From a phage: 64,000 nucleotides of DNA. A program made the translations under genes and the position numbers. The notes beneath the pieces are model-generated. The model was not told the DNA's origin, ran no database searches, and saw only the letters and a list, made by a program, of their open reading frames with translations. Below are positions 1 through 64,000 of the stretch, piece by piece; positions within the stretch are counted from its first letter, which is position 1, and the number at the start of each line of letters is the position of its first letter. The DNA is taken from sequence record NC_100327.1, one strand, 5' to 3'.

Positions 1-117
1 CAGTGTCCATGTTGTAGTACCTTTCTCAATAGCACATGTGAAACCCTTCTTCTCAAGTTCTGCACGGCGGTCGCGTGCTTCTTTACGAGTTTTGAAATGT
101 TCGTAGATGAAAATCAT
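1..117 (-). CDS. hypothetical protein, 3'-truncated by window edge (MIFIYEHFKTRKEARDRRAELEKKGF...)
   Basis: ATG at 117-115 with AAGGAG Shine-Dalgarno upstream; frame stays open to position 1. Confidence 0.45.
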   Translation of the reverse strand, partial: MIFIYEHFKTRKEARDRRAELEKKGFTCAIEKGTTTWTL

Positions 118-127
118 AGCTGTCTCC

Positions 128-2110
128 TTATTTGGTGTTATTCTTTGCGTCGATCAGTTCACGGTATTCAATCATAGCAGGAGTGTCCCAATATTTCAAG
201 CCCACATGCTTCAAAAGTGGATATTTCTTTTCCAATCTTGCAATATAGGCCTTCCCGCACTTGACTCGGTTGGCGATTAAGATTTTGGCACGATGATTTA
301 GCTCACTGTGCTTCCACGCGGTGTTACCTTCCCACTTGTGGAAATGTGGCCGATAATTTCCAAAATCTTGCATGGGGATAATTTTCCCTAATTGTCTATA
401 CAGGCTGTCATATGAAGTTTCATTTGCTGCGCGAGTCAGTAAGAATTTCCAGGCGTCCTCTTTCAACAAATGTTCCACATTTTTCTCTGTAACATACTGG
501 CAATCAGGATCAGTCCAAAGCAGACGAGATTCTGATACCAGGTACAGATCTTCCCCTTCAGGAATCTGGAGTGCCGCACGCACACGGTCATAATTTTGCT
601 GGTAGATGTTACTTAGCTGTCCCAGCCAACAACTTCCACGTTGGATATCACCCTCATAAGGAATGCAGTGCTTAATCTTCTTGAACTCTGCCTTAGTAAT
701 ACGCTCACGACGGAAGTAACCATCTTTCTCAAGTTTTTTAACCCAATACCCTGGCTCATAGTGAGTTTTTGTTTCACCTTTCTTTACAGGACGGCGAGGG
801 AGCTCTGATAACAATTTGACCGTATCTGCAAAGAACGGGTGGTGTGCCGCTTCTTTAAACTCTTCCATCAGATCCGTGTTACGGCAATAGAAAACGTTGC
901 GTCCGGTGATCTCGCTTAAGTAGTTACACTTATTTCGGTTATATTTGCCGTCTCCGTCGTTAAATACAAGGTATACACCTCGTAAGAACTCCGACTTTCC
1001 GTAACGAGCATAGCCTATGCGGCCTTTATTTAAGCCGCCAGCGAAAATTTCACAATCGCCTAAGTCGCCAAGCCCTGTTTCTTCCCAACGGTTCCACATA
1101 AAGTTTTTGCCGAAGATGTGTCCGAACACTCCACTGTTCTTCATCATCTCACGTGCTTCTGAGGATGTTTTTGCTGTCTCCAATTCCGCAACAACTTCTG
1201 CCCCACGAAGACGTATACCTTCTTTGACAAAGGCCTCCAGGCGATCCTGGAATCCACCATCGTCGTGCCCCTCTATGGTCCATTCGCGCCCAGGGTTAAT
1301 ATTGCAATCCCCGATAGGGATCTCTACACAGATTGCAGGGTAGTCTGTCAATGTTTCCAGAAACTTAGAGCGGTAAGGTTGGTGTCCCATCACCACACGG
1401 CTCTCATCAGAGCTGGTATAACCTTTCAGGATAGTCATTTTCCAACCATCTTTCTCGTAGCGATACTGCGCCTCAACCTTGTCACCTTCCAGCATCTTAC
1501 TGGTCATAGGGTCGGTAACGGTAAACGGAAACTTTGCATAGCGTAGGCATGACGCAATAGCAGTGCGATATTTCAGAACATGCTCTTTCTTAACATGGAA
1601 CTGAACTTTTACCCCGTTGTGCTCTTCAGTCTTTCGCTCGCGGATCTTGGTAACGTTTGGGATACCCTGATCCAAGAACAATAGATATGTGCTTTCAACA
1701 CCATTGTGCACACTGATAACATCGAAAGTGTCCACCATACTGAACGGAGCCTTTGAACCAACACCTTTATTACCTACCAGAGCGTTGCTGTTGCGCTTGG
1801 TTGACTCCCCGAGATTCATGAAAGTGTTGCGGACCATCTCTTCTGACATGCCCAATCCAACGTCCTGCACAAAGAAGTATGGTTCAAGGTCTGTAGGAGA
1901 GTGAATGATGATCGGTACATCACCCCGTCCAGACTCAACATGGGAGTCCACAGCATTGAAGATTGGTTCACGGCAGCTTGCCAGCACCTTATCTTCGTAA
2001 ATCCCTTTAATGATTAGCCCAAAAGTCTCTTTGTTCAGAGAAATTGAGCCCCTGGTGACCTCCATATTTCCGGTTAGTACTGCTTTAGTTTCATTACTGT
2101 TTACAATCAT
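128..2110 (-). CDS. GHKL-superfamily ATPase (Hsp90/MutL/MORC-like ATP-binding fold) with large uncharacterised C-terminal region
   Basis: 660-aa ORF; N-box EPIFNAVDSH, G1 box DVGLGMS, G2 box GNKGVGSKA within first ~130 aa; stop overlaps RBS of downstream gene. Confidence 0.6.
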   Translation of the reverse strand: MIVNSNETKAVLTGNMEVTRGSISLNKETFGLIIKGIYEDKVLASCREPIFNAVDSHVESGRGDVPIIIHSPTDLEPYFFVQDVGLGMSEEMVRNTFMNLGESTKRNSNALVGNKGVGSKAPFSMVDTFDVISVHNGVESTYLLFLDQGIPNVTKIRERKTEEHNGVKVQFHVKKEHVLKYRTAIASCLRYAKFPFTVTDPMTSKMLEGDKVEAQYRYEKDGWKMTILKGYTSSDESRVVMGHQPYRSKFLETLTDYPAICVEIPIGDCNINPGREWTIEGHDDGGFQDRLEAFVKEGIRLRGAEVVAELETAKTSSEAREMMKNSGVFGHIFGKNFMWNRWEETGLGDLGDCEIFAGGLNKGRIGYARYGKSEFLRGVYLVFNDGDGKYNRNKCNYLSEITGRNVFYCRNTDLMEEFKEAAHHPFFADTVKLLSELPRRPVKKGETKTHYEPGYWVKKLEKDGYFRRERITKAEFKKIKHCIPYEGDIQRGSCWLGQLSNIYQQNYDRVRAALQIPEGEDLYLVSESRLLWTDPDCQYVTEKNVEHLLKEDAWKFLLTRAANETSYDSLYRQLGKIIPMQDFGNYRPHFHKWEGNTAWKHSELNHRAKILIANRVKCGKAYIARLEKKYPLLKHVGLKYWDTPAMIEYRELIDAKNNTK

Positions 2111-2607
2111 TTATTGCGCTCCTTGTAGTAGATATGACTCCCGAATTGAGCTGTCCTCTGCATCTTTTTTGCCCATTTCGGTCGTACTTTGGTTGTATGG
2201 TAGTGTGTTGCTCCACCTGTTATGTCCATAGCCATGTATGCAACATGGTTGTTATTATAGACCTTTAGAAGCATCTTTGCAAGACTTTTAGCGTGATCCC
2301 ATGAATCTTTTTCTGTCACCTTAAAAGTTTTGCCGTGGTTTGTCCACGAAAACTGGTTAGGTTGGTAGACAATCTTTCTTATAGTGTCTGGGTATTTGGG
2401 GTGAGATTTCCTGTTTAGTGTGGCAAACCCTGATGCCAGCATACCCATCGTGCCATCCCCTCTAGCCTCCCTGTAGATATTGCATGCCAGAATGTTTTCC
2501 TTAGTATCTGAGGGCTTGCAAGTATGATATACTTTTTGTTTTGGTGCTGCAACAACAGGCAGCGATAAAAGTGCGCTCAAAATAATAGCAAAGATCTTAA
2601 TTTTCAC
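2107..2607 (-). CDS. secreted cell-wall hydrolase, SleB/Hydrolase_2-like (candidate endolysin)
   Basis: 166 aa; N-terminal hydrophobic signal or SAR-like segment MKIKIFAIILSALLSLPVVAA; NIYREARGDG motif typical of SleB-type hydrolases; GTG start preceded by GGAG. Confidence 0.5.
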   Translation of the reverse strand: MKIKIFAIILSALLSLPVVAAPKQKVYHTCKPSDTKENILACNIYREARGDGTMGMLASGFATLNRKSHPKYPDTIRKIVYQPNQFSWTNHGKTFKVTEKDSWDHAKSLAKMLLKVYNNNHVAYMAMDITGGATHYHTTKVRPKWAKKMQRTAQFGSHIYYKERNK

Positions 2608-2616
2608 AATGACTCC

Positions 2617-2644
2617 AAATAGAAAATCCCCGCCGAAGCGGGGG
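2617..2644 (-). terminator. rho-independent terminator (CCCCGC-CGAA-GCGGGG hairpin plus U-run on minus-strand RNA)
   Basis: GC hairpin 2627-2644 followed on minus strand by T-run (plus A-run 2622-2626); sits immediately before RBS of hydrolase gene. Confidence 0.6.
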
Positions 2645-2656
2645 AGGTCTTAGAAA

Positions 2657-3037
2657 TTAATCGTAGTGTGCCAAAATCTCTCCATCGTTGCAAGTTCCCT
2701 CTACAAAGTTATGAAGATTCATGCACTCATCTTGATAGAAGAATTTACCGCTTTTCAGCCGTAGGCCAAACAACTCCGCATCTCCACGATGGCAAGCCTC
2801 TACAAGTTCATAGATTTCATACGGCAACTCTCCGTCGTCATGGAAGAATCCAGCCTTATCGTTGACATAAATGAAGAAATAATCACTGCTATCGCAAGCG
2901 TCCAATATTTTAAACCAGATTTCATCTACATCTTTTTCTCGGATATCGATCACGCAAGTGGAGCTGCATTCGTACTCCTTCTCCGGCTCCTCGGTCAATA
3001 CCACCAGGTAGTTTCCCCGCTTACCTACTTTAGCCAT
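2657..3037 (-). CDS. hypothetical protein
   Basis: ORF 2657-3085 trimmed to ATG at 3037 (MAKVGKRG...) which has AAGGGGGG RBS and avoids overlap with upstream gene. Confidence 0.5.
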   Translation of the reverse strand: MAKVGKRGNYLVVLTEEPEKEYECSSTCVIDIREKDVDEIWFKILDACDSSDYFFIYVNDKAGFFHDDGELPYEIYELVEACHRGDAELFGLRLKSGKFFYQDECMNLHNFVEGTCNDGEILAHYD

Positions 3038-3047
3038 ACAACCCCCC

Positions 3048-4232
3048 TTAAGCTTTAGCCAAAATGGCGCTAAACTCTTCACCAAACTCTTTTACAATCT
3101 TCATCAGGTTTGGGTATGCTTTGATCAGCTGAGCAACAATCTTGTCACGCCCTTTACCGATAAGCAAGGCATTTCCTAAGGCATTAGGTTTCATCATCGC
3201 CATAAAGACTGAGAATACAAAATCTCGGTTCTCGTCCTTGAAGTTTTCCCAAAGGAAATCGAGGAAGTTTGCCACACAGCTGACAAGATCTTCGTCTGAG
3301 ATACTTGCATTTTCCATCATATTACGAATAGCGATACAACCTTCAGATCCAAGAATCCACAAAATGTCTGGCTGCTTAGGACCTACGTATTCTTTGCAGC
3401 CACCTGCCATAATCCGACCGATTTCCGGTAAATTGCGTTTCTTGGTGTGGTATGTCCAGATCTCTACCGCTGCAGTGTGACCAATAGCACCTTGCAGAAG
3501 AACACGGGCCATAGCGTCAGAAATAATACCGCTGTCAAAATCGTGCAAGATGTCAGATGCAGCAACCCAAGATCGTGGTGTGGCAAAAGATGGACAATTA
3601 ATCTCAGCCATAGCCTCATAATTATCAATAGCTGATGGAACTCTTTTCAGATACCCAATTACAGAGGAGTGAACCCCGTTGAGGAATGCGTAGTCCTCAA
3701 TAAACACCTCTGCATTGCTTGTAACCTCTACAATGATAAAACGGTTAGCCAGAGGGGCTTCGAGCGCCGAAAGAACCGCACCATCTGTAGAACGGTTACC
3801 CGCAGCCACAAAAACAGAACCCTTAGGGAATGCATAGGTGCCGCACTTGTGGTCAAGCATAATTTGCATTGCAACCTTTTGCAGGTAGTTATCTGCATGA
3901 GTGAGCTCATCCAGAAAGATAATTCCGCTCCAGTCAGGATCCGCAGGCCAAAATTCTGGAATTGCAAACACTGTACGTGTAGTTCCATCCGCTTCTACAG
4001 GGATAGGTAGCCCAGATAAGTCGGCAGGATCTTTATCTGACAGTCGCACGTCAACAAGGTTGTCATCTCGCTCACCGAACATATTATCAGCGATCTGCTT
4101 CATCACCTGGCTTTTACCCACACCCATTGGTCCCAAAATTAGGACAGATCGGCTATGACGTTGGGCAAACTGAATAATAGCTGGCAACTCACGGACAGTG
4201 ATTTGACCACTTTCGAATACGTTTCTTGACAT
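3048..4232 (-). CDS. MoxR/CobS-like AAA+ ATPase (AAA_5 family)
   Basis: 394 aa; Walker A GPMGVGKS, Walker B IIFLDELTHA, arginine-finger region AAGNRS; size and motifs typical of MoxR-type ATPases. Confidence 0.7.
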   Translation of the reverse strand: MSRNVFESGQITVRELPAIIQFAQRHSRSVLILGPMGVGKSQVMKQIADNMFGERDDNLVDVRLSDKDPADLSGLPIPVEADGTTRTVFAIPEFWPADPDWSGIIFLDELTHADNYLQKVAMQIMLDHKCGTYAFPKGSVFVAAGNRSTDGAVLSALEAPLANRFIIVEVTSNAEVFIEDYAFLNGVHSSVIGYLKRVPSAIDNYEAMAEINCPSFATPRSWVAASDILHDFDSGIISDAMARVLLQGAIGHTAAVEIWTYHTKKRNLPEIGRIMAGGCKEYVGPKQPDILWILGSEGCIAIRNMMENASISDEDLVSCVANFLDFLWENFKDENRDFVFSVFMAMMKPNALGNALLIGKGRDKIVAQLIKAYPNLMKIVKEFGEEFSAILAKA

Positions 4233-4501
4233 TAGTAAAAGTCCTCTACTTGTGTGTAAGTGTTTTCAAAGTTTTCCAAAACAGATATCACATCGAATCT
4301 GTCAATATCATACGTGACTCTCCAGTTGTACGCAACCCTTTCTGCTGTTGCCTCTTCTGGCGCTAGTCGTCTGCTGGCATAAAAGAGTGTTGGAGTACAC
4401 TTTCTTGCTTGCCCTCTAACTTTCCCATAATAATATCTGTGAATATCTTTGTCAAAATTTAACTCTTTTTCTGCACGAAGTTCATATTGCTGGTATAACA
4501 T
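4232..4501 (-). CDS. hypothetical protein
   Basis: 89-aa ORF in leftward early operon, stop overlaps start of ATPase gene. Confidence 0.45.
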   Translation of the reverse strand: MLYQQYELRAEKELNFDKDIHRYYYGKVRGQARKCTPTLFYASRRLAPEEATAERVAYNWRVTYDIDRFDVISVLENFENTYTQVEDFY

Positions 4502-4545
4502 CTCTACTACTCCTTAAGCAGCATCCTTGCCGCCATTCCTGCCCA

Positions 4546-4926
4546 CTAAAATGCAGTCCGAATCCAGACAAGGTTCTTATCTGCCCAATCATAGAGGCAA
4601 GTCATTGCACTATTGAATTGCTCACACGGAGGATAATCTTCTTCCATCTGGCGCATAGCAGAGCCTTGTGGGTAAAGCTCCCGTGCTGCAAACCACGCGT
4701 CGTAGTCATCAACGGTGTCGAAGTAGTATACAACATCCTCTAACTCAGGATCGAACTTTGAACTATCAGGATCCAGTTGTTCAGGGAACTTGGAGCGTAA
4801 CTTGCCAGCCACAATACTTGCCAACTCGCTAACATGCTTATTGTCCCACTCCACTAGCTTCCCATCTTCAGTGATGCGTCCTAACCACTGATCATGAAGG
4901 TCAACTGTTGTCTTCCACTGAGCCAT
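4546..4926 (-). CDS. hypothetical protein
   Basis: 126-aa ORF, co-oriented in tightly packed leftward operon. Confidence 0.5.
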   Translation of the reverse strand: MAQWKTTVDLHDQWLGRITEDGKLVEWDNKHVSELASIVAGKLRSKFPEQLDPDSSKFDPELEDVVYYFDTVDDYDAWFAARELYPQGSAMRQMEEDYPPCEQFNSAMTCLYDWADKNLVWIRTAF

Positions 4927-4928
4927 TA

Positions 4929-5186
4929 TCAGTCCACCTCTTCTTCTCGTTGTAGTTCAAGATACCCGTAGGTCTGGACATCTTGAAGGGTGTGGAACTC
5001 CCCCTCTGCCGCTAAGGCACGAACAACTTGGCACAAAACCTTATGAGGAACTTCATCCAAACCTAGATTCAGTGCAGGAAACACCTTATCTAAGTCAACA
5101 AAATAAACGAACTGTAGCTCACCAGCTTCAAAAGGTGTATCTTCAATAAACATCTTCTCGGCATTAGTCAAGATCTGCACTTTCAT
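4929..5186 (-). CDS. hypothetical protein
   Basis: 85-aa ORF, start/stop coupled to neighbours. Confidence 0.45.
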   Translation of the reverse strand: MKVQILTNAEKMFIEDTPFEAGELQFVYFVDLDKVFPALNLGLDEVPHKVLCQVVRALAAEGEFHTLQDVQTYGYLELQREEEVD

Positions 5187-5542
5187 TATTCTACCTCCTC
5201 TTCTTTTTCTTCGGCATTAGTTTCATGGCTACCCCACTCGGGAGTTTCCACCTCGATAGTAAACTCACGCACTACACGGTAATTGCCCATGAAGCGCTCT
5301 ACTTCGTCAAGGCTTATGGAGAGGCCATTGGCAACCAGGTCTGCAGCACCCTCTTCTACCAGGTAGTCCAGATTGGCTTCCAGAGCCTCAGGTTCAAACC
5401 CTGTCAATGCAATCAGATAACCTTCCCCTTCATCAGGGAGGACAATACAGCCCAATTGATTTTCTTTAAAAAGGCAGTGACCATCATTATTGATTGGGTG
5501 TTCATTGCAGTAAATAGCTGCACGATAAGTAACTTTAGACAT
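5186..5542 (-). CDS. hypothetical acidic protein (N-terminus MSKVTYRA encoded by the 29-bp inverted repeat)
   Basis: ORF trimmed to ATG at 5542-5540 preceded by AAGGAGA RBS; acidic C-terminal tail EEKEEEVE. Confidence 0.5.
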   Translation of the reverse strand: MSKVTYRAAIYCNEHPINNDGHCLFKENQLGCIVLPDEGEGYLIALTGFEPEALEANLDYLVEEGAADLVANGLSISLDEVERFMGNYRVVREFTIEVETPEWGSHETNAEEKEEEVE

Positions 5543-5547
5543 CGGTA
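5519..5547. repeat. 29-bp perfect inverted repeat, left copy (partner at 7381-7409)
   Basis: Reverse complement of 5519-5547 equals 7381-7409 exactly (TACCGATGTCTAAAGTTACTTATCGTGCA). Confidence 0.9.
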
Positions 5548-5555
5548 AGGTCTCC

Positions 5556-5834
5556 TTAGGCAATTGTCATTTTACATTCTTGAAATTTTAACACAAGACG
5601 GTGATTGTGTCTAGTGTCTAAAAAGATTTTTTCAACCATCAGGCACACGGTATAACCGTCCATCTTGTTGACAACAAAATCTCCAGGATGAGGGAGGATG
5701 TCTCCCGGATTGGGGAAACATAGTCCACTCAGAAAGGCATCGTCAGTGGTGGACTTAATAGATTTCCACACACTGTCTGCCTGAACATGTTCACCGACGT
5801 AATATACATTACCACATGCCTTCATCATAGTCAA
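5556..5834 (-). CDS. hypothetical protein
   Basis: 92-aa ORF; its stop overlaps the RBS of the downstream MSKVTYRA gene. Confidence 0.45.
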   Translation of the reverse strand: MTMMKACGNVYYVGEHVQADSVWKSIKSTTDDAFLSGLCFPNPGDILPHPGDFVVNKMDGYTVCLMVEKIFLDTRHNHRLVLKFQECKMTIA

Positions 5835-6730
5835 ACCCTCGCATAAATTAAACTTGTATCAGTATACTTCTTTAATGGGTAAATATCCTGTCCATAGATG
5901 CAATCATTAAACACCTCATCTACCCAAAGGCTACACTTATATCCCATCATTTCTAAAACACCCATCTCTTCTTCGGTAAACTTATCACCGCTCTTGCAAG
6001 ATGTCAATACCTCATTCTGAACTCTTGCTACCTCGAAGCGGTTATTGGCAATATCGCTATTGGCGATCAAATACTCACCTAGAGGGTGTGCGGCATTAAA
6101 GATGCACAGTGGACGGCTGACGTAATAGTCTCCAGGTGTATAAAAATTGTTGAGGTCTTTCACTAGAACATTCTTATCAGTCACTTCATTTATAACATCA
6201 TGCATATCGCACATCTTTATATGTTTGAGGATTCCATCCCCCATCACAAAATAAAAACTTGCTGAAACACTTTCGGCATAGATCTTACTAGATCCGTTGT
6301 AGTTGTATTTTACTCGGATGCTAACGGGGGTTTTTCCTGTCGCGTTAGCCATCATCCAAAGAAATGGCAGCTCATACTTCTCCTCTGAGGAAACAAAAGG
6401 TGAGGTAGCCAGAGATCGAAAACCTCCAGAGAAGTTGAAAGTTACAGAACCGCTCCGGCGGTATGATACCGCGTATTCTACTTTTATATCGACATACCCA
6501 TTGGAATAGGTGTGTCCTTCATTATCTAAATATGTCCACTTATCAGACCCAGATACCAATCTACGCTCAATAACCTTCATCACTATAGGAATTAATGGGT
6601 TGGTACAAACCGCTTTTGAAGTAGCTTTATCATCTAAAGCCTCGTAAATTGCAGAAAGGATGTCCCCAGCTGAAAGATTGGTTGTTATGTCCTGTTTCCA
6701 CCGCGTACTAAAACTGTTAAGATTTGCCAT
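5831..6730 (-). CDS. hypothetical protein
   Basis: 299-aa ORF, first gene of leftward operon; AGGAG RBS; downstream of promoter at 6771-6799. Confidence 0.55.
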   Translation of the reverse strand: MANLNSFSTRWKQDITTNLSAGDILSAIYEALDDKATSKAVCTNPLIPIVMKVIERRLVSGSDKWTYLDNEGHTYSNGYVDIKVEYAVSYRRSGSVTFNFSGGFRSLATSPFVSSEEKYELPFLWMMANATGKTPVSIRVKYNYNGSSKIYAESVSASFYFVMGDGILKHIKMCDMHDVINEVTDKNVLVKDLNNFYTPGDYYVSRPLCIFNAAHPLGEYLIANSDIANNRFEVARVQNEVLTSCKSGDKFTEEEMGVLEMMGYKCSLWVDEVFNDCIYGQDIYPLKKYTDTSLIYARV

Positions 6731-6770
6731 AAGTAAGTGCTCCTATGTTAGTTTTCTTTCGAATGGGTGC

Positions 6771-6799
6771 ACTATATTGTGGAGTTAGAGTAAAGTCAA
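6771..6799 (-). promoter_or_regulatory. sigma70-like promoter for leftward early operon (TTGACT-N17-TATAGT on minus strand)
   Basis: -35 is revcomp of 6794-6799, -10 is revcomp of 6771-6776, 17-nt spacer; ~35 nt upstream of the 5831-6730 start. Confidence 0.55.
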
Positions 6800-6812
6800 C
6801 ACGTTTTTGATG

Positions 6813-6841
6813 TTGACATCTGTTGAGACAATTGATAAGAT
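6813..6841 (+). promoter_or_regulatory. sigma70-like promoter for rightward early operon (TTGACA, 17-nt spacer, TG-extended TAAGAT)
   Basis: Consensus -35 TTGACA at 6813-6818; weaker -10 at 6836-6841 with TG at 6833-6834; back-to-back with leftward promoter so the two -35 boxes form palindrome GTCAACA-N9-TGTTGAC. Confidence 0.45.
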
Positions 6842-6872
6842 TTCTTCACTTACAGAGCACGAGAGACGACTC

Positions 6873-7850
6873 ATGAATCTTGAAAAATATTATACACCAG
6901 AAGAGTTAGAGCGCTTGCTCAAAAAATATAGACGCAAACAGAATAACGCACGGAAACGAGATATAGAGTTCGACCTGTCATGGGAAGAATACCTCCTATT
7001 TGGTAAAAAACTTTTAGGAGATGGAGTATGCGACTATACCCTTATACCTTTTGACATGCACACAGATGAAAACGGGCTGGGGAATCCTTTCTACCCATCC
7101 CTGGAGCGGATAGATGATGAAGGTCCTTATGCGGTTGATAACTGTTGTGTGGTGGGATTGAGATGCAACTCTCTAAAGGACTGTCTGGTAGATAAAAAGA
7201 CTGCAGTCTTGATTAAAGACGAAACTGATCGAAAAATTGTCCAGCAGATGATGCTCCACCTGAGCGAAGAGCGTATGGAGAAATTGAAAGGTGATTATAC
7301 TTTTGAAGATTTCATCTTGCAATATGGAACGGAAGAGGATAAACTAGCACTCTTTGACGAAGAAGAGGAGGAAGATATGCTACCGATGTCTAAAGTTACT
7401 TATCGTGCACCCAAGAAGCACATTTCCGACATTGTAAACGAGCCTATCACAGAAGAGATTGAAGAAATGACGCAACAGGTGCATGAAGAGGAAAAAGAGA
7501 CTCAGGAGGTCGAAGAGGAGCTTACAGAAGAGGTTCCTGCACTACCTGATGATGTTGAGATTGCCAAAGCTTACACTTTCTATTGTCAAACGTTCTACGA
7601 TGTAGGTATGAAAGTTGATCTGTCGTTCAGCCAATTTAAGAGTTCGTATATTCGCAAATGCTGTGCTTTAACTGGTGAACGTCTTGGAGCTGGACTTAAA
7701 CCCCTGTTGGTGACCGACTGGAATAAAGGTTTCACTAAAGGAAACTTTATGGTAGTATCTCCGATTATGGAGAAAGCTATGACAGATCTTATGAAGACCA
7801 CCCGCATGACAATGACCGAGTTGGCAGGTATTTTCAAACACGTTAAATAA
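6873..7850 (+). CDS. hypothetical protein; N-terminal part has a degenerate HNH-like motif, C-terminal part begins with the repeat-encoded MSKVTYRA after an internal SD-like sequence
   Basis: ORF 6807-7850 trimmed to ATG 6873 because 6807 lies inside the promoter; acidic linker DEEEEED; internal GAGGAGGAAGAT plus ATG at 7387 may mark a nested start. Confidence 0.45.
   Translation: MNLEKYYTPEELERLLKKYRRKQNNARKRDIEFDLSWEEYLLFGKKLLGDGVCDYTLIPFDMHTDENGLGNPFYPSLERIDDEGPYAVDNCCVVGLRCNSLKDCLVDKKTAVLIKDETDRKIVQQMMLHLSEERMEKLKGDYTFEDFILQYGTEEDKLALFDEEEEEDMLPMSKVTYRAPKKHISDIVNEPITEEIEEMTQQVHEEEKETQEVEEELTEEVPALPDDVEIAKAYTFYCQTFYDVGMKVDLSFSQFKSSYIRKCCALTGERLGAGLKPLLVTDWNKGFTKGNFMVVSPIMEKAMTDLMKTTRMTMTELAGIFKHVK
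7381..7409. repeat. 29-bp perfect inverted repeat, right copy (partner at 5519-5547)
   Basis: Exact reverse-complement match to 5519-5547. Confidence 0.9.
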
Positions 7851-7883
7851 TGACAGGGGCCAATGGCCCCTTCTGGAGTTTTA

Positions 7884-9344
7884 ATGGATAGCAGAAGTTC
7901 AGAAATCATTGCCTCGCAGAAAGATGATGCCCTGAGAATGTTGCAGGCTGCACGTATGTATCTCCTTGAAAAGCTGCCGTTTTATGGCACACTACTGTCA
8001 GGGTTGCAGTTCGTAGAAAACCACACATGGTGCTCCACCATGGCAACCGACCATAAACGCATCTATTACAGTCCTGAGTTCATTATGGGATTGGCTGATG
8101 AACGCAAGGCTATTCTTAAGGCTTCTCTAACTGACGAGCAGTTTGAGATGGCTGAAGTTTTCTATTCCCCAAAATCTGTGAAAGAGGTGGCCTTCCTTCT
8201 GTCACATGAGGTGGGGCATATTATCTGTGATCACCTAGTCCGTGGTAAAAGCTTTGAGCCGGAACTGTTCAATATTGCTTGTGATCACGTTATCAACACA
8301 GGCCTTGTGGTTGACTTTAGCAAACCTCCTTGTGTTTTCTTCCCGAAGGGGAAAAGCACTACGTTCCTGAAAGGTAAGCCTTTTGGCTTCTTAGCCAGCT
8401 GCTACTGCGACATGAAGTTTCATGGATGGATTGCTGAGAACGTTTATGCAGTTCTTGATAAGCAAAGAGATCAGAATAACGGTAAAAGTAAGAACGGTAA
8501 AGGTGAGAACTCTCAAAGTGATAAGCGACAAACCGATGATCGCATGAGTGGGAACGGTGGCACCAGTGATAATCTTGGAAAGGCTATGGGGTATGATCAG
8601 CCACAACCTGTAATCAGCCAATCTGATAAAGATCAGGCCATGCAGGACTCTGGTGATATGCTGGAGGCAGCAATGCAAGCGTCCGGAGGCCGTTGCCCTG
8701 AGGCGGTGCGTGAGTTTGTCAAGAACAGAGGTAAGCCTGTAATCAACTATATAGACATCATTAAGCAACGTATGTTGTCTAAAAGAAAGGCCGAACTGAC
8801 CTACAGAAAACCTGGTCGCCGATCTGGGTCTTTGACCAGCACAATGCGAAAAGTTGGGGCTATAAACAAGAACCAGCACGTTATTGTTCCTGGTCGTAAT
8901 CCGGAAAACACTATAGATATTGTGGTGGCTTTAGACGTTTCTGGCTCGATCTCTCAAAGAACTTTAAAGAAAATGTTCAATGAAATCACCGGATTGTGCA
9001 ATCTGTATAAAGAGTTTAAGGTTACAATGTTCTGTTGGTCAACTGAGGTTGGAGAGGTTAAAGTATACACTCGCGGCAACATAGACGAGATGGTCAACTA
9101 TGAGGTCCACTCAACATGGGGCACAACAGCTGCTTGCGTGTTCGAGTATCTGGATGCCAACATACCTAATGCAAAAGATGTCATCGTCCTGACCGACCTA
9201 TACTTTGAGCATAACTTTGAACAAAAGGTTGTTGACAACAAGTGGAAAAAGTACGATACTCTATGGGTCCTCACTGAGGGGTATAATAAAAATTATATCC
9301 CGAGCTTTGGGAAAACTGTGGAATTAATCGAGTACGCTAAGTAA
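7884..9344 (+). CDS. zinc-metallopeptidase-like plus von Willebrand A domain protein (DUF2201-like, typical partner of MoxR ATPases)
   Basis: HEXXH motif HEVGHIICDH in N-terminal half; C-terminal MIDAS-type VWA motif VVALDVSGSIS; start moved to ATG 7884 with GGAG RBS, outside the GGGGCC-AAT-GGCCCC hairpin at 7856-7870. Confidence 0.65.
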   Translation: MDSRSSEIIASQKDDALRMLQAARMYLLEKLPFYGTLLSGLQFVENHTWCSTMATDHKRIYYSPEFIMGLADERKAILKASLTDEQFEMAEVFYSPKSVKEVAFLLSHEVGHIICDHLVRGKSFEPELFNIACDHVINTGLVVDFSKPPCVFFPKGKSTTFLKGKPFGFLASCYCDMKFHGWIAENVYAVLDKQRDQNNGKSKNGKGENSQSDKRQTDDRMSGNGGTSDNLGKAMGYDQPQPVISQSDKDQAMQDSGDMLEAAMQASGGRCPEAVREFVKNRGKPVINYIDIIKQRMLSKRKAELTYRKPGRRSGSLTSTMRKVGAINKNQHVIVPGRNPENTIDIVVALDVSGSISQRTLKKMFNEITGLCNLYKEFKVTMFCWSTEVGEVKVYTRGNIDEMVNYEVHSTWGTTAACVFEYLDANIPNAKDVIVLTDLYFEHNFEQKVVDNKWKKYDTLWVLTEGYNKNYIPSFGKTVELIEYAK

Positions 9345-9359
9345 GAGAGGAGGTTATTT

Positions 9360-9623
9360 ATGGCAACAGAGTTAAAATTTGCATCAAACCGTAAAACTAA
9401 GAAGTATCTGTCCTCAGTAGCTCCAGGCACTGTGGTGATGTTTGTTGATGAACTTGGGGATGTGAATACAGCACTTGTTGTAAAATCACATCCTGCAAAC
9501 ATATATGTTGGGGTATTTGACCTGTTCAGAAAGGTGTTTGTAGAACTGCCTCACAGTTTGGTTGTTACAGAAATGGATGCCTGCATAGAAATTCTTGGCG
9601 AAGTTATGGTGGAGGAACAATAA
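9360..9623 (+). CDS. small protein, member 1 of four-gene tandem paralog family
   Basis: 87 aa; GAGGAGG RBS; shares MAT...K.KKK...GTVV...VK...F.L...ILGE pattern with next ORF. Confidence 0.6.
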   Translation: MATELKFASNRKTKKYLSSVAPGTVVMFVDELGDVNTALVVKSHPANIYVGVFDLFRKVFVELPHSLVVTEMDACIEILGEVMVEEQ

Positions 9624-9886
9624 TGGCTACCAGCATTGTATTCAATTCTAAGGTGAAGAACAAAAAGCGTGCAGACAGTTTTCCGTGTGGGACCGTGGTA
9701 AGTTGCGACGGAGACGGCATTCAAAACATAGTTATGATTGTCAAAACAGGAGAACATTGTGTGTGGGGGTTCGATTTAGAAAATAATGAGTTGTACGATC
9801 TGCCGCCAAACATGAAAGTTACAGAGCTTGACACCAAAATTACCATCCTTGGAGAGACAAGCTATTCAAAAGAAGGAGGAGAATAA
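9623..9886 (+). CDS. small protein, member 2 of tandem paralog family
   Basis: 87 aa; start overlaps previous stop; conserved CGTVV and ITILGE positions. Confidence 0.6.
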   Translation: MATSIVFNSKVKNKKRADSFPCGTVVSCDGDGIQNIVMIVKTGEHCVWGFDLENNELYDLPPNMKVTELDTKITILGETSYSKEGGE

Positions 9887-10149
9887 TGACCACAAAAATC
9901 ACTATCGCAGAACCGAAAGCTAACACTCAGCCTATCGAAAAGTTTAAGTGCGGTGAGGTGGTAACATTCACACCAGATAATGAAGATGCTAAGATTTTCG
10001 CAATGGTCACAGCTGAGTGGATGTGTGACAACACCACACAGGTTCTGCGTTTTGACACCTATCTTACCGATGAAATCAGGAACGACAAGATTGTGACTGG
10101 TGTGGATACTGAGATTGTTTTCTACAAGAGCTTTTTAGAGGGTTTCTGA
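9886..10149 (+). CDS. small protein, member 3 of tandem paralog family
   Basis: 87 aa; KCGEVVTF and downstream hydrophobic pattern aligned with members 1-2. Confidence 0.55.
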   Translation: MTTKITIAEPKANTQPIEKFKCGEVVTFTPDNEDAKIFAMVTAEWMCDNTTQVLRFDTYLTDEIRNDKIVTGVDTEIVFYKSFLEGF

Positions 10150-10150
10150 T

Positions 10151-10384
10151 ATGGCAAAAATTAGAAAATTATCTAGCAATCAGGTTGTGAAAGACTTCGA
10201 ATCTGGAGAGATTCTTTATGTTCGTGATGCAGATGACGAAGGTGAAGATCTCGTTATGTTGGTGGGGCACGCTGAGGACGGATGCATCCAAGCTGTTTTT
10301 CTTGAAACAGCTATGGTGCACTGGATAGAGCTGGACCTGAAAGCACGAAAACCTAAAGCAGAAATCCTGATTTACGAAGATTAA
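10151..10384 (+). CDS. small protein, member 4 of tandem paralog family (more divergent)
   Basis: 77 aa; GEILYV...LVMLVG pattern comparable with the other members. Confidence 0.5.
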   Translation: MAKIRKLSSNQVVKDFESGEILYVRDADDEGEDLVMLVGHAEDGCIQAVFLETAMVHWIELDLKARKPKAEILIYED

Positions 10385-10400
10385 CAAAAAGGAGATAGCC

Positions 10401-10850
10401 GTGTTGAGCAAACGTGAATGCGACAGCATTAGCCTGAATTCTTATAAGAAACAATGGTTTGGGGTGGAAGTTTGCCGACTGCGGCTAGGCTCCTACCTGA
10501 ACTTCGTTTATTATGAGAGTGACAGTCGTATCGTTTCTTATGAAGTGTTCTACACTAAGAACACATTCGAACTGCGCCGTAAAGTAGATGGCGGGAGAAC
10601 TACCACCCAGAATAATTGGGAAACTATTCTGCCTCCAGATGTTATAGGAAGTCCCCTGAATGTATCTGAAGATGAAAATCTTATGGTTCATGCTATGATG
10701 GGACTTGACAGCTTAGAGCTGGCAATCTATGATATGTCCATCGAAGCAGTTAAGCTGGACTACATCGAAAACACTTTAGAGGAAGGTATCAAGAAGTTTC
10801 TCAGTGAGAAATTAAAAGACCACTTTCATAAGGAGCTATATCTGTTATGA
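10401..10850 (+). CDS. hypothetical protein
   Basis: 149-aa ORF with AAGGAG RBS and GTG start. Confidence 0.5.
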   Translation: MLSKRECDSISLNSYKKQWFGVEVCRLRLGSYLNFVYYESDSRIVSYEVFYTKNTFELRRKVDGGRTTTQNNWETILPPDVIGSPLNVSEDENLMVHAMMGLDSLELAIYDMSIEAVKLDYIENTLEEGIKKFLSEKLKDHFHKELYLL

Positions 10851-11092
10851 AGACCCGTAAAGAACGTAACAAAATTTTACCTGGAGCTCTCGAACACCTG
10901 ATGAAGTGCAGATCTATTTGGCACTCTGCCAAGGAAGGGCAGAAGGTGGTTGTGGTTAGTGACAATACCAACCCGTTTGGAGATTATACCACCATGATGG
11001 CCCCATATGTCCGTGATGGCGTTGTAGAAGTGGTCCCTTACAACGGTTTGCATGAACGGCACTTTGAAAGCGCTTTGCTAGTGGAGCTATAG
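10847..11092 (+). CDS. hypothetical protein
   Basis: 81-aa ORF, start overlaps upstream stop. Confidence 0.45.
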   Translation: MKTRKERNKILPGALEHLMKCRSIWHSAKEGQKVVVVSDNTNPFGDYTTMMAPYVRDGVVEVVPYNGLHERHFESALLVEL

Positions 11093-11094
11093 TC

Positions 11095-11661
11095 ATGGCG
11101 GTCAATGTGGCTTACAACACAGGAAAGCTTGACAGAGACATTGGGTGTCTTGTCCTTTCAGATACAGAAGAGTATTGGGGTTATGGGTTGCTGTCAGACC
11201 CACACCCGAGCAACCTTGTATCAACAGTGCTATACCGCTACGACCCTGTGCCAACGGTACACGACAAAGACATTCACGACCTTCGGATCAAGTGTCTGGA
11301 AGATCTGCTGAACAATGGTTGCAACGATCTGCGGGTAGCCAAGGAGAAGCTTACAAACATTCACAAAGAGGAAGTGATGAGTACCCTCAGTAAAAGATCA
11401 GTGCACAAAAAGATGATGCTGAACTTTGCAATGGGTATCTACATGGATGGGTATAAGGGAGGGGATCCGATCCTCAAGCTTCGCTGCCCGACACTGTGGG
11501 AAAGAGTGGTTGACAGTAAGGACGGTACTGCCCTGCTCGAACTCCACACTGCAGGTTGGATTTGGCGGTATGTAGACGGATACCCTCTGTGGGCATGTGG
11601 ACCTGGGGAATTTGTTGACAGACCTAGCGCGGTGGTGGACTTACTATTGCAGTTTGAATAA
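11095..11661 (+). CDS. hypothetical protein
   Basis: 188-aa ORF in rightward operon. Confidence 0.5.
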   Translation: MAVNVAYNTGKLDRDIGCLVLSDTEEYWGYGLLSDPHPSNLVSTVLYRYDPVPTVHDKDIHDLRIKCLEDLLNNGCNDLRVAKEKLTNIHKEEVMSTLSKRSVHKKMMLNFAMGIYMDGYKGGDPILKLRCPTLWERVVDSKDGTALLELHTAGWIWRYVDGYPLWACGPGEFVDRPSAVVDLLLQFE

Positions 11662-11718
11662 AAAGGTGAGTTATAAGGTATTCATACACCTACCAACAAT
11701 ACAACAGGAGAGACTAAG

Positions 11719-11994
11719 ATGACGAAAGAAGAGGCCGACGTATTAGATTTTGCACTAGAGGCTACGCAGGAGGCTTTGGTGTTAGCTTGGAAAATGAACC
11801 AGCGTGCTGCAGAATGCAACCGCCGCATCAATGAGATCTTGGGCATGTCTATGTATGATTTCACCATGTATGCCGGAGAGATTCCTGAATTAACTGCCGA
11901 GATGAATGATCTTGACGATAAAATTAATATCATTCTGAAGACAGCAGAAACAACTCACCAAACCGCCCGTAAATTTATCAACGAGAAGGTGTGA
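11719..11994 (+). CDS. hypothetical protein
   Basis: 91-aa ORF, GGAGAG RBS. Confidence 0.45.
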   Translation: MTKEEADVLDFALEATQEALVLAWKMNQRAAECNRRINEILGMSMYDFTMYAGEIPELTAEMNDLDDKINIILKTAETTHQTARKFINEKV

Positions 11995-11996
11995 AT

Positions 11997-12461
11997 ATGG
12001 ACTACAGCTACTGCGGGGAAGAAGTCCCTTTTAATTACAGCAATCTTACCACGAGCAATCCATATGAGACTCGCCACGGCACGCACATCATTGCCATCGA
12101 CTTTGATGGAACGTTTAATGCGAGCCCTTTCATCTTCTCCAGCCTGATCAGGGATCTGAAGAAGGAGGGGTGGACAGTCTACCTTGTGACTTTCCGATTC
12201 ATTACTCAAGACAATGTAGACATTGAGTATTGGCGCAAGGAGCTCGATGTTGGTGTGTTCTACACAGGTGGTGTTCAGAAGGCAGCCTACCTGGCGCAGT
12301 TTGATATCTACCCAGATATCTGGATTGATGATTCTCCGGCATGTATTCCGGCTAAGAATCAGTTAGAGTTTGCAATGAAGGAGATTGAGTATAAGTCTGA
12401 GGCTAAGCGGAACGGATGGCCCTTTATTATTGAAGATTACCCAGATCCTGAACCGGAGTAA
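11997..12461 (+). CDS. HAD-superfamily hydrolase-like protein
   Basis: Motif I IAIDFDGT (DxDGT) near N-terminus and IWIDDS near C-terminus; ATG 11997 with AAGGTG RBS. Confidence 0.55.
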   Translation: MDYSYCGEEVPFNYSNLTTSNPYETRHGTHIIAIDFDGTFNASPFIFSSLIRDLKKEGWTVYLVTFRFITQDNVDIEYWRKELDVGVFYTGGVQKAAYLAQFDIYPDIWIDDSPACIPAKNQLEFAMKEIEYKSEAKRNGWPFIIEDYPDPEPE

Positions 12462-12466
12462 GAGCC

Positions 12467-12637
12467 ATGAGGCGAAGATATCATTACCTGATGTGGAAGT
12501 TATATCAAAATGCTGCCAAAGCCTATCATATCATGTTTGGCAATGACGATCACTACATCATGTTACATCTCACCGCTATTGAGCATCACAATGAGTGGAT
12601 TCATGCAATCGTGGCAGGTGATAAAGACTTTAAGTAA
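12467..12637 (+). CDS. small hypothetical protein (56 aa, below ORF-track cutoff)
   Basis: ATG at 12467 with GGAG 9 nt upstream; fills the otherwise non-coding gap; His-rich. Confidence 0.35.
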   Translation: MRRRYHYLMWKLYQNAAKAYHIMFGNDDHYIMLHLTAIEHHNEWIHAIVAGDKDFK

Positions 12638-12687
12638 AGTATACCTCAAAAACGTATAGTGCGGCTTTCTAGACGGAGACTGATTAA

Positions 12688-13068
12688 ATGTGCAAGTGTA
12701 AATCCTATAATTGGAAAGTGAAAGGTGCCAAGCATCCAAATGTTATCGTTGATGTGCCTAAAAATCTTCGTGACGGCAAAAAACGTGTGTGCCTTGATAA
12801 GTGTATGGCTAAGCCTATCATGAGTTTGTGGGCAGCAGGTTTGAAAACGCTAAACTGCTGCTGTGGTCATAACAAAGATATTCCAAGCATCATTATCCCA
12901 GAAGATGCAGATCCTAAAGCTTATGCCAAAATACTGACCCGCTATCCCAGCACCTTCCTGATCGGAAAATGGTGTCACGATGAACTCCAATGGTGGATAG
13001 CCTATGGTAGTATAGGCACTACTTTTGGCTTCCCAGCTTTGTCAGAGCGCTATGTCAAAGTGTCATAA
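12688..13068 (+). CDS. cysteine-rich hypothetical protein (possible zinc-binding)
   Basis: 126 aa with CxC, CLDKC and CCC clusters; GGAGAC RBS. Confidence 0.5.
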   Translation: MCKCKSYNWKVKGAKHPNVIVDVPKNLRDGKKRVCLDKCMAKPIMSLWAAGLKTLNCCCGHNKDIPSIIIPEDADPKAYAKILTRYPSTFLIGKWCHDELQWWIAYGSIGTTFGFPALSERYVKVS

Positions 13069-13077
13069 TAGAATTTA

Positions 13078-13095
13078 AGGCCTCAAACGAGGCCT
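13078..13095 (+). terminator. intergenic hairpin, weak terminator candidate
   Basis: AGGCCTC-AAAC-GAGGCCT stem-loop after the stop at 13068; no immediate U-run. Confidence 0.3.
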
Positions 13096-13172
13096 GTGCC
13101 TTCATAAATTTCTCCACCCTGTGCGATTGCCTTCCTGAATAAAATACCCTCTCAGATCTCTTAAAATTAAGC

Positions 13173-13201
13173 TTGACACCACCACCAGATCTATATATAA
13201 T
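13173..13201 (+). promoter_or_regulatory. consensus sigma70 promoter (TTGACA-N17-TATAAT)
   Basis: Perfect -35 at 13173-13178 and perfect -10 at 13196-13201 with 17-nt spacer, ~30 nt upstream of the 13230 start. Confidence 0.65.
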
Positions 13202-13229
13202 TCTCACCAACCAAACAGAGGAGATCGTC

Positions 13230-13637
13230 ATGGATAATCTTGCAGATGTAAATGTCGAAATTGTTAAACTAAAGTTCTTGGGCTTTCGAGACCCTTATTC
13301 TTTAACAGCCATACTAATGGATACTCACTTCACACCAGGTAAAGAGTACACTGCCTTCCGTTATATTTGCGGAGATCACGAATCAGCTTACAGTGTGAAT
13401 ACAAACCTCGGAGAGGGATATTTCATCAGAGATATCACAGATCACTTGTGGGGTATGTGGGAGTTGGTGGAGGAAGAGAATAAATCCCTTCCTAAAGAGA
13501 TTTGGGTGCACACCTTCCACACAGGTAAGTTTGGAGGTACGGAACATAAGTCTATCCACTATGATGAAGAAAGTGCCATCAAACAACAAGCTGTGCTTGG
13601 TGGATCTATAGAAAAATTTGTTAAATGCGAGGACTGA
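13230..13637 (+). CDS. hypothetical protein
   Basis: ORF 13173-13637 trimmed to ATG 13230 (MDNLADV...) with GAGGAG RBS; upstream part is the promoter. Confidence 0.5.
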   Translation: MDNLADVNVEIVKLKFLGFRDPYSLTAILMDTHFTPGKEYTAFRYICGDHESAYSVNTNLGEGYFIRDITDHLWGMWELVEEENKSLPKEIWVHTFHTGKFGGTEHKSIHYDEESAIKQQAVLGGSIEKFVKCED

Positions 13638-13640
13638 GAA

Positions 13641-13841
13641 ATGGCTGATTTTTGTAAAGATTGCTCTGAAGAGTTGTTTGGCTTTGACTGCAAAGATTTG
13701 GAAGGTCTGATCACTGAGGATCAGTGGAAGGAAGGCTATGCAGCACCTGTTATTTGTGAAGGTTGTGGCTATACCTATGTTGACCATAAAGGTAAGCGCG
13801 TCAAGCCGTCTGAAGATGGGGCATGTTGGGAGTATTACTAA
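13641..13841 (+). CDS. small zinc-ribbon-like protein
   Basis: 66 aa with CxxC (CKDC) and CxxC (CEGC) pairs. Confidence 0.45.
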   Translation: MADFCKDCSEELFGFDCKDLEGLITEDQWKEGYAAPVICEGCGYTYVDHKGKRVKPSEDGACWEYY

Positions 13842-13845
13842 CTAT

Positions 13846-13879
13846 AAAAAGAAAGGGGCCGTTTGGCCCCTTTTTATTT
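13846..13879. terminator. bidirectional rho-independent terminator between convergent early and late blocks
   Basis: GGGGCC-GTTT-GGCCCC hairpin 13855-13870 flanked by A-run upstream and T-run downstream. Confidence 0.75.
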
Positions 13880-13888
13880 ACCCCCTTG

Positions 13889-16800
13889 TTAACGAGAAAA
13901 GGTTGCGTAGGCTTCTAGACGATACTGCTGGTCACCAGGGAACATAACACCTATAGAGGCTGTCCCTAGAATCCTGCCTTCCTTTCCAGACTCCATTCTG
14001 AACCCTACCCATCCTGAACTCCTTGCAGCCTCGATGTTGTCGCTATACCCGAAAGTGGCAAGATCGTCAACACCAGCCCCAAACAGCAACTGAAGCTGAC
14101 TTCTCGGAAGCCCTATAATTTCAGGAATATACGCACCAAAGTACACCATCTGCCCTACCTTAGGACCGCTGCCGTACTCCATCGGTTTGCTTGTAGAGAA
14201 AGTCTTCATACCAGAAGTACCTGCCGGATTAGGGTATGCCCCATTTGTTGCTGTACCTATCCACATTCTCCACTGTGGTGCCATCTGTTTGACAGTAAAA
14301 GATGTTGAAGACGTTTTGCGCCCTGCATCATCAGTAACTACAAACTTTATGGTGACATTCCCAGTAGCTTTAAATGTTACCAGCCCTGTGGCAGCATCCA
14401 CTGTTGCAATGTTGGTATTACTACTTTCCCAAGTCTTTCTAATACCGGATACGTTGGAAGGGGTAATAGAAGGTTCCTGCATCTGCAGTTTACCACCCAC
14501 AATCCCTATGCCGTTACCTGGATTATACAGCACACCAACCTCGTCTACAATGTTCCCTGCTTTGAGACTATACTTCCTTGAGAAGTTGTAGGTTCCGTTA
14601 TAAGTGTGTGTCCCTGAGAAGGTGACATCTGCCTTCCCGTAAGAGATGCAAACCAAAGCATACTTCCTGTCAGGCAACGTTTCTCCAGTCTCTGGGTGAG
14701 TTTTACCCACCTGGAACACGCTCGGGTCAGTAGAGTCGTGACTATCGCTAATGGAGCTTGGACCTCCCATCAACTGTGACAAACAATTCCTTACCCATGT
14801 CCAGTTATTATCACTGGAGAAGTCCACAGTCAAATCAAACACAACCCACTCATTCGGCTTCCACACAGGTGTTGCAATGGACTTGCCTACACCACCTCCT
14901 TGGAGTGTTGCCGACTGTTCGGTGATCAGGGCCGCATAGGCCAGAGTCCCTAAACTCAGAGTCTGGCTTGCTGTCCTCACTACCTTAGAATCAGCATCTG
15001 TGAAGTTGTTGATGATTTGGAATGTGCCATAAGTGTTTTTACAGGTAATTCTGGCGTTCAGCGTGTCAATCTTCCTCACATCTGCCATAGCAGTGTTAGA
15101 CACAGAGAAGTCAGAAGCTTTAGCTGAGTTTGCCGCAACAGCAGGATCAACGTTAAGAGTTGCGTTGAACTGACAGGCAGGGGTAACCAGCAGCTTGTTA
15201 TCACCTATTTGCTTCCATGAAATACTTTGGACAGGTAGATTCCATTTAATACCTGAGAAAACTTTAGCAACCCTTGGCCCCAAAGCTCCAGTCCTGTTGT
15301 CTTTACAGCACATAGACATGGTGATCGTTGACGGAGTTGCCTGACCGAACAATTCCTGTGCTTTTGCAGAGGACATAGTGTAGAAATTGTCCTTAACAAA
15401 CTCATCAGCGGCTAAAGATCCGTCAGCCCTCCACCACTGCACCTGGTACCCGGTCTTATCCCAGCCACCGACCTGCTTCAGGTCTTCCCAGGAGATTTCC
15501 AGATCCCCAGTGGTAGGGTTGATTGCAGCAGCCCCTGGTGTTCCAGAGGACCATAATGGGATATCGAACCACGCTGGTTTAGCAGACTGCACTGCGCTGG
15601 GACCTATTGCGGCAGCAAGTTGCTGGCCCATCAATACGCGAGCATCTTTCACCAGACCCCACTCGATCATAGACCCAGAGTAACCTTCTTTCTTGTAGGC
15701 TGAGGATCCGTTCAAATGGATGAGTCGGCTTGTGCCAAAGTTATGTGCTCCACCACCGTTGTCGTCTGCAAAATTGGTTATGATTCTATCCCTGATATTT
15801 TTCCATGCCCTGCCCCCAATCTCATAGTCATGGTCATAACATCTTTGCAGTGTTGTCCAGCAAATGATCGCCATCCTTCTACCATCGCTGAATCCAAAGG
15901 CCTGATCGTTAAGCTCTCTCCACAAGTAGCAGTTAGTGGTCCACATGGCCCTATGAATGTTAAACCAGTTTATAGATTTGGCTGAGTTGTCCCACTGAGT
16001 CCCAGGTAATTCAGGCCATACTGCATTAACCAGCATGTCTTCTGTTCCTGCATCAACCAAGAACCCTCTTACCTTCTTACCCATGCCTACCCTATCTTTT
16101 GCAATCCAACTGCCAAACAATCTCAGTTTTGGACCATAGACAACATCTTCCGGATGCTCAAAAGAAATATATTTTAGGTATATTGTAGGGTCACCATAGG
16201 TGCCATCACAAACAGCTTTGTGCATGTTCTCGCCAAGGTCTAGACGAAGTCCTGTTACAACTTTAGATGTGTCGGTGAATTTGTCTGTTAAATCAAACTC
16301 ATACCACCACCAACCTGCACCCAACAATACTTTCTTACAACGCTGTGCATCTGTATCAGATATTCTCTTATCACCTGCAAAAGGCGAGTCAGCAAACTGA
16401 TAGTGCAGAGCAATCTCAAAAGGATGTGTGGATGTCCCGTTTTCTGCAAGAACTTGTTTACCTATTAAGTCGCACTTAATGATCATCACAACACGTTTGT
16501 ACCCGTTTGTTACCGGAATTTGCATAGACATGGATGTCCCGTCCATGTTTGATCTCAGTGCAGTCATGATGATATAAGGGTCAACGGCATTGCCCAGAGT
16601 CTCAGGACCGGGGATTATCTTATACTTCTTGACCTGCCCCATGATGTAGTCACTTGCGTAAGTTGCCGCATTCAAGCAAGATCCCCCACCAGGTAACTCA
16701 CCAGGTCCCCAGAAAAATGCGCCGTAACAGTTGTAGAACCACTTGTTAGGATCGTATTTATTCTTGAAGGTCTGAACCTCGTTGGCCTGTTTTGTCAAGA

Positions 16801-19525
16801 AAACCTGCGTGTCTGTGAAGATTGCAGGGTTTACTCTCGCCTGTCTTGGAGGGTAACCTGTAGTTTGGTTAAACCACAAATTACAAGAGTAATCCCTCAT
16901 ATAGTCATAATCAGAGTATTTGTTTACATCTTCGTTCCAACACATGTTTAGGTTGGTACCGCCCATGCATACAATATATTCTGCGACATACTTATCACTT
17001 CTGGTAGGAATACCTATGAACCATCTGTTAACAGGCTCATCCCAAGCTGTGCGCTCATCTTTAACGCAGATAGCAATCCAGTCATGTGTTCCTGTTTTCT
17101 TGCACACATCTCGCTTCATACCATAGTAGAACTCTTTAGTATCCGGCTCAGGTGCATTTATCAGGTAACTCCATGCCTGATTTGCATAAGTTCCATTGGT
17201 GCGTGGATCATGATCAAAGGCATACATGATGATCCTTTCCCCACCAAGATGTTCGCCAAGAGTAACTTTGACATTCACATCGCCGTAACCGTTGCGAACA
17301 ACATCCATATTATCAATAGAGATACCTCTGGGCGTGTAGGCAATTTTCAGCGAGTTATCTTCACTAGTGCCGCCAAGTGTAATCCCTATGTTGTTTGTTG
17401 TCCCGTCGACATATCTTACTGTAGCTTCCCAGCGTATTCCGAAATATCCTGCATCATGGCTGACAATTTTCAGTGTACGAGCCCCAGAGCTAGGTTTTCC
17501 AGGATCAGGCCAAGGATCTGGATGTTCATGGACAGTCAACGATGTTCCGTTTTGCTCGTTGACCTGCAACATTTTACCGCCTCTGCCGTTAGGGTTGAAC
17601 TCCCACAAGGCTTGTGTTTTCACAACATTGTCATACGTGGTACGTCTCTGATCGTAGATCTCTTGAGTCACATCGTAGGTTACAGACCCGGCATCCATTC
17701 TATGGAGTCGTACCATATACGATGTATCGCCTTCTACAACAGGTTGAGCTGCGTTAAGCCCGAAGTATACAGTATCGTTGACATGGAACTGTTTGTTTCT
17801 ACCGACAGTATGCCACTTGCCGTTGGACGGATACGCAGGAACTATGGTGTTCCAGTTCAAAGTTCTTGTCGTATGGGTTCTGCCTGTGCCATGCTTGTCA
17901 TGATAGGTTATTTTTACAGAGTACAGGCCACGTCTGTTAACATTTCTGTTATACTGGGTAACAACAACTTCGTTGGCCCCACCGTGGTTCCAGTTGGTGG
18001 AGAATTGGTAATTTGCATCTGTAACAACCGTACCTGCAGCATTTACCAACTCAATCTTGTCAATAATGAACGTAGCCCCCTCTGGCTGAGGCTTCAATTT
18101 CATCTTGACCGTGTCACCAATGTAGATATTGCTAACACTACTAACACCATTAACGTCGAAAATATCATCAACGCCCCAACTGTCTACTGGGACATTTTTA
18201 TACCAATTCTCAGGAACCTCTGTGAACCCCTGACTATTAAGTCTGCCGCCAAACAGGTTATTAGAGCCTGCAAAACTTCCCCTTGGGATGCCTGACCACC
18301 AAAGTTTGCCATTAACAACAGTAAAGGTCCCTAAGAAACCTTCTCTGTGGATACCCTGGAAATAAACACTTTCTGTCCAGCTTACTGGCATCCGTTGCTC
18401 GACGTATTTAGCCGTAGCCAGAGCCTGATAGTGAATAAAATTAGCCCTAGGACTGTTGTTTGCAGATTGTGCACCAATATCATTGCACAGATTGCGAGAG
18501 AAGCCACGATACTGTTTGGTGCCATTATTGAAGAAAATGCCACTTGTGCCGTATCCACGAGCCATTATCACCTCATGGGTGTAGGTGATATTTAAGGAAC
18601 GCCATGTGTCATCTCCCCAGACGTCTTGCCCGTAGAATACGTTAACAAGCTGTTGGTCATCAGGTTTGTGCATCCTTTCTGTGGCTATAATTGCACCATT
18701 AGGTCCACACATGAACCCTTTCCATGTCTCGCCCACCGGGATGCCTTTAAACTGGTCAAGAGTCACATGCTCGGCTGGATAAACTAGTGTGTTTTTGCTG
18801 TTATTTCTTAAGAAATCGTAACCTGCAATCCAGAATCCGTTAGGACCACCAAAAATAACCGAGTTGTCATGAACTTCACAATTAATTCTTGGATTTTTCC
18901 AAGGACCTGTCTCTGGACTTTCAGATGTTTCACCGATCTTAACTGGAGTAGCGTGTTGACTTTTGTCAACATGAAGAGAGCCGTAAGTATTATTGCCAGA
19001 GCCGTACAGGTGAAGCATACCATCAGCCTCTGGTGCAGCAATTACCCACACTGTATTGTTTACGCCACCCATTACTTCAACAAGTCTCTCAGGATGGGTG
19101 TCCAAATGCAACCCTGTTACGATCTGTTCCGGCAAAGGTGTCCACTCTCTGACACAAACATCGTTTCCACCTGCTGCCTCCGATCCGATAAGACCAGCTG
19201 TGCAACCAATATAGAAAAATTTATTATCGAATGTGCGGATTACAAATGCACGGTCAGCTCTCCAAACATGGTCTACGTTCCAAGCTGCCTCATTAGGATA
19301 GTTTATTGTATCAAGATCTCCAGTCCGACACTCTCCGAACCTATTATAGCCAGTAATATTAAGCTGACCATCATCAAAAAGTATAGCTAAGCTATTTACA
19401 TAGGATACTGTGTTGCTTGTACCATCACTGTTGTCTATTGGGTATGACAGAACAGCAAGTTCCTTAATTCCACCCCTCTTATCGAGGAAATGACGACCAA
19501 GTTTTAGCAAAGGGATTGGAAGCAT
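13889..19525 (-). CDS. giant virion-associated protein (1878 aa) with C-terminal bacterial Ig-like domain; putative adhesin or tail fibre
   Basis: Single uninterrupted ORF; Big_2-like segment IATVDAATGLVTFKATGNVTIKFVVTDDAG near C-terminus; lies at distal end of tail-fibre block. Confidence 0.6.
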   Translation of the reverse strand: MLPIPLLKLGRHFLDKRGGIKELAVLSYPIDNSDGTSNTVSYVNSLAILFDDGQLNITGYNRFGECRTGDLDTINYPNEAAWNVDHVWRADRAFVIRTFDNKFFYIGCTAGLIGSEAAGGNDVCVREWTPLPEQIVTGLHLDTHPERLVEVMGGVNNTVWVIAAPEADGMLHLYGSGNNTYGSLHVDKSQHATPVKIGETSESPETGPWKNPRINCEVHDNSVIFGGPNGFWIAGYDFLRNNSKNTLVYPAEHVTLDQFKGIPVGETWKGFMCGPNGAIIATERMHKPDDQQLVNVFYGQDVWGDDTWRSLNITYTHEVIMARGYGTSGIFFNNGTKQYRGFSRNLCNDIGAQSANNSPRANFIHYQALATAKYVEQRMPVSWTESVYFQGIHREGFLGTFTVVNGKLWWSGIPRGSFAGSNNLFGGRLNSQGFTEVPENWYKNVPVDSWGVDDIFDVNGVSSVSNIYIGDTVKMKLKPQPEGATFIIDKIELVNAAGTVVTDANYQFSTNWNHGGANEVVVTQYNRNVNRRGLYSVKITYHDKHGTGRTHTTRTLNWNTIVPAYPSNGKWHTVGRNKQFHVNDTVYFGLNAAQPVVEGDTSYMVRLHRMDAGSVTYDVTQEIYDQRRTTYDNVVKTQALWEFNPNGRGGKMLQVNEQNGTSLTVHEHPDPWPDPGKPSSGARTLKIVSHDAGYFGIRWEATVRYVDGTTNNIGITLGGTSEDNSLKIAYTPRGISIDNMDVVRNGYGDVNVKVTLGEHLGGERIIMYAFDHDPRTNGTYANQAWSYLINAPEPDTKEFYYGMKRDVCKKTGTHDWIAICVKDERTAWDEPVNRWFIGIPTRSDKYVAEYIVCMGGTNLNMCWNEDVNKYSDYDYMRDYSCNLWFNQTTGYPPRQARVNPAIFTDTQVFLTKQANEVQTFKNKYDPNKWFYNCYGAFFWGPGELPGGGSCLNAATYASDYIMGQVKKYKIIPGPETLGNAVDPYIIMTALRSNMDGTSMSMQIPVTNGYKRVVMIIKCDLIGKQVLAENGTSTHPFEIALHYQFADSPFAGDKRISDTDAQRCKKVLLGAGWWWYEFDLTDKFTDTSKVVTGLRLDLGENMHKAVCDGTYGDPTIYLKYISFEHPEDVVYGPKLRLFGSWIAKDRVGMGKKVRGFLVDAGTEDMLVNAVWPELPGTQWDNSAKSINWFNIHRAMWTTNCYLWRELNDQAFGFSDGRRMAIICWTTLQRCYDHDYEIGGRAWKNIRDRIITNFADDNGGGAHNFGTSRLIHLNGSSAYKKEGYSGSMIEWGLVKDARVLMGQQLAAAIGPSAVQSAKPAWFDIPLWSSGTPGAAAINPTTGDLEISWEDLKQVGGWDKTGYQVQWWRADGSLAADEFVKDNFYTMSSAKAQELFGQATPSTITMSMCCKDNRTGALGPRVAKVFSGIKWNLPVQSISWKQIGDNKLLVTPACQFNATLNVDPAVAANSAKASDFSVSNTAMADVRKIDTLNARITCKNTYGTFQIINNFTDADSKVVRTASQTLSLGTLAYAALITEQSATLQGGGVGKSIATPVWKPNEWVVFDLTVDFSSDNNWTWVRNCLSQLMGGPSSISDSHDSTDPSVFQVGKTHPETGETLPDRKYALVCISYGKADVTFSGTHTYNGTYNFSRKYSLKAGNIVDEVGVLYNPGNGIGIVGGKLQMQEPSITPSNVSGIRKTWESSNTNIATVDAATGLVTFKATGNVTIKFVVTDDAGRKTSSTSFTVKQMAPQWRMWIGTATNGAYPNPAGTSGMKTFSTSKPMEYGSGPKVGQMVYFGAYIPEIIGLPRSQLQLLFGAGVDDLATFGYSDNIEAARSSGWVGFRMESGKEGRILGTASIGVMFPGDQQYRLEAYATFSR

Positions 19526-19573
19526 TGTGTTCTCCAGATAAGAAAACCGCCCCGTCAGGAGCGGTTAGATATA

Positions 19574-21319
19574 TTAACGTTGTGCAATTACTACGTCTAC
19601 AATATCACCAACACCACAATACGTTAATTGCAGCAAGGTAACACTGTTAGCCTTGTTGTTAATAACAGGTGTTGCCGACAGGATAGCATACTTATCGTGC
19701 AAAGTCACGTTGTGACCTACAGCATCCTGAATGACATAGATAACTGCAGTGAATGGATAAGGTTTATCTTCCGCTGATGTCCCAGGCCACTGTCCTATTG
19801 TAAAATCCCCTTTCGCGTGGACAACATACATGCTGGCCTGCCCGTTAGGTGTCCATGTCCCACTGGACGCGTCAACCTCCTCTAAGTCAAAATCTACCTT
19901 TCCTGCGTGGAAAGTAGGGGCAGTAATGGTTTTACCCGCCTCAATTTCTTGAGAGGTGGTTATCTTACCACTGGAGTTAATGCCATTACAGACAAAGTTG
20001 ACATTAGAGAAGTCTGGCAGCCACCCGGTCACTGTGCCGGATATTTCAAGGTTGTGAAGGTAGGTGGTGCCAGTCCCTGCGGCGTTTAAACTAACATCTC
20101 CATTTACCTGCAAGTTTCTGGTAATGTTGCAGTTTTCAGAGTTTGCAGTTGTTGCAGTTAAAGTGGTGGTGGTTAGCTCGGTAATTGTACCTTTATTGGC
20201 TGTAAGCCCTTCTCCTTCAAAAGTTGCACGCTCATTGACTCTTAGAGTATTCAGAGCTATATTTTGGATAGAGGCTGTACCTCGAATAACTACAGACCCG
20301 CCAACCTCCAAATCGCCATTTATCAATGCATCACCCGTGCTTTCAATATAGCTAGGGTAGATCATGGTGCCATCGACAGAGTATGTTATCCCTGTAACGG
20401 TACCTGTCACCTCAAGGTTCTTAACCCTGGTGGTCCCATCGACCTGCAATGTCGGTTCGGTTGCTGCCTTCATGGCATTACCACGAATGTACACGTAGTC
20501 AAAAAAGTTATTACCCAGACCATCAAAATGCACATCGTTATTATTGGCCACTGGTTTCCCAGAAGTTATAGTGTCAGCTATAACCCTGTGGGTGGACACT
20601 TCATGAGGTTGCAGCTCTGTACTTCTCCAGTCTGCATGCTTAGGATCGCTCCACGCAAAAGTAAGTGTAGAAGTATTTGCCGTGAGGATTAGATTCCTAA
20701 AGCGTGCAGTAGAATCTGCCCCATTAACAGGTCCATGTAAGGTAAGGGTGCCACCAACTATAGTGTTAGCGAGTTCTGTAAGACCTTTTACCACCAAAGA
20801 CCCTACAGTAACTTTCATCCCCTCCATGGCTTTAAATATGCTATCAACATAGTCAACAACAAACTCTGTGTTTGCTATGGACTCTGACTTATCGTCCATT
20901 GGAGGTGTAGGTACTCGTGGGTCACCTTCGAACCTCGGGCTGTTAAGTTTTGCGTAGTATTTTGCCATTACTGCAGAGTCGGTATATAATCTCCAGTTTG
21001 GAGATTGTGAAGGATCTGCTGGCATTCTAACCGGGTTAGATTTTGATGCTGCGGGAGCGTACCACCACTGAGGGCCTGTGTCCCCTTTAAACTCGTACAG
21101 CTGGTTAAAAACTGTTGTGGATGCACCATACGCCCAAGGGATCGGTGGCGTTTTAAAATAAAGGTTGTCAAGCATGGCTTTTCGTACCGTAGGGATGGTG
21201 GTCCCATCCTCTACGACAACTTCATCCACAGCGTTACCGTTGACAACCAAGTGCAAACGTTCAGAATCAACAATTACTTGATCTACCGCCTGCTCAAAGC
21301 TTGTCATGTCTTGCGCCAT
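19574..21319 (-). CDS. tail fibre or tailspike protein
   Basis: 581 aa, Gly/Thr/Asn/Val-rich repeats typical of beta-helical fibre proteins; inside tail-fibre gene block. Confidence 0.5.
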   Translation of the reverse strand: MAQDMTSFEQAVDQVIVDSERLHLVVNGNAVDEVVVEDGTTIPTVRKAMLDNLYFKTPPIPWAYGASTTVFNQLYEFKGDTGPQWWYAPAASKSNPVRMPADPSQSPNWRLYTDSAVMAKYYAKLNSPRFEGDPRVPTPPMDDKSESIANTEFVVDYVDSIFKAMEGMKVTVGSLVVKGLTELANTIVGGTLTLHGPVNGADSTARFRNLILTANTSTLTFAWSDPKHADWRSTELQPHEVSTHRVIADTITSGKPVANNNDVHFDGLGNNFFDYVYIRGNAMKAATEPTLQVDGTTRVKNLEVTGTVTGITYSVDGTMIYPSYIESTGDALINGDLEVGGSVVIRGTASIQNIALNTLRVNERATFEGEGLTANKGTITELTTTTLTATTANSENCNITRNLQVNGDVSLNAAGTGTTYLHNLEISGTVTGWLPDFSNVNFVCNGINSSGKITTSQEIEAGKTITAPTFHAGKVDFDLEEVDASSGTWTPNGQASMYVVHAKGDFTIGQWPGTSAEDKPYPFTAVIYVIQDAVGHNVTLHDKYAILSATPVINNKANSVTLLQLTYCGVGDIVDVVIAQR

Positions 21320-21328
21320 GATTTCTCC

Positions 21329-21595
21329 TTAAGCTTTTTGCTCTTCGTTTTTAACGTGGTCAGGGTGCTGGCAACCCCACCGGAGCGAGATGAATTTGCT
21401 AATAAGCTGGGGGCAAGCTACTGAAGGCGCGTATATCCACGCATACCATTCAGGAAGCGTATCATTATACCCCATATGAATAAACACCCCAGTCATCACC
21501 GCCATGCCTATGTTCGACCATAGCTTAGTTTGGGACACTTTCGTAGGGTCATCAGATGCCGCAACCAGTCCCCATAAAAACTGAGTTAGTTTCAT
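21329..21595 (-). CDS. small membrane protein (holin-like topology)
   Basis: 88 aa with two to three hydrophobic segments and charged C-terminus. Confidence 0.3.
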   Translation of the reverse strand: MKLTQFLWGLVAASDDPTKVSQTKLWSNIGMAVMTGVFIHMGYNDTLPEWYAWIYAPSVACPQLISKFISLRWGCQHPDHVKNEEQKA

Positions 21596-21606
21596 TTACC
21601 CTCTTT

Positions 21607-22650
21607 TTAAGCATAAGATATAGTGATCCATTGACCATTTACAAGTTTTTGGATAGCACCTGTCCAGTAGTCACCTTGATAAGGGTGTTTATAAGCGTAG
21701 TTACCAGAGCACATCACATGCCCAGGGTAGACTCTTGACTCTCTGTAGGTGGTTTTGAAACGGTTTGCTATCCTTACATCATCAACCCCTCTGCTAGGCA
21801 TAGGAATAGTAAGGTTACCACTACTGTCTGCGCCGTTACCATTTACCCTGCGGACCACGTTTCTTCCACCAACTGTTGCGTATTGGCCCCTGACGGTTTC
21901 ATCGTTACAATCAACTCTTCCACCTATTTGAGCGCTTCCGCAGGATTGTTGTCCATTAATAGTGGCTCTTGGTATCGTGACCGCATTGGCATTTGCAGAG
22001 GAACTTTTTGCATCGTTGCATTCAAGATTCCCTTGGATAGCCAGTCTTGCACGGTTGGCAGTTATAGCATTGAGCTTCATAGCCGAAAACACAGGCTGCC
22101 CACCAGAAGGTTGAAATCTCCAACGGAACCCGTCTATTTGGTGAGAAGGATCATCAAGGTCTGTGCCGTCAGCACCACCGATGTTGTCCATAATCCAGAA
22201 ATCCATCGTCGTCTTGTCTGGAGTTATGGTGGTATATATTGCCGCATTGTCTGTTGACGCAGATGCAAACTCGATTCTTTGAAGACCTAAAGTTTGAGTC
22301 TGAGTCATTATGTCTCCAGACTTGTCAATATATAGATCGTCCATTTCTTCAGGCGAGTATACATTGAGAACTTGACGTGCAGCAGCTTTGTCTGGAACGT
22401 CTGCTAGATTATTAGTGACCCTTAAGAATCTATTATCCCATCCTGGGACAACATCTTCTGTTAGATGCTTTAACCACGCAGAAAGCATGTGAAGTTCAAA
22501 GTTAACAACTTCACATGCCACTCTTTGTGTCATATCCCAACCTTTCAATCTCTCTTCTTTTTTTGGTTGAGACTTATTCAACTCTCCCGTATTTTCAAGC
22601 ACAACATCCTGATTGGCCCAAATATCAAGAGGGATAACTGGTTTAGTCAT
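21607..22650 (-). CDS. tail fibre protein, paralog B
   Basis: 347 aa; N-terminal IWA...GW motif typical of side-tail-fibre baseplate-attachment domains; C-terminus LQKLVNGQWITISYA shared with paralog at 23665-24705. Confidence 0.6.
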   Translation of the reverse strand: MTKPVIPLDIWANQDVVLENTGELNKSQPKKEERLKGWDMTQRVACEVVNFELHMLSAWLKHLTEDVVPGWDNRFLRVTNNLADVPDKAAARQVLNVYSPEEMDDLYIDKSGDIMTQTQTLGLQRIEFASASTDNAAIYTTITPDKTTMDFWIMDNIGGADGTDLDDPSHQIDGFRWRFQPSGGQPVFSAMKLNAITANRARLAIQGNLECNDAKSSSANANAVTIPRATINGQQSCGSAQIGGRVDCNDETVRGQYATVGGRNVVRRVNGNGADSSGNLTIPMPSRGVDDVRIANRFKTTYRESRVYPGHVMCSGNYAYKHPYQGDYWTGAIQKLVNGQWITISYA

Positions 22651-22739
22651 CGCGTTCTCCTGAGAAAATTCCTTAGGACTATTTTAACACTTTAGAGAAC
22701 AAAATGCAAGAACGGAGTCCTTTCCGTTCTGACCTTTGT

Positions 22740-23054
22740 TTACCTTTTACTATGCTCTACGAGCATGTGCAAAATCTTTTGTACATCAGCTCGGATACCG
22801 GAGACATCTGTCCTGACATCCTGCTTAAGGTCGTTAATATCGGCCTCTAGCTTGCTTAACCGGGTCTCGATAACGGAATCAAGTTTATCTTTTGTAACCA
22901 TACTGTTTTTCACTAAGATGAGGTCTTTCTCCAGTTCATCCAACCTCTTGGAAATGCCTTTCCATTTGGTGTGCCACTGGTTGAAAGCCCATACACAGAT
23001 CGGGACAACGGTACCCATGCAGATACCGTACAATGCCGCCAAATCCAACTCCAC
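22740..23054 (-). CDS. membrane-anchored coiled-coil protein
   Basis: 104 aa; N-terminal hydrophobic helix then heptad-like charged region. Confidence 0.35.
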   Translation of the reverse strand: MELDLAALYGICMGTVVPICVWAFNQWHTKWKGISKRLDELEKDLILVKNSMVTKDKLDSVIETRLSKLEADINDLKQDVRTDVSGIRADVQKILHMLVEHSKR

Positions 23055-23065
23055 AACACCTCCTC

Positions 23066-23650
23066 TTAGAGGGTAGGTCGCTCCGGGAAGAAAATGTCAG
23101 GGGCTTTAGATGTATCTATTTCAAGAAGTTTTACCCTGTACATTTTCAAATCTCTGATGTTACGTTTCTGGTCATCAGTAAGATCATATTCAAGGTCAAT
23201 CATGTCTTGATAGGCACCAATTCTAGCAGTAGCCCAAGCAAGTTCTGTCTCTATGACACCCTCTGCCTGTTGAACAAAGAATTCATTGTCTGTGACAAAT
23301 TCATCACCAACTAAACGCAAAGCGTCGTGGTGAAGCATAATGTTTTCTGGTACCTCTTCTTTTTTGGCGATAACCACACGAAGACCTGGAGCAGGCCATA
23401 AGGCATCAGGTTCTTCTGTAGATGTCTTAAGAATTCCCTTTTCGTCAACAAGTAGGAAGATACAACCCGGATTTTCTTGTCGTAATGTTCTTGACTGCAC
23501 ATACCAATCGCCATCATCATTACGTAAAAAATACCCAGTGTATGCGGTGTAGTCCTCAACCTCTTGAGGGGTCAGCTCTTTGGTTTCCTTGTTGGCGTGG
23601 TATTCGCCAGATCCCGGTTGGTAAAGTTTAAACTCTTGGAGTATTTTCAT
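23066..23650 (-). CDS. tail fibre assembly chaperone (Tfa-like)
   Basis: 194 aa directly downstream of a tail fibre gene; C-terminal segment resembles conserved C-termini of Tfa/gpG/Mu U-type chaperones. Confidence 0.5.
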   Translation of the reverse strand: MKILQEFKLYQPGSGEYHANKETKELTPQEVEDYTAYTGYFLRNDDGDWYVQSRTLRQENPGCIFLLVDEKGILKTSTEEPDALWPAPGLRVVIAKKEEVPENIMLHHDALRLVGDEFVTDNEFFVQQAEGVIETELAWATARIGAYQDMIDLEYDLTDDQKRNIRDLKMYRVKLLEIDTSKAPDIFFPERPTL

Positions 23651-23664
23651 GCTAGTCCTCCGAT

Positions 23665-24705
23665 CTATGCATAATTAACAGTGATCCATTGACCATTTAC
23701 AAGTTTTTGTAAAGGTCCTGCCCAGTAAGTTGAACCACGCATCTCTTTTTTGTCACCGAAATGCCAGCCTGTGACAACGTAGCCATTGCGGATTGGAGAC
23801 TCAGAAACGCCGTCCACAAGTCTTGCACCGATTCTGATGTCTTGCACACCTGTCTGCGGGATAGTGATCGTTACATCACCGTTACCGTTAGCCGTCACCC
23901 CGTTCACAGAGCGCACCACATTTCTGTTACCGACAACACAGTGCTGGCTTCTTACAACCATACTGTCACAACTTGCACCACCATTAACATATACTGACCC
24001 AGCCGTCAACTGACTAGCCACATTACAGTTGGTGAATGTTGCGGTATTGCTGATAGTAAGGTTATTGCACCTCATGTTATCGACAACTTCAACATTGCCT
24101 ACCACTTTCAACAGCGCACGGTTAGCCGTGATCGCGTTAAGGTACATCAAAGTGAACTCCGGATTAATATCCGGTTGAGTTGGCTGGAATCTCCAACGAA
24201 ACGCATCTATTGTAGATGTGCCACCATCATCAAACGCCCCAGTATTATCACTTAACCCAAAGTCGAGAGTTGTCTTATCTGGGCCAATAGTTGTCTCTAT
24301 CCAAGCCTTATCTGTCTCGGCAGCTTTAAAGTTGATACGTTGCAAACCCAATGGGCCTGTCATTGTATCACCTGTAACTTTTACATACCTGGCGTCTGCC
24401 TCTTCCTTAGTAATAATCCCAAGGTTTCTACGGGCAACAGGAATGTTCAAAAGATCACTCAAGTTATTATCACGTACCAGATAACGGCCTTCTTGAGCGG
24501 GGATCTGCTCGTCAGCAATGTATTTTGCCCAAGTTCCGAGCATATTGAAAATATAGTTAAGTTCTTCACATGAGGGCTTTTGACCAAGATCCCAACCTTT
24601 TCTCCACAAATCATCAATCGGGCGTAGCCTGTTCTGTCTGTGGGTGTTAGGCAGAACCTGATCCTCCTCTGCCCAAATCTCTAATGGAAAACTAGGTTTT
24701 GACAT
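23665..24705 (-). CDS. tail fibre protein, paralog A
   Basis: 346 aa; N-terminal EIWA...KGWD motif and C-terminal LQKLVNGQWITVNYA shared with paralog B, divergent middle. Confidence 0.6.
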   Translation of the reverse strand: MSKPSFPLEIWAEEDQVLPNTHRQNRLRPIDDLWRKGWDLGQKPSCEELNYIFNMLGTWAKYIADEQIPAQEGRYLVRDNNLSDLLNIPVARRNLGIITKEEADARYVKVTGDTMTGPLGLQRINFKAAETDKAWIETTIGPDKTTLDFGLSDNTGAFDDGGTSTIDAFRWRFQPTQPDINPEFTLMYLNAITANRALLKVVGNVEVVDNMRCNNLTISNTATFTNCNVASQLTAGSVYVNGGASCDSMVVRSQHCVVGNRNVVRSVNGVTANGNGDVTITIPQTGVQDIRIGARLVDGVSESPIRNGYVVTGWHFGDKKEMRGSTYWAGPLQKLVNGQWITVNYA

Positions 24706-24717
24706 TTTATCTCCTGA

Positions 24718-26790
24718 TTATGAGAAGTCTGGCGGGACAACATCTTCTACATACCCTTTCAGAGCAACCTGCCCCATATGAAGCACGGTAGAATCTCTAG
24801 CGGTAACAGTGATGCTGTCAGACATTACTTGCGGGTATGCCCACACATACTGTTTTACCTCAGGGTATCTATACTCTATAGTTGCCATGTTTCCGCAAAT
24901 ACATCTCCATAAAAATTCTTGGTAATTCCTAGTTGGGTCGTAACCATATACCGGAGCAAGCTCTTTACTAGGAACGAACCCTGTAAGGTATTGTATTTCA
25001 GACGGTTGCCAACCTAACTTAACGATAGGTATGTTTACAGACTCTTTTGCCTTTTCAATACCTCCCTGCATCACCCAATCGTAGCACTCGGTGCAGAAGA
25101 AATCAAGAGCACCTGCTTCCTTTTTATATTGGTCAGCAAGGTTAAGCTTTTGCGTAAGCTCGGTTTCCATAATGGTTGGGAAAAACAGCAGAGCTGTCAT
25201 CTGAGCTGATGCAGCGTGTGCCTTTATTGCCTTTGAAATAGCAGCAATACGAGCGCCAAGCTTACCACGACAAAATGCTACATACTTATCGTAAACACCG
25301 CCAGTTTTAGGATCGTCAATAGTCCCAATATCTAATGCATACTCGCCTGTCTCATCATAAAACGCCTGTTTTGTAGGGTAATCATAAATACAAGGTCTAC
25401 GAGTATCGGTATTGTACCACCACCACGGTTCACCAACCTGCATAATCACTGGCAGGTTGTTTCTCATAGCGGCTGATGCAAAATTCTTAAATACTGCAGT
25501 AAGGAAATTCATACCCTCTTCAATGGTTGGAGACAGGAGGTAGCTACAAGGTGTATACCCTGTTTTAGCGTAGTTATCGTTCCAGTCTCTTTGGGTCCAT
25601 TCCAACGGGCAGGCATCGCTGAAAAGCTCAAAACTTACAGATTGCATAACGTCGAAGTTATGTCGTTTGGCATTGTACATAAAATCATCATGCCATTTAT
25701 AAGCTGCAGCGTTTAGCGCTCCTGTTCTGTTTATAGACCATTGGGTTCCTGACCATGTGTAGTCATAATAATGACTCATACCAACATAATGGTTTATGGT
25801 TCCGGTATAGCCCAGACGCTTGATATTGTTCAACACCCTTAAAGGGGACACGTTCCACATATCGTCATATGCGGTGCAGATCCCAACGTCGTGCTCTCTC
25901 ACCTGGATATTATTAAGTTGCATCATTTTCCAGCCTGTGTCTGGCTGAAGCAGATCTAGGCGCAACTCACACTCTACATTTTCCGTTCTTGGATCTGTGC
26001 TATTACTTACCCAGTCTTTAGGCATAAGTGGTATTAAAATCCTTCTCACCTGCCGAGGATCAACACCCATCATGTTGTTGTTCTGGTCCATCCCGACGCA
26101 GTCCTCAAAATCAATATGAATTTCTGCAACATTTTTATCCTCTGAGATGCTGACAGCATATTGAGCTAAAGGAACATAGATGATTGTGCCATCAACAAGG
26201 TCTACAGTCATAATCATCTTTTCAGGAGTGGAGAAGTTGCTGGCGTTGGTTATTGACATTCTGAACCAAAGCTTGGTGTTTCTCATCTCATAGTGATCAT
26301 CAAACCCAATACCGAAATGGTCATACTTGTCAACTGTTTCCCAAATGCACCCAGCCATACCTCCATATGTTCTTGACACTAAACGGTTAATACAACAGTT
26401 GTTATCTGCAACAATACAGGTACTTTCAGTCTGCTGAGTGGTTGTAACCCAATATCTTGGGTGAAACATTCTCTCCTCAACAGTATCCCAAGATATCCTG
26501 TCAAGATTCTCATCTGAAACTATTGTACATTTCGCCCTTTGTGTTCCAATCATCACTCCTTGAGATTTTGATGAAAACTCCATAAAGAAGCTTCTTGGCA
26601 ACCTGTTGGGTAATTTGTCAACAATTTCCACTGGGATCTCAATACTGGTTGCCCCAACTGGGATAGTTACATCGCCCTCAACATGATCATAATCTCTACC
26701 AGGAACGGCAGTATCCTGAACTGTGCGGTAATGAAACTGTGCAGCCATTGTAGAGTAATCACGGTAAGGTTTAAAAACAGCTGTTGCCAT
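24718..26790 (-). CDS. tail-associated protein with N-terminal Calx-beta-like domain and possible enzymatic domain
   Basis: 690 aa; GRDYDHVEGDVTIPVGATSIEIPVEIV resembles Calx-beta motif; Trp/Tyr-rich C-terminal domain. Confidence 0.4.
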   Translation of the reverse strand: MATAVFKPYRDYSTMAAQFHYRTVQDTAVPGRDYDHVEGDVTIPVGATSIEIPVEIVDKLPNRLPRSFFMEFSSKSQGVMIGTQRAKCTIVSDENLDRISWDTVEERMFHPRYWVTTTQQTESTCIVADNNCCINRLVSRTYGGMAGCIWETVDKYDHFGIGFDDHYEMRNTKLWFRMSITNASNFSTPEKMIMTVDLVDGTIIYVPLAQYAVSISEDKNVAEIHIDFEDCVGMDQNNNMMGVDPRQVRRILIPLMPKDWVSNSTDPRTENVECELRLDLLQPDTGWKMMQLNNIQVREHDVGICTAYDDMWNVSPLRVLNNIKRLGYTGTINHYVGMSHYYDYTWSGTQWSINRTGALNAAAYKWHDDFMYNAKRHNFDVMQSVSFELFSDACPLEWTQRDWNDNYAKTGYTPCSYLLSPTIEEGMNFLTAVFKNFASAAMRNNLPVIMQVGEPWWWYNTDTRRPCIYDYPTKQAFYDETGEYALDIGTIDDPKTGGVYDKYVAFCRGKLGARIAAISKAIKAHAASAQMTALLFFPTIMETELTQKLNLADQYKKEAGALDFFCTECYDWVMQGGIEKAKESVNIPIVKLGWQPSEIQYLTGFVPSKELAPVYGYDPTRNYQEFLWRCICGNMATIEYRYPEVKQYVWAYPQVMSDSITVTARDSTVLHMGQVALKGYVEDVVPPDFS

Positions 26791-27476
26791 TAACCCTCCT
26801 GTCTAGTTGCGTTTACTGTAATACTTTCACAATAAATGGTTGTGGTGTCCCAATCAGGTCTTACGTCAGGAACATATAGCAAAGTAGCCAGCCCACCAAC
26901 TCCGAATTGGTTTTCTTCCCACACTGATCCGAAGCCCAGAGCTGTAGAGTCCCCTTCAAAACCAAAAGCTTGCCCTTGCGATTCTGTAAGACGCAAATGA
27001 CAAGGCAATGGTAGCATATCTAAGATCTGATCGATAGACTGCAATATGTCAAAGCAAGTTTTTCTAATATTTATGTCAAACCTGAAGTTGTCTCCTTTCC
27101 ACGTATCGAAATTGTCTCTTCCGAACAATTGTCGCAAGGTGGAGATGACATCTTCGCGAGTCCCGCCCCTTGATGCTGCGGCCTGCTGAATAATTAGTGT
27201 GGCACGAAAATCAGCATCTGAAAGTCCATTCCTAAGAATACCAAGTTGATTACCAACTTCGTCAAGGTATCTTCCGCTGGCATTGTTAAGCAATCTTCCT
27301 TCAGCCAAACCTACCAGCATCTTATCAACATCCTCCAACCTTTTAAGGTATACGGTTAAGAATGTGACTAAATTAACCTTCTCAGCCAGAAAATCTCCAG
27401 GTAGGTAGTCAAGACCTCCCTGAACAAAATCTGGCAGAGTGTGGATGTGGTTAACATCCGACTTAATCTCTGCCAT
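26790..27476 (-). CDS. baseplate protein (gpI-like position)
   Basis: 228 aa immediately downstream of J-like wedge gene; position-based. Confidence 0.35.
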   Translation of the reverse strand: MAEIKSDVNHIHTLPDFVQGGLDYLPGDFLAEKVNLVTFLTVYLKRLEDVDKMLVGLAEGRLLNNASGRYLDEVGNQLGILRNGLSDADFRATLIIQQAAASRGGTREDVISTLRQLFGRDNFDTWKGDNFRFDINIRKTCFDILQSIDQILDMLPLPCHLRLTESQGQAFGFEGDSTALGFGSVWEENQFGVGGLATLLYVPDVRPDWDTTTIYCESITVNATRQEG

Positions 27477-27487
27477 ATCTCGACGCC

Positions 27488-28978
27488 TTAAATAGTTTGT
27501 TGGAAAGTTATATTACTTTCGTCGAGGTCAAACACCTCGGTCATGTTCGCAACAATATCGTTTGTAGTGTAAGCTTCATCAGAAGCTCCTACGGATTTAA
27601 CTTGAATTACCAGTCTATTAAATCTGCCTATTGACACAGCAGCGGATGCAGCACCGACCAATTGGATATTGTATAACGTATCTGCAACATCCAGTCCGTT
27701 AACAACCTGCAAAAGAGCCTCTACAATGGCATCTTTTTCGGTTGTGGAAAGCGCAGCACCGGAGTAGGTAATTCTTACATCCAAGCGGTAGGTATTTGCC
27801 TTGGAGTAATAAATTCTTTCAGTTTGACCGTCAGATGTAGTGACATCGTAGAAAATATTACCATAAGTCCTGTTCGTACAGGCTATAGTTTGGTAAAGTG
27901 CTTGGCAAATGTCCTCCGTTGCACCACCAAACACAACCACTTGGAACTTGTAAGGAGGTATACCTTTAGCATCAGTTTTATCAGTGTTGTTGGAGAACAC
28001 TCTCACTTTCTCAACACCTTTCACCTCGCTTACAGCGCTAAGGATTGCAGGACGGGTAGCCTTCGATGTTAACTGTTTTGTGCTGGAAGCTCTTAAGCGA
28101 TACTCTGAGTCTTTCTCAACATCCCTGCCCTCATTGAATCTTTCTCTGTTGGTAAGCTTGATAAATCCACTGGGAGTAGGTGACATTGTTGTCACGGTTT
28201 CTGCCTCTCTTGACAGCTCACCAGCCTCGTTAGCGATAACATCTAGGGTGATAGTTCTTTCCCCTACAATCGGAGATACTCTGAAATCTACCCTACTATT
28301 AAGTCCAACTTGATCAAGATTCGAATTGTACCCTATCCACAACGTTCCTGTCAACATATCGATCTGAATCAAATCGTCGTTCAACAGGGTTGTATTATCG
28401 ACAATGAACTGCTTAATCTCTCCGTAAAAGCTTGGCAGATCAGAGGAGTCCAGAGACTTATCTGTTAAAACCAGACTTTTTGTTTTGATACTTCCATCTG
28501 TCTGGTTGGTGATTTGAAAGTTGTATTTACCAATCCTTAGGTCTGGAGCATTTATTCTGTGGGCAATAAGATTCCCTGCCACCTGCACATCATTGCTAAG
28601 AACAAAGTTGCCACTATCCAGCGTATAAGTTTTGGAATCATAAATCATATTGTACGGCACAGTTGTGTTGATTGTCAACTGGCAGGTACCTGATGATTTA
28701 GAACGGCCTCTTCGGTAAATACCCTGTCTTCCAAGAAGCTCATCCAGGTAAATACCTTCTGCCCCATACAGCGTCTGTGATGCGTATACAGATGCTGCCA
28801 TAAGAATAAGTTGATACTCTCGCTCGTTGAAGATAGTGGTCAGCTTATCTGCAACGGAGTTACTCTGTACGTTGAAGTTTTCGCCAAAAGCACGGATCAG
28901 GCTTTGCTTAGTTTCAACGATTAGGTCATTTAGGGTTGGTATAACGAAACCAGCCTCTGTCAATCCATACTTAGCCAC
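27488..28978 (-). CDS. baseplate wedge protein (baseplate J-like)
   Basis: 496 aa; size and gene order match P2 gpJ/T4 gp6-type wedge subunits. Confidence 0.4.
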   Translation of the reverse strand: MAKYGLTEAGFVIPTLNDLIVETKQSLIRAFGENFNVQSNSVADKLTTIFNEREYQLILMAASVYASQTLYGAEGIYLDELLGRQGIYRRGRSKSSGTCQLTINTTVPYNMIYDSKTYTLDSGNFVLSNDVQVAGNLIAHRINAPDLRIGKYNFQITNQTDGSIKTKSLVLTDKSLDSSDLPSFYGEIKQFIVDNTTLLNDDLIQIDMLTGTLWIGYNSNLDQVGLNSRVDFRVSPIVGERTITLDVIANEAGELSREAETVTTMSPTPSGFIKLTNRERFNEGRDVEKDSEYRLRASSTKQLTSKATRPAILSAVSEVKGVEKVRVFSNNTDKTDAKGIPPYKFQVVVFGGATEDICQALYQTIACTNRTYGNIFYDVTTSDGQTERIYYSKANTYRLDVRITYSGAALSTTEKDAIVEALLQVVNGLDVADTLYNIQLVGAASAAVSIGRFNRLVIQVKSVGASDEAYTTNDIVANMTEVFDLDESNITFQQTI

Positions 28979-29049
28979 GTCACTCCTCCGGTATGAAAAT
29001 CTCTACAAGGTATTTTACCAAATTTTGTAACAATAGTCAATCTGAGCAT

Positions 29050-29076
29050 AAAAATAAACCCCGCCGAAGCGGGGCT
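29050..29076 (-). terminator. rho-independent terminator
   Basis: CCCCGC-CGAA-GCGGGG hairpin with U-run on minus strand, just downstream of stop at 29084. Confidence 0.6.
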
Positions 29077-29083
29077 TTAAAGG

Positions 29084-32000
29084 TTAGTCGTGAGACTCGT
29101 TCCAAGGTCCCTGGAAGCTAGAGTTTGAACGACTTACTATCACAGTAGGACAGGAAATTGTGACACCTGTCACGCTCGACGTTGACCACGGTGTGTAAAT
29201 CTCGATAACAATGTCTATAGTTTGTTCACCAAGACCTGTTATCCCTACCGCACACATGCCGTTGTTGTCGTTAAAATACTTCTTGCCAGCAAGGATCTGA
29301 TGACCAGCTATCCATGCATTCAGTTGGGAGCTGGCAAGAGTACCATTCAGTTTAAAGAAGAATGTTACGTTCTTACCCTGACCTGAAACGTTATCTACGT
29401 ATCTCCACCTCCAACGGCAAACCCTTTGCTGGGAGTTATATACTGGAGCACAATCCCCGTAAGTCCTGTGTGCAACAATTGCACCTTCGAACTGGTTAGC
29501 ACGGATAACAGAAGCTTCTACACGACCACGGAAGGTACCTCCGGTTGCATCTATGGTGCCCCTAAAGCTACCATTATTGGCATAAACATCCCCACGGAAG
29601 GTACCACTAGTGGCGTTAACTGCCCCTGTGAAGTTACCAGAACTAGCGTTGATGTTGCCTTTCACCCACACATCCATAAATTGGGCGTGCCCGTTCTTGT
29701 TAATATACCAACCGTATTTATGGTACCCGTTGCCATCGTAGTTGTTTGACGAAATTTCTTGTGCAATCTTAGCAGAGGAGATCGTGCCATTCTCTATAAA
29801 AGCGTCTTTCAAGAACGCTTGGTTGTTCTTGATTGCGAAAGCAAGGGTTGCTGTTCCATTGCCAGGGTTGTATACCGCAAAATTGTTTGCGCTAACCATG
29901 AAGTAGGATTGAACTTGGCCTCCAGACCCTTCCATCCCCAACTGAATACCTGCAACATATTTATTCCCTGCGGAGTCTACCTGTATTTTTGTGCCCCATT
30001 GAGCATTTACTTTACCCTCTAAGTCGGTTACAGCCTTAGATGTTGTAGCTACTGCAGCCCTGATCTCAGACACATCCCCAACATCATCAATGATCTCCTG
30101 CTTAGCAACAGCAAGTTCTTGACGAATAGCTGACGCTGTGCCGTTGATAAGGTCCACAGTGGCTTTATTGGTATCGGAAATTGTAGCATCCAGCGCTGTT
30201 TTTGTGGAGGTCAGTTTTCCATCCAAAGCATCAATCGCTTGCTTGTTGGTAGAAATCTCCCCACGTGCAGAAGTTATCTGCTCTGACAGTGCAGATGTTT
30301 TCTGATTCAACAAGTCAGTGGTGGCCTTGTTGGTATTGGCAATCAAGGTGTTGAGGTCAGTTTTTGCGGTAGTTATCTTGCCGTCAAGGGTGGTATAGTT
30401 TTTAGATACCGTCGCGTTTGTCTGACTAATCTTTTGATCCAGAGTTTCAGATGTCCTGTTCAAAAGATCCACAGTGGCCTGGTTAGTGCTCAAGATGCTT
30501 GCGTCAAGTTCTGTTCTCTGAGTATTGATCTTACCATCCAGAGTTTTATCTCCGGCTAAATACCCGCTCTCAACTCCCTCTATCTGCTCTACCAGCTCAC
30601 CTTTGGCGGCAACCAATTTCTCATCTAAAGCCTCTGTCTTTTTGTTCAGAAGATCAGTAGTTGCTTTATTGGTTGTCTCAATCAGGGATGCCAATCTTCC
30701 ACTTTCAGTGTTCAGATCGTTGGTGAACTTGTTCTGTGCAGCAACAAGTTTCCTATCCAGCGCTGTGATATTGCCATTGACATCCTCAAACTTCTGAGTT
30801 GTCTCTGTAACTACCGCACCTATTCTGTCTCCAAGTTGCTGGAATGCCTCATCTACCCTACCATCCATGTACCTGTTAAGTTCTGTGACACGATTTTCAA
30901 CCTCTTCAATAGAGGAATCCAAAGTGCTCATCAACTCTTTATAAGTTTCTGTCTTTTTGAATTCAGCATCTATCTGAGGCATCAAATCCTCAATAGAGGT
31001 GTAGCAGCGTGCAGCGCATTCTACAAACTGAGAACTACCAAAAGCGTTTGTGGTTCGAATATACCAATAATAAACCTTATCGTTCTGCAGACCTTCAGAT
31101 GTCCAAGTTGAACCAACACCCATACGGGTGGCGTTTGAAGTAACGGTTGCATCACTGGTGTCGGGCAACCTTGTCATACCGGATGTCCAAAAGTCATACT
31201 GGGTGCTAACACTTGCTAAATCCCTACTATGCGGAATCAAGGTGATAGCAAAGTATCCTTGCTTAACCTCTACAGAAACCGGAGCTTCAGGTGCCTGAAT
31301 GTTAAACTCACAATACGCTTCTGGAGATACACCACCTTTATAAGATGTTGCAACAACAGTGGCTGTGTAGGAACCTTTAGTCAGACCTTCAACACGGACA
31401 AACTGCTCAACTGTCTGTGCTGTCCAAACAATCTCTCCGTTCTTTCTTACCTGCACAATATTTTGAGCGTAAGTCCCAACGTTGTCCCAGGCCAAAACAC
31501 CGTGAGTTACTTCCCCAGCTTGGAGAACGGAGTATCTGAAGTTTTGCGGCTGAGCTACACCGGACGGGGATATCGGAATATCTACATCGCCGGAATCCGG
31601 AAGTTGCCCTGTGGCATCATTCCACTCTTTAGCATCTTGACGAAGTTTTACCTTGACACCGCCCTTTTTGGTGAACTCCCATTCAAGAACCCTCATTTCT
31701 TGGCCCACGATACCAATACTTGGGAGGTCCATTGTAACATAACGGCCAGGCTTAAATTTAAAACCTCGCATATTGCAGGTGACTTCAATAATCCTGCCAG
31801 CTCTAGCACGTCTTAGGAAGATTGCAGAAACACGCTGAGCTTGATAAGGACTGGTAACAAAGCGATAATCTATATCGATTATCTTTCTTTCTCCATCCTT
31901 CTCTACCCACTCTGGGACAAATACTGATGGAAAATCTGTTTCAGAATACCCTTTAGTCGGACTGGTGAATCTGCCAGTTATTGTGTTGGATCTTTTGTCA

Positions 32001-32923
32001 AACGAGGCTTCCGGATAGATCTTGACCTCACCACAGACACAGTCCTCACTCAGTGTCATTGTTGCCGGACCATAATATGCACCTACCAGCAGTCCATACT
32101 TACCAGCTACATAGCTGAGATCTGCACCACAAGCTTTCAGCATTTCTGCCATAATACTTGCTGGGGCCTCATCCATATCGAACTCGCCATTAATGGTGTA
32201 ACGGCGCTCACTGGTTCCGTCTGCGTTTTTTACCGCCTCGTCGCATATGTTGGCAGCCTCCTTGAAGGACTCCCAGTTGATGGTTTCGTCAGGACATTTA
32301 AGGTACGTTCTTAAATAGTCTAGGATCACCAAGGCAGCGTTATTGGTGTACACCTCTTTACTGATACGAGGATCATAGCATTTTTTACCAATCTTGACGA
32401 GTGTAACGTTTGGCAACCCAAAAGGAAACTTGTTAGGGTCAAACCTGAAGCTGGCACGTAGCCAACTGATCCCTCTACCTATCATGTCAGGTGACCATGA
32501 TGGGCAGTGTGTACCCATGAAAGGATCAGATGTTTTTCTGTCGTTATGTAGCTCCCACGATACCAGATCTCCATACGAGGAAATAGGATTACCGTCGATA
32601 AGTATATCTTCTATACCTTCCAGAGGGTGATTGGCAAGAACAATAGCACAATGGAGGGTTCTGTCGCTATCCTGCTCCAAAAACGCAAGCAATCCAGATG
32701 TGCGTGTCTTTCCATACACTACAGAGCAAGGTGCAGCAGAAGATCTGAGAAGCTTTTGTCTATCTTGCTGACTTCTGTAAGATTTGTTGCCCTCAAAAAT
32801 CTTATCCAAAGTTCTGGTGGTCACAGTGTTCAGGCTGTCAGCCAGAGCTGCCTTGGATGCGTTCCAGTCATAACTTGAAGATCTTGCAGAAGCAACGATG
32901 TTATCAATCATTGCAATTGGCAT
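29084..32923 (-). CDS. large tail fibre or tail tip protein with FN3-like domains, long coiled-coil repeat region and Gly-rich C-terminal repeats
   Basis: 1279 aa; ~35-aa degenerate repeats (D..K..T..T.LD..I..TN.AT.DLLN) spanning roughly residues 640-960; C-terminal GTFRG repeats. Confidence 0.55.
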   Translation of the reverse strand: MPIAMIDNIVASARSSSYDWNASKAALADSLNTVTTRTLDKIFEGNKSYRSQQDRQKLLRSSAAPCSVVYGKTRTSGLLAFLEQDSDRTLHCAIVLANHPLEGIEDILIDGNPISSYGDLVSWELHNDRKTSDPFMGTHCPSWSPDMIGRGISWLRASFRFDPNKFPFGLPNVTLVKIGKKCYDPRISKEVYTNNAALVILDYLRTYLKCPDETINWESFKEAANICDEAVKNADGTSERRYTINGEFDMDEAPASIMAEMLKACGADLSYVAGKYGLLVGAYYGPATMTLSEDCVCGEVKIYPEASFDKRSNTITGRFTSPTKGYSETDFPSVFVPEWVEKDGERKIIDIDYRFVTSPYQAQRVSAIFLRRARAGRIIEVTCNMRGFKFKPGRYVTMDLPSIGIVGQEMRVLEWEFTKKGGVKVKLRQDAKEWNDATGQLPDSGDVDIPISPSGVAQPQNFRYSVLQAGEVTHGVLAWDNVGTYAQNIVQVRKNGEIVWTAQTVEQFVRVEGLTKGSYTATVVATSYKGGVSPEAYCEFNIQAPEAPVSVEVKQGYFAITLIPHSRDLASVSTQYDFWTSGMTRLPDTSDATVTSNATRMGVGSTWTSEGLQNDKVYYWYIRTTNAFGSSQFVECAARCYTSIEDLMPQIDAEFKKTETYKELMSTLDSSIEEVENRVTELNRYMDGRVDEAFQQLGDRIGAVVTETTQKFEDVNGNITALDRKLVAAQNKFTNDLNTESGRLASLIETTNKATTDLLNKKTEALDEKLVAAKGELVEQIEGVESGYLAGDKTLDGKINTQRTELDASILSTNQATVDLLNRTSETLDQKISQTNATVSKNYTTLDGKITTAKTDLNTLIANTNKATTDLLNQKTSALSEQITSARGEISTNKQAIDALDGKLTSTKTALDATISDTNKATVDLINGTASAIRQELAVAKQEIIDDVGDVSEIRAAVATTSKAVTDLEGKVNAQWGTKIQVDSAGNKYVAGIQLGMEGSGGQVQSYFMVSANNFAVYNPGNGTATLAFAIKNNQAFLKDAFIENGTISSAKIAQEISSNNYDGNGYHKYGWYINKNGHAQFMDVWVKGNINASSGNFTGAVNATSGTFRGDVYANNGSFRGTIDATGGTFRGRVEASVIRANQFEGAIVAHRTYGDCAPVYNSQQRVCRWRWRYVDNVSGQGKNVTFFFKLNGTLASSQLNAWIAGHQILAGKKYFNDNNGMCAVGITGLGEQTIDIVIEIYTPWSTSSVTGVTISCPTVIVSRSNSSFQGPWNESHD

Positions 32924-33360
32924 TAATACCTCCAGACATCAACAATGATAGAATCTTTCATGTCGAACATAAAGACCCCTTTATCACCTTTCGCCCAAAT
33001 CTGGTTGTTCCAGAACACACCAGCGGTGAGCCCGTTCAGACCTTCGAAAATAACAATATCGCCACGCTGAACCTGTTTAGGAGTATCCAGTCGAGTCATA
33101 AAGAGATCAAAAATAGTAGGCAGGTGTGTAGTTTTGAAACGAAGCATGCACCATCTTTTGCTTTCCAACTCTGTTTTATACGTTCCTTCGAAGTTGGAAA
33201 GAAAATCTGTTCCGTATTGGGCATCAACACACTTAGCCGCAAAGGTGCAACAATCGTGGAATCCCCATTCAAAAGGTATGGTGGCCTCTTCGTCAAACAC
33301 TTTCCACAATCTTTCTTGCCAATCCACTAAACGAGGGTGTGTGCTCATTAAACCTCCCAA
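32923..33360 (-). CDS. tail-associated protein, possible Cys/His peptidase
   Basis: 145 aa with FHDCC motif; adjacent to large fibre gene; weak inference. Confidence 0.3.
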   Translation of the reverse strand: MGGLMSTHPRLVDWQERLWKVFDEEATIPFEWGFHDCCTFAAKCVDAQYGTDFLSNFEGTYKTELESKRWCMLRFKTTHLPTIFDLFMTRLDTPKQVQRGDIVIFEGLNGLTAGVFWNNQIWAKGDKGVFMFDMKDSIIVDVWRY

Positions 33361-33914
33361 ATGATCGGGCGGCTCGCCACCTGATCCACATATTTAAAAA
33401 ATCTGTCATTATCGTTTCTTGAGCTGTGGCTTTCCTCCGTGTACCGATAAGGAAAACCTCTTAACCAACTGTTGAAGATGGAAGAGATGGATATGGACAA
33501 AGCACTATTCTCACCTGTCTGAATAGCCATATCTGTTATAAGGCCGTCAAACAAGCCATTAGTTGTGACAGGTAGACCATTCTCCATAGCGGTAATGTAC
33601 AACGTGGCACGACAACCAGAATACTCCGTCTTCAGCAGATCACCCACATACTTAGGATCAAACCCGTTCAATGTTGCTACCACAGATCCGAAGTTGGTGG
33701 CATCTTTCTCAGACACAGCAGTTAATGTTGCTGATCCCCCTATCCCTATAAAATGTTGCCCCTCAATTACTACAACACCAGTGCCTGAGCACACCCTGAC
33801 AGTTCCTGTCGGTAGCTCCAGCTTTGCAGCAATTAAGATCTCAACACCATCAAGCTCCAGCTTTTCAAGAAATAAATTATCTAATGGCGCTCTGATCATC
33901 TTAGAAATCCTCAA
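33348..33914 (-). CDS. minor tail protein
   Basis: 188-aa ORF in structural operon. Confidence 0.35.
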   Translation of the reverse strand: MRISKMIRAPLDNLFLEKLELDGVEILIAAKLELPTGTVRVCSGTGVVVIEGQHFIGIGGSATLTAVSEKDATNFGSVVATLNGFDPKYVGDLLKTEYSGCRATLYITAMENGLPVTTNGLFDGLITDMAIQTGENSALSISISSIFNSWLRGFPYRYTEESHSSRNDNDRFFKYVDQVASRPIIWEV

Positions 33915-34491
33915 AGAAGTTGATAACTATATTATCCCCTTTTTGCATAGCATCGACTTTTTGCTTAATTTTATAAATATCTCTGATATGAAACCTACCC
34001 TTCGGGGATTGAGTTATTATCTTCATAGTGTCCCCTGCGGCAATAGGTTTTCTAAGTCTTGGAGATATGCTTATAACAGCAGACCCAACACCATCGCTAC
34101 GCACTGGAGCTGTTACCACTTTCAATTCATCATTGACAGATATTTTATCCCCAGCTCTGGCTATGTCTCTGTTTGGCTCCCACCCAACCGTCTTCAAAAA
34201 ATCGTCGTTACCAGTAGGCCCAAGGGCGATTGGCTCATTAGCTGTAACTGAGTGACCGTAAGTTTTAATAAGAAAGATGTTTCCATCTTTATACACCTGA
34301 TCAACAAAGCTCTTAAGCTCTAACAACTGTGACTCGCTGATATTAGAGACCGTCAAAGTGCCTTTCCAATTAGGTGTGGCATAGGTTACTTTTTGCGTTT
34401 TACCTGTAAACGGACTTTTAAACGTAACAATATCTGCCAGCAGCTCCAATCTAATATCTGGAAGGTATCTAGGCCTTTCCCATAAAAACAT
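33901..34491 (-). CDS. minor tail protein
   Basis: 196-aa ORF in structural operon. Confidence 0.35.
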   Translation of the reverse strand: MFLWERPRYLPDIRLELLADIVTFKSPFTGKTQKVTYATPNWKGTLTVSNISESQLLELKSFVDQVYKDGNIFLIKTYGHSVTANEPIALGPTGNDDFLKTVGWEPNRDIARAGDKISVNDELKVVTAPVRSDGVGSAVISISPRLRKPIAAGDTMKIITQSPKGRFHIRDIYKIKQKVDAMQKGDNIVINFFEDF

Positions 34492-34552
34492 TGTGCCTCC
34501 GGGTTAAACAATCATGATAGTTATTTTACCAGATTTTGAGTTAATACGCAAT

Positions 34553-34583
34553 ACAAACAAAAAGCCCCCGCCGAAGCGAGGGC
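34553..34583 (-). terminator. rho-independent terminator
   Basis: GCCCTCGC-TTCG-GCGGGGGC hairpin on minus RNA followed by UUUUUGUUUG, downstream of stop at 34591. Confidence 0.55.
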
Positions 34584-34590
34584 AAAACAG

Positions 34591-37500
34591 TTACTTCAAT
34601 TTCTCTTGCAACCCAGTAACAACCTCTGTCAATTTTTTAACCTGCTCCTCAAGGGCGGTTATTTTATCATCCTGTTCCCTGCAAACCTGGACAAGCAAGC
34701 CTGTTACAGCTGCGTAATCCACGCTGTAGAATCTTTCCTCTGTTATCAAAGGAGTTCCATCTTGATCAGGGTTTGGGATTTCCTTTCTTTGCACGAAAGA
34801 GCTAACCGCTTCCGGCAGAGCTTCAAGCACTTCTTGTGCTATAACACCTGCATAAGGCATACCGTTCTCTTTAAGAGTGTAAGTATAACCCTTCATCTTC
34901 CGGATAGCTTCTAACGCATCAGGAATAACAGCTATGTTATCTTTCAGGTCTCTGTCAGAACTCTGATTGACAGATGTGCAATTCACAGCGCCGTTTACAG
35001 AAAGATATCTTGATTTATCCGGCAAGGTACCGCAATGCCATACCCAATTTGATTGAGACTCGTCAAGAACCTTAAACTCTAACACGTTTGGACGATCTCC
35101 TGTGCTGCCGTTACCCCAATAATACATATGGGCGGCATTAGCAGGCATGTTGCCACCGTTATTAGTAACATGGCTTCCAGAAATATACACCTTTAACTCT
35201 GGGGTTGGTATTTCCCCTTCTGGGGTTGTTCCTCCATACCTGAAGCTAACACCATTACCACCTGTTTGGGTCCACGGGCCCCAAGTGAAGACCTGTTTCA
35301 CCATATTCCCATAACGTGTGAATCTATCGCCATGGTAGGTAATATACTCTTGAACACACCCATTACCGTTATTGGCGTTATTTTGCAACACAATAAGTGT
35401 TCCGGCCTCATTTACGGGATAATGACGATCATATGTTGCATCATTATTTGCAGGCTGATGGTAAATACCTTCCCACAATCCGTGATAGGTGTTAAGGTCT
35501 GAAGAACCAAGACCTTGACCCCTGTGTTGCATGGCCTTATTCCAGGGATGGTGATTACCACCTTCTATAGACCTGGTGTATAAGTTACTTTGTCTGCCAG
35601 CAATCTGGAAAGCGTAGTTTCCCGAGAATCCTACAGATAAACCTCCTACAACCATGGTGTCTTGTGGACCGTTAACATTACCAGCCATTATTTTTGACGG
35701 GTTATTAGGCCCGAACTGGTTGTTCCAGTCTCCACCAGTATGACATACAAAACCACCTGGGGCTGAAAAAGTACCATCCTTATTGAAGTTGTAGAATCTA
35801 TGAGCTGTGCCCACAACATCTCGAACAATAACTTGACCAGCCTCTGGAGTAGACCTGAACTCTGCTTGACCTTTAAGGCCAGCACCATTACCGCATTTAG
35901 AGGTAAACGTGCCGTTAGTTAGATCCTCTGTTCCATCTGATGCACACTGGAATCCTGCGTTAGAGAATAGCGCCTTTCTAGGACCACTGTAGCACAAATA
36001 GTCAAAACCGTCAGCCCATAGCTCTACTTTAGGCATGTTCATTTTGCTCATTATCGCATAGCGTTCAGCAGTGCCTACATAGTGCCACTGTGTGCCGCCG
36101 CCAGTGTAGAACCCAGAGGTACCTTTGAAGTCAACAATAGGTCTGGTGTTGGTATTGTTATCTCCGAGAACAGCCAGATTTAAATCTGCTGACTGGAGAG
36201 GTGCAACGAACTTAACACCGTCCTGATTGTCTGTTACAGAGCCAACCTGGTAATCTTGCTCCCTGGTAAACACCTCGACAACATTTCTACTTGCGTATAT
36301 GCTGACAGGGAAAGCACGCGCCTCTGCATAGAAAGCAACATATTCTTGTTTACCCCTTGTTGGAGCAACCATCCCAAGAAGTGCTTTTTCATTCTGGTAG
36401 AAATTTACTACCCCGTAGAAAGAGTCTCCTCTGTCTGTCCAACCACCAGTTCTATAGTGACACTGTAAGGTAGCACAGTTCATAGGGTCATTTCCAGATG
36501 ACGATCTGGTAACTATGGTAATATCAGTACCAGTTGCTGGAGCATAGTACGGATCTGTTCTAACGATGATCGGGTAGTATTTCCCATCTTCCATCCCTGC
36601 GGTTCTTGGCAGTGTTAAGAAGTCTTTCACACCTGCTGCTATAGGAACTTTGAACAGATTCTGAGCATCTGCTAGAGTTGTAGCCCCGGTGCCACCTGCG
36701 GCTTGAGGTAGAGGTTCCCACTTGGCCTTCCGGTTGTTATAAACACCCCATTCCAGAGTGCCGTTACCGGATTCGTCCATCCCGCCATCCCAGATAACCA
36801 TCTTGGCGGCTTTCTTAGATCCCCAGAAGCCTCTTTCTGCTCCTGAACTACGTATCCACTCTCCAAGTCCCCAGTTTGTCAGCTGACCAGTAAGATCCCC
36901 AACCTGCATGTATTTAGGGCAGTCTAATACACCGTCTTCGCGGAAACCCAAATATCTATGAGTTTCAGATCCTTTTGCACCTTTGTGGAGGTGGATTGTC
37001 AACCAAGCCTTATTGTCGTTTCTTACCTCAGAGTAGATCCTATATCCATGCTCAAGGACACCGTCAGCGCTGTATTTGTCCCCGTTAACAATACCGGATG
37101 CTGACTTAACATCAGCAGAACTTTGAGACAGGTAAAGGTGCCCGAAGGTAGGAGAATTTCTAGACCCGAGACCGATGTGCGATCTAAAGGTATCATCGTT
37201 ACGAGGTCTAACCATCGGCTGCCATGCAGTCCACTGATTTGTGTTGGCCTGATAGGTTCTCAAATACCAAACATCTACGTTAGAGAATGGGTAGTATTCC
37301 TGACGACAACCTGTACCGCCGTTAGCATTGTTCTGCCAAACAATCAAGTGACCAGCACCAGAACCTGCAGGGTAACCATTTGCCTCAGTTGCATAAGCAG
37401 TCATCGGCTGGTAGTATACACCATCCTGATTACCAGTCAAGTTATTGATATTGAAATTTGGCTCAAGGGCTGCACGTTGCTTATAGAAAGCACCGATATT

Positions 37501-38403
37501 GATACGGACTCCAGCGGCATCTCTAGCCCCTGTGCCGCCTTGCTCTATAGCAAGAGGTTGCCACGAAGCTGTTTGTTGGTTCCACATACCCCAACGGCCT
37601 GTTGCATCAAGCTGCAAGTACCCTGCCGTATTTAAATCATCTCCAGCACGGATAACTGTTCTTGTTGGGTTGTTTGCCTCTAGGCGTTTAAATTCATCAC
37701 GAAGTGCTATTCTTTTCGTTGTTGCTACACCGTTGGTTACTGCAATGGTGTACATGGCTCCGGTGGTAGCGCCACGGAAAATACCATCAACAGTTGTAGT
37801 ATCACGGCGAGATACCACACCGTTCAGAAATTTTTCACCAGCTGCTACAGAAGGGTAGTTGGTGGTTCTTCCCTCTTCAATAACTGCAGGGCCAACAAAG
37901 TTATCAAGGTGAATAACATCGCCTACGGTGTGCACTGTACCAAAATCTACACGCTGTGCAAGTGCTTTAGCATCGTTAGCTGTCTGAACAGTAACATCCA
38001 TTACATCCTGGACAGACTGCCCTTCGGCTGTCATGATCATAGATGCGCCAATGGTAGATTCCAGCTCCTCCCTTAAGGACGGGTCAGTATATACCATCCA
38101 TGCAGCGTCAGTAATCCCACCATCAGCGTACGGTGAAGACAGTGCAGGAACAGTGTGCGGAAATTCGCCTTTCCAACGCAGGTAGAGGTCTTCCTCTTCG
38201 AAGTAGGCAAAATCCATTGGGCCGTTTAACTTACCACCTTCCTTAAAGGAGATTACATGAGAAACAGTCCCATCCACATGGACAACATCGCCAATTTTTA
38301 CACGACGGGTCAGGTCTGGTTGCTGAACAACCAGGTAATCATCCTCTGTCACTGCGGTAGTGGCAGGAAGAGATTCAATTCTGACAACTTTAATATCAGC
38401 CAT
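34591..38403 (-). CDS. long tail fibre with C-terminal intramolecular chaperone (peptidase S74-like autoproteolytic domain)
   Basis: 1270 aa; C-terminal SDRDLKDNIAVIPDALEAIRKMKGYTY... matches the conserved Ser-Lys region of self-cleaving fibre chaperone domains; N-terminal ~90 aa paralogous to 41038-41706. Confidence 0.65.
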   Translation of the reverse strand: MADIKVVRIESLPATTAVTEDDYLVVQQPDLTRRVKIGDVVHVDGTVSHVISFKEGGKLNGPMDFAYFEEEDLYLRWKGEFPHTVPALSSPYADGGITDAAWMVYTDPSLREELESTIGASMIMTAEGQSVQDVMDVTVQTANDAKALAQRVDFGTVHTVGDVIHLDNFVGPAVIEEGRTTNYPSVAAGEKFLNGVVSRRDTTTVDGIFRGATTGAMYTIAVTNGVATTKRIALRDEFKRLEANNPTRTVIRAGDDLNTAGYLQLDATGRWGMWNQQTASWQPLAIEQGGTGARDAAGVRINIGAFYKQRAALEPNFNINNLTGNQDGVYYQPMTAYATEANGYPAGSGAGHLIVWQNNANGGTGCRQEYYPFSNVDVWYLRTYQANTNQWTAWQPMVRPRNDDTFRSHIGLGSRNSPTFGHLYLSQSSADVKSASGIVNGDKYSADGVLEHGYRIYSEVRNDNKAWLTIHLHKGAKGSETHRYLGFREDGVLDCPKYMQVGDLTGQLTNWGLGEWIRSSGAERGFWGSKKAAKMVIWDGGMDESGNGTLEWGVYNNRKAKWEPLPQAAGGTGATTLADAQNLFKVPIAAGVKDFLTLPRTAGMEDGKYYPIIVRTDPYYAPATGTDITIVTRSSSGNDPMNCATLQCHYRTGGWTDRGDSFYGVVNFYQNEKALLGMVAPTRGKQEYVAFYAEARAFPVSIYASRNVVEVFTREQDYQVGSVTDNQDGVKFVAPLQSADLNLAVLGDNNTNTRPIVDFKGTSGFYTGGGTQWHYVGTAERYAIMSKMNMPKVELWADGFDYLCYSGPRKALFSNAGFQCASDGTEDLTNGTFTSKCGNGAGLKGQAEFRSTPEAGQVIVRDVVGTAHRFYNFNKDGTFSAPGGFVCHTGGDWNNQFGPNNPSKIMAGNVNGPQDTMVVGGLSVGFSGNYAFQIAGRQSNLYTRSIEGGNHHPWNKAMQHRGQGLGSSDLNTYHGLWEGIYHQPANNDATYDRHYPVNEAGTLIVLQNNANNGNGCVQEYITYHGDRFTRYGNMVKQVFTWGPWTQTGGNGVSFRYGGTTPEGEIPTPELKVYISGSHVTNNGGNMPANAAHMYYWGNGSTGDRPNVLEFKVLDESQSNWVWHCGTLPDKSRYLSVNGAVNCTSVNQSSDRDLKDNIAVIPDALEAIRKMKGYTYTLKENGMPYAGVIAQEVLEALPEAVSSFVQRKEIPNPDQDGTPLITEERFYSVDYAAVTGLLVQVCREQDDKITALEEQVKKLTEVVTGLQEKLK

Positions 38404-38438
38404 TCTTTCTCCTGAAAGGGGGCAAACAGCCCCCTATG

Positions 38439-41036
38439 TTAAAGGTACAATCCACGGTATTGAGCATAAAGGCCCAGACCGCGAAGGATTTCGCCAGAGT
38501 GATAGCCAACCGGATCAGAAACTGCCCAGCAGCCGTTTAAAATATTATCCCCATTAATGAAGTGGTGCTTTTGCAGTAGCTTCACACAGGCTTCTACAAC
38601 AATATCTATTTGAGGTATTGTCTCTGAATACCCGCACAGACCTAGCCAGCAGCAACCTGCAAGCCATTCACCTACCACCCACATCCTGTCTCCTCTGTCC
38701 TGATAAGAATATCCCCCAGAGGTGTTAAAGTCTGTAGGCAGATTTCCTGAATGAGATGACTGGAATCTGTTGAGGAACCATGCCCATTTCTGGCAGAACA
38801 GGAATAGTCTTTCATCAACAGGTTCTTTATGTTTCTTGAGCTCATATATTGTGCGGCACGCAGCAACAAAAGATCTTGACTGGAGCTTAGAGTTATCTAC
38901 CATCTCCCACCAACCAGTCAACCCTTCATTGCCTCTTTGCCATACATAACGTGAGGCAACTGGACCCTCTGTCTTAAATGTATTATTATACCAGACTTGA
39001 GCGTCATACAGAAAGCCTATTGTATTTGACAATCTATGGCGATCTATGTTTTCTGCACCCATGCAGTAGACTGCTGGGTATTGCATGCCAGGGTAGGGCC
39101 AATTTGGCTTTTCCTCTAAGAGATAGTTTTCCTTATCTATCACCTTTCCGGCAGGGAACACACCCGGTGTGTGCCTGTATGCACCTTGCTTGTAGTTTCT
39201 GACATAGCAATCTCCAACCTTAGCGGTTGATTCTGTCTTGCTTGCCATCCATACACTAAACCAGATTAGATAAGCATCCCTATCTGCAATATAGAATTGC
39301 GGCAGCGTGTTGACGCAATATAGATCAAACAAGCCATTACCTATCTGCCTGTCGCTTAGGCTGAAATCCACAGAGGTGAGCCCCTTAGGATTAGCAAAGA
39401 AAGGTTTAATCTCTTCTTCGGTGTGATGAGGTTGTGTCGGATCTAGTTTGAAATCTCCTAGAGTAAGAGTTTCTGTTATCCATTGTCCATTAGTGGCATA
39501 TAGATCAGCATACCATAACCACCTGTCTTTGTCAAGAAATTTGACCCTTACCATCTCATCATCTGATCGATAAGTTACTGAGTTTAAAGAAATCTCTCTT
39601 CCAAAATTGAAAGTTACTTTACCTCTTGCTATATTACAACGGGTGAAGTTGTCAGAGTGGTTGTAAATGTCGGTATCATACTGCATACTGACACTAGCGC
39701 CACCGCTCACGGCAATGTTTTCCTCTTTAGGTAAGAGATACGGATTACCGTCTTTACCAACCACCTCTACGAAATCGGTAACCTTGGCAACTATTTCTGT
39801 TACCTCTGCCCCTCCAAAAGGAACCCCTATCCTGTACTGTTTTTTGTTATTGTTGCCATCATTAAGGATGAAATGTGGCTGGAACAGAACCCCTTCTCCT
39901 CCGAAATTCATAACAATTTCAGCATCTCTGCCTATTTTGTATGTAGTCCCTTTTTGGATTATTTCGCAAGGCTGGCGTGCGTTCATTCTAAAATTGATAT
40001 ACCCGTCACTGTCCCTGCTCATGACAGGAACTGTTCCTGCAACAAGACAAGTACCATCTGTAAACGGTGCCTTAATCAACGTGGTCTTTCTAAACAGTTT
40101 GTCGTAGGCGTTTATATCACTGAAATTAAGCAACTTGTTGTAAGACTGTTCAAACGCGGTGTAATACTTTTCCTCACCTGTTAAGGTGTAGAGTTGATAA
40201 CAAGCGTCACACCACATCTCTTCCCCGTCCAACTCTGGGGCTTGATTATCTGCAACCACGTTTATAGGATTTACAATTACAGGCGATCCTGCAGGTATCA
40301 CCGATCCACCCTGCTCTTGGGGTAATCTTACACAATAGGTCACCTTGTGGCTGCCTGTAACACCCTTATCTTGTAATTGGATTGTGCCGAACTCTACAGA
40401 CGTATGACCACTGTCGGCTATGCTACCGTTAGCCCAATAGCGGTTACCATCCCATGCTATATACCACTCAACCCACCAACTTAATCCAGATGTTGTCCAA
40501 TCTGGGTTAGCATCTGTGCCGCCGTAAACATCAGCGTCTACAGTGTTTCTTCCTAACACACCGTTATATGCTTGGAAGGCCTTGTCCAGGTATTCTCCCC
40601 ATGTCGGAGATCCAGCTGGGATTTTTCCTCTACCGTTAGTAAAAGACACCACCACATCTTTAAACCCACCATGTGATGGGACCCCGTCTGTGGATAGAGG
40701 GTAGTGGGACAATCTTTGCATTTTACTTTCTACAGCATATGCGCCCAGAAGATGACTATTGTAAGCTTCCCAAGCATCTTTTGCCCTATCCAGATAGAAA
40801 TCGCTTTTCGATGCCCTGTATGCTTCAATGTATCCCAGAATCAACACAGCTTGGGACTCATGCATTGCCCAATCATTATTTATCTTATTACCTGCCCACC
40901 CTGCAGCTATAAGACCATCAGGGTTTACTAGCTTATTTTGTGTAGGGGTGTTGGTAATACCTGTGTTGTTATCGAGGCACTTCCTGTGCCCCTCAATCAT
41001 CTGAAATACGTTATCAATGTTGTGTTGAATACGCAT
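38439..41036 (-). CDS. tailspike-like protein, putative polysaccharide depolymerase
   Basis: 865 aa, aromatic-rich, no fibre-like repeats; between fibre-adaptor gene and long fibre gene. Confidence 0.4.
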   Translation of the reverse strand: MRIQHNIDNVFQMIEGHRKCLDNNTGITNTPTQNKLVNPDGLIAAGWAGNKINNDWAMHESQAVLILGYIEAYRASKSDFYLDRAKDAWEAYNSHLLGAYAVESKMQRLSHYPLSTDGVPSHGGFKDVVVSFTNGRGKIPAGSPTWGEYLDKAFQAYNGVLGRNTVDADVYGGTDANPDWTTSGLSWWVEWYIAWDGNRYWANGSIADSGHTSVEFGTIQLQDKGVTGSHKVTYCVRLPQEQGGSVIPAGSPVIVNPINVVADNQAPELDGEEMWCDACYQLYTLTGEEKYYTAFEQSYNKLLNFSDINAYDKLFRKTTLIKAPFTDGTCLVAGTVPVMSRDSDGYINFRMNARQPCEIIQKGTTYKIGRDAEIVMNFGGEGVLFQPHFILNDGNNNKKQYRIGVPFGGAEVTEIVAKVTDFVEVVGKDGNPYLLPKEENIAVSGGASVSMQYDTDIYNHSDNFTRCNIARGKVTFNFGREISLNSVTYRSDDEMVRVKFLDKDRWLWYADLYATNGQWITETLTLGDFKLDPTQPHHTEEEIKPFFANPKGLTSVDFSLSDRQIGNGLFDLYCVNTLPQFYIADRDAYLIWFSVWMASKTESTAKVGDCYVRNYKQGAYRHTPGVFPAGKVIDKENYLLEEKPNWPYPGMQYPAVYCMGAENIDRHRLSNTIGFLYDAQVWYNNTFKTEGPVASRYVWQRGNEGLTGWWEMVDNSKLQSRSFVAACRTIYELKKHKEPVDERLFLFCQKWAWFLNRFQSSHSGNLPTDFNTSGGYSYQDRGDRMWVVGEWLAGCCWLGLCGYSETIPQIDIVVEACVKLLQKHHFINGDNILNGCWAVSDPVGYHSGEILRGLGLYAQYRGLYL

Positions 41037-41037
41037 C

Positions 41038-41706
41038 TTAGATAGCTCCTGCGATAATCAGTGCCCCGTACCAAGTTAACCCGTTGTCGTAGGTTTCCAA
41101 CTTGAAAATGTCTGTTGCACCAGCTGTAAATGTTAGGATAGGATCTCTTCCGTAGGACCATTTAACATTATCAGGCCAATAGACTTTGTTGCCGCCAGAG
41201 GTCTGAGTAATGCATACGGTTATAGTTCTCGCCACCCCTTCAAGACCTTCTGTTTGATTTTCAAAAGAGATTGTGGTATTTGAAGTTAGTCGAACCTTAA
41301 AGGTATCCGCAACTTCAAGATCCATATCAAGCTGACCACCGATAGATCCGTAATCAACTATTCTGCCAGAAGAAGTTGCAGCAAGCTCACCAAAAACAGA
41401 CCAGGCATTTGCAGACACGCCCCCAGCACCCTCTACAGTGGAGTCTGGTAGGATTATTTTAGGATAATCCCCGTTCCACGTGTAGTAGCGCTTAGTCTCT
41501 GGGTCATAAGCAAAGTCCTTCTTGCTCTTAAGATAACCACCCTCTGTGAAATAGACTATCTTAGTAATACTAAGATCGTTGACAACATCGTCAATCTTAG
41601 CCTTTCTTGTCCCATCAGTCTGGTTGACAACCAAGAAGTCATCACTCAGGACTGTTTCTGCATCTTCAAGATCTGGAATTGGTATTGTAGGATAAGCTAC
41701 AGCCAT
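41038..41706 (-). CDS. tail fibre/spike adaptor protein sharing N-terminal attachment domain with the long tail fibre
   Basis: 222 aa; N-terminal LSDDFLVVNQTDGTRKAKIDDVV...FTEGG...DFAY aligned to N-terminus of 34591-38403. Confidence 0.5.
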   Translation of the reverse strand: MAVAYPTIPIPDLEDAETVLSDDFLVVNQTDGTRKAKIDDVVNDLSITKIVYFTEGGYLKSKKDFAYDPETKRYYTWNGDYPKIILPDSTVEGAGGVSANAWSVFGELAATSSGRIVDYGSIGGQLDMDLEVADTFKVRLTSNTTISFENQTEGLEGVARTITVCITQTSGGNKVYWPDNVKWSYGRDPILTFTAGATDIFKLETYDNGLTWYGALIIAGAI

Positions 41707-41715
41707 GATTTCTCC

Positions 41716-42432
41716 TTAGTTAACATCAATAGCACGACCAGACTGGTTGGCAATAGCCTCATCATTGGAGGTAGCAATAACACCAGAGTATTCGCGCTCA
41801 TCTGGAGCAAGCGTCCAGGTATTGCGGTTAATGGTTTGTTCTGCCTCAGTCATCAGCAGATCTTTATCCTGAGTCAACAGAGAGCCTACAGGGATCGGGT
41901 TTTCCATCTCAGGACCAGCATACTGGTTCCACCATGTGGCATCTCCGGTTCTAGGTAATCTGAAGTTGATCAGGTAGTACAGTTTATTAGCCCACTTAAT
42001 CCAACCCTCATCATCACAGAGAGAGGTTGTCCCAGAATCAGGTTGTGGGTAGGTGAACTGATCAAGACCTACGAAAGCCAGCCTTACAATCTCGTTCTCT
42101 TTGGTAACAACCTCAAAGAACGCTTGGTATGTTCTCGATCTTCGGTCCATGGTAGACTGGAAGTTTATGATGTTTAGCACATCCGGCTCTTGTCTTGCCA
42201 CTTCCATAATCTTGTTATCAAGAACAGTCTTCATGACCTTCTTACTGAGAAAGTCCATATAAGGGAAGCCAAACAGTTCGTCAAAGTACCAGCTCCCCTT
42301 CCACGTATTAAACCTCATCCACAAGCGCTGGCGCAGACTTACCTGGTTTGAATCTATCAACTCAAGACCTTTGTCTATCGCCAAATCGCCTGTCTGTGGG
42401 TCCATCAATATATCACTATAAAGCGTAGCCAT
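41716..42432 (-). CDS. baseplate protein
   Basis: 238-aa ORF between spike and fibre-adaptor genes; positional. Confidence 0.35.
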   Translation of the reverse strand: MATLYSDILMDPQTGDLAIDKGLELIDSNQVSLRQRLWMRFNTWKGSWYFDELFGFPYMDFLSKKVMKTVLDNKIMEVARQEPDVLNIINFQSTMDRRSRTYQAFFEVVTKENEIVRLAFVGLDQFTYPQPDSGTTSLCDDEGWIKWANKLYYLINFRLPRTGDATWWNQYAGPEMENPIPVGSLLTQDKDLLMTEAEQTINRNTWTLAPDEREYSGVIATSNDEAIANQSGRAIDVN

Positions 42433-42444
42433 GAAAGCCCTCTA

Positions 42445-43122
42445 TTAGTGCGGTCCACTTGTCTCGCCATCAGGGCAAGAGTGGGTATGACCTTTATATT
42501 CTGCATAGAATGAATCCAAATCCACGCCAGCAGCAGTTATAATTCTACCAGATGGGTCTATTGTAGCACCATTCATTCTGATATTCCCATCCACAGCAGC
42601 TCGCAAATTGGCAGCCCCGTTAGTGAAAGAAAACTCCCCGCTGCTGTCGCACCGTAATGTCCCACCAGGTGTTTGAAGCTCAAAATCGCCAGAAGGTGTC
42701 AGTTTAAAATAAACCCTATCATTCCATAACTCTACATTATCAGGATCGATCTGTAAGGCGTTTGAGTCTGAATGAACAGAGGTGATTGCCCACCCTGGAA
42801 ACAGGCCGTGAGTTTGTTGATCGTCGTTATTGTTTTCATTTCTCTCTGAAAACTGCAATCCTACAACATCTCCAGCCTTAATAGGGAGTGTTAACCTTGC
42901 CTTTCCGCTGTTTGCAGACATCACCTGAATTGGAACGTCATAGATAAGAGGGTATCTCTCCACATCTCCGTCATCAAACGTAGTTTCAGCTATTGGCTGC
43001 ACGGCTGCAGAAGGTATACTGTAGTCAACACTGACAACTCTGGCCCTGATACTGGTGTGGTAGTCCCTCATTATTTTTTCTATAAAGGATCTTACAGCAG
43101 CATCTTTCCTATTTATTGCCAT
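42445..43122 (-). CDS. baseplate central spike (gpV/gp5-like) with metal-binding tip
   Basis: 225 aa; C-terminal GHTHSCPDGETSGPH resembles His/Cys apex motif of P2 gpV-type spikes. Confidence 0.5.
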   Translation of the reverse strand: MAINRKDAAVRSFIEKIMRDYHTSIRARVVSVDYSIPSAAVQPIAETTFDDGDVERYPLIYDVPIQVMSANSGKARLTLPIKAGDVVGLQFSERNENNNDDQQTHGLFPGWAITSVHSDSNALQIDPDNVELWNDRVYFKLTPSGDFELQTPGGTLRCDSSGEFSFTNGAANLRAAVDGNIRMNGATIDPSGRIITAAGVDLDSFYAEYKGHTHSCPDGETSGPH

Positions 43123-44126
43123 TATACCTCCTCAGTTTTGTCAACAACTCCACCCACTGTTTCCCCAAGGCCAAGCTCTGTAGTGTAATCACCTCCTTCT
43201 ATGGTGCCCTTATGATGCACCGTGATCACCTTATAGAATCCTGTATATTGCTTGCTTTTAAGGTAAATGGTGGACTCTGGGAGGATAGCTCCGTTAAGGC
43301 ATGTGGTTACAGTAAGGCCAACATCCTCTCTCGGGTTTTTCTTTTTCTTTTTAGATGTCGAACCACCTTTGGCAGCAGCTTTAGCTTTTCGTTTTTTAGC
43401 AGGTTCTGGATTTTTAGGGGTAGGAGATCCGTGCATCCCAGACTCTGCACTTATTTCAAACACAGAGTCTTTGAACCTTTTTCCAACCTTGGTCCAATAC
43501 AAAGCCCCATCCTGAACGCTAAATGTTGAGTTAGTCAGCCTTGCAAACCTGCGGAGGTTCTCTGCAGTGTTTCCAGAGAAAGCCATAGAGTATTGCAAAG
43601 TCTGGTTTCCAAAACCAACAACCCTACCTTTTGGCAAGTTCATATCCTTCAGTAGATCATTAAGCACAGAGTTCAGAGGTGTGCCTTTCTGATAAGATCT
43701 TGTGCTTTGGCACTTAATGATGTTCTCAGTACCATCCCCAAAGATGAACTTAGTTTTTCTGGTCGGACCTTCCCATCTGTCTTCAACAAACTCCACAGTT
43801 CCGGAGAATATCAACTGGTTCTCATTATCATAGCCAGCTTCAAACATAACTGCAAGGGCATCAGCCTGATGCATATCCAAATAGTTAACTGTATCGTCAG
43901 ATAGGTTGTAAACTGTCACATAACCTTTGTTTGGCTCTTTGGTATTGTCCTTTTGTATGTCAAACTCTATATTGGCAGCACCAGTGTCCGAGCTAACTTC
44001 ATAAACTCCGGAATCACTCTCCCCTTTCTTTTCAACAGATTTTGGGATATTGGTTTTTGATTTGCCGCCATGTTCTACAGGACGACCAAACAATAATCGC
44101 CATGTTCTACGTCTGTACTCTGCCAT
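43122..44126 (-). CDS. baseplate hub-like protein
   Basis: 334 aa with Lys-rich low-complexity insert; immediately upstream of spike gene. Confidence 0.35.
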   Translation of the reverse strand: MAEYRRRTWRLLFGRPVEHGGKSKTNIPKSVEKKGESDSGVYEVSSDTGAANIEFDIQKDNTKEPNKGYVTVYNLSDDTVNYLDMHQADALAVMFEAGYDNENQLIFSGTVEFVEDRWEGPTRKTKFIFGDGTENIIKCQSTRSYQKGTPLNSVLNDLLKDMNLPKGRVVGFGNQTLQYSMAFSGNTAENLRRFARLTNSTFSVQDGALYWTKVGKRFKDSVFEISAESGMHGSPTPKNPEPAKKRKAKAAAKGGSTSKKKKKNPREDVGLTVTTCLNGAILPESTIYLKSKQYTGFYKVITVHHKGTIEGGDYTTELGLGETVGGVVDKTEEV

Positions 44127-44506
44127 TATTCTAACCCTTGCTGTTCCTTGTAAAGATCAACCGGGGTGCCGTATACAAGTTGTAGCTCAGATCTCGCCCC
44201 AAGGTTATATCTTCCAACCCTGCCCCAATATTGATCGTCTTTAAACGACAGCGCCATCAGTCTACCTTTCGGTAAATCATCTCTGTAATGCAGTCCGTCT
44301 AAAATATCTTGACAAGCTGTTACTTTTCTAGTTACTAAAGGGCTGTCACCTACTGGACCAAGAGATAACCACCAGGACTCATCCCTCTCATTCCATTGCA
44401 TACGCATTTCATACGTTTCGTTGTCTAAAACAACACGCATGGTTTGGTCAGGAAAGCCGTCAATGTCCCACACAAAGGTTATTATGCACCAATCTTTAAG
44501 CTCCAT
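44126..44506 (-). CDS. tail/baseplate-associated hypothetical protein
   Basis: 126-aa ORF translationally coupled to neighbours. Confidence 0.35.
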   Translation of the reverse strand: MELKDWCIITFVWDIDGFPDQTMRVVLDNETYEMRMQWNERDESWWLSLGPVGDSPLVTRKVTACQDILDGLHYRDDLPKGRLMALSFKDDQYWGRVGRYNLGARSELQLVYGTPVDLYKEQQGLE

Positions 44507-44518
44507 TATACGCTCCCC

Positions 44519-45403
44519 TTATTTCCCGTTAACTTTGTTGTAGTTTCCCTGCTCAGATGGGACTATGGTAGAAGGTCTTCCATATTCCTGATAATACCAA
44601 TCCGCAGCCGATTGGGTAACACCGTTTTCATCTGTCCACATCATAGACTTGTATGGCTGCCACTCCTCTGCAGCGTTTGTGGATGCAGTGTCTGCGAATG
44701 CTCCTGTGTCCCTCTTGTTACCTACGTTACTACCATTCTTACAGTCGTTGACAGCACCTTTTTGCTGGGTTTTGCCTACTTTCTTAGGATTGCTGTATAC
44801 AGTTGCATTAACAACCTTATTCAAGTAGAATGTGCGGAACTCTGTAAGCTCTACATCAAACACCATTGCAGCGCCTTCACCAACAGACTTGTTGGCAGAA
44901 AGACTGGTTATGATGTAGTTCTCAAGAAGTCTCTCCTCGGTAACCAAAGAAACCAACTGTCGCTTATTGATAATCTCAGTCAAAGCCTCCAATGCAGCGC
45001 CTGGTCGCATAGATGCTGCAGGGTTTTTAGAGTCAGTATTCCTGTCAATGTAGTTTTGCTCATAAATTATGTGTGGGGATGTATTTACCCTACCAGTAAA
45101 AGAAAATACACCATCTTTAATTACAGCGTGGTCTGACAGGGTAGATTTATCTTCCACCGCAAACCCAGTCTTATCAACAGAATGTTTGAAAGAGTAATTC
45201 TCAACCTGATCGAAGATAATGGCAAGATCGTTAGTAAAGTTTTTACCCTTCATCTCCGTATTGCGACCGCCATAGTTAAGACCGCTGACAAACATAGTGT
45301 ACTTTACATCGCTTTCAGTTTGCTGCTCTGCCTTTTCAGCCTTTGGAGATTTAACCTCTTGAGGCTTGTACAGGTCTTTTTCATCAACTATATTGCTTGG
45401 CAT
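44519..45403 (-). CDS. tail protein (hypothetical)
   Basis: ORF trimmed to ATG 45403 (MPSNIVDEK...) with GGAGAGG RBS. Confidence 0.4.
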   Translation of the reverse strand: MPSNIVDEKDLYKPQEVKSPKAEKAEQQTESDVKYTMFVSGLNYGGRNTEMKGKNFTNDLAIIFDQVENYSFKHSVDKTGFAVEDKSTLSDHAVIKDGVFSFTGRVNTSPHIIYEQNYIDRNTDSKNPAASMRPGAALEALTEIINKRQLVSLVTEERLLENYIITSLSANKSVGEGAAMVFDVELTEFRTFYLNKVVNATVYSNPKKVGKTQQKGAVNDCKNGSNVGNKRDTGAFADTASTNAAEEWQPYKSMMWTDENGVTQSAADWYYQEYGRPSTIVPSEQGNYNKVNGK

Positions 45404-45470
45404 AACCTCTCCAGGACACTCCGATACCATCTAGATATTGTATCATAAAATAGCCGTTTTTACAACACCG

Positions 45471-45496
45471 ATAAAATAAAGGGGGCCGGAGCCCCC
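45471..45496 (-). terminator. rho-independent terminator
   Basis: GGGGGC-UCCG-GCCCCC hairpin followed by UUUAUUUUAU on minus RNA, downstream of tape-measure stop. Confidence 0.55.
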
Positions 45497-45507
45497 TGCA
45501 CAGTTTA

Positions 45508-47844
45508 TTACCAAAGGTCGGTAGACATGAAGTTGATATCTTTATTGTTCTCCCACTCAAGTTTTGCATCAAATATTTTGTTAAACTCACCCTCATCTAT
45601 TGAAATCGTGATTTTCCCATCACTGATCTCTAAAGGTAGCATTTCCATAGTTCTTAATTGAGAAGCAAAACCAGGGCCACCCGGCAACGGAAGAGTCCCG
45701 CCCGGTAAGGTGTCCAAAGGATTAACAAACCCGTTACCTCCCGATATGATATCTTTGCGAATCATATCGCTGATAGTATCCAGCTGCTGATTTCTTTCAC
45801 TTAGTGGGTTGTAACGGTCATTAAATAATTCCCCGGCGCTTAGTATTGTACCGATAATGCCCAGCTTACCGAGCAGACCAACTTTGCCACCAGGTGTCTT
45901 GAGGCCACCTCCACCTTTTCCTGCCGGAGCTCCACCACCAGATCCTTCTGTAGTAGCGGCACCCGCTGCTCCAGCTGCACCTCTTAGAGAGTTAAGGAAT
46001 TTAAAGGTTTTTACAAGCATGGATGCCATGACAAAACCTTTTGTTAGGGCGTTGACTACCAGCATGATGGCAGCAGCAAACCCTGCCCATTTAGCATAGC
46101 TAAAGGTGTCATGAAGCTCTTCAGAATATTCCTTCGTCTTAGCTGTTATGAATCCCCATTTAATCCCCCATTCAAGGAAAAACATGCGGATCTTGACTAT
46201 AGTGTTGTTTAGTTCACCAACTACCCAGTTAAGGCCTCTCACAAACCCGCTAACAAAATCACCAGAGGCATCCCACACAAATTGCAGAGTCTCACCCGTG
46301 CGGATCAGTGTATAATAGAACTCTGTTAGTTCGTCAGACCAACGGGTGAACAGTTTCTGACGAGTCAGTTCGATGAAGGTTTTCAGTCTGTTTTCTGCCA
46401 GCACGTTAGACTTCTGCATTCTTTCATAACCAGCTGCAGATGCCTCGTTCATGTACTTAGCCACATACTTCATGATCTTGGCTGTTTTAACCTCACCTTT
46501 CTTCATCATGTCCATGAACTGATCCATGGAGAGTTCAGAAAGACCAAAAGCCTCTTTGGTGGCCTTGATAAAAGGTTCGTATGCACCAGGCAATGCTTCA
46601 GCAAGTTGTTGCTTCAGTTCTTCGGACATTACTTGTCCTTTCCCAAGCATCTGTTGGATTGCCATAATACCGCGCTGGTATTTTACCTCATCGGCACCAT
46701 AAGCAGCAGCATACTGTGAGTATGCAGAAAACAGCTCATGCACTTCCTGATTTGTCATCTGGTTTTTGGCGTTTACCGACATCTGGGCGTAACCTTGAAG
46801 ACCAGATTTGAGATCAAAACCAAGACGCATAGCCTCTTGCTGGACAAACGCAACCTCACTGTTGGCTTTGTTTGGATCTCCAGTAACAGCAGTAAGAGCA
46901 GCACTTGCCCCCTCCATCATGTGACCGGATCTGTTAACCGCAGCAAATCCAGAAAAAGCTGTATACGCAGCTGTTGCATTAATAACAGATCTACGTAAGT
47001 CTCTCATGGCATCGCCTAGTGTAAGCGTTTGGCTGGTGGCGCTTTTAAACCCAGACTGCAGCGCTGACAGGTGGGCGTTAAAGGTTGACTTCTTCATCTC
47101 CCCGCGAGCAAACCTGGACTCTAACTCTGAGTATCCTGGCAAGCTTCCACGGAATCCGGCCCCATACTTGGCAGAAAGTCTTATCGCGGAGTTGTAGAGG
47201 TGGGTTCTCCTTGCCTCACGATCCGACATAAGCCTATTATCCATACCAGCTTTACTGTCTCTTCTTAGCTGTCTATGATAACGATTCATAGCGGCTGTCT
47301 GAGCTTTCACAAGGTTAGGGTCGGAAGCTACACCACCCATATTAGGGTTACCGGGGATATATTTGAAAGCTTTGGCATTAGCCAGAACTCTTGCCTTAGG
47401 TGCCTTATAACCGCCGTAAGACACTGGTGCAGATTTGGCAGCCTTTTTGGCCTCTTTAGCTTGCTGCTGGTAGAACTTACGCATCCTAGCCATTTCTGGA
47501 TTTTTAGCGGTAAGATTACCTACAGCTTGTTTACGTCTCGCATTCTCCCTACGTTCTATTGCAGCCCTTACTGCAGCCTCTTTCTTGGCCTGTGCTACGC
47601 TCTCTCTGTGCAGTTTAGCATTTGCCTGAGATTGCTGTCTGGCAACCCTCTGCATTGTCTGCTGGGTTTTAACAGCTACCGCCTGCCATCTACTCATGGG
47701 GTTGGCTGAGTTAAAATCCTCGCCCAGTTTCCTGAACTCCCTCCCAATACTGCGAATTTTCTCTACAGCTTTTTTGTAGGAGGAGTTCTCTATCTCAAAG
47801 CCAATCTTGTTGACTGTTGTGGCAACTATTTTGTTTGTAGCCAT
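45508..47844 (-). CDS. tail tape measure protein
   Basis: 778 aa, helical Ala/Gln/Lys-rich N-terminal half, Gly-rich C-terminal region GAAGAATTEGSGGGAPAGKGGGG; follows tube-chaperone genes. Confidence 0.7.
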   Translation of the reverse strand: MATNKIVATTVNKIGFEIENSSYKKAVEKIRSIGREFRKLGEDFNSANPMSRWQAVAVKTQQTMQRVARQQSQANAKLHRESVAQAKKEAAVRAAIERRENARRKQAVGNLTAKNPEMARMRKFYQQQAKEAKKAAKSAPVSYGGYKAPKARVLANAKAFKYIPGNPNMGGVASDPNLVKAQTAAMNRYHRQLRRDSKAGMDNRLMSDREARRTHLYNSAIRLSAKYGAGFRGSLPGYSELESRFARGEMKKSTFNAHLSALQSGFKSATSQTLTLGDAMRDLRRSVINATAAYTAFSGFAAVNRSGHMMEGASAALTAVTGDPNKANSEVAFVQQEAMRLGFDLKSGLQGYAQMSVNAKNQMTNQEVHELFSAYSQYAAAYGADEVKYQRGIMAIQQMLGKGQVMSEELKQQLAEALPGAYEPFIKATKEAFGLSELSMDQFMDMMKKGEVKTAKIMKYVAKYMNEASAAGYERMQKSNVLAENRLKTFIELTRQKLFTRWSDELTEFYYTLIRTGETLQFVWDASGDFVSGFVRGLNWVVGELNNTIVKIRMFFLEWGIKWGFITAKTKEYSEELHDTFSYAKWAGFAAAIMLVVNALTKGFVMASMLVKTFKFLNSLRGAAGAAGAATTEGSGGGAPAGKGGGGLKTPGGKVGLLGKLGIIGTILSAGELFNDRYNPLSERNQQLDTISDMIRKDIISGGNGFVNPLDTLPGGTLPLPGGPGFASQLRTMEMLPLEISDGKITISIDEGEFNKIFDAKLEWENNKDINFMSTDLW

Positions 47845-47855
47845 GGTTTCCTCAT

Positions 47856-47893
47856 AATAAAAAGGGCCAGATCCCAGAAAAGGAATCCGGCCC
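47856..47893 (-). terminator. strong hairpin plus U-run immediately upstream of tape-measure RBS (attenuator-type terminator)
   Basis: 12-bp stem with G-U pairs only on the minus transcript, then CCCUUUUUAUUAUGAGGAAACC-AUG. Confidence 0.45.
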
Positions 47894-47898
47894 TTAGA

Positions 47899-48147
47899 TT
47901 ATCCTCTCCTGCGCTTAGCTTTCGCAGCAGCTGCGGCAGCCTTCTGCTCCCGCTCCATTTCCCTGTTTTGGACGGTATCTAGGAATTCTTCGATATCAAG
48001 ATACTCACAGAGCTTCAGGAAATACGCCATATCTGCAAGATTTAGCGATTCAAAATTTTCCCCTTTGAAATTCTTGAGCACCCTACACCAAAGAAAGTCG
48101 AACCAGTTGAGTGAACTGTTCTTGGCTGCCCACTCACTGGCCCTCAC
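47899..48147 (-). CDS. possible frameshift extension of tail assembly chaperone (gpT-like part) or separate small protein
   Basis: 82-aa ORF in -1 frame relative to chaperone, frame open across the chaperone stop; gene order tube-chaperone-extension-tape measure. Confidence 0.4.
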   Translation of the reverse strand: MRASEWAAKNSSLNWFDFLWCRVLKNFKGENFESLNLADMAYFLKLCEYLDIEEFLDTVQNREMEREQKAAAAAAKAKRRRG

Positions 48148-48158
48148 AACAACCTTGC

Positions 48159-48632
48159 TTATTCCTGCTCTTCCGGAGTCTGATCCAGGTTGTTCACCTG
48201 CTGAATCATACCCATCTGCTGTAACATCTCCAGAAGGCTTCCTAAACCGTCTTGTGTGAAAAAACAGCCGTAGTTAACCTCCAGAACCTTACCTGCCAGC
48301 TTAATCATCTCCAGCAGATGCCCTGCAAACACAACATCTGGGTTAAGCTTATCCACACCATCTACGGTAATATCTTCGAACAAGATTTTAAATAACTCTT
48401 CAATAGAGCTATCATCAAGTTCTTGGAACAGGTAAGCCAGAGCAGTAGGAAGGACCTCTGCCATATTCTGACCACCAGAGATAATAGATCCACCGATAGC
48501 ACCTAGCGGGACAGCCACAATCTTACCGATTTTAGGCATGTTTTTCATTGCTTTCATCGGTCCCCAGTGGGTGATCACAAAGTTGTGCCCTGCTAAATCA
48601 ATCTCTGTTGTAGGTCTAAAGTTTATAGCCAT
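48159..48632 (-). CDS. tail assembly chaperone (gpG-like)
   Basis: 157 aa, acidic C-terminus, between tube and tape-measure genes. Confidence 0.5.
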   Translation of the reverse strand: MAINFRPTTEIDLAGHNFVITHWGPMKAMKNMPKIGKIVAVPLGAIGGSIISGGQNMAEVLPTALAYLFQELDDSSIEELFKILFEDITVDGVDKLNPDVVFAGHLLEMIKLAGKVLEVNYGCFFTQDGLGSLLEMLQQMGMIQQVNNLDQTPEEQE

Positions 48633-48744
48633 TTTATAGCATCCTTATTAGTCATGTTGTGCACCATATTTGTGTATTTTACCATGATTATGGTGCATTG
48701 TCAATTTAACCTTTCAAGCAATTCAAGAACGTGTGTCAAAACCA

Positions 48745-48776
48745 TAAAAGCAAAAAGCCCCACCCGAAGGTGAGGC
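48745..48776 (-). terminator. rho-independent terminator after tube gene
   Basis: GCCUCACC-UUCG-GGUGGGGC hairpin followed by UUUUUGCUUUUAU on minus RNA. Confidence 0.55.
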
Positions 48777-48794
48777 TTATGCTAAAGTGTGCCC

Positions 48795-49268
48795 TTAGAT
48801 AATACCTGCAAGACCTGCGAGGCCAGTAAGAGCACCAGTGATGTTATCACGGTTGAGCCATGCATCCAGAATACCGATATCCCAGTCCAGCTGACCTACT
48901 TCGGTTCCGTAAGTCAGGTCAGGCTGTTTCTGGATCCAACCAATTGTGGAAATACCAGGACCCTGGCTACCTTCCAGCAGAACTGGGAAGAATACCAGAC
49001 CAGTAATCGATGCCTGTTTCTGCCAGTCAGAAAGGTAAGCGTTCCATACAGAAGTGTTCTGCAAAGATACAGTCATAACACCAGATTGGTTACGAGACAG
49101 GGCCGCAGACATTTCGCCATCCACACCGACGTGAGGGTAGATGTTGTCTTCGTTTCTTGAAACAACGATCTTGGTGTCAGCAGCGAAGCCAGTGACACGC
49201 TGCTGCATCAGGTACAGTTTGACCTTTTTAGGGTCATACGCATAAGGAGTTAAAATTTGAGTTTCCAT
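48795..49268 (-). CDS. tail tube protein
   Basis: 157 aa directly downstream of the putative sheath gene. Confidence 0.5.
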   Translation of the reverse strand: METQILTPYAYDPKKVKLYLMQQRVTGFAADTKIVVSRNEDNIYPHVGVDGEMSAALSRNQSGVMTVSLQNTSVWNAYLSDWQKQASITGLVFFPVLLEGSQGPGISTIGWIQKQPDLTYGTEVGQLDWDIGILDAWLNRDNITGALTGLAGLAGII

Positions 49269-49278
49269 CTAGTCTTCC

Positions 49279-50655
49279 TTATTCAGTCATTGCAACAGCA
49301 TTGGTGGATTTAGAACCAACTTTGTCCAGAAGAACGTTGATCCGGATACGAACGAAGTGCAGGGCGTTGTTATACACCAGTTCCACTTTCACACCTTCCA
49401 GAACACGAGCAGCCAACTGATTGGTTGGGATTTCTGCACGTTTAGGAACTGTGATGATCGGGTCGTAGAATACATTATTGTCTTCGTCGAAACCTGTCAG
49501 GATCGCACCATTCTTAATGCCAGTGTTGATTGGGTTGTTCATCAGGACAGACTTGATAACCGGAAGATCATCATCAGACATCTTCATGCTTAAACCCATG
49601 TTGGAGCGACGATGCATGTACCCAAACATAGATTCTTCAGATCTGAACTTGATCCAGTGTGCAAAACGAATAGCGTCTGCATACTGACCTGAAGCACACT
49701 TACCTTCCCAGAAAGCGCCAACACCGTTAATCATTCTGTAGAAGTTAACGTGGTTTTCCCAAATAGCCATACGCTGAGTTAAAGTCAGAGACGGTGCAAT
49801 CACACCTGGCATCTGTTTTAAGTGCAAGCTGTCGCCGTAAGACGGATCGTTGGATGCCATAGCACCTATGATACCACCCTCCGGGAAGTCCTTATCTGCG
49901 CGAGGATCGTACATGCCGACACTGTCATATTGTGCAGCTTTCAGTTTGGTGGCGATGTTATTATCTTTACCAGTCACATCTTCTGCAGTAGAGTAGACGT
50001 GCAGCTTGTAGTTGGCCTGAGCCCACTTAGCACATGCTTCAATGTCGGTGTGGTCTTCATGGCACAGGAAGTACCAATTGTCCCGCTCAGCATTGATCTT
50101 ATCAACTACTGTAGAAGGTTTTTCAGCATTGGCGATATTTTTAATTGTATAGTTACCAGTATGATAACCTACAGTGCAGTCACCAGTGATGGTGATAACA
50201 CCGTCTTCAGCCGCTACAGTGATATCGTCCAAGTTATCATCTGCTTCGATTTTAGTCTTCATGGACTCTGCGATCTGAGTTGCAGCTGTCCCACCAGAGA
50301 TAGGAACTATCAAAGAGGTATTGTAGCCACCTTTTGCAATAGTCATTACTACATCGGTATCAGCTGCGGCAGCAATACCTTTAAAATCTACAGTGGTTTT
50401 TTCTTTGGCCTGTCTGCCGATCATAACATATTGTGGAGGGAATACACCACCAAAAGCTTTTGCTGCAAACTCATACGCTGCAGAGCCTTGTGCGAAACCA
50501 TCTTCCACCATCTGATCCAGCTCCGCATATACGCGAGCTCGCTCAGTAAAGTTGTTGTGGATAGCGATGAACAGGGGAGTTTCGAAACCTACAGTGTCAA
50601 TAGGTTGGGTTCCGAGGTTAACTGTAACATCTACCACTTTATCTAAATATGGCAT
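49279..50655 (-). CDS. tail sheath protein (putative)
   Basis: 458 aa, positioned sheath-tube-chaperone-tape measure as in contractile-tail phages. Confidence 0.5.
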   Translation of the reverse strand: MPYLDKVVDVTVNLGTQPIDTVGFETPLFIAIHNNFTERARVYAELDQMVEDGFAQGSAAYEFAAKAFGGVFPPQYVMIGRQAKEKTTVDFKGIAAAADTDVVMTIAKGGYNTSLIVPISGGTAATQIAESMKTKIEADDNLDDITVAAEDGVITITGDCTVGYHTGNYTIKNIANAEKPSTVVDKINAERDNWYFLCHEDHTDIEACAKWAQANYKLHVYSTAEDVTGKDNNIATKLKAAQYDSVGMYDPRADKDFPEGGIIGAMASNDPSYGDSLHLKQMPGVIAPSLTLTQRMAIWENHVNFYRMINGVGAFWEGKCASGQYADAIRFAHWIKFRSEESMFGYMHRRSNMGLSMKMSDDDLPVIKSVLMNNPINTGIKNGAILTGFDEDNNVFYDPIITVPKRAEIPTNQLAARVLEGVKVELVYNNALHFVRIRINVLLDKVGSKSTNAVAMTE

Positions 50656-50727
50656 TTGTTTCCTCTTAATATCTGTGCACGGATATCAAACACGCAGTGT
50701 AATCATTACACTACACAATTATAACGA

Positions 50728-51279
50728 TTACTGACCACTGTCTGTAACCGATTTATCAGAATTGGGTGAAGGGAAGTGTGTGGTTATTTCAGCCTTAATT
50801 CCCTGAAGATCCTCAAAAGCCCCAATGTCTGTCTCAACAAACCTTACGTTAAATGTCAGCATTACCGTGGCTCTATTTTCATACGTCTGCTTATTCAACG
50901 GCACTCTTTGAGGTGAGATTGTTGAATTGTTAGAGTAGGCAAAGCACGATCCCAGAGGGAAATACTTGTCATAAAACATTGGAAGGTTTATTGCTTGCAA
51001 TACTCTGCTAAGTGCAGCATATGCCCTGCCGCGATAAGCTGTTAACAGATAAGTAACAGTGTAACTGTGGGTGACGTAAGCATTACCTTCCGCATCTTGA
51101 AACTCATTATCTTCCCAAGTGGTGGGATTGATCGCCAGGGTTTGCAAAAGTACAAACTCACCTTCCGGCTTCGGTATGGTAGAGCTTTCTGCCAGAACTA
51201 CAGTTCTTCCTGTGGCAACCTTGACAAGCTTAGCGATGGTTGTTTCAAGATCAGAAAAAACTTTTTCGAAAGCTTCCAT
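50728..51279 (-). CDS. tail completion / neck protein
   Basis: 183-aa ORF between head and tail modules. Confidence 0.35.
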   Translation of the reverse strand: MEAFEKVFSDLETTIAKLVKVATGRTVVLAESSTIPKPEGEFVLLQTLAINPTTWEDNEFQDAEGNAYVTHSYTVTYLLTAYRGRAYAALSRVLQAINLPMFYDKYFPLGSCFAYSNNSTISPQRVPLNKQTYENRATVMLTFNVRFVETDIGAFEDLQGIKAEITTHFPSPNSDKSVTDSGQ

Positions 51280-51704
51280 CAGTTTTCTCCTTCAGGCTCT
51301 TCTACCACAAAAAATCTATATCTTCCACCACCAGACGTGACATAAGCATCACATTTTAAAACGGTAAACCACTTCAGGTCACCACGGATGTCGGGCAGTT
51401 GAATTTGATCAGCCATTGCATATGTTCCTTCGTCTGGACTATACAACTTGGTTGAGGAGTAAACTGTAAAAGCCTCGTACTGTCTGTCACCCTCAGGATT
51501 TATCTGGGAGGAGTAATCTTTAGCTGCCCTTCCTGTCAACGGCTGCACAACACACTCTAAGACATCAAACTCTTCATACTCAAGTTCTAACCCCTCGTTA
51601 GCAAAAGGACCACCAACTGTTTTGTTATACACTCTGTGGCGACCTTTGAATGTTTTACGGGGTATTAGCCTGTTCTTTCCTATCAGCTTATAACCTGCTG
51701 CCAC
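51279..51704 (-). CDS. neck / head-tail joining protein
   Basis: 141-aa ORF, start overlaps downstream gene. Confidence 0.35.
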   Translation of the reverse strand: MAAGYKLIGKNRLIPRKTFKGRHRVYNKTVGGPFANEGLELEYEEFDVLECVVQPLTGRAAKDYSSQINPEGDRQYEAFTVYSSTKLYSPDEGTYAMADQIQLPDIRGDLKWFTVLKCDAYVTSGGGRYRFFVVEEPEGEN

Positions 51705-51713
51705 TCAACCCCC

Positions 51714-52190
51714 TTATTTTTGCTGTCCAATTTTAAAGGTTGCAGATTCCAGCAGCACATCGTAATGCCGCATAGCCTCGTTGAAGCCCTTCTCTTGTGC
51801 CCACTGCTCACTAACAGTAGGGTTACTAAACTGACCAGCCTCAATAACAAACTGGATAGCTTTGGCCCCTGTGTCCCCCATCTGCTTAAGAATAGCCTCT
51901 GCACTTGATCCTCTAGCCATAGCTCTCAACAATTTTTCTGTCAAGGTCTGTAGTTGAGTGCTGTGAAATGCAAAAGCTGTCTCCATGAAATTGCGAACAG
52001 GCAGCCCGTTCCAACCGAAGTTGTGAATGGCTGCCAATGTTGCCATATTTAAGCCTGACGGGTGAGGTTCGTCATAAAAGCCGTAGGTTATTGTTTTACT
52101 TTCAAGTCTCACAAGTTCTTTGTAGAAGCGATCTAAACGCTTTAGGTTGAACCTTGTTTGACATTTAACCTTTAGCATTATATCCCTCAC
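51714..52190 (-). CDS. head-tail connector protein
   Basis: 158-aa ORF in connector region. Confidence 0.35.
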   Translation of the reverse strand: MRDIMLKVKCQTRFNLKRLDRFYKELVRLESKTITYGFYDEPHPSGLNMATLAAIHNFGWNGLPVRNFMETAFAFHSTQLQTLTEKLLRAMARGSSAEAILKQMGDTGAKAIQFVIEAGQFSNPTVSEQWAQEKGFNEAMRHYDVLLESATFKIGQQK

Positions 52191-52231
52191 TAATGTATTT
52201 TACCACAAAGATACATCAAAAGCAACAATTT

Positions 52232-52852
52232 TTAAAAACTGCGTTTGCGTCTTGGGTGGCGAGGAGGTTGGTTATTTAGACCGCTGATAGGTGTAATCCC
52301 CTGGACATCGAACGGTCCGTTGCTGTTTTCATTAAATTTAACCCGAATTCCTTCGTCTACACGAACACCACCAATGATAATCATTCTGCTGTAAGCATCT
52401 AGCTCAGAATCTACATAGTCTGGGTGTGCCAGCAGCCAATCAAGGAAATCCTTCCATTGGGCGTAGGAAGATCCACCACGAATCTCTATGGTCTCATCAC
52501 CTATTTTTTCCAGACGGGAAGTTATACTTGCATTACCGCTGGACACTTCCTGCATCATCAGCCACCGCACAAGCTGCACAAGCACATTGTACTTAAGTAG
52601 AGGTAGCTTATCAGGATCTGCCGGATAATTTAGTTTCAACTTCTCCATGTCAAGGAATGTTTTAATTACCTCATCAGGGAGGGTTTCCTCATCAACATTG
52701 CCAAGCAACAACCTCATAATATTAATAAGAGGTTGGTCTGGATCAGGTTCCGGAGGTACAGGATCTTCTTTTGGTGGTTCTTCTGGGGTATCGACTACAC
52801 CATCATGGTTAGGCGGTGACGGGATAATCTCTTCATCTTCATACCATGCCAT
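52232..52852 (-). CDS. head-tail adaptor-like hypothetical protein
   Basis: ORF trimmed to ATG 52852 (MAWYEDEE...) with GAGGT RBS, downstream of hairpin at ~52870-52900. Confidence 0.4.
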   Translation of the reverse strand: MAWYEDEEIIPSPPNHDGVVDTPEEPPKEDPVPPEPDPDQPLINIMRLLLGNVDEETLPDEVIKTFLDMEKLKLNYPADPDKLPLLKYNVLVQLVRWLMMQEVSSGNASITSRLEKIGDETIEIRGGSSYAQWKDFLDWLLAHPDYVDSELDAYSRMIIIGGVRVDEGIRVKFNENSNGPFDVQGITPISGLNNQPPRHPRRKRSF

Positions 52853-52911
52853 TTGAAAATACCTCGTAAAAATAAAGCCCCATTCCTGATTTGGAAGGGG
52901 CCTTAACAAAA

Positions 52912-53757
52912 TTATGCCAGTGCAGCCTCAAAATCTTTCATCATATTTTGGAAAGTTTTTGCCTTACTTAAGATAACACCGTGCTCTTTGGCGAAGGTTT
53001 GGAGTGCATCTTTTGAACCACTTTTGTCATCTTCGTTGTTAAGAGCTGCGGCCTGCTGCAGTATGGCATCAACATCACTGCGAGAAGATCTTGATTCTTG
53101 TGCCTGTTCAGGATCCTGCTCAGTGCCTCCCGGTGCAGCCGGATCTGGGGATTCTCCACCCCCACCACCTGGTTCAGTAGGACCTACAGGTGGCTCCGGC
53201 TCTGGTTCAGGCAGTGGAGCTACCGTAGAAACCAGCCCAAGATTTACAACCTGAGAACGTTTCTTAGGCCACTCGATGGTGAAAGTTTGGGTATCTTCTT
53301 CATAAACAATGTTGCATTGCTCATCGTTTATGGTCACTTTTTTAGGCATACCTTCAGGGTCCCACAGATGGCCCTCTGCCACGGAAACTTTGAAAGCAGC
53401 ATCTACCTCTTTAAACACTGACGGAGTGAGTGTAATATTGACATCCCCGCTTTGCAGTGTTAAAGTGCTTTCATCAAGGTTCTCTGTGAAGAACAGAAGA
53501 ATAACACCCATACGGATAGTTGAAATACCAGTATCAATTGGCAGGCCTGTGTGTTTTGCAATCTTCTCGAAGAAGTCTACAATCGTTCTACATGGATAGT
53601 GAACACTGCCGATAACGAATTCTGTTGGTGGCAGCAGGGCTGATAAACCAACATTGATTTCTGGATTATATTGTGCTAAAAATTGATAAAAACTTAACTG
53701 ATTGTTGAAAACTCTTAATAGAGGATCATACTCAACTGGGTAGACGGTTCGCTTCAC
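52912..53757 (-). CDS. structural protein with Pro/Gly-rich linker
   Basis: 281 aa; PLPEPEPEPPVGPTEPGGGGG linker; first gene after MCP terminator. Confidence 0.4.
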   Translation of the reverse strand: MKRTVYPVEYDPLLRVFNNQLSFYQFLAQYNPEINVGLSALLPPTEFVIGSVHYPCRTIVDFFEKIAKHTGLPIDTGISTIRMGVILLFFTENLDESTLTLQSGDVNITLTPSVFKEVDAAFKVSVAEGHLWDPEGMPKKVTINDEQCNIVYEEDTQTFTIEWPKKRSQVVNLGLVSTVAPLPEPEPEPPVGPTEPGGGGGESPDPAAPGGTEQDPEQAQESRSSRSDVDAILQQAAALNNEDDKSGSKDALQTFAKEHGVILSKAKTFQNMMKDFEAALA

Positions 53758-53781
53758 GGGACACTCCTGTTAAACCCTAAT

Positions 53782-53815
53782 AAATAAAAAAGGGGAGGGG
53801 GAGAACCCCCTCCCC
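53782..53815 (-). terminator. strong rho-independent terminator after major capsid gene
   Basis: 10-bp GGGGAGGGGG/CCCCCUCCCC stem, AGAA loop, then UUUUUUAUUUAUU on minus RNA. Confidence 0.7.
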
Positions 53816-53839
53816 ATATGGGATGAATCACCTCAGTGA

Positions 53840-54850
53840 TTATTCACCACCTTTCAGAGTTGCTTTAACAACCAGCTCTGGACGGGTGTTAACTGCCAGC
53901 ATGGAAGTTTCAGATTCAATCTTCTCTTCACGCAGGTATGCAGAGTGTTTATACCACATGTACAGTTCCTGTGCTGGAGTGTTTGCTTCGTTAACATCGT
54001 CTGCCGGAGCAAAGTGCAGCTGGAACATCTGATCAATACCCATCGGCAGAATGCGAGCTTCTTTCTTAGGAATATTGCCAGAGATATCTTCGATAAAGGT
54101 GATACCTTTATGCTCAAACACACGGTATACGCTGTCTTGACCGCCAGCACCCAGACGGCGACGCAGAGGTTCCTGAGCAGAGCCGTAATAGGTATATGCC
54201 AGTTCTACCAGCGGGTGATGGGTAATAGCACTGAAGAACTCTGGTGAGCACAGGGCTACAATACGATAGCCAGCTGCGTTATCGCCAGCTTGCAGCGCGA
54301 TGTGCAGACGAGCTTCTTCCAGAACCTCCATAGGATCCTGATCTGCTTTTGCAGGGTCAATCTCAACAGACTTCTGAGACACACCCCACAGAGTGTAGTA
54401 GTCATACTGACAGGTTGTGTCACCAGGTGCATAGGATTTACCCAGAATAGCCTGGAACAGCGCTTTCTCACGCAGTGCTTCATGAGAAACACGGATACGG
54501 CGAACAACGCGGGTTACTACATCCTGAACAGTTTTCGGAGCATCTGGAGTGAAGTAACGACGGAAGTTCTGAACATCTGCTGCGGTGATGCCTTTGTCCA
54601 GAGGGAAGAACGGGATGTTCAGGTTTTTAACCTGAGCACGTTCACTACCAACGTAGTTACGCTCACCACCACGACGGCGTGCCGGAATATCGGTTACAAC
54701 TTCATCAACACGCTCAATCTGAGCAATTGTTGAGGTGCCGAGACGGGTTTCGAACAGATCCATACCAGTAATCAGTCGGAATTGACGCGGAACAAGGTCC
54801 AGAGTAGCACCTAAATCAACAATGCCAAATTCATCTTTACGAGTAATCAT
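53840..54850 (-). CDS. major capsid protein (lambda gpE-like family)
   Basis: 336 aa; preceded by decoration, scaffold, protease and portal genes; followed by strong terminator. Confidence 0.65.
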   Translation of the reverse strand: MITRKDEFGIVDLGATLDLVPRQFRLITGMDLFETRLGTSTIAQIERVDEVVTDIPARRRGGERNYVGSERAQVKNLNIPFFPLDKGITAADVQNFRRYFTPDAPKTVQDVVTRVVRRIRVSHEALREKALFQAILGKSYAPGDTTCQYDYYTLWGVSQKSVEIDPAKADQDPMEVLEEARLHIALQAGDNAAGYRIVALCSPEFFSAITHHPLVELAYTYYGSAQEPLRRRLGAGGQDSVYRVFEHKGITFIEDISGNIPKKEARILPMGIDQMFQLHFAPADDVNEANTPAQELYMWYKHSAYLREEKIESETSMLAVNTRPELVVKATLKGGE

Positions 54851-54898
54851 TTATTTCTCCAAAGTAAAACTTAAATATTTTCCCGAACAATTTAGGAC

Positions 54899-55288
54899 TT
54901 ACTCTTCACCAAGAGTCTGGACGTGAACTTTGTTACCCAGAGCTTCCAGCTTTTCAATAACAGCCTGCTTAGCTGCTTCACCGTTAGACCCCAGCAGCTT
55001 ATCTTTTGCAAAGGTAACACCGTGAACTGCAACAACCAGTTTATATTTCTGACCTGTTTGCAGAGGCTCAGCAAGATGAACTTTTCCTGCATCTTTTACC
55101 AAAGCTCGGTCTACAAGAACACCATAAACGTCTGAGCCATCATCGTTAGCGATAGTGCCAGTTTTTGTTACAACAGTACCAGCATGGTGGTGCTCTGTCA
55201 GTGTAATTTCCATCTCTTTAAAATTGTAGCCAGCATCGCTAGAATCAACTTTGCCGAGCACGATATCAGAATATTGAGCGGTAATCAT
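54899..55288 (-). CDS. head decoration protein (gpD-like)
   Basis: 129 aa between scaffold and major capsid genes. Confidence 0.5.
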   Translation of the reverse strand: MITAQYSDIVLGKVDSSDAGYNFKEMEITLTEHHHAGTVVTKTGTIANDDGSDVYGVLVDRALVKDAGKVHLAEPLQTGQKYKLVVAVHGVTFAKDKLLGSNGEAAKQAVIEKLEALGNKVHVQTLGEE

Positions 55289-55308
55289 TTATTTCCCCCG
55301 TTAATGTC

Positions 55309-56286
55309 TTATTTGGTAGATTCTGCACGTGCACGAGCAAGTGCTTTTGCAACGTTTTCAGCAAGAATTTCTTCTGCGGATTTTGCAATATCATCCACAA
55401 CAGGTTCGCCATCATTACCATGTTCAGTGGTGGCAAACTCTTCTTTAGTTTTATGCACCTCTGCTTCCAGCTCTTCAATTTTTGCTTGAGCTTTCTCCAG
55501 CATAGCTACGATAGGTTCGTTAGCTTTTTCCAGCATGAAGTCAACCAGGGTTGCATGATCTTCTTCACCAACAAAGCTTAAAGCTTGAGCCTTAGTCAGC
55601 ATTTTAGCTTTTTCAACTTCAACCTGGGCCTTGATGATTTCTTCAGCTTTACTCTGGGTTGCTTTCAGCTCTTCTACTTGCTTCAGCAGATCCAGATACT
55701 CTTTAGTTTTGGTTACGTCCACCGGATTCTCCTCGGTATTTGCGGATTTTGCAACATCATCCACCTCGGTAGTTTTATCCACCTCAGCAGGTTCCTGTAC
55801 CGCCTTGATCAGGTTCCCTTCTTTATCGAAGAGATCAGCGGTTACTTGTTCAAAAATCTGTTGTGTTTTTAACAGGCTGTACTGATCTGCCACACTAAGC
55901 TGCTTGCCTTCTTTTGCAGCTTTATGAATGGTCACGTTATCACAACGCTCTTCCAGCCATGCAATACAAGACTCTGCGTCAGCTTGCGCCCATTCCCAAT
56001 CAGGATGCTCTTTAGCCCAAGCCTCCTCTTCAATCTCAAAACCAAGCATGTGTGCAAGTGCTTTAGCATCATCATACCACATATCGAAGAAACGACGCAG
56101 GTATTCTTCAAAACTAAGCTCCACAGTAACTTGGCGAAGTGCCTTAACAATATCGTCTGTTAACTGCTCAGGCTTAAGATCACTCTTCATCAAAAGAGAT
56201 ACAGGTCTGTTGTTAGCGCTATAGCCTTGCGCCTTATGGCACAGGGCAATCCCCTTCTCTTTAATAGTAATCGTTTTTTCAGACAT
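55309..56286 (-). CDS. capsid scaffolding protein
   Basis: 325 aa, acidic and coiled-coil rich (EELKATQSKAEEIIKAQVEVEKAK); located between protease and decoration genes. Confidence 0.55.
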   Translation of the reverse strand: MSEKTITIKEKGIALCHKAQGYSANNRPVSLLMKSDLKPEQLTDDIVKALRQVTVELSFEEYLRRFFDMWYDDAKALAHMLGFEIEEEAWAKEHPDWEWAQADAESCIAWLEERCDNVTIHKAAKEGKQLSVADQYSLLKTQQIFEQVTADLFDKEGNLIKAVQEPAEVDKTTEVDDVAKSANTEENPVDVTKTKEYLDLLKQVEELKATQSKAEEIIKAQVEVEKAKMLTKAQALSFVGEEDHATLVDFMLEKANEPIVAMLEKAQAKIEELEAEVHKTKEEFATTEHGNDGEPVVDDIAKSAEEILAENVAKALARARAESTK

Positions 56287-56717
56287 TATTCATTGCCCTC
56301 TTCTACAACACTGATCCCGAAGTTTACGTTGGTAATTTCACCAGTTTCTTCATCAACATTACCTGTTGCCTGAATGCTTAGGCCACCAACAATGCCAGCC
56401 TTCTTAGCTTCCCATAATTCAGGATTATTGTATTTAACTTTAGCAACCCAAGAGCCAGCCTTGATGACCTGCTCAGTGCCAATTACTACAACATCAAACT
56501 CTTCTTGAATCCACGTCTTTTCAATAGTGAAAGCATCTGTAGAGGTCAAGTGAAAAAGGTTTTCAGAAACTAGGCCTGCGGCGTATGCTGCGTCCCAGTT
56601 ATCTTTAGCCTTTTTGATGGTGTCTTTACTCATCCACTCACCGTGAGCATCTTTAGTGTCAGGTTCGTAGATGATTTCGTAGGAAATCATTTCTTCCTGT
56701 GGCATCTTATTCCCCAT
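56286..56717 (-). CDS. prohead protease, XkdF-like (peptidase S78-like)
   Basis: ORF trimmed to ATG 56717 to limit overlap with portal; IYEPDTKDAHGEWMSKDTIKKA resembles XkdF-type N-terminal motif; stop overlaps scaffold start. Confidence 0.45.
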   Translation of the reverse strand: MGNKMPQEEMISYEIIYEPDTKDAHGEWMSKDTIKKAKDNWDAAYAAGLVSENLFHLTSTDAFTIEKTWIQEEFDVVVIGTEQVIKAGSWVAKVKYNNPELWEAKKAGIVGGLSIQATGNVDEETGEITNVNFGISVVEEGNE

Positions 56718-56772
56718 GTGGATTATTTTATCACGCCAAAGGAGGTTTTGCAACCCCCTGTGTTGATAATTT

Positions 56773-58329
56773 TTAATTTTCCATGTTGGATATGGAATTA
56801 TCTCTGGTTGATGATATTTTAGAAGTGCCGTTTCCAGTGGATCCTGCAGCCATTCCATCACCAGCCCTACTGATGTCCTGGCCCAAGAGCTTCATCAGCT
56901 CTTCCTGATCCATGTCCTCGTCAAATCTTTCATCAAACCCGCCTACTTCAAGAATCTTATTAATTACTGCAGGAGTTTTTGGCAAGTAACCTACAGCACC
57001 GATCCTCTGGACAAACTTGGAGAAGCTCTCCATGTCCACTTCTTCGATCAGACCAGGTTTCAGTTTAGGCATATCATCATCTTCAAGGATGATACCATTC
57101 AATGCCAGAAGCTGTGGGATAAGATCTTTATTGAAGGCCTCAGTGATAATATCTATATCACGCTGAACAAAATGACCATGGATAGACTGTTTTGACTCAG
57201 ACAGAGAGAAAGATCCGACGTTATCGTTACCGAGGTTAATAAAGCCAGCACCGAAACGGTCAAGAATCGCCTTCTTACGGGCATCAATCAAATCTTTAGT
57301 GGAATACTGCTTACCCATACCGTCAACCCCCTTCAGGGTCATGGAGTAAAGCTCTTTACCAGACTTATCTCTATCAGACGGAAGTATAAAGAAACTTTGC
57401 TCACCACTATGGGCGTTTGCTGCGTCAAGCATAAGGTCTGCAACCATTCTCCCTTCCATTGAATTCGGGTCAATGCTGGCCTTGTTCAAAATATTGGAAG
57501 GAATTTTCAGCTCAAGCACACCACCAAGGTCTTTGGAACAGCCAACAACCTCAAGGTTTTCAATCAGAACTTTCTCACGGAAAGATCTGTAGCAACCTAT
57601 CATTGGCGACACACCTGCAGGGTTAGATTCTGTTCCTGACAGAGTCATGAGCATAAGCTTTTTAGCAGGGATGAAAATTTCAGGCTCATTAAAGCCTTTT
57701 GAAGGCATTGCAGCAAGAGGTCCAGCCCAGCGTGCATTCTGAGTGTTTAGAAATGCATTAGGTGACTGATAAATACCTGTCAGTGTTCTACTATTCTTGT
57801 CAAAGACAAACGGCTCTGATCTGGACAAACTGGCCTGAGGTCGGAATGCAATTTTATCAATAAGAAGCATCCCGGCATATTTACCTTCTTTCTCTCTGCG
57901 GTATACTTTCTCAAACAGTGAAAAACCATACTCGTTAAAGGTAGCTGCGCTTCTTGCAATATCTCGAAGAGTTTGTTGGTTTGCCAAATTACGCAAAGAA
58001 TACTCTATAAGCTCGGCAGCTTTCTTAGAGTCTTCACTTTTAACATTATAAAGGATCTTAAAATCATTGAATGCTTTCGTGATGAAAACATACTTTGTAT
58101 CTAAGGCAGTAGCAACTGTGGAATCACATTTCATAGTCTCCACTGTAGCAATCAGCTGAGGCCAACGCAATTCCTCAACCATCATAGATTGCGATTCTGC
58201 CATAATTTGGGAAAGTGCGCCAGAACCGATCTCACTCATACGAACATTATGAGTTGGTGCGCCTGCGTTCCCAGATTTATTCACAGTTTTGGCTGTGGCG
58301 TTGTGTTTCCTGCGGTTCTTTTTGGACAC
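56773..58329 (-). CDS. portal protein
   Basis: 518 aa, immediately downstream of terminase large subunit and upstream of protease/scaffold/capsid genes. Confidence 0.7.
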   Translation of the reverse strand: MSKKNRRKHNATAKTVNKSGNAGAPTHNVRMSEIGSGALSQIMAESQSMMVEELRWPQLIATVETMKCDSTVATALDTKYVFITKAFNDFKILYNVKSEDSKKAAELIEYSLRNLANQQTLRDIARSAATFNEYGFSLFEKVYRREKEGKYAGMLLIDKIAFRPQASLSRSEPFVFDKNSRTLTGIYQSPNAFLNTQNARWAGPLAAMPSKGFNEPEIFIPAKKLMLMTLSGTESNPAGVSPMIGCYRSFREKVLIENLEVVGCSKDLGGVLELKIPSNILNKASIDPNSMEGRMVADLMLDAANAHSGEQSFFILPSDRDKSGKELYSMTLKGVDGMGKQYSTKDLIDARKKAILDRFGAGFINLGNDNVGSFSLSESKQSIHGHFVQRDIDIITEAFNKDLIPQLLALNGIILEDDDMPKLKPGLIEEVDMESFSKFVQRIGAVGYLPKTPAVINKILEVGGFDERFDEDMDQEELMKLLGQDISRAGDGMAAGSTGNGTSKISSTRDNSISNMEN

Positions 58330-58351
58330 AAGCTTTACCCCTCAAAACAGT

Positions 58352-58381
58352 ATAACAAAATAGCCCTCGTGTTAGAGGGCT
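58352..58381 (-). terminator. hairpin with U-rich tail between terminase and portal genes
   Basis: AGCCCUC-N6-GAGGGCU stem followed by AUUUUGUUAUA on minus RNA. Confidence 0.35.
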
Positions 58382-58431
58382 AGTATCTCCGATTACTCTA
58401 TTCTACCACATCTAATTAAGATTGGCAACAC

Positions 58432-59217
58432 TTAGATAAAACGCTTGAACATAGAAGGTGATGAGATTGATGGAATCACACAAGGAAGTGCTACCTCCTC
58501 TTTCTCCAGGAAATTAATCGCAGAAGCTACACAGTCAGCCCAGTCGTCTTTTCTGTTAAATGTTGATCTTTCCCCGTTGAATTTTTCAAGTTCGGTCAGA
58601 AATGCTTCCAGAGTATCAGGATGGAAACTGGATTTTACAATCCTTACCATTCCTTGTTGGGCAAGATTGGCAAAAGGTGAGAACCTTGTCAGTTTAGACT
58701 TGTTGGAAGGCATTGGGTCTTCTTCAACCCTAAACCCTTCGGCGAGCAAGGATCTGGAGGAGGTTAAGAACTCACTCTTACCTGCCTGACCGGGGTCCAC
58801 AGAGAATACGATTATACAATCATCACCATCAAACTGCGCCTGTTTCCTGATGATCACATCTCGTTCACCAGCCTTTTTACAGAACTTGCCTTCCAGACCT
58901 GTGGAATACCTCCCGTCATCCACGTTCTCAGGACAATAATCACCGGACAGGTAATAAAAGCCGTCGCTATCTTTACTTACCTTAACACTGGCGGTAAAGT
59001 CAGGAAATTTATTACCGGAAGTTCTCTCGGTTCCTGCCTTATCCCATGCCCTGCAAGATACTGACCCAAGAGGTACTCTATCGGCATCACGAAGGAAAGA
59101 TCTTTGAAAATAGTTTGCACCCTCAGGCTTTGCAAACCAGTTACCATGGAGAAGCTGAGCTTTTTCCAGCTCTGGTAGACCTTCGAGGAAAGCAAGGTAT
59201 TCTGGGTTGTCTCTCAA
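58432..59217 (-). CDS. terL: terminase large subunit, exon 3 (C-terminal nuclease domain); 5' boundary approximate
   Basis: 261-aa frame with RNaseH-like nuclease motifs; separated from upstream terminase fragment by intron 2. Confidence 0.7.
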   Translation of the reverse strand: MRDNPEYLAFLEGLPELEKAQLLHGNWFAKPEGANYFQRSFLRDADRVPLGSVSCRAWDKAGTERTSGNKFPDFTASVKVSKDSDGFYYLSGDYCPENVDDGRYSTGLEGKFCKKAGERDVIIRKQAQFDGDDCIIVFSVDPGQAGKSEFLTSSRSLLAEGFRVEEDPMPSNKSKLTRFSPFANLAQQGMVRIVKSSFHPDTLEAFLTELEKFNGERSTFNRKDDWADCVASAINFLEKEEVALPCVIPSISSPSMFKRFI

Positions 59218-60211
59218 ACAGACAGGATTATCGAATCCTTATATTCAAAGGTGGTCGCAACACCACCCTCCGCACCATTACGTGCTGCTGCATGTTACCA
59301 TGCAGAGTAGACTATATCACCACCCATCTCAGGGTGCTTCGCTTTTCGAGCGCCATAAGCTTGCGCCCTACTCCCTCTCGGGATAGTCGTTGAACTACAT
59401 TACCAATCGTAATTGTTTGAAATATAGGTGTAAGTCTTACGGTCTTTTATTCCTTTAACAACACTAAAACTTACTCCCCACTTCTTAGCTATTTTATTTA
59501 CACACAAAACCCTATCACTAAGATCCTCGCAGATACCTATTATCTTGTGCTCACTTATCCTATTAGAGGTTGGCACTTTTCTAAAGTTAAACTCTTTAGA
59601 AATATCTGGGTATACTGAGCCATTCTTTATACCACTTACAAGTGGTTGATTGACACCAAACATTTCACAAATGTCTTTTACCCTTGCACCTTGCTCTAAC
59701 AGCCTACATATTTCAAGAGCAGTGGCATCATCTAGGGACCTGTATTTATTGACATAGTCCTTTTTAAGTCCCATTTCATGAGCGTGATGTGTGTTTTCCT
59801 CAGGCGTTGTCCACTCAAGGTTCCATGCGGCGTTATTCAACTTATTACCATCCAGGTGGTTTACTTGAGTTTTCACGCTGGGATTATCATTATCAACAAA
59901 AGTCATAGCGATAACTCTATGGACTAGCACTTGGAACTTTTTCCCGCCCTCGCACAAAGTGACCATAGCATAGCCAGTCTTTTTCTGCACATTAGGATGG
60001 AGGAATTTATTAGAATACAGACTGTAAATTCTGCCATCGTATGTAGCACAATAATGATTGTAGCCTAAAAAGCCTAAATTTCTCATTTCAAACATCTCCC
60101 TACTACAGGTTCGGAAGGGTAATTATAGCTGCTGATTGTCCGTTTAGCAATCGGATTTTCCAGCAATTAACGAAGTTATTCGACGTGCATTTCTGCACGA
60201 AGCCACTATCA
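59218..60211 (-). mobile_element. group I intron 2 in terL, carrying an HNH homing endonuclease ORF; boundaries approximate
   Basis: Minus-strand core elements P-like AATTGCTGGAAA (plus 60153-60170), Q AATCAGCAGC (60128-60137), R GTTCAACGACTATCC (59381-59395), S GATATAGTCTAC (59307-59318). Confidence 0.7.
59400..60095 (-). CDS. HNH homing endonuclease (intron-encoded)
   Basis: 231 aa; HNH motif VNHLDGNKLNNAAWNLEWTTPEEN; ORF sits between Q and R elements of intron 2. Confidence 0.75.
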   Translation of the reverse strand: MFEMRNLGFLGYNHYCATYDGRIYSLYSNKFLHPNVQKKTGYAMVTLCEGGKKFQVLVHRVIAMTFVDNDNPSVKTQVNHLDGNKLNNAAWNLEWTTPEENTHHAHEMGLKKDYVNKYRSLDDATALEICRLLEQGARVKDICEMFGVNQPLVSGIKNGSVYPDISKEFNFRKVPTSNRISEHKIIGICEDLSDRVLCVNKIAKKWGVSFSVVKGIKDRKTYTYISNNYDW

Positions 60212-60499
60212 TTTAATGGTTGCGCCTATAAACGAGAATGACAACGGTCTTGGCTTGATCTCCACACCCAGTCCGTTAACCGTGGTGTATTTCTCTATCA
60301 ACTCTTCTTTAGAGTCTCCCCAGATAAATTCACCGTCGCGTCGGATAAAATATCTTTTCTTACCGCATTTCTCCGGATCTGGATACCCTTCATCGTCCAA
60401 CCACCATCTAACCAGTTTGGCAAGCATGTGTTCTGAATCGGGGTTACAGCTGATAACCATTCTTGATGGATACTTTGACTGAGATCGCAGACGAGACAT
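60209..60499 (-). CDS. terL: terminase large subunit, exon 2 (middle segment); both boundaries approximate
   Basis: 96-aa frame flanked by intron core elements on both sides; frame open upstream of first ATG; stop at 60209 probably intronic. Confidence 0.55.
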   Translation of the reverse strand: MSRLRSQSKYPSRMVISCNPDSEHMLAKLVRWWLDDEGYPDPEKCGKKRYFIRRDGEFIWGDSKEELIEKYTTVNGLGVEIKPRPLSFSFIGATIK

Positions 60500-61415
60500 C
60501 AGGTAGTCTATCTGCTCCCATTCGAACTGTGTCGTTTATGTTCGGGCAAGGTCGCTAGTCTTGCCCCGCCATTTTCAGGCAGCTGCATGTCTCCATGCAG
60601 ACCAGACTATATCTTATGAATGTGCAAATACTCTGCCGCTCTAAGAATAGTTTCCTCATCCTCTTGGAAGAAACCTAAAGCTCTGTTGCATTTATCACAA
60701 AGCAACCCTCTTACAGCACCAGTTTTATGGTCATGATCAACACAAAAGAAATCTCTGTACCCTTGCGTCCTATACTCATCAAGAGATATTCTACAAATGG
60801 CACACTTATGATCTTGATCTGAGAGTAGACGATAGTATTCATCTTTTGTTATGTGAAATTTCTTCTCAATCTGATAAAACTTTTCACACATCTTACACCT
60901 GTTCGTAACCAGATATACTTTACCATAGTCACGTTTTGTGTAAAAACTATCAGCGAGCATACTTTCATGACAAGATTTGCATTCAAAAAGTTCACCTTTC
61001 TTCAGCAAGTCTTGAATAAATAATGCTGCGTCATCTCTCTTAACCATATTTTTGTTTCTACGAGATCCACCATTCCTGTAGTACATATAGCATTCCTTGC
61101 ATGTACCTGAGTATCCATCCTTGCTCTTAGATGATAAAAAGAAATCATCAATAGGTAGAACTCTTTGGCAATCCATACATTTTTTAGTATTACACATTCA
61201 CCCTCCCGTTTCGAATCGCTTGATTCTACGTCTTTCGACTAGTCGTTGAACGTTCATCCTCTCGGATGCTTCGCTGCGGATTATCTAAATTAACACACTG
61301 TTACCATACCTTCGATCTCTCTTCGAAGCCTCTATCATGTTACCATGACAGGTTGGTGGTGTCAATAATAAAGATTTCCCCGCAATTAGGGAGGTTTTAC
61401 GAGAGCTACAAATTA
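60500..61415 (-). mobile_element. group I intron 1 in terL, carrying an Endonuclease VII-like homing endonuclease ORF; boundaries approximate
   Basis: Minus-strand core elements P AATTGCGGGGAAA (plus 61375-61387), Q AATCCGCAGC (61273-61282), R GTTCAACGACTAGTC (61237-61251), S AAGATATAGTC (60605-60615, overlapping ORF stop). Confidence 0.75.
60607..61197 (-). CDS. Endonuclease VII-like (T4 gp49-type) homing endonuclease (intron-encoded)
   Basis: 196 aa; N-terminal CxxC zinc cluster; signature DHDHKTGAVRGLLCDKCN; C-terminal codons coincide with the intron S element. Confidence 0.7.
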   Translation of the reverse strand: MCNTKKCMDCQRVLPIDDFFLSSKSKDGYSGTCKECYMYYRNGGSRRNKNMVKRDDAALFIQDLLKKGELFECKSCHESMLADSFYTKRDYGKVYLVTNRCKMCEKFYQIEKKFHITKDEYYRLLSDQDHKCAICRISLDEYRTQGYRDFFCVDHDHKTGAVRGLLCDKCNRALGFFQEDEETILRAAEYLHIHKI

Positions 61416-61841
61416 ACCCTCATCGAAGCAAACCATGGTGTACTCAAGCCCCTGATGGTTAAGCTTATCTTGTACATACTCCATATGGCAGTATTTTACA
61501 ACAGCTCCCTTTTTGCTTCTATCCCACTTACCAGTGTTCGGATCAAACCGTGGAAAAATGAACTTATGATCCTTCTCTCTGAACTTTGGCTTAATGTTTT
61601 CAGGCAGATCACTATAAATAGCTACTGCTTTAGGCCATAGTCCACCCTCACCTTCCAACTGTGGGGTTGTTCTTCGGAACATAACCACAGAGCTGTGGGG
61701 GTCATCAATAATTTTAAGTGGCATCAACTGCAAGAGGAACGACTTGCCAGACCCTGCGGCACCGCCGATTACCAAAATATCTGCATCGTTTTCTAGGATC
61801 ATCTTCTGCTTTTCAGAACACGGTCCGTAAATCTTAGACAT
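61413..61841 (-). CDS. terL: terminase large subunit, exon 1 (N-terminal ATPase domain); 3' boundary approximate
   Basis: Walker A VIGGAAGSGKS, Walker B-like MVCFDEG at the end, then in-frame TAA followed by intron P element. Confidence 0.75.
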   Translation of the reverse strand: MSKIYGPCSEKQKMILENDADILVIGGAAGSGKSFLLQLMPLKIIDDPHSSVVMFRRTTPQLEGEGGLWPKAVAIYSDLPENIKPKFREKDHKFIFPRFDPNTGKWDRSKKGAVVKYCHMEYVQDKLNHQGLEYTMVCFDEG

Positions 61842-62128
61842 TAACCTCTCTCCTTTGGAAACAGTGTTCTAATATAGTCTTGCAAAATGATCAATTTAGC
61901 TCTATCATTGCTACAAGACAGATTATTATCCCTCATAATGCCAGAATTCACTGCATCTGGCGCACCTTTCTTCAAAGGCATAGCTTTAGCAGGTGGTTTC
62001 ATGGCACCTTCCGGGGGTTTAACAATCAACCTTCCTACATCCGGAGGGTCAATCTTGTATTCTCTCTCAACGCTGGTTGCACACCCACATAATAACAAGC
62101 ACACAATAAACAGTGTAGCAACTCTCAT
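61841..62128 (-). CDS. o-spanin (outer-membrane lipoprotein, Rz1-like)
   Basis: 95 aa; lipobox LLCGC after signal peptide; proline-rich mature region; immediately downstream of i-spanin. Confidence 0.55.
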   Translation of the reverse strand: MRVATLFIVCLLLCGCATSVEREYKIDPPDVGRLIVKPPEGAMKPPAKAMPLKKGAPDAVNSGIMRDNNLSCSNDRAKLIILQDYIRTLFPKERG

Positions 62129-62523
62129 CTACCCTCCTGATTAATACTCTCATTATAAATATCTATAAGCTGATCAGGGAGTGTTGACTTCTTACCCTCA
62201 GGTGACTGGAGGTAAATAATCTGCTTTTCTTTACCTGCCTTCTCAGCCATATTTAATTTATCCTGTAGATCAGAAAGGGATTTTTCAAGGTTTTTAACCT
62301 CCTCTGCGTGGCCCATTTTAATTTTGTCGGCCTGCTTTTGTTGCTGATCAAGGATCCGTTCCCACTTTAACTCTGTTGCTGACACACCTTCTTGGTAGGC
62401 ATCATTAAGCTTAGAGTTAAACCAATACACGGCCCCAAGATAAGCTGTACCTATCGCAGCTGCAAAAACTAAACCTTTTATGATCCCTCTATACCTGCTC
62501 AGCCATGTTAAAACTGAAATCAT
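62125..62523 (-). CDS. i-spanin (inner-membrane, Rz-like)
   Basis: 132 aa; N-terminal transmembrane helix IIKGLVFAAAIGTAYLGAVYWF then coiled-coil periplasmic domain; 4-nt overlap with o-spanin. Confidence 0.55.
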   Translation of the reverse strand: MISVLTWLSRYRGIIKGLVFAAAIGTAYLGAVYWFNSKLNDAYQEGVSATELKWERILDQQQKQADKIKMGHAEEVKNLEKSLSDLQDKLNMAEKAGKEKQIIYLQSPEGKKSTLPDQLIDIYNESINQEGR

Positions 62524-62539
62524 TTTAAGGCTCCAGAAA

Positions 62540-62575
62540 CGAAAAAACCCCGCAGCTATACAGCTAACGGGGCGG
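62540..62575 (-). terminator. rho-independent terminator
   Basis: GC-rich hairpin containing AGCUGUAUAGCU palindrome followed by UUUUUUCG on minus RNA. Confidence 0.5.
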
Positions 62576-62628
62576 GTTAAAATTGAGTAACCTAAATAGA
62601 TCGAAACTAACTAAAAGGAGACTAATAC

Positions 62629-62898
62629 TTATCGAGGCACTCGGTGGATGATTCTAACAGTAACTGCATTTTCATTCATCAAGTATGCATCTACATCTCT
62701 GTAAATATAAAACTTCTGCTCACTATCAACAACACAAGCTACCGCCCCTTCAGAGTTGTCTTCAAAAAAGACCACCACTGCATCGCAGCTGAGTTCATGA
62801 TATGACTCTCGAAGATTTACAGCCAGAGGATTGAAATCGTCACGAAAATCTACGGTATGGGTTGGATTTACACGCTCTACAATTTTAAGTGTATACAT
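62629..62898 (-). CDS. hypothetical protein
   Basis: ORF 62629-62988 trimmed to ATG 62898 (MYTLKIVERV...) with AAAGGAAC RBS; longer form would overlap tRNA-Pro. Confidence 0.45.
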   Translation of the reverse strand: MYTLKIVERVNPTHTVDFRDDFNPLAVNLRESYHELSCDAVVVFFEDNSEGAVACVVDSEQKFYIYRDVDAYLMNENAVTVRIIHRVPR

Positions 62899-62944
62899 TT
62901 TAAAGGTTCCTTTTGTTTGTATATGTTTAAAGTATAACTGAAAG

Positions 62945-63021
62945 TGGTCTCCACGGAGTGATTCGAACACTCGACCTCCTGATCCCAAATCAGGCGCTCT
63001 ACCAAGCTGAGCTACGCGGAG
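62945..63021 (-). tRNA. tRNA-Pro (anticodon UGG), CCA encoded
   Basis: Manual fold: 7-bp acceptor CUCCGCG/CGUGGAG, D-arm GCUC...GAGC, anticodon loop UUUGGGA, T-arm GUCGAGUGUUCGAAUCACUC. Confidence 0.7.
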
Positions 63022-63032
63022 TATTTATTATT

Positions 63033-63107
63033 TGGTGGCCCTGGGTGGAATTGAACCACCGTCTGGCGATTATGAGTCGCTTGCTTGAACCTTCCAGCTA
63101 CAGGGCC
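63033..63107 (-). tRNA. tRNA-Met (anticodon CAU; initiator, elongator or lysidine-Ile not distinguishable), CCA encoded
   Basis: Acceptor GGCCCUG/CAGGGCC, anticodon loop CUCAUAA, T-arm GGUGGUUCAAUUCCACC. Confidence 0.6.
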
Positions 63108-63108
63108 A

Positions 63109-63184
63109 TGGTGCTGATGGCAGGACTTGAACCCGCAACCTATTGATTACAAATCAATTGCACTACCGATTGTGCTACATCAGC
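63109..63184 (-). tRNA. tRNA-Thr (anticodon UGU), CCA encoded
   Basis: Acceptor GCUGAUG/CAUCAGC, anticodon arm AUUGA-UUUGUAA-UCAAU, T-arm GCGGGUUCAAGUCCUGC. Confidence 0.7.
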
Positions 63185-63191
63185 AAAAAGG

Positions 63192-63288
63192 TGCTAGGTG
63201 ATGGAATCGAACCACCTATGTATTCAACGACTACCTCGTCTATTTTCAGGATTAAAAATCCTCGCCCTTGCCAAAGGGCTTACCTAGC
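63192..63288 (-). tRNA. atypical tRNA-like element (97 nt; possible UUU anticodon, oversized variable region); may be a pseudo-tRNA
   Basis: Perfect 7-bp acceptor GCUAGGU/ACCUAGC, D-arm GCCC-UUUGGCAA-GGGC, canonical T-arm GGUGG-UUCGAUU-CCAUC; ~30 nt between anticodon-like hairpin and T-arm; CCA not fully encoded. Confidence 0.35.
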
Positions 63289-63386
63289 TCAGTATGTTGA
63301 CCATGTTGCTAGTCGGCGATGACGACTGTAACATTTGATAATCCGGTTCTGCTTCCGACTTTCGCTTAATTACAAGGTCAACAATG

Positions 63387-63477
63387 TGGCGGAGAGTAAT
63401 GGAATCGAACCATCATCGAGTCATCCTCAACGGGACGGTTTTCAAGACCGCTTGAGCACCATTGCTCCCTACCCTCC
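63387..63477 (-). tRNA. tRNA-Ser (anticodon UGA), long variable arm, CCA encoded
   Basis: Acceptor GGAGGGU/ACUCUCC, anticodon arm GCGGU-CUUGAAA-ACCGU, long variable arm, T-arm GAUGG-UUCGAUU-CCAUU. Confidence 0.65.
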
Positions 63478-63591
63478 TTTATAAATTATACTGATAATGA
63501 CACTGATTTTCGAGCAGTTAGTGACTAGTATAAACGACGATAAATATCAATGCCATTATCTGTATTATTTATGCATCTAAAAATATAAATT

Positions 63592-63678
63592 TGGTGGGGA
63601 GTGGTGGAGTCGAACCACCCGAGTCGCAATGACAATAGATTTACAGTCTACACCGCTACCTCTACGGGATAACTCCCC
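63592..63678 (-). tRNA. tRNA-Tyr (anticodon GUA), long variable arm, CCA encoded
   Basis: Acceptor GGGGAGU/ACUCCCC, anticodon arm GUAGA-CUGUAAA-UCUAU, T-arm GGUGG-UUCGACU-CCACC. Confidence 0.65.
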
Positions 63679-63682
63679 AATT

Positions 63683-63757
63683 TGGCACCCCGTACTGGAC
63701 TCGAACCAGTGTCAACGGCTTAGAAGGCCGCTGCTTTATCCACTAAGCTAACAGGGC
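63683..63757 (-). tRNA. tRNA-Arg (anticodon UCU), CCA encoded
   Basis: Acceptor GCCCUGU/ACGGGGU with G-U pairs, anticodon arm GCGGC-CUUCUAA-GCCGU, T-arm ACUGG-UUCGAGU-CCAGU. Confidence 0.65.
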
Positions 63758-63815
63758 ACTGGGTGGCTTTCTTTTACACCTTAGCCGCCAGAAAAGGTGG
63801 GAGACCATGTTTACA

Positions 63816-63844
63816 ATATTACACTGTTAAGCAAAGTTTGTCAA
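63816..63844 (-). promoter_or_regulatory. sigma70-like promoter upstream of tRNA cluster (TTGACA-N17-TAATAT on minus strand)
   Basis: -35 is revcomp of 63839-63844, -10 is revcomp of 63816-63821; ~60 nt upstream of first tRNA. Confidence 0.5.
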
Positions 63845-63853
63845 GAAAATATT

Positions 63854-64000
63854 TTAGCTATTGCTAACAGGTTGTATTTCTGTGGTAAATGGCATAAAAG
63901 GTGCTGGTTTTTCAGCCTCTTCTACTACCACCTCTTCCTCTTCACCAAACATCTCATCATATTCTTCCTGCATTCGGTCTGCCTTATCAAGAACATACTC
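63854..64000 (-). CDS. hypothetical protein, 5'-truncated by window edge (acidic C-terminus ...EYDEMFGEEEEVVVEEAEKPAPF...)
   Basis: Open frame from window end to TAA at 63856-63854 on the minus strand. Confidence 0.4.
   Translation of the reverse strand, partial: EYVLDKADRMQEEYDEMFGEEEEVVVEEAEKPAPFMPFTTEIQPVSNS

Follow-up and report, generated by a model that had tools for sequence, protein, structure and literature searches.

The stretch of phage DNA analysed here (64,000 nucleotides of sequence record NC_100327.1, hereafter the window) contains a tail gene cluster whose genes all lie on the minus strand, in the order sheath, tube, tail assembly chaperone, a short open reading frame (ORF) in the -1 frame, and tape measure. 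The sheath gene (50655..49279; DUF3383, phrog_205) and the tube gene (49268..48795; KPP10_Orf10, phrog_280) are followed by a terminator hairpin at 48778..48755, and 12 of the 13 lineages listed show a hairpin with U-run past the tube gene. The next gene, at 48632..48159, encodes a protein of 157 amino acids (aa) that corresponds to the short, G-like form of the chaperone (TAC-N) and was recognized both in Pfam (Phage_TAC_15, E = 3.3e-23, 83 bits against a cut-off of 22) and in PHROGs (phrog_3840, tail assembly chaperone, E = 6.5e-69). Ahead of this gene lies a promoter at 48704..48676 (TTGACA-17 nt-TAAAAT with a TG extension), the best of the region with 11 of 12 consensus matches, whose -10 region is the rV5 late motif TGGTAAAATA. 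Beyond the chaperone gene lies an ORF of 82 aa with a GTG start (48147..47899), labelled 'hypothetical protein' in databases and belonging to phrog_10409, of unknown function. A terminator-like hairpin with a U-run (47895..47854) separates this ORF from the ribosome-binding site (RBS) GAGGA (47853..47849; 5 nt before the ATG, and annotated as an RBS in phage Murica) of the tape-measure gene (47844..45508; 778 aa; Pfam TMP_3, E = 1.5e-18; phrog_5255), past which there is another terminator hairpin at 45497..45480. The chaperone gene and the -1 ORF are thus placed between the tube and tape-measure genes, as in a G/GT-type locus.

Over 5.3 kb around the chaperone locus the window shares 99.2% identity with Escherichia phage Murica, and its identity to each of upwards of 100 further Vequintavirus (rV5-like) myophages is at least 95%; gene coordinates in LR694165.1 (rV5_ev156) equal those of the window. 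Judged by its sequence, the window is from an rV5-type E. coli myophage. Several of the features above have a counterpart in Table S4 of the rV5 genome paper (Kropinski et al. 2013; PMC3606486), which gives t052, t050 and t049 as predicted rho-independent terminators and P051 as a promoter, the latter among the sigma-70-like as well as the late promoters. The hairpins past the tube gene, before the tape-measure gene and past the tape-measure gene correspond to t052, t050 and t049, respectively, and all three are annotated as terminators in the Murica record. The t050 sequence, GGGCCGGATTCCTTTTCTGGGATCTGGCCCTTTTTATTAT, is identical to 47893..47854 of the window, and that of P051 to 48704..48676.

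An open -1 frame and a slippery heptamer in the chaperone gene

The earlier note on this DNA had placed the 82-aa ORF in the -1 frame of the chaperone gene, with the frame staying open across the chaperone stop, and a frame check bore this out. The -1 frame is free of stop codons from 48273 to the stop at 47901..47899, a run of 124 codons of which 38 overlap the chaperone gene. As a null for this openness we used 42 long coding stretches on the same strand of the window, within which 1603 stop-free -1 runs had a mean length of 9 codons and a maximum of 69. The slippery heptamer for which the earlier note had suggested a search was found in the overlap as T_TTT_TTC at 48264..48258, three codons into the open -1 zone, where the zero-frame codons TGT TTT TTC specify Cys123-Phe124-Phe125. 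Only one in-frame TTTTTTC occurs among the 16,790 codons of the long coding stretches of the window, and about 0.10 heptamers of the form X_XXY_YYZ are expected by chance in an overlap of 38 codons.

A tandem slip at this site, 34 codons ahead of the chaperone stop, would yield the product of join(48632..48258, 48258..47899) on the minus strand, a protein of 244 aa comprising 125 residues of the chaperone and 119 residues encoded in the -1 frame (48258..47899 including the stop). The predicted mass of the fusion is about 27 kDa, its predicted tryptic junction peptide is VLEVNYGCFFHTR, and the -1 peptides predicted upstream of GTG 48147 include KPSGDVTADGYDSAGEQPGSDSGR and AGISK. The overlap part of the extension encodes a linker rich in Gly, Ser, Asp and Pro, after which a conserved helical T-like domain starts; the last 82 aa of the extension match phrog_10409 with E = 1.9e-51.

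Conservation of the slippery site among relatives

We collected loci from 15 annotated phages and 33 IMG/VR contigs, spanning Vequintavirus, Seunavirus, Henunavirus, Avunavirus, Certrevirus, Phapecoctavirus, Justusliebigvirus, Plateaulakevirus and Barbavirus; chaperone identity in this set falls as low as 28%. Because the scan of IMG/VR started from the protein motif that surrounds Phe-Phe, it is uninformative on the frequency of that motif, but it is blind to codon choice. The -1 frame remains open for 68–98 codons beyond the chaperone stop in 46/46 loci (the value of 68 comes from L029, at a contig end), and the +1 frame of the same 46 loci is open for only 3–20 codons. T_TTT_TTC lies inside the overlap in 45 of the 46. 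The exception is Rheinheimera phage Barba5A, in which Cys-Leu-Thr replaces Cys-Phe-Phe and T_TTT_TTC is lost; here a lambda-type G_GGA_AAG is found a few codons downstream, within the open zone.

Codon choice at the site is invariant. All 37 distinct genes with the Phe-Phe motif read NNT TTT TTC (TGT in 25, CCT in 11 and AGT in 1), and the rest of the same genes uses TTC 139 times and TTT 114 times for Phe, TGC 8 times and TGT 6 times for Cys, and CCT for 77 of 204 Pro codons. Among codon pairs for identical residues the fraction with a synonymous difference is ∼0.52 upstream; in the three windows of 10 codons at the heptamer it is 0.22, 0.11 and 0.27, and the overlap taken together has 0.34, although part of this nucleotide conservation is expected from dual coding anyway. 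The suggestion of the earlier note that the chaperone gene carries an extension reached by programmed frameshifting is strongly supported by the heptamer (37/37), the open -1 frame (46/46) and a start codon that is not conserved (see below). The comparison of sequences likewise gives strong support to the chaperone gene making a second, longer protein by a programmed -1 slip at T_TTT_TTC. Conservation of the heptamer and of the open -1 frame is what we observe; the slip itself and its rate are inferred.

Upstream of the heptamer, by 13 nt, the window has a Shine-Dalgarno (SD)-like GGAGG at 48282..48278, and an element of this kind (GGAGG, GGAG or GAGG) is present in about two thirds of the related lineages. 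It is absent in Certrevirus and some Klebsiella phages and is dictated by Leu-Glu-Val/Ile codons. In dnaX an internal SD sequence stimulates -1 shifting, and a spacing of 13 nt is within the range of that system; GGAGG 48282..48278 is a possible stimulator of the slip. The earlier note had also proposed looking for structure downstream, and there no stimulatory RNA structure was found: folds of 43–98 nt past the heptamer in four lineages were no better than those of shuffled sequences (z = -1.4 to +2.0), and folding an alignment of 12 sequences gave four weak pairs with no covariation. We rejected a downstream stimulatory hairpin or pseudoknot on the basis of these shuffle-level folds and zero covariation. 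An Rfam scan of 47500..49000 returned only sub-threshold chance matches.

The downstream ORF and alternatives to a ribosomal slip

The start-codon test consisted of aligning the -1 translations and marking every ATG, GTG and TTG in them. The conserved sequence of the T domain (ISKVV-RA--YA-KNSSL-WFDYLWCR...) starts right at the chaperone stop codon, and in ∼19 of 27 representative sequences no ATG, GTG or TTG lies upstream of this conserved core. The annotated starts vary from record to record, giving ORFs of 43 to 88 codons, and the ORF of PVP-SE1 starts with ATT. In phage NHEP1 the T ORF is annotated as two small ORFs and looked disrupted, but the -1 frame there is intact and the split is an annotation artefact.

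No joined CDS or frameshift annotation was present in the sampled GenBank records. Nor was there a single-ORF fusion among 73 homologues of the fusion, all of which were 149–159 aa long, or a fusion of ∼240 aa among the 21 T-domain matches in 1.84 billion representative proteins. With no single-frame fusion in relatives, the two-product arrangement has always been kept, as expected if both forms are needed. Some longer proteins also appeared among the T-domain matches, in short repeated stretches at ∼30% identity. In sequence searches of Pfam, NCBIfam and the PDB the T domain had no match, its only matches being PHROGs of unknown function, and no homology to a known T domain was found. This lack of homology weighs little because T domains of different phages are generally unlike in sequence. 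A single-sequence AlphaFold model (pLDDT 53.6) comprised a disordered linker (residues 1–35) and four helices, and its quality was too low for use in a fold search.

Two other accounts of the -1 frame were weighed against a ribosomal slip. GenBank records annotate the 82-aa ORF as an independent gene, gene callers give stand-alone proteins of 43–102 aa in a large protein collection, and a weak AAGG precedes GTG 48147 by 5 nt, all of which would suit a gene translated from its own GTG, with the -1 phase and the heptamer incidental. However, a start codon is not conserved and most lineages have none ahead of the conserved N-terminal part; moreover, the -1 phase is kept at every locus, the heptamer is synonymously invariant, and the frame opens exactly just upstream of it. 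We consider an independent gene very improbable and, from these sequence comparisons, read the 82-aa ORF as the C-terminal part of a frameshift product and not as a gene of its own, although some initiation at GTG 48147 besides frameshifting is possible in this genus. The long form might instead arise by transcriptional slippage, with RNA polymerase adding one U in the T6 run and no slip by the ribosome. The run of six Ts is invariant and an inserted U would indeed put ribosomes into the -1 frame; slippage of polymerase at homopolymers is, moreover, documented (PMC5009743). Against this, the T6 run is always phased as X_XXY_YYZ, and Barba5A has exchanged it for G_GGA_AAG, which is no homopolymer and on which only a ribosomal tandem slip is possible. 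This exchange favours slipping of the ribosome as the mechanism that is conserved. Six residues are also short for efficient slippage by bacterial RNA polymerase, and slippage during transcription has, in our estimate, only a very slight chance of being the source of the long form.

A conserved hairpin in front of the tape-measure gene

The hairpin of 12 bp with a U-run that the earlier note had placed directly ahead of the tape-measure RBS is real. Its core pairs 47893..47882 with 47875..47864, and the full hairpin, at 47895..47862, has 14 pairs (8 G-C and two G-U) closing a loop of 6 nt, after which comes UUUUUAUUAU. The sense RNA folds with -27.6 kcal/mol (z = -4.8), a value reached by 0 of 200 shuffles, and the opposite strand folds with -18.5 kcal/mol, with internal mismatches and no U-run. 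The statement that the hairpin is stable only on the minus-strand transcript holds in so far as the sense RNA is clearly more stable and alone is terminator-like, but at -18.5 kcal/mol for the other strand it was an overstatement. The element has the G+C-rich stem-loop and the U-run on the transcribed strand that define an intrinsic terminator, and t050 is the second most stable terminator of the rV5 list, a strong terminator on paper.

In relatives from five genera, pairing was preserved in 134 of 134 cells over 12 distinct sequences. Four pairs have changed on both sides, the covariation score was reached by 0 of 500 shuffles, and sliding the register of the hairpin reduced pairing to 25–65%. 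Several positions alternate between A-U and G-U, so that pairing is preserved on the sense RNA only, and these G-U pairs indicate that selection acts on the structure in the sense RNA. At the same position, Plateaulakevirus-like loci and further distant ones carry hairpins with U-runs that are unrelated to this one. Stephanstirmvirinae relatives are without a hairpin at the tape-measure position, and the hairpin is therefore not indispensable to the module. The hairpin itself was already predicted as t050; the comparative support from conservation and covariation is new.

The ATG of the tape-measure gene is ∼17 nt downstream of the hairpin, an interval that holds the RBS. No sigma-70-like site was found between the hairpin and this ATG, nor any copy of the late motif TGGTAAAATA (at most one mismatch) between 48675 and 47845; at the same stringency the motif had 19 matches against 5.7 expected, 18 of them on the coding strand. 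A promoter of its own for the tape-measure gene was rejected, since neither kind of site lies between the hairpin and the ATG. The tape measure protein has been detected in rV5 virions as gp49 (PMC3606486), and phiTE, a related phage, is reported to have tape measure protein in six-fold and three-fold form (PMC11972413). With no promoter motif between the hairpin and the ATG and the protein in the virion, transcripts of the essential tape-measure gene must read through the hairpin, and, if read-through is obligatory, termination there can only be partial. The surrounding unit of promoter, chaperone, hairpin and tape measure seems to be conserved: relatives keep a hairpin past the tube gene, and those in Vequintavirinae also have a CATGG(A/T)TA-like element ahead of the chaperone gene. 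The chaperone RBS of Stephanstirmvirinae comes directly after the tube terminator, which makes terminator read-through unavoidable there too. The proposal of the earlier note that the hairpin is an attenuator lowering tape-measure expression is consistent with these data, and the hairpin is a probable attenuator.

The hairpin could instead be an element of mRNA stability or processing, or a full terminator combined with an unrecognized phage-specific promoter of the tape-measure gene, and so not attenuate at all. That late promoters of the rV5 type are poorly defined, and that Certrevirus relatives have a -10-like element past the hairpin, would agree with this. The space before the ATG is, however, only those ∼17 nt, occupied by the RBS, the late motif is missing from the interval searched, and a canonical stem and U-run conserved with covariation have the look of intrinsic terminators; we regard a hairpin that does not attenuate as unlikely. 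A more intricate possibility is that attenuation is coupled to the frameshift. The -1 stop at 47901..47899, which only ribosomes that have slipped would reach, lies 3–5 nt from the foot of the terminator stem (0–6 nt in most Vequintavirinae). In locus L034 the -1 stop naturally lies about 30 nt farther upstream. A ribosome paused at the stop would sit on the 5' arm of the stem and block formation of the terminator. Read-through by polymerase into the tape-measure gene would then occur chiefly where the first ribosome on the transcript had frameshifted; ribosomes without a slip would end 260 nt sooner, with the terminator left free. Such coupling would make tape-measure synthesis depend on how often ribosomes frameshift, and so on how much there is of the long chaperone form, which must pair with the tape measure protein. 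Stop codons near terminators are common, and we hold frameshift-coupled attenuation to be a long shot.

Discussion

Taken as a whole, the locus is probably explained as a G/GT-type chaperone locus with a -1 slip and a leaky terminator. The chaperone gene, its -1 extension, the leaky terminator and the tape-measure gene would form a small transcription unit of their own behind P051. Most ribosomes would make the chaperone of 157 aa and stop at 48159. A minority would slip one base back on T_TTT_TTC, the two Phe-tRNAs re-pairing from UUU-UUC to UUU-UUU, and would run in the -1 frame to 47899 to give the protein of 244 aa, in which chaperone residues 1–125 are followed by a flexible Gly/Ser/Asp linker and then a helical T-like domain of ∼85 aa. 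By analogy with lambda, the short form would coat the tape measure protein, the rare long form would in addition recruit tube subunits, and both would be absent from the virion. The hairpin and U-run, ∼10 nt before the RBS, would stop part of the transcripts, thereby providing a stable 3' end for chaperone mRNA and lowering tape-measure mRNA relative to it; each tail needs just a few copies of the tape measure protein. The roles given here to the two protein forms are inferred by analogy, and partial termination from the lack of a promoter motif past the hairpin.

In lambda, gpG and gpGT are made at a ratio of about 30:1 by a -1 frameshift at G_GGA_AAG, the G part binding the tape measure protein and the T part the tail tube protein, and neither is found in the virion (Levin 1993; Xu 2004; PMC5009743). 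The present locus resembles this system in having a gene pair between tube and tape measure, a -1 ORF that overlaps the 3' end of the first gene, and an X_XXY_YYZ heptamer in the overlap; lambda does without an elaborate stimulatory structure, and downstream of the heptamer no such structure was found here. It differs in belonging to a contractile-tailed phage, in its heptamer T_TTT_TTC (although the relative Barba5A does have the lambda heptamer), in a chaperone of the Phage_TAC_15 family with a T-like domain that falls in no Pfam or NCBIfam family, and in a shift 34 codons before the chaperone stop, by which the two forms would also differ in a C-terminal tail of 32 residues. Virion proteomics of rV5 names gp49, gp52 and gp53 among the detected proteins, and 'gp50' and 'gp51' are absent from the main text of that paper (PMC3606486). 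Chaperones are expected to be missing from virions, and the likeness to lambda in this respect is consistent in rV5, though not decisive.

The contractile-tailed phage P2 offers a second parallel. Its gpE/gpE+E' pair, encoded between the genes for tube and tape measure, is made by a -1 frameshift at a heptamer rich in T, as reportedly described by Christie in 2002, and would share with the present locus a contractile tail, a T-run slippery site and the same gene position. No sequence relationship between the two was detectable in Pfam and PHROG family searches.

A third parallel is the TAC-N/TAC-NC -1 frameshift proposed in December 2025 for Vandenendeviridae (Pseudomonas phage Adele, Pakpunavirus) and Andersonviridae, families that the same study calls relatives of Vequintavirinae; the chaperone locus of Vequintavirinae, Stephanstirmvirinae and Plateaulakevirus was outside its analysis (PMC12846349). 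Those phages, too, are myophages in which a downstream 'hypothetical protein' is taken as the C-terminal domain of the long chaperone form. They have an invariant GTTTTT near the 3' end of TAC-N, where the phage studied here has TG TTT TTT C. There, as here, the case is built on an open -1 frame conserved across all genomes. A terminator is not mentioned in that study (PMC12846349). The rV5 paper lists t050, P051, t052 and t049 but draws no consequences for tape-measure expression (PMC3606486). Frameshifting is mentioned neither there nor in the phiTE paper (PMC11972413) or the CB7 paper, and full-text literature searches returned no report of a chaperone frameshift for rV5-like phages or Vequintavirinae.

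A frameshifted chaperone and a terminator are both ordinary phage features, and our results leave the current understanding of phage tail assembly unchanged; the device is known, and the T-run shift is new for the Vequintavirus group. The conserved T-run frameshift put forward of late for Pakpunavirus-like and Moogle-like phages is hereby extended to Vequintavirinae, Stephanstirmvirinae and Plateaulakevirus-like phages, with a natural switch to the lambda-type heptamer documented in Barba5A. For annotation, the C-terminal domain of the chaperone appears to be mis-annotated in more than 100 Vequintavirus genomes on deposit, and in genomes of related subfamilies, as a separate hypothetical protein with an arbitrary start, the correct feature being the joined CDS join(48632..48258, 48258..47899) on the minus strand. 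For the biology of these phages, the unit that runs from the promoter through chaperone and leaky terminator to tape measure would offer a simple and testable view of what may set the stoichiometry of tube, chaperone and tape measure.

Promoter region of the chaperone gene

The tail assembly chaperone gene is preceded in the window by a TG-extended promoter, TTGACA-17-TAAAAT, which is enclosed on the minus strand by a perfect 9-bp inverted repeat, TGCACCATA ... TATGGTGCA (promoter and repeat together, 48661..48704). Since the arms of this repeat flank both the −10 element and the likely transcription start site, the repeat resembles an operator. Among genera, the promoter and repeat are restricted to Vequintavirus; elsewhere the spacer before the chaperone gene is shorter and carries a CATGG(A/T)TA-like element. 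Scanning the whole window for the rV5 late motif, TGGTAAAATA, gave 19 matches at one mismatch or fewer, against 5.7 expected by chance, and all but one of these (18/19) lay on the coding (minus) strand. Exact copies are found on that strand at 29011..29020, 34522..34531, 48675..48684 and 52196..52205.

Contigs of 120-147 kb from the Logan and ENA assemblies encode a large set of chaperones (P0005-P0045) with 71-75% identity, every member being 154 aa long except one of 149 aa. These sequences point to a sister group of Vequintavirus to which none of the listed GenBank phage records corresponds.

Variation between the chaperone and tape-measure genes

The arrangement downstream differs among related loci. 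In Rheinheimera phage Barba5A (L013) a lambda-type G_GGA_AAG (locus positions 1830..1836) replaces the T_TTT_TTC heptamer, and a reverse-strand gene annotated as a 'putative DNA binding protein' (2132..2770) is inserted between the T ORF (the −1 frame ORF downstream of the chaperone gene) and the tape-measure gene. Two irregularities at the T ORF itself were dismissed as annotation artefacts: the ATT codon annotated as the start of ORF58 in Salmonella phage PVP-SE1 (L003, position 1986), and the two tiny ORFs annotated in phage NHEP1 (L049, 1196..1434), where the −1 frame is intact.

Six Certrevirus-like loci (L008-L010, L026, L028 and L030) have a −10-like element (TATAAT, TAATAT or TAGAAT) just 3′ of the terminator, and in L026, L028 and L030 the start codon that follows apparently belongs to another small ORF rather than to the tape-measure gene. 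On these two features, a transcription unit may be re-initiated after the terminator in such loci.

In L034, an IMG/VR contig, the stop of the −1 ORF (region about 2235..2265) precedes the ancestral one by 27 nt, a shift that places it ∼31 nt from the terminator stem, compared with ∼4 nt in close relatives. L034 is a natural variant that could serve to probe stop-terminator coupling, the idea that a ribosome at the −1 stop masks the terminator stem and so allows tape-measure transcription.

Follow-up and report, generated by a model that had tools for sequence, protein, structure and literature searches.

Two related group I introns carrying different homing endonuclease genes interrupt the large terminase subunit gene of an rV5-like phage

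A terminase large subunit gene (TerL) with two introns is not new in kind, since the arrangement has already been published or annotated for the phage rV5 and its relatives. TerL of rV5 was described as lying in three segments in a section entitled "Introns in terminase" (Kropinski et al. 2013, PMC3606486), and its RefSeq coding sequence (rv5_gp065, 'ORF64ABC') is joined from three pieces. The 64 kb stretch of phage DNA analysed here, which we refer to as the window, shares with rV5 the interrupted gene, both insertion sites, orthologous introns with cores ~97-98% identical and the same HNH endonuclease inside intron 2. However, intron 1 of rV5 has no ORF, whereas in the window both introns are occupied. 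The BASEL phage DrSchubert (MZ501060) and JES2013 share intron 1 and its 196-aa endonuclease with the window but lack intron 2. The DrSchubert record annotates TerL as a join together with a 'putative homing endonuclease', and the BASEL records annotate intron 1. The Endo VII-motif protein of JES2013 has been listed as an intron-encoded endonuclease of the DHHRN family (Fang et al. 2018, PMC6083498). The sole characterised member of this family, F-CphI, is free-standing beside an intron, whereas the enzyme of the window is encoded inside one.

For the second endonuclease the nearest model comes from Bacillus phages SPO1 and SP82, where I-HmuI and I-HmuII are HNH nickases encoded by introns in the DNA polymerase gene. 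The protein of intron 2 is homologous in sequence to I-HmuI and is likewise found in a phage group I intron in an essential gene, but the host gene and phage group are different and its C-terminal half has an extra HTH region. The T4 td, nrdB and nrdD introns (encoding I-TevI, I-TevII and I-TevIII) resemble those of the window in being IA-type with an endonuclease ORF in a peripheral loop, and their core segments are 70-84% identical to the window introns. The I-TevI ORF also lies in P6, and the ends of the T4 intron ORFs likewise run into structural elements. However, the T4 introns reside in other genes and encode other endonuclease families (GIY-YIG for I-TevI and I-TevII), whereas the window has two introns in a structural/packaging gene. 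Within the Vequintavirinae, to which our phage also belongs, TerL of the Pectobacterium phages CB7 and phiTE (Certrevirus) contains a group I intron with an HNH ORF beside Walker B, and splicing of the CB7 intron was shown by RT-PCR (PMC7344957). We considered the CB7 intron as an orthologue of intron 1 and rejected this, as it is inserted directly behind an Asp codon (VD|EGTQF), which places it 6 nt upstream of intron 1 (DEG|TQF), and carries a different ORF; the phiTE intron differs from intron 1 in the same way.

The window derives from a Vequintavirus (an rV5-like E. coli myophage) and is 99.1% identical to phiWec193. We conclude, with a probability of roughly 0.93, that TerL on its minus strand is a single three-exon gene, split by two self-splicing IA-type group I introns that carry endonuclease cassettes and are related but distinct. 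The order is exon 1, intron 1, exon 2, intron 2, exon 3 (Table 1). Both Walker A (GGAAGSGKS) and Walker B (MVCFDE-G) lie in exon 1, which ends with GAG GGU; exon 2 starts with ACA CAG (TQFEWEQ...) and stops at ...ACC AU, and exon 3 encodes FDNP together with the RNase H-like nuclease domain. The first-pass annotation, made from the sequence without database searches, had also placed the coding sequence in three pieces, which Pfam matches to Terminase_6N (profile positions 2-104 and 117-163) and Terminase_6C bear out; the coordinates it gave were ORF limits and have to be replaced by the exons in Table 1. No other group I match was found anywhere in the window in a covariance-model scan with Rfam RF00028. 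A promoter scan placed sigma-70-like sites upstream of both endonuclease ORFs, but its total of 13 is within the range obtained with shuffled sequence (8.8 +/- 3.2). The rV5 record has a Rho-independent terminator annotated after TerL at the place equivalent to the terminator in Table 1.

Table 1 Features of the TerL locus, in window positions
Feature	Position	Strand	Details
TerL exon 1	61416..61841	-	codons 1-142; boundary from intron-less allele ECML-10 and 20 aligned alleles; Pfam Terminase_6N match
P1 of intron 1	61401..61421	-	cmscan alignment and MFE fold
Group I intron 1	60533..61415	-	883 nt; IA-type; Rfam RF00028
Endo VII-motif (DHHRN-type, His-Me finger) homing endonuclease ORF	60607..61197	-	196 aa; P8 loop; PF02945
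TerL exon 2	60216..60532	-	codon 143 to first 2 bases of codon 248; Pfam Terminase_6N match
Group I intron 2	59237..60215	-	979 nt; IA-type; Rfam RF00028 matches in two halves
I-HmuI-like HNH homing endonuclease ORF with C-terminal HTH	59400..60095	-	P6 loop; 231 aa from first AUG
TerL exon 3	58432..59236	-	third base of codon 248 to stop; Pfam Terminase_6C match
Intrinsic terminator downstream of TerL	58361..58382	-	terminator scan

Natural alleles without introns place both boundaries to single-base precision. An alignment with intron-less terminase genes had been suggested as a check in the first-pass annotation, and when run here it defined both insertion sites exactly, with the breaks in 20 TerL alleles falling solely at spliced nucleotides 426|427 and 743|744. 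A U immediately precedes each intron and a G is the last base of each (G60533 in intron 1 and G59237 in intron 2). Splicing in silico yields a TerL of 515 aa with no internal stop codon, 513 residues of which match P0001, the product of an uninterrupted gene. The Terminase_6N scores of 25.6 and 19.1 bits on the separate pieces become a single contiguous match of 72.2 bits after splicing (residues 25-294), Terminase_6C matches the spliced protein with 27.9 bits, and a search with it returned 1669 homologs at E <= 1e-10. Only once spliced does the product have the contiguous Walker A/B ATPase and the RNase H-like nuclease of a T4-like large terminase. A PDB sequence search with the spliced TerL gave no match, and we therefore took motif positions from Pfam and a 95-sequence alignment.

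Both insertion sites lie in conserved motifs, intron 1 after Walker B (DEG|TQF) and intron 2 within ATI|FDNP, where it interrupts codon 248 (AU|A, Ile). Downstream of each junction, the stretch that precedes the first potential start codon (TQFEWEQIDYL and FDNPVC) is conserved among distant TerLs; its codons differ among interrupted alleles by synonymous changes alone, indicating that they are translated. In-frame stops occur at the very start of intron 1 (UAA) and two codons into intron 2. An intein explanation for the inserts was ruled out by these stop codons.

The first-pass annotation had taken both inserts for group I introns and quoted eight core elements, all of which we find on the minus strand in P-Q-R-S order (intron 1, P 61387-61375, Q 61282-61273, R 61251-61237 and S 60615-60605; intron 2, P 60168-60157, Q 60137-60128, R 59395-59381 and S 59318-59307). 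It had also named a covariance-model search as a means of checking them. An Rfam scan of the window at the gathering threshold returned tRNAs only, a false negative for the group I introns that is caused by their large loop ORFs, and the matches in the window were obtained by an E-value-based scan. Intron 1 then matches RF00028 end to end with 47.0 bits (E 4.6e-10; gathering score 50) and intron 2 matches in two halves with 34.9 bits (E 2e-6) and 24.3 bits (E 3e-3). These copies stay below 50 bits only because endonuclease cassettes of 582 and 732 nt occupy the P8 and P6 loops. Indeed, orthologous ORF-less alleles, whose cores are ~96-99% identical to those of the window introns, score 84.9, 84.1 and 87.5 bits, the first being the 319-nt intron 1 of rV5 and the last the 268-nt intron 2 of C9 and A147. 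Where the window has the Endo VII cassette (61199-60618), rV5 has an 18-nt P8 hairpin, and C9 has 21 nt in place of the HNH cassette (60127-59396). From these relatives, we infer that the window introns are probably competent to splice despite their large inserts.

The P3-P4-P6-P7-P8 core is present in both introns, and P4 differs between them in a compensatory manner (GCGG/CCGC versus GCUG/CAGC). When the ORF-less introns were folded without constraints, the MFE structures contained P1, P3-P6, P7.2, P8, P9 and P9.1/9.2, with z = -5.3 and -4.0. Covariation within each intron is sparse, the P5 extension variants being a mix of compensatory and non-compensatory changes, and it is too sparse to inform because the alleles are 96-99% identical.

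In intron 1, the exon sequence GAGGGU and the intron bases UA pair with UAGCUCUC to form P1, in which U61416, at the 5’ splice site, forms a U.G wobble. Judged by structural features and not by a formal subgroup classifier, intron 1 belongs to subgroup IA, with P7.1/P7.2 (GUC-GAAA-GAC; GAAUC-AAGC-GAUUC) and no P2. Its ORF matches Endonuclease_7 with 76 bits (E 2e-21), PHROG 'endonuclease VII' families and, in the PDB, Hpy99I (E 1e-5) and T4 Endo VII (E 6e-4). The DHHRN family is defined by CX2-4C ... DHDH ... R ... CX2C-N, which is C-terminal in the endonuclease clade (PMC6083498). The ORF has the complete motif at residues 132-171 of 196 (CAIC-x18-DHDH-x5-R-x3-CDKCN), which places it in this family. 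The gene is embedded in the ribozyme: the 3’ strand of P3 doubles as its Shine-Dalgarno sequence GGGAGG (61207-61202), the 5’ strand of P8 (GAAUGUG, 61199-61193) contains its AUG and its final codons form the 3’ strand of P8 (60624-60618). Its stop codon falls inside S, as had been noted from the sequence, with UAG at 60609-60607 and S there being the 3’ strand of P7 (UAGUC, 60609-60605). The positions of the Shine-Dalgarno sequence in P3 and the AUG in P8 suggest that translation of the endonuclease and folding of the ribozyme could influence one another.

P1 of intron 2 is short, with CCAU|UA paired with UAGUGG (CCAU/GUGG plus two intron pairs), and intron 2 is likewise placed in subgroup IA by its features, in this case P2 and P7.1/P7.2 (UCCC-GAGA-GGGA; GGGCGC...GCGCUC), and not by a formal classifier. 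Translation of its ORF more likely starts at the second AUG, at 60086, than at the first, and its stop codon UAA (59402-59400) lies within the 3’ strand of P6 (GGUAAUGUAG, 59404-59395). The protein matches HNH_3 (PF13392) with 28.0 bits against a cut-off of 24.8, an HTH domain, phrog_59 (E 8e-51) and, over residues 11-154, the I-HmuI structure 1U3E (E 4e-12), with VNHLDGNKLNNAAWNLEW aligned to VDHKDGNKDNNLSTNLRW of I-HmuI. An I-HmuI-like HNH enzyme is marked by this catalytic motif and by homology to an intron endonuclease that has been characterised, and the protein has both. The earlier view that the introns carry different endonucleases in different loops holds, with PF02945 in P8 and HNH_3 plus HTH in P6. 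A direct comparison of the two window proteins detected no similarity, so neither was derived by duplication of the other.

We propose that each intron transcript would fold into a group I core (P1, P3-P9 and P7.1/P7.2) and excise itself by the standard two-step guanosine-initiated reaction, at the U.G pair of P1 and after the terminal G, and that excision of both introns would give the mRNA for the 515-aa TerL. The stop codon at or just inside the 5’ end of each intron would halt ribosomes entering from the exon. In a mixed infection, each endonuclease would be expected to cut or nick an intron-less TerL near the insertion site, and recombinational repair could then transfer the intron to the recipient along with the exon bases next to it, which would amount to homing with co-conversion. 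Splicing of TerL is probably obligatory, a view well supported by the sequence.

Relatives of the window show how these elements are distributed; this comparison was made with GenBank loci, since a scan of IMG/VR gave just 15 loci, of which four were close relatives, too few for a tally. Each site may be empty or hold an ORF-less or endonuclease-bearing intron, and eight of the nine possible combinations were seen, with introns and endonuclease genes present or absent independently among genomes 95-99% identical. The full 3.7-kb double-endonuclease architecture is present at 98-99% identity in six independent GenBank records (phiWec193, phiWec196 and four 'Campylobacter phage'), of which phiWec193 and phiWec196 are isolated, viable phages. 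Intron and endonuclease features are unannotated in all six. At the exon positions that pair in P1, synonymous bases go with the presence of the intron in 20 of 20 alleles at each site. Together with the count of state combinations, this is the modest addition that our analysis makes to what was described for rV5. Every intron-less allele deviates synonymously from the spliced junction (GGC/GGA|ACG versus GGT|ACA at site 1 and ACA AT| versus ACC AT| at site 2); none resembles a precise excision of the intron, and intron-less alleles are the majority.

Could TerL be made without splicing, as three polypeptides from the ORFs at 61841-61413, 60499-60209 and 59217-58432 that assemble after translation? 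The separate polypeptides of Aeh1 NrdA, which is split by mobE, reportedly assemble post-translationally, and here all three pieces are ORFs for which a start codon can be proposed. In addition, many GenBank records annotate the pieces as separate CDSs, and the CB7 paper contains one HNH-associated insertion without splicing (PMC7344957). However, proteins made from the fragment ORFs would lack residues 143-152 and 249-254, which are conserved and include the near-invariant DNP, and yet the corresponding codons show synonymous variation alone in interrupted alleles; codon 248 is divided by intron 2, and the exon 3 ORF would require a UUG start. The ribozyme cores are moreover intact (84-88 bits when ORF-less), and the U.G pair, the terminal G and the co-variation of P1 with the exon would be purposeless if no splicing occurred. 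We therefore consider separate polypeptides very improbable. An assembly or chimera artefact of the window, for which we found no evidence, is refuted by the six independent records and by the finding of every sub-configuration in others, and its probability is practically nil.

The introns might also splice while at least one endonuclease gene is an inactive passenger, in which case presence and absence would reflect ordinary recombination between co-infecting phages. Copies of both introns without an ORF do persist, which the decay phase of a homing cycle would lead one to expect, and genomes 95-99% identical recombine readily, but both ORFs are full length relative to the versions in relatives and retain catalytic motifs (DHDH...R...CxxCN in the first, HNH_3 aligned to I-HmuI in the second), and both endonucleases have stayed 98-99% conserved in isolates of Japanese, Danish, Swiss and US origin. 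Furthermore, one or two flanking exon bases are tightly linked to each intron, as short co-conversion tracts from a nearby break predict. A passenger is thus improbable, though clearly less so than separate polypeptides, and we favor two splicing introns with probably active homing endonucleases.

We only tentatively suggest, and rather doubt, that the intron-less TerL alleles are cleavage-resistant variants instead of naive empty sites. If they are, the Vequintavirus population would record an ongoing contest in one essential gene, with resistant targets set against two His-Me finger homing endonucleases of different kinds, and the double-occupied allele of the window would be the most invasive state. 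The two-intron TerL does not reveal a new kind of element. The Vequintavirus locus is, in effect, a compact natural series of two sites with three states each. Because all the phages concerned infect E. coli and are amenable to culture and co-infection in the laboratory, it is well suited to studies of homing cycles, the length of co-conversion tracts and intron-encoded DHHRN endonucleases. With exact splice coordinates, TerL can also be given a correct annotation and serve as a safe phylogenetic marker. At present, gene callers break this essential gene into three to five 'hypothetical proteins', for example in phiWec193, and the o-spanin is sometimes mislabelled as the terminase.

The first-pass annotation described a terminase large subunit (TerL) gene in three coding pieces, split by two group I introns. 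The pieces proved real, and their limits were refined by aligning natural variants. ECML-10 lacks window positions 61415-60533 and navn lacks 60215-59237; in rV5 the 18-nt hairpin AAGCGATTGTTGTCGCTT replaces 61199-60618, and in C9 and A147 21 nt replace 60127-59396. Across 20 aligned alleles, intron-less ones included, interruptions occur only between spliced nucleotides 426 and 427 or 743 and 744, which therefore fixes the insertion sites and the exon and intron coordinates. Both introns are preceded by U and end in G.

Features of the interrupted TerL gene and the basis on which each was placed
Feature	Coordinates	Strand	Basis
TerL exon 1	61841-61416	-	natural variant alignment
Intron 1, 883 nt	61415-60533	-	natural variant alignment
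Endo VII-type ORF of intron 1, 196 aa	61197-60607	-	Endonuclease_7 match
TerL exon 2	60532-60216	-	natural variant alignment
Intron 2, 979 nt; splits codon 248 as AU^A	60215-59237	-	natural variant alignment
HNH ORF of intron 2	60095 or 60086 to 59400	-	HNH_3 + HTH match
TerL exon 3	59236-58432	-	natural variant alignment

Joining the exons gave a 1548-nt ORF of 515 aa, 513 of which are identical to P0001, the product of an uninterrupted TerL gene; the mismatches (positions 330 and 332) are remote from the junctions. Separately, the three pieces matched Terminase_6N (profile positions 2-104, then 117-163; 25.6 and 19.1 bits) and Terminase_6C, and the joined protein gave a single contiguous Terminase_6N match of 72.2 bits over residues 25-294. 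Intron 1 lies immediately past Walker B (MVCFDEG^TQF, with ^ marking the junction) and intron 2 within the conserved ATI^FDNP motif. By conservation over 11-residue windows, this motif ranks 32 of 505, and the intron 1 site, taken as window centre, 92 of 505.

If the inserts were left unspliced and TerL were made as separate polypeptides, the codons from each junction to the next possible start codon would go untranslated. However, these codons are conserved among distant TerLs and vary only synonymously across interrupted alleles (CAG/CAA, TTC/TTT, GAA/GAG, CCT/CCC, TGT/TGC, TTG/CTA), which argues strongly against this alternative. Splicing of both introns is inferred from the sequence; phages with this two-intron architecture have been isolated as viable phages. 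The sole experimental evidence for splicing within the subfamily Vequintavirinae is RT-PCR on the TerL intron of Pectobacterium phage CB7 (PMC7344957). That intron (locus L032, 385-1347) is a different one, inserted at VD^EGTQF, 6 nt upstream of our intron 1 site; at least two different introns have entered the Walker B region, an insertion hot spot. Nine distant TerL homologs of 659-864 aa (P0037, P0047, P0063, P0075, P0084, P0088, P0092, P0105 and P0119) carry ~150-360-aa inserts at the P-loop of Walker A (near residue 30). Three of these homologs (P0084, P0088 and P0119) have LAGLIDADG_3/Hom_end Pfam domains; the inserts are probably inteins. TerL in this clade has therefore been invaded at at least three conserved sites by different mobile elements.

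All eight P, Q, R and S motifs quoted in the first-pass annotation were found on the minus strand, and inside each insert they run P-Q-R-S. An Rfam scan of the window at gathering thresholds (50 bits for RF00028, the group I intron model) reported tRNAs alone. In a permissive scan of the region, RF00028 matched intron 1 end to end (47.0 bits, E 4.6e-10) and the halves of intron 2 flanking the HNH ORF (34.9 bits, E 2e-6, and 24.3 bits, E 3e-3), so that both window copies are matched below 50 bits; no further group I signal was found in the 64 kb window. ORF-less alleles, to which the window cores are about 96-99% identical, scored well above the gathering score (84.9 bits for the 319-nt rV5 intron 1, 84.1 for A147 intron 1 and 87.5 for the 268-nt C9/A147 intron 2), supporting the group I assignment.

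Unconstrained MFE folds (z = -5.3 and -4.0), together with the covariance alignments, allowed us to assign P1, with its splice-site U.G pair, P3, P4-P5, P6, P7, P8, P9 and P9.1/9.2, the P5 extension being long in intron 1, as well as P7.1/P7.2 hairpins, a hallmark of group I subgroup IA. P2 is present in intron 2 and missing from intron 1, and P4 differs by a compensatory pair (GCGG/CCGC in intron 1 vs GCUG/CAGC in intron 2). By their sequences the two introns are related yet distinct, and segments of both cores are 70-84% identical to T4 td/nrdB/nrdD, phiKZ and SPbeta-type introns. In navn, a sequence in the anaerobic ribonucleotide reductase gene (H140; MN850642, 66060-66191) shares 78% identity with the 3' half of intron 2, which points to a related intron in Vequintavirus nrdD, outside the window.

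The ORF inside intron 1 matches Endonuclease_7 (E 2e-21) and that inside intron 2 matches HNH_3 together with an HTH domain, in line with the Endonuclease VII-like and HNH enzymes originally proposed. The intron 1 product has the full Endo VII/DHHRN motif (CAIC...DHDH...R...CDKCN, residues 132-171) plus N-terminal CxxC pairs, and matches T4 Endo VII (E 6e-4) and, over almost all of its length, the restriction enzyme Hpy99I (E 1e-5). The intron 2 product is an I-HmuI homolog (PDB 1U3E, E 4e-12) with an HTH region; alignment numbering and Shine-Dalgarno spacing favour the second AUG, at 60086, as its start. Comparing the two proteins revealed no sequence relationship.

In intron 1, the 3' strand of P3 doubles as the Shine-Dalgarno sequence (GGGAGG), the AUG lies within the P8 5' strand, the last codons form the P8 3' strand and, as noted in the first pass, the stop lies inside S, its UAG falling within the P7 3' strand. 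Thus ribozyme folding and endonuclease translation may be mutually exclusive in this intron. In intron 2, a 10-bp P6 stem closes the ORF, and the UAA stop is within the P6 3' strand. The P8 and P6 stems differ between ORF-bearing and ORF-less introns, and the difference between them is therefore one of cassette replacement, not simple deletion. A sigma-70-like site was seen upstream of each ORF, in a scan that as a whole was not enriched over shuffled sequence: TTGACA-17-(TG)TAACAT (61365-61337, minus strand) sits in the intron 1 P5 extension, and TTGCTA-17-TATAAT (60150-60122, minus strand) has its -10 box within the opening bases of the HNH cassette, a box missing from ORF-less intron 2.

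We classed intron state by record spans in 50 full-length records, sampled at even spacing. No intron was present in 29/50. Intron 1 occurred alone with Endo VII in eight and ORF-less in five, and intron 2 alone with HNH in one and ORF-less in one; both introns were ORF-less in two records, an ORF-less intron 1 accompanied HNH intron 2 in one (the rV5 state), and three shared the window's both-endonuclease state, which six records carry in the whole collection. Eight of the nine possible combinations were seen.

Exon flank bases follow intron presence perfectly in 20 alleles. At site 1, intron-bearing alleles have GGT^ (10/10) and ^ACA (9/10), and intron-less alleles have GGC or GGA then ^ACG (10/10); site 2 reads ACC AT^ in 8/8 intron-bearing and ACA AT^ in 12/12 intron-less alleles. 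The tracking bases pair in P1, at site 1 as the U of the U.G pair and at site 2 as the first C of CCAU/GUGG, and the association fits co-conversion during homing together with a P1 pairing requirement. None of the sampled intron-less alleles resembles a precise intron excision product. In TerL of Escherichia phage V18 (KY683736; L031, ~510-540), 9 nt are duplicated in tandem (GGTTTGCTT) and 1 nt is deleted, 2-22 nt upstream of where intron 1 inserts; the frame is shifted and the gene annotated as two CDSs. Either a sequencing error or a scar left by repair beside the endonuclease target could explain this.

The two-intron TerL arrangement is already known. The rV5 genome paper, under 'Introns in terminase', describes three segments, one with a homing endonuclease (PMC3606486), and the RefSeq CDS (rv5_gp065) is likewise joined from three pieces. 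DrSchubert, covered by the BASEL phage study (PMC8594841), has intron 1 recorded as a join with a 'putative homing endonuclease', and for JES2013, which has the same intron 1, the Endo VII-motif protein is listed as an intron-encoded member of the DHHRN homing endonuclease family (Fang et al. 2018, PMC6083498). Our literature search found no paper on the double-endonuclease allele, on the mosaic of combinations or on the link between exon flanks and intron presence; these are increments on this known system. Overall, the original observation is confirmed and its interpretation supported, with refined exon coordinates; it is of use for annotation and the locus offers a convenient homing model, but the reading would hold little surprise for a specialist.

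Escherichia phages phiWec193 and phiWec196 share 99.1% identity with region 58300-62000, and more than 100 rV5-like phages (genus Vequintavirus) share 95-99%. Gene order on the minus strand is tRNA cluster, two spanin genes, TerL, intrinsic terminator and portal-like gene. GenBank relatives enter the TerL exons as separate genes (in phiWec193 as hypothetical proteins), and several (navn, naswa, ime) label the upstream o-spanin gene 'putative large terminase subunit'. Eighteen UNVERIFIED 'Campylobacter phage' records (MG0656xx, e.g. L005 and L006) are Vequintavirus genomes ~98% identical to E. coli phages here, and their host label is probably wrong. Between tRNA-Thr and tRNA-Ser lies a 99-nt tRNA-like gene (63190-63288, minus strand), in an interval left blank in rV5 RefSeq, whose annotation here has six tRNAs only (Pro, Met, Thr, Ser, Tyr, Arg). 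The gene is reported by ARAGORN as 'tRNA-???' with a 4-base anticodon and scored at 35.5 bits by the Rfam tRNA model; its variable arm is long and its anticodon loop reads UUUUUAA.

Follow-up and report, generated by a model that had tools for sequence, protein, structure and literature searches.

A tRNA-shaped RNA gene with a short anticodon-like arm and a long variable region in the tRNA cluster of an rV5-like coliphage, and its phage-restricted family

The element and its locus

The window, by which we mean the whole stretch of 64,000 nt analysed (record NC_100327.1, from an rV5-like coliphage), carries a tRNA cluster with a tRNA-like element between tRNA-Thr and tRNA-Ser, as a sequence-only reading had proposed; ARAGORN and Rfam both confirmed the element and placed it on the minus strand, which is also the strand of the tRNAs. 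RNA position p of the element lies at window position 63289 - p. The features are:

62945..63757, minus strand: tRNA cluster, Arg(UCU), Tyr(GUA), Ser(UGA), the element, Thr(UGU), Met/Ile(CAU) and Pro(UGG), from ARAGORN and Rfam
63816..63844, minus strand: sigma-70-like promoter TTGACA-17-TAATAT upstream of tRNA-Arg, from a consensus scan
63190..63288, minus strand: the tRNA-shaped RNA gene, from ARAGORN, Rfam, the family model and the MFE cloverleaf; G1 at 63288, discriminator A at 63192, CC at 63191-63190, U in place of A76
63282..63288, minus strand: 5' strand of the acceptor stem, GCUAGGU, whose partner is 63193-63199 (ACCUAGC); 7/7 pairs form
63264..63279, minus strand: D arm GCCC-UUUGGCAA-GGGC; 4/4 stem pairs covary
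63248..63262, minus strand: anticodon-like arm AGGA-UUUUUAA-UCCU, 15 nt; 3/4 stem pairs covary
63241..63247, minus strand: 5' junction strand GAAAAUA, its GAAAA family-invariant bar one GUAAA
63226..63240, minus strand: extra (variable-arm) hairpin GACGA-GGUAG-UCGUU, present in the MFE fold
63217..63225, minus strand: 3' junction strand GAAUACAUA, its last seven bases AUACAUA invariant
63200..63216, minus strand: T arm GGUGG-UUCGAUU-CCAUC with a canonical T loop

The promoter lies at the site annotated P(tRNA) in the rV5 reference record and presumably drives the whole cluster, in which case the element, 97-99 nt long, would be transcribed within a polycistronic precursor and freed from it by RNase P and 3' trimming. 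CCA is encoded by the cluster tRNAs whose ends were read (Thr, Met, Pro and Ser); the element ends in A-C-C-U, in agreement with the earlier remark that its CCA is only partly encoded, and the host CCA-adding enzyme would complete this ACC end. The rV5 paper makes no mention of an RNA ligase, kinase or CCA enzyme. Downstream, and co-transcribed, lies an 89-aa ORF (phrog_8729, function unknown) for which no Pfam match was found; considered as a possible protein partner within the operon, it offers no function.

Annotation programs do not agree on this gene. ARAGORN reports 63190-63288(-) as 'tRNA-???' with the 4-base anticodon atcc, a reading matched by the deposited label 'tRNA-Asp|Gly', while RF00005, the Rfam tRNA model, scores 63192-63288(-) at 35.5 bits (E = 2.2e-5; gathering score 29 bits) with a 26-nt insertion in the variable region. 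Elsewhere in public records it is called tRNA-Lys (in BASEL, among others), tRNA-Stop or tRNA-OTHER, or it bears no annotation.

A phage-restricted family

The searches brought up 26 distinct homologues, which come from four genera of Vequintavirinae and from metagenomes. A covariance model built from the relatives (R1) gave true members 83-121 bits (103.7 for the rV5 element) and everything else at most 34 bits, a ceiling that includes ordinary Ser, Tyr and Leu tRNAs. Members were found only in phage sequences: among 185,579 bacterial and archaeal genomes there were none, the nine pattern matches there being no members. Two extra matches to the pattern CCTGAAAATA...GAATACATAGG (L015 and L023) lie inside coding sequence and were set aside as chance, and a pattern for the 5' half hit 92 stretches, among which, besides members already known, the new loci searched all scored 21 bits or less on the model. 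The element is the rV5 member of an RNA family restricted to phages, namely Vequintavirinae and unclassified relatives.

A standard tRNA at the corresponding position in related phages would have spoken against an unusual element. The relatives share the unusual architecture of the element there, and in them it escapes both ARAGORN and the Rfam tRNA model altogether. At E <= 0.01, RF00005 did not match the copies in Av-05, KE22, EspYZU15, 4MG, PVP-SE1, BIS47 and Mydo; when Av-05, PVP-SE1, BIS47 and pEa56 were rescanned at E <= 10, the sole match over the element was a sub-threshold one to tRNA-Sec. In most genera of the family U73-CCA is encoded; CCA is unencoded in the rV5 and Av-05 types, and within the rV5 type the tail reads ACCU or ACAU. 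Intact copies are absent from the viable phages V18 and O157 typing phage 4, which points to an accessory element.

Fold and covariation

The MFE fold of the element consists of the 7-bp acceptor stem, the D hairpin, a 6-bp stem AGGAUU/AAUCCU, the GACGA-GGUAG-UCGUU hairpin and the T arm, at -34.2 kcal/mol (z = -3.66; 0/200 shuffles equally stable). The perfect acceptor stem, the D-arm-like hairpin and the canonical T arm described from the sequence alone were thereby all borne out, the UUCGAUU loop of the last fitting the Rfam tRNA model. Changes on both sides occur in six of the seven acceptor pairs (27 distinct rows), and in the T stem one pair covaries between UA and CG and another varies between GU and GC. 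The D arm, preceded by A8 and A9 (63281-63280), can alternatively be drawn with 6 bp and a 4-nt loop UGGC, and RNAalifold lengthens its stem through invariant U-A pairs; the family has A8/U14 where tRNAs have U8/A14.

Over the whole family 99.8% of stem cells are paired, as against 33-46% when the partners are slid by 1-3 columns, compensatory (double) changes occur at 15 of the 21 stem pairs, and RNAalifold recovered the same cloverleaf from an independent MAFFT alignment. The element thus has the 7-bp acceptor stem, D arm and 5-bp T arm of a canonical tRNA, with covariation, and its match to the cloverleaf is much more than chance. The D and T loops also contact each other in the manner of a tRNA elbow: the second G of the D-loop GG (63271) pairs with a T-loop C (63209), and of the rows for this pair (columns 18 and 93) 19 have G:C and 8 have U:A, without exception. 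The change from G:C to U:A may have been a single evolutionary event; the covariation of the pair argues that the RNA adopts the genuine L-shape of tRNA.

The variable region has 31 nt (positions 42-72) in rV5, a slight correction to the earlier figure of about 30 nt, and up to about 40 nt in relatives. The further hairpin that had been seen in it is real, and nearly all members form one at this site with differing sequence and length: an A-U pair becomes G-C between rV5 and Av-05, and Erwinia-type members have stems GUC/GAC, GCC/GGC, UUCC/GGAA or AGCG/CGCU around a conserved 12-nt loop. The hairpin is flanked by 7 and 9 unpaired nt in rV5 (5-7 and 7-9 in the family), and 11-12 unpaired nucleotides of the region are invariant. 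On the 5' side G43, A45, A46 and A47 are present in 26/26 members and A44 in 25/26; on the 3' side each column of AUACAUA (columns 79-85) is identical in 26/26. No Watson-Crick covariation indicative of a pseudoknot or tertiary helix was found for these A-rich strands beyond phylogenetic correlation, and they may form a family-specific junction module or binding surface.

Class II tRNAs (Ser, Leu and Tyr) resemble the element in their 7-bp acceptor stem, D arm, 5-bp T arm with UUCGAUU, G18/G19-type elbow, paired extra arm between the anticodon and T arms, and location in the tRNA operon. Their variable arms have about 13-21 nt with 1-3 unpaired nt on each side, whereas the element has a variable region of 31-40 nt with longer unpaired flanks and an anticodon-like arm of 14-16 nt instead of 17; the middle of the element is indeed longer than any normal variable arm, as had been proposed. 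'A tRNA with an insertion' holds as a description of this architecture and fails as an account of a lineage-specific accident, given that the shortened anticodon arm and the extended variable region are ancestral to the family as a whole.

Could the element be a decaying, functionless pseudo-tRNA, conserved merely through the kinship of the genomes? Annotation pipelines disagree on it or skip it, its CCA is degenerate in rV5, and it has been lost in the two phages named above. The comparative data nonetheless strongly disfavour such a reading, to which we give hardly any credence: compensatory changes occur in four genera and in all four stems at an element identity across genera of only 71-78%, the single-stranded blocks are invariant, and a comparison of the rV5 type with the Av-05 type gives 92.7-93.7% identity for the element, well above a bona fide tRNA (tRNA-Thr, 72.5%) and far above the unalignable spacers. 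Judged by these comparisons, the element is a real, functional gene for a tRNA-shaped RNA, and among the three options first considered (a tRNA with an insertion, a pseudo-tRNA, or a tRNA-like element) the last fits best.

The same evidence bears on a role as a processing or punctuation element, that is, an ex-tRNA retained only for a fold that guides RNase P and 3'-end cleavage and thereby serves the maturation or stability of neighbouring tRNAs. Only short gaps separate the element from its neighbours: 5 nt to the following tRNA-Thr in rV5, 2 nt from the preceding tRNA-Thr in Av-05 and, in the Seunavirus and Mydovirus loci examined, 2 nt from an upstream tRNA-like gene; its best-kept stems, moreover, are those that RNase P depends on, in the acceptor and T arms. 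Such a role would however leave unexplained the 11-12 invariant single-stranded nucleotides, the D arm with its elbow pair, the U73-CCA that most genera encode and the extra hairpin, and the adjacent tRNAs have RNase P determinants of their own. We consider it very improbable.

The anticodon-like arm and identity elements

The arm had been drawn both as a 6-bp hairpin and as an anticodon arm with the loop UUUUUAA. The 6-bp form appears in the MFE fold, but the comparative data favour a stem of 4 bp, AGGA/UCCU, closing the 7-nt loop UUUUUAA (or, drawn with 5 bp, a loop of 5 nt), with an invariant G flanking the arm on either side (63263 and 63247). In 26/26 members the arm measures 14-16 nt, 1-3 nt shorter than that of a normal tRNA, and in none does it have the canonical 17 nt. 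A canonical arm (5 bp, 7-nt loop, U33, purine 37) is accordingly lacking in the element; rV5 does have U33 and A37. Two other registers were rejected. ARAGORN reads AUCC on a stem AUUUU/AAAAU, whose U-run is confined to the rV5 and Av-05 types, whose AAAA strand is invariant family-wide, and which is not the covarying stem (AGGA/UCCU); the label 'tRNA-Stop(tta)' counts 34-36 from the D stem, a register with no paired stem and unsupported by covariation.

Outside the rV5 clade the loops have 6 nt (CAUCCA-like), 7 nt with A33 (CAUCAAA), up to 8 nt, or fewer; position 33 is A, C or U, and the loop triplets are by genus Gly-like (UCC/GCC), UCA-like or like nothing. Within clades they are fairly conserved (C-N-N-CCA; N-A-UCA-A-N). 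The discriminator and loop shift together in a manner consistent with tRNA identity: copies with UUU have A73, and copies with NCC have U73 together with the pairs G1-C72 and C2-G71. Such a coupled change is to be expected of truly aminoacylated RNAs, and it would fit decoding as well. In PVP-SE1 and BIS47 the arrays also hold a canonical tRNA-Gly(UCC), and in BIS47 and L026 a canonical tRNA-Lys(UUU), so that the loop triplet of the element is redundant in those phages.

In rV5 the loop points to lysine. UUU is combined with A73, and A73 with U34 U35 U36 is the full bacterial Lys determinant set (PMC9976931 Table 1). The arm and that of E. coli tRNA-Lys(UUU), the sequence of which was verified, agree at 10/11 contiguous positions and have GA-(C/U)UUUUAA-UC in common. 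Might the element, then, be a decoding tRNA-Lys(UUU) in disguise, charged by LysRS, delivered by EF-Tu and reading AAA/AAG? It would on that account replace host tRNA-Lys destroyed by PrrC, RloC, PARIS or Schlafen, and resist the nucleases by virtue of its short stem and large variable domain. The 7-nt loop with U33, UUU and A37, together with A73, agrees with this, as do the closing pairs G30-C40 and A31-U39, which are as in E. coli tRNA-Lys, and the tRNA-Lys label in BASEL and other records. Its C at position 41 corresponds to a T5 escape mutation (PMC12409363), a phage tRNA-Thr with a broken 27-43 pair still decodes (PMC12445682), and PVP-SE1 provides a precedent in a structurally odd, otherwise canonical tRNA-Lys with a D-arm insertion. 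The rV5-type phages have no tRNA-Lys besides the element and relatives with large arrays do have one, which suits a decoder and a mimic alike.

Several features tell against decoding. The arm is one stacking layer short between D stem and loop (15 vs 17 nt, and no separate nucleotide 26), whereas the published 4-bp cases still have nucleotides 27 and 43 (PMC12445682); the 31-nt variable region exceeds that of normal long-arm tRNAs; and CCA is unencoded, with a variable tail within the rV5 type. The Lys features are lost in the closest sister, the Av-05 type, where the loop reads UAU (U35->A) with U73 or C73 and hence has no coherent identity. The rest of the family, with its 6-nt loops and A33, cannot decode normally, yet it has the same body and invariant strands, so the conserved function would not be codon reading. 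On balance the element probably does not work as an ordinary tRNA, and we regard the disguised decoder as unlikely, though it is the chief rival of the mimic reading set out below.

Comparison with other RNAs

Nuclease-escape phage tRNAs, namely T5 tRNA-Lys(UUU) against PARIS AriB (PMC12409363) and tRNA-Thr(UGU) against P2-OLD (PMC12445682), resemble the element in lying in a phage tRNA array, in bearing the anticodon of the host tRNA that the defence targets, and in having altered anticodon-stem nucleotides (C41, PMC12409363) or a shortened anticodon stem (PMC12445682). They are canonical 76-nt cloverleaves with a 17-nt arm, for which decoding and rescue of infection have been demonstrated; the element, known here from sequence, is one helix layer short, has a 31-nt variable domain and keeps U39. 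AriB recognizes U36-AAUC|A41, and its cleavage is strongly inhibited by A41->C (PMC12409363). At the equivalent site the element reads UAAUCC, with C at the 41-equivalent. Thus UUU and A73 of the T5 type are present, and of the pair U39->A and A41->C only the C41-equivalent. The papers on PARIS, OLD, Schlafen and retrons hold no data for Vequintavirinae.

tRNA-Sec (RF01852) is the best Rfam match for the non-rV5 copies, at 23-38 bits (gathering score 47), below the 41.5 bits that the ordinary tRNA-Ser of the window attains on the same model. The long extra arm, the possible 6-bp/4-nt D arm and the UCA loop of Erwinia-type members are shared with it; the element differs in having acceptor/T stems of 7/5 and not 8/5, U73 or A73 and not G73, A33, and in rV5 the loop UUU. 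With a sub-threshold score and the defining features lacking, a tRNA-Sec identity was rejected. ARAGORN called no tmRNA at the element, weak matches to Rfam tmRNA models falling elsewhere only, and no other Rfam family gave a match at the rV5 element. The protein-RNA anti-CRISPR AcrIIIA1, followed up as a lead, concerns host tRNA fragments and not a phage tRNA-like gene.

Conservation in the element is highest in the body and the two single-stranded blocks, and lower in the loop. This would suit a ribonucleoprotein or regulatory RNA that depends on the tRNA body and is unrelated to tRNA-Lys, in which the acceptor/T/D 'top half', the A-rich junction and the extra arm bind a protein of the host or the phage, for instance an aaRS, EF-Tu, RNase P/E, the CCA enzyme or some as yet uncharacterized phage protein, and the loop is secondary, with Y RNAs and T4 RNAs C/D as analogues; a family-wide function must indeed not depend on loop identity, and in Seunavirus and Mydovirus the second tRNA-like gene, which adjoins the element, has unconstrained anticodon loops. 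T4 RNAs C and D (species 1 and 2) are likewise stable non-tRNAs within a phage tRNA cluster, and rnaC, with its tRNA-type T arm and terminal stem, is a precedent. They differ in having 139 and 119 nt and no full cloverleaf, and homology was rejected (rnaC 6.9 bits on R1; no full-length match for rnaD). We know of no function for T4 RNAs C and D, decades after their discovery.

Bacterial Y RNA (YrlA) shares the idea of a non-decoding RNA with a tRNA-like acceptor/T/D module (PMC4201824); the element is without the Ro-binding helix, and the YrlA model (RF02553, gathering score 69) did not match it, giving only weak matches of 25 and 19.9 bits over other tRNAs. A body-dependent ribonucleoprotein is further opposed by the failure of the operon to yield a partner, the 89-aa ORF being the one considered, by the absence of a match to any other Rfam family, and by the conservation of loops within clades, which indicates that they are not free to drift. 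We think it improbable, although less so than a punctuation role.

A tRNA mimic in conflict with defence

Phage tRNAs are known to counter PARIS, PrrC, retron-Eco7 and P2-OLD, and competition by viral tRNAs has been suggested in print. Our leading explanation, put forward tentatively, is that the element is a tRNA mimic, of tRNA-Lys in rV5, which acts in conflict with tRNA-Lys-cleaving defences. Because the element carries tRNA-Lys features, proteins that read those features would take it for tRNA-Lys, and LysRS as well as the immune nucleases directed at tRNA-Lys (PrrC, RloC, PARIS AriB) may be misled in this way. With its shortened helix, its C at the 41-equivalent and its bulky extra domain it would be poorly cleaved, and it could then act as a cleavage-resistant competitor or sink in hosts with such defences; service as a back-up lysine donor during infection seems a less probable role. 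Its neighbour is the phage tRNA-Thr(UGU), and host tRNA-Thr(UGU) is a further AriB/OLD target.

A stoichiometric decoy would need high expression of the element; our search of the literature found no transcript, small-RNA, processing, aminoacylation or nuclease data for it or for any Vequintavirinae phage. Some phage tRNAs are functional although their anticodon stem has 4 bp (PMC12445682), which weighs against a mimic. The tRNA-Lys reading also draws on one clade, and with the Gly-like, UCA-like or unassignable loops of the other genera the function of the family as a whole should be more general than mimicry of tRNA-Lys. A broader account can be framed, which we regard as unlikely when taken in all its parts: the Vequintavirinae RNA would be a previously unrecognised tRNA-shaped class with a junction module of its own, matured and aminoacylated like a tRNA, with an identity that changes from clade to clade (Lys in rV5; Gly-like in Seunavirus and Mydovirus), and acting as a non-decoding anti-defence factor, either as bait or inhibitor for tRNA-targeting nucleases or as a modulator of synthetases.

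Significance

Phages of the rV5-like and PVP-SE1-like groups are isolated widely and serve in phage-therapy and biocontrol work, and papers disagree on their tRNA counts because annotations either skip this gene or describe it in at least four contradictory ways. Recognizing one conserved family, with a model that separates its members from ordinary tRNAs by about 50 bits or more, fixes that annotation problem. The family is a structural variant of the tRNA fold outside all curated families. Cleavage of tRNA has come to be seen as one of the major immune strategies of bacteria, and phages counter it with tRNAs of their own. The element, with its copy of the tRNA-Lys anticodon hairpin set on an abnormal body, is a concrete candidate for either an RNA decoy or a replacement tRNA in disguise, and one that is easy to test. 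It may likewise help to explain the stable non-tRNA RNAs of phage tRNA clusters such as T4 RNA C and D; if the anti-defence reading is true, it would provide the first function for these 'extra' stable RNAs.

The tRNA cluster and its odd member

The phage is an rV5-like coliphage (Vequintavirus), 901 nt around the odd element being 99.6% identical to Murica and many others. At this end of the window the cluster runs, all on the (-) strand, Arg(UCU), Tyr(GUA), Ser(UGA), odd element, Thr(UGU), Met/Ile(CAU), Pro(UGG), with these features:

63844-63816 (-): promoter, the upstream candidate for co-transcription of the odd element
63478-63591 (-): Tyr-Ser spacer, AT-rich, 114 nt, folding as a long near-perfect hairpin
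63190-63288 (-): odd element; ARAGORN gives 'tRNA-???' with an anticodon of four bases

Only with a 26-nt insertion opened in the variable region does 63192-63288 fit the Rfam tRNA model, at 35.5 bits (gathering score 29 bits). The RNA reads GCUAGGU-AA-GCCC-UUUGGCAA-GGGC-G-AGGA-UUUUUAA-UCCU-GAAAAUA-GACGA-GGUAG-UCGUU and continues GAAUACAUA-GGUGG-UUCGAUU-CCAUC-ACCUAGC-A-CC, then U; its minimum-free-energy fold is a cloverleaf plus an extra hairpin (z = -3.66 vs shuffles). The sequence-only reading had described an atypical tRNA-like element with perfect acceptor stem, abnormal middle and partly encoded CCA, and all its details are right when read on the (-) strand, by ARAGORN, Rfam, sequence and fold alike.

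Several neighbors deserve mention. The Tyr-Ser spacer hairpin has -26.2 kcal/mol (z = -4.45, 0/200 shuffles equally stable), and there is a promoter-like TCGAAA-17-TATAAT at 63513-63485. The CAU-anticodon tRNA at 63033-63107 (-) is tRNA-Met in most records and tRNA-Ile (codon ATA) in BASEL records, the latter label implying lysidine modification. Plastid-ycf2 (RF04354) matches 63035-63107 (+) and the antisense of several tRNAs at loci of related phages (L006, L010, L011, L013, L027) at 20-41 bits, under its gathering score of 65.7, in what looks like a systematic false positive on reverse-complemented tRNAs. After tRNA-Pro comes an 89-aa ORF (62898-62629, phrog_8729), and downstream of it an intrinsic-terminator-like hairpin at 62541-62573 (-), CCCCGUUAGCUGUAUAGCUGCGGGG then UUUUUU, which the consensus scan did not pick up and which probably closes the tRNA transcription unit.

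One identical odd-element sequence has received four kinds of treatment in deposited records:

Murica record: 'tRNA-OTHER (Asp|Gly)'
BASEL phage records: 'tRNA-Lys, codon AAA'
JLBYU08 record: 'tRNA-Stop(tta)'
rV5 reference record and many others: unannotated

In the rV5 genome paper the tRNA list has six entries and the element goes unmentioned (PMC3606486), and a tRNAscan-based study reported five for 136-kb Vequintavirus phages (PMC10698182). The element is a known annotation problem, not yet a described RNA. Eighteen GenBank 'Campylobacter phage' records (MG0656xx, mostly host C. jejuni) match the rV5-like coliphages here at 99-100% identity, and are probably coliphages, mislabelled or from enrichment-culture carry-over.

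A phage family of tRNA-shaped RNAs

In a sensitive BLAST search the element aligned over its full length with copies in Av-05 (Avunavirus, 93%), Salmonella KE22 (75%) and Cronobacter EspYZU phages (72%). For PVP-SE1, 4MG, Klebsiella phages and the Proteus phage Mydo the matches covered only the 3' end, yet their loci on direct reading hold the complete element. Repeating BLAST with the PVP-SE1 copy as query added Erwinia, Raoultella and further Klebsiella phages, and more copies came from IMG/VR pattern scans and one metagenome scan, for 26 distinct members. The possibility of a standard tRNA at the orthologous position in relatives, raised earlier, fell away on reading these loci: the relatives share the odd architecture, and at no relative's locus found by BLAST did ARAGORN or the Rfam tRNA model call the element. 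A covariance model (R1) trained on 14 distinct sequences gave true members 83-121 bits; ordinary Ser, Tyr and Leu tRNAs, like all other sequences scored, reached at most 34 bits. Pattern-scanning 185,579 genomes of bacteria and archaea yielded nine pattern matches and no family members; as far as these searches reach, the family appears restricted to these phages.

Within the relatives' loci scanned, the non-rV5 members fall under no Rfam 15 family. Candidate assignments to tRNA-Sec (23-38 bits vs gathering score 47; helices 7/5 in the odd element), tmRNA (unsupported by ARAGORN and Rfam scans) and YrlA (unsupported by Rfam scans) were rejected, as was homology to T4 RNA C or D; the odd element is unrelated to these two, which are its closest conceptual precedent. 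The element would work like, and descends from, a class II tRNA, although it fails the anticodon-arm and variable-region features that define that class.

Other odd tRNA-like genes occur in relatives (L handles denote their loci or contigs, with coordinates running within each):

L007 619-694, L008 618-694, L009 553-626, L010 551-626, L011 551-625: second tRNA-like gene
L020 5994-6079 (-): odd tRNA-Lys(UUU), Salmonella phage PVP-SE1; ARAGORN 'tRNA-???(ggca)'
L014 928-997 (-), L021 192-261 (-): 70-nt tRNA-like gene, Klebsiella phage KNP2, coliphage 4MG; ARAGORN '???(gt)'

The second gene lies directly upstream of the odd element in Seunavirus/Mydovirus and has a clean cloverleaf, U1-A72, G73, encoded CCA, and anticodon loops differing in length and sequence (ACGAUUC, ACAGAUCC, AAGAUUC, ACGAUA; canonical-looking CUGCGCA in 4MG), labelled Ile, ???(agat), ???(ga) or Arg by ARAGORN. 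The 86-nt PVP-SE1 gene, with canonical anticodon arm UCCGA-CUUUUAA-UCGGA, A73-CCA and a ~10-nt D-arm insertion, is a further tRNA-Lys of this subfamily in structural disguise. In the 70-nt gene the 'anticodon' hairpin is CCACU-CGUC-AGUGG, its loop just 4 nt.

Selection on the fold

The odd element is a gene under selection within a tRNA operon. Its RNA is tRNA-shaped, with an anticodon limb that departs from the canonical form and a junction peculiar to this family. Covariation was counted on 27 distinct rows of an alignment fitted to the model. Standard pairs fill 99.8% of stem cells, falling to 33-46% after a shift of the 3' partners by one to three columns, and 15 of 21 pairs show two-sided changes (acceptor 6/7, D 4/4, anticodon-like stem 3/4, T 1/5, plus a tertiary elbow pair); RNAalifold on a plain MAFFT alignment returned the same cloverleaf. 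The second G of the D-loop GG and the T-loop C56 position are G:C in 19 rows and U:A in 8, with zero exceptions. This is the tRNA elbow pair G19:C56, whose covariation indicates that the RNA takes a real L-shape; the switch may be a single evolutionary event, because all eight U:A sequences share one D-stem type. Between rV5-type and Av-05-type phages the element is 92.7-93.7% identical, vs 72.5% for the adjacent tRNA-Thr, and tRNA-Ser and spacers are unalignable; among divergent rV5-type contigs it is 96-98% identical, vs 87-92% for partially alignable spacers.

The anticodon-like arm always sits between two invariant G residues. It measures 15 nt in rV5, Av-05 and Erwinia types, 16 nt for Seunavirus and Mydovirus and 14 nt for a single metagenomic member; none of the 26 has the canonical 17 nt. 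The loops are:

rV5 clade: UUUUUAA
Av-05 clade: UUUAUAA
Seunavirus / Mydovirus: CAUCCA, CAGCCA, CCUCCA, CUUCCA (6 nt, or 8 nt with the closing C-G pair open)
Erwinia-type: CAUCAAA, UAUCAAA, AAUCAAG

In clades other than rV5 and Av-05, A, C and U all occur at position 33. U73-CCA is encoded in every clade but the rV5 (A-CCU, A-CAU) and Av-05 (U-ACA, C-ACA) types.

From this arm to the T stem is 31-40 nt across the family, a region whose extra hairpin varies freely in sequence and length while its pairing is maintained: GACGA/UCGUU in rV5 vs GACGG/CCGUU in Av-05, and GUC/GAC, GCC/GGC, UUCC/GGAA or AGCG/CGCU around a conserved 12-nt loop (GAAYUAACAGUA) in Erwinia-type members. Flanking it, single-stranded GAAAA and AUACAUA are the same in 26/26 members except for one GUAAA, a conservation greater than that of the stems, and no Watson-Crick covariation in the family alignment gives either a pairing partner. 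Most likely these strands build a junction module or binding surface. Their constancy beside such changeable loops would suit a ribonucleoprotein role independent of the loop, which we nonetheless consider unlikely.

Decoder or mimic

Discriminator and loop co-vary between clades, consistent with aminoacyl identity, and this joint change appears to favor some aminoacyl-tRNA-like identity. The rV5-type element has the complete bacterial lysine set (A73 and U34 U35 U36), and the Seunavirus/Mydovirus type has five of the six bacterial determinants for glycine (U73, G1-C72, C2-G71, C35, C36; PMC9976931 Table 1). [quoted passage not shown]

The odd element aside, no tRNA-Lys occurs in the window or the rV5-type records examined. 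Functional phage tRNA-Thr molecules resistant to P2-OLD have lost their 27-43 pair (PMC12445682), so a 4-bp stem alone is compatible with decoding. AriB of PARIS reads U36-AAUC|A41 in tRNA-Lys and tRNA-Thr(UGU), and the T5 escape tRNA-Lys is U39A plus A41C, A41C by itself inhibiting cleavage substantially (PMC12409363); the rV5 element has UAAUCC at the equivalent site. Against PrrC, too, phage tRNA-Lys rescues infection (PMC11555353). In both PVP-SE1 and BIS47 the array that holds the element includes a canonical tRNA-Gly(UCC), and a canonical tRNA-Lys(UUU) occurs in BIS47 and contig L026 as well, making the odd element's loop triplet redundant there. Arm length, loop features and redundant triplets would together speak against ordinary decoding as the conserved family function.

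Our best reading, held tentatively, is a tRNA mimic, in rV5 a tRNA-Lys look-alike. The element would be co-transcribed from the promoter at 63844-63816 and processed in tRNA manner, the host presumably completing its CCA, and would engage LysRS, defence nucleases directed at tRNA-Lys, or both, though not as a normal substrate; competitive inhibition has been suggested as a possible further role of viral tRNAs (PMC12409363). The main rival, somewhat unlikely, is a tRNA-Lys that really decodes and resists nucleases. A role as a processing signal is quite improbable.

Two natural Vequintavirus lineages lack the intact element. In V18 (L013 677-743; 34.8 bits with R1) a deletion joins the tRNA-Tyr 5' part to the odd-element 3' part, and in O157 typing phage 4 (L146 837-928; 15.7 bits with R1), whose remnant drew no ARAGORN call, a Tyr-like 5' part runs into the odd-element 3' end; both Tyr-like parts have anticodon GUA. 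The chimeras suggest recombination among tRNA-like genes in the cluster. Such remnants could invite the view that the element is a pseudogene, which is scarcely credible beside the covariation of intact copies. Intact Tyr, Ser and odd element are all lost in these viable phages, and the element is in this sense an accessory gene, as expected for host-range or counter-defence functions.
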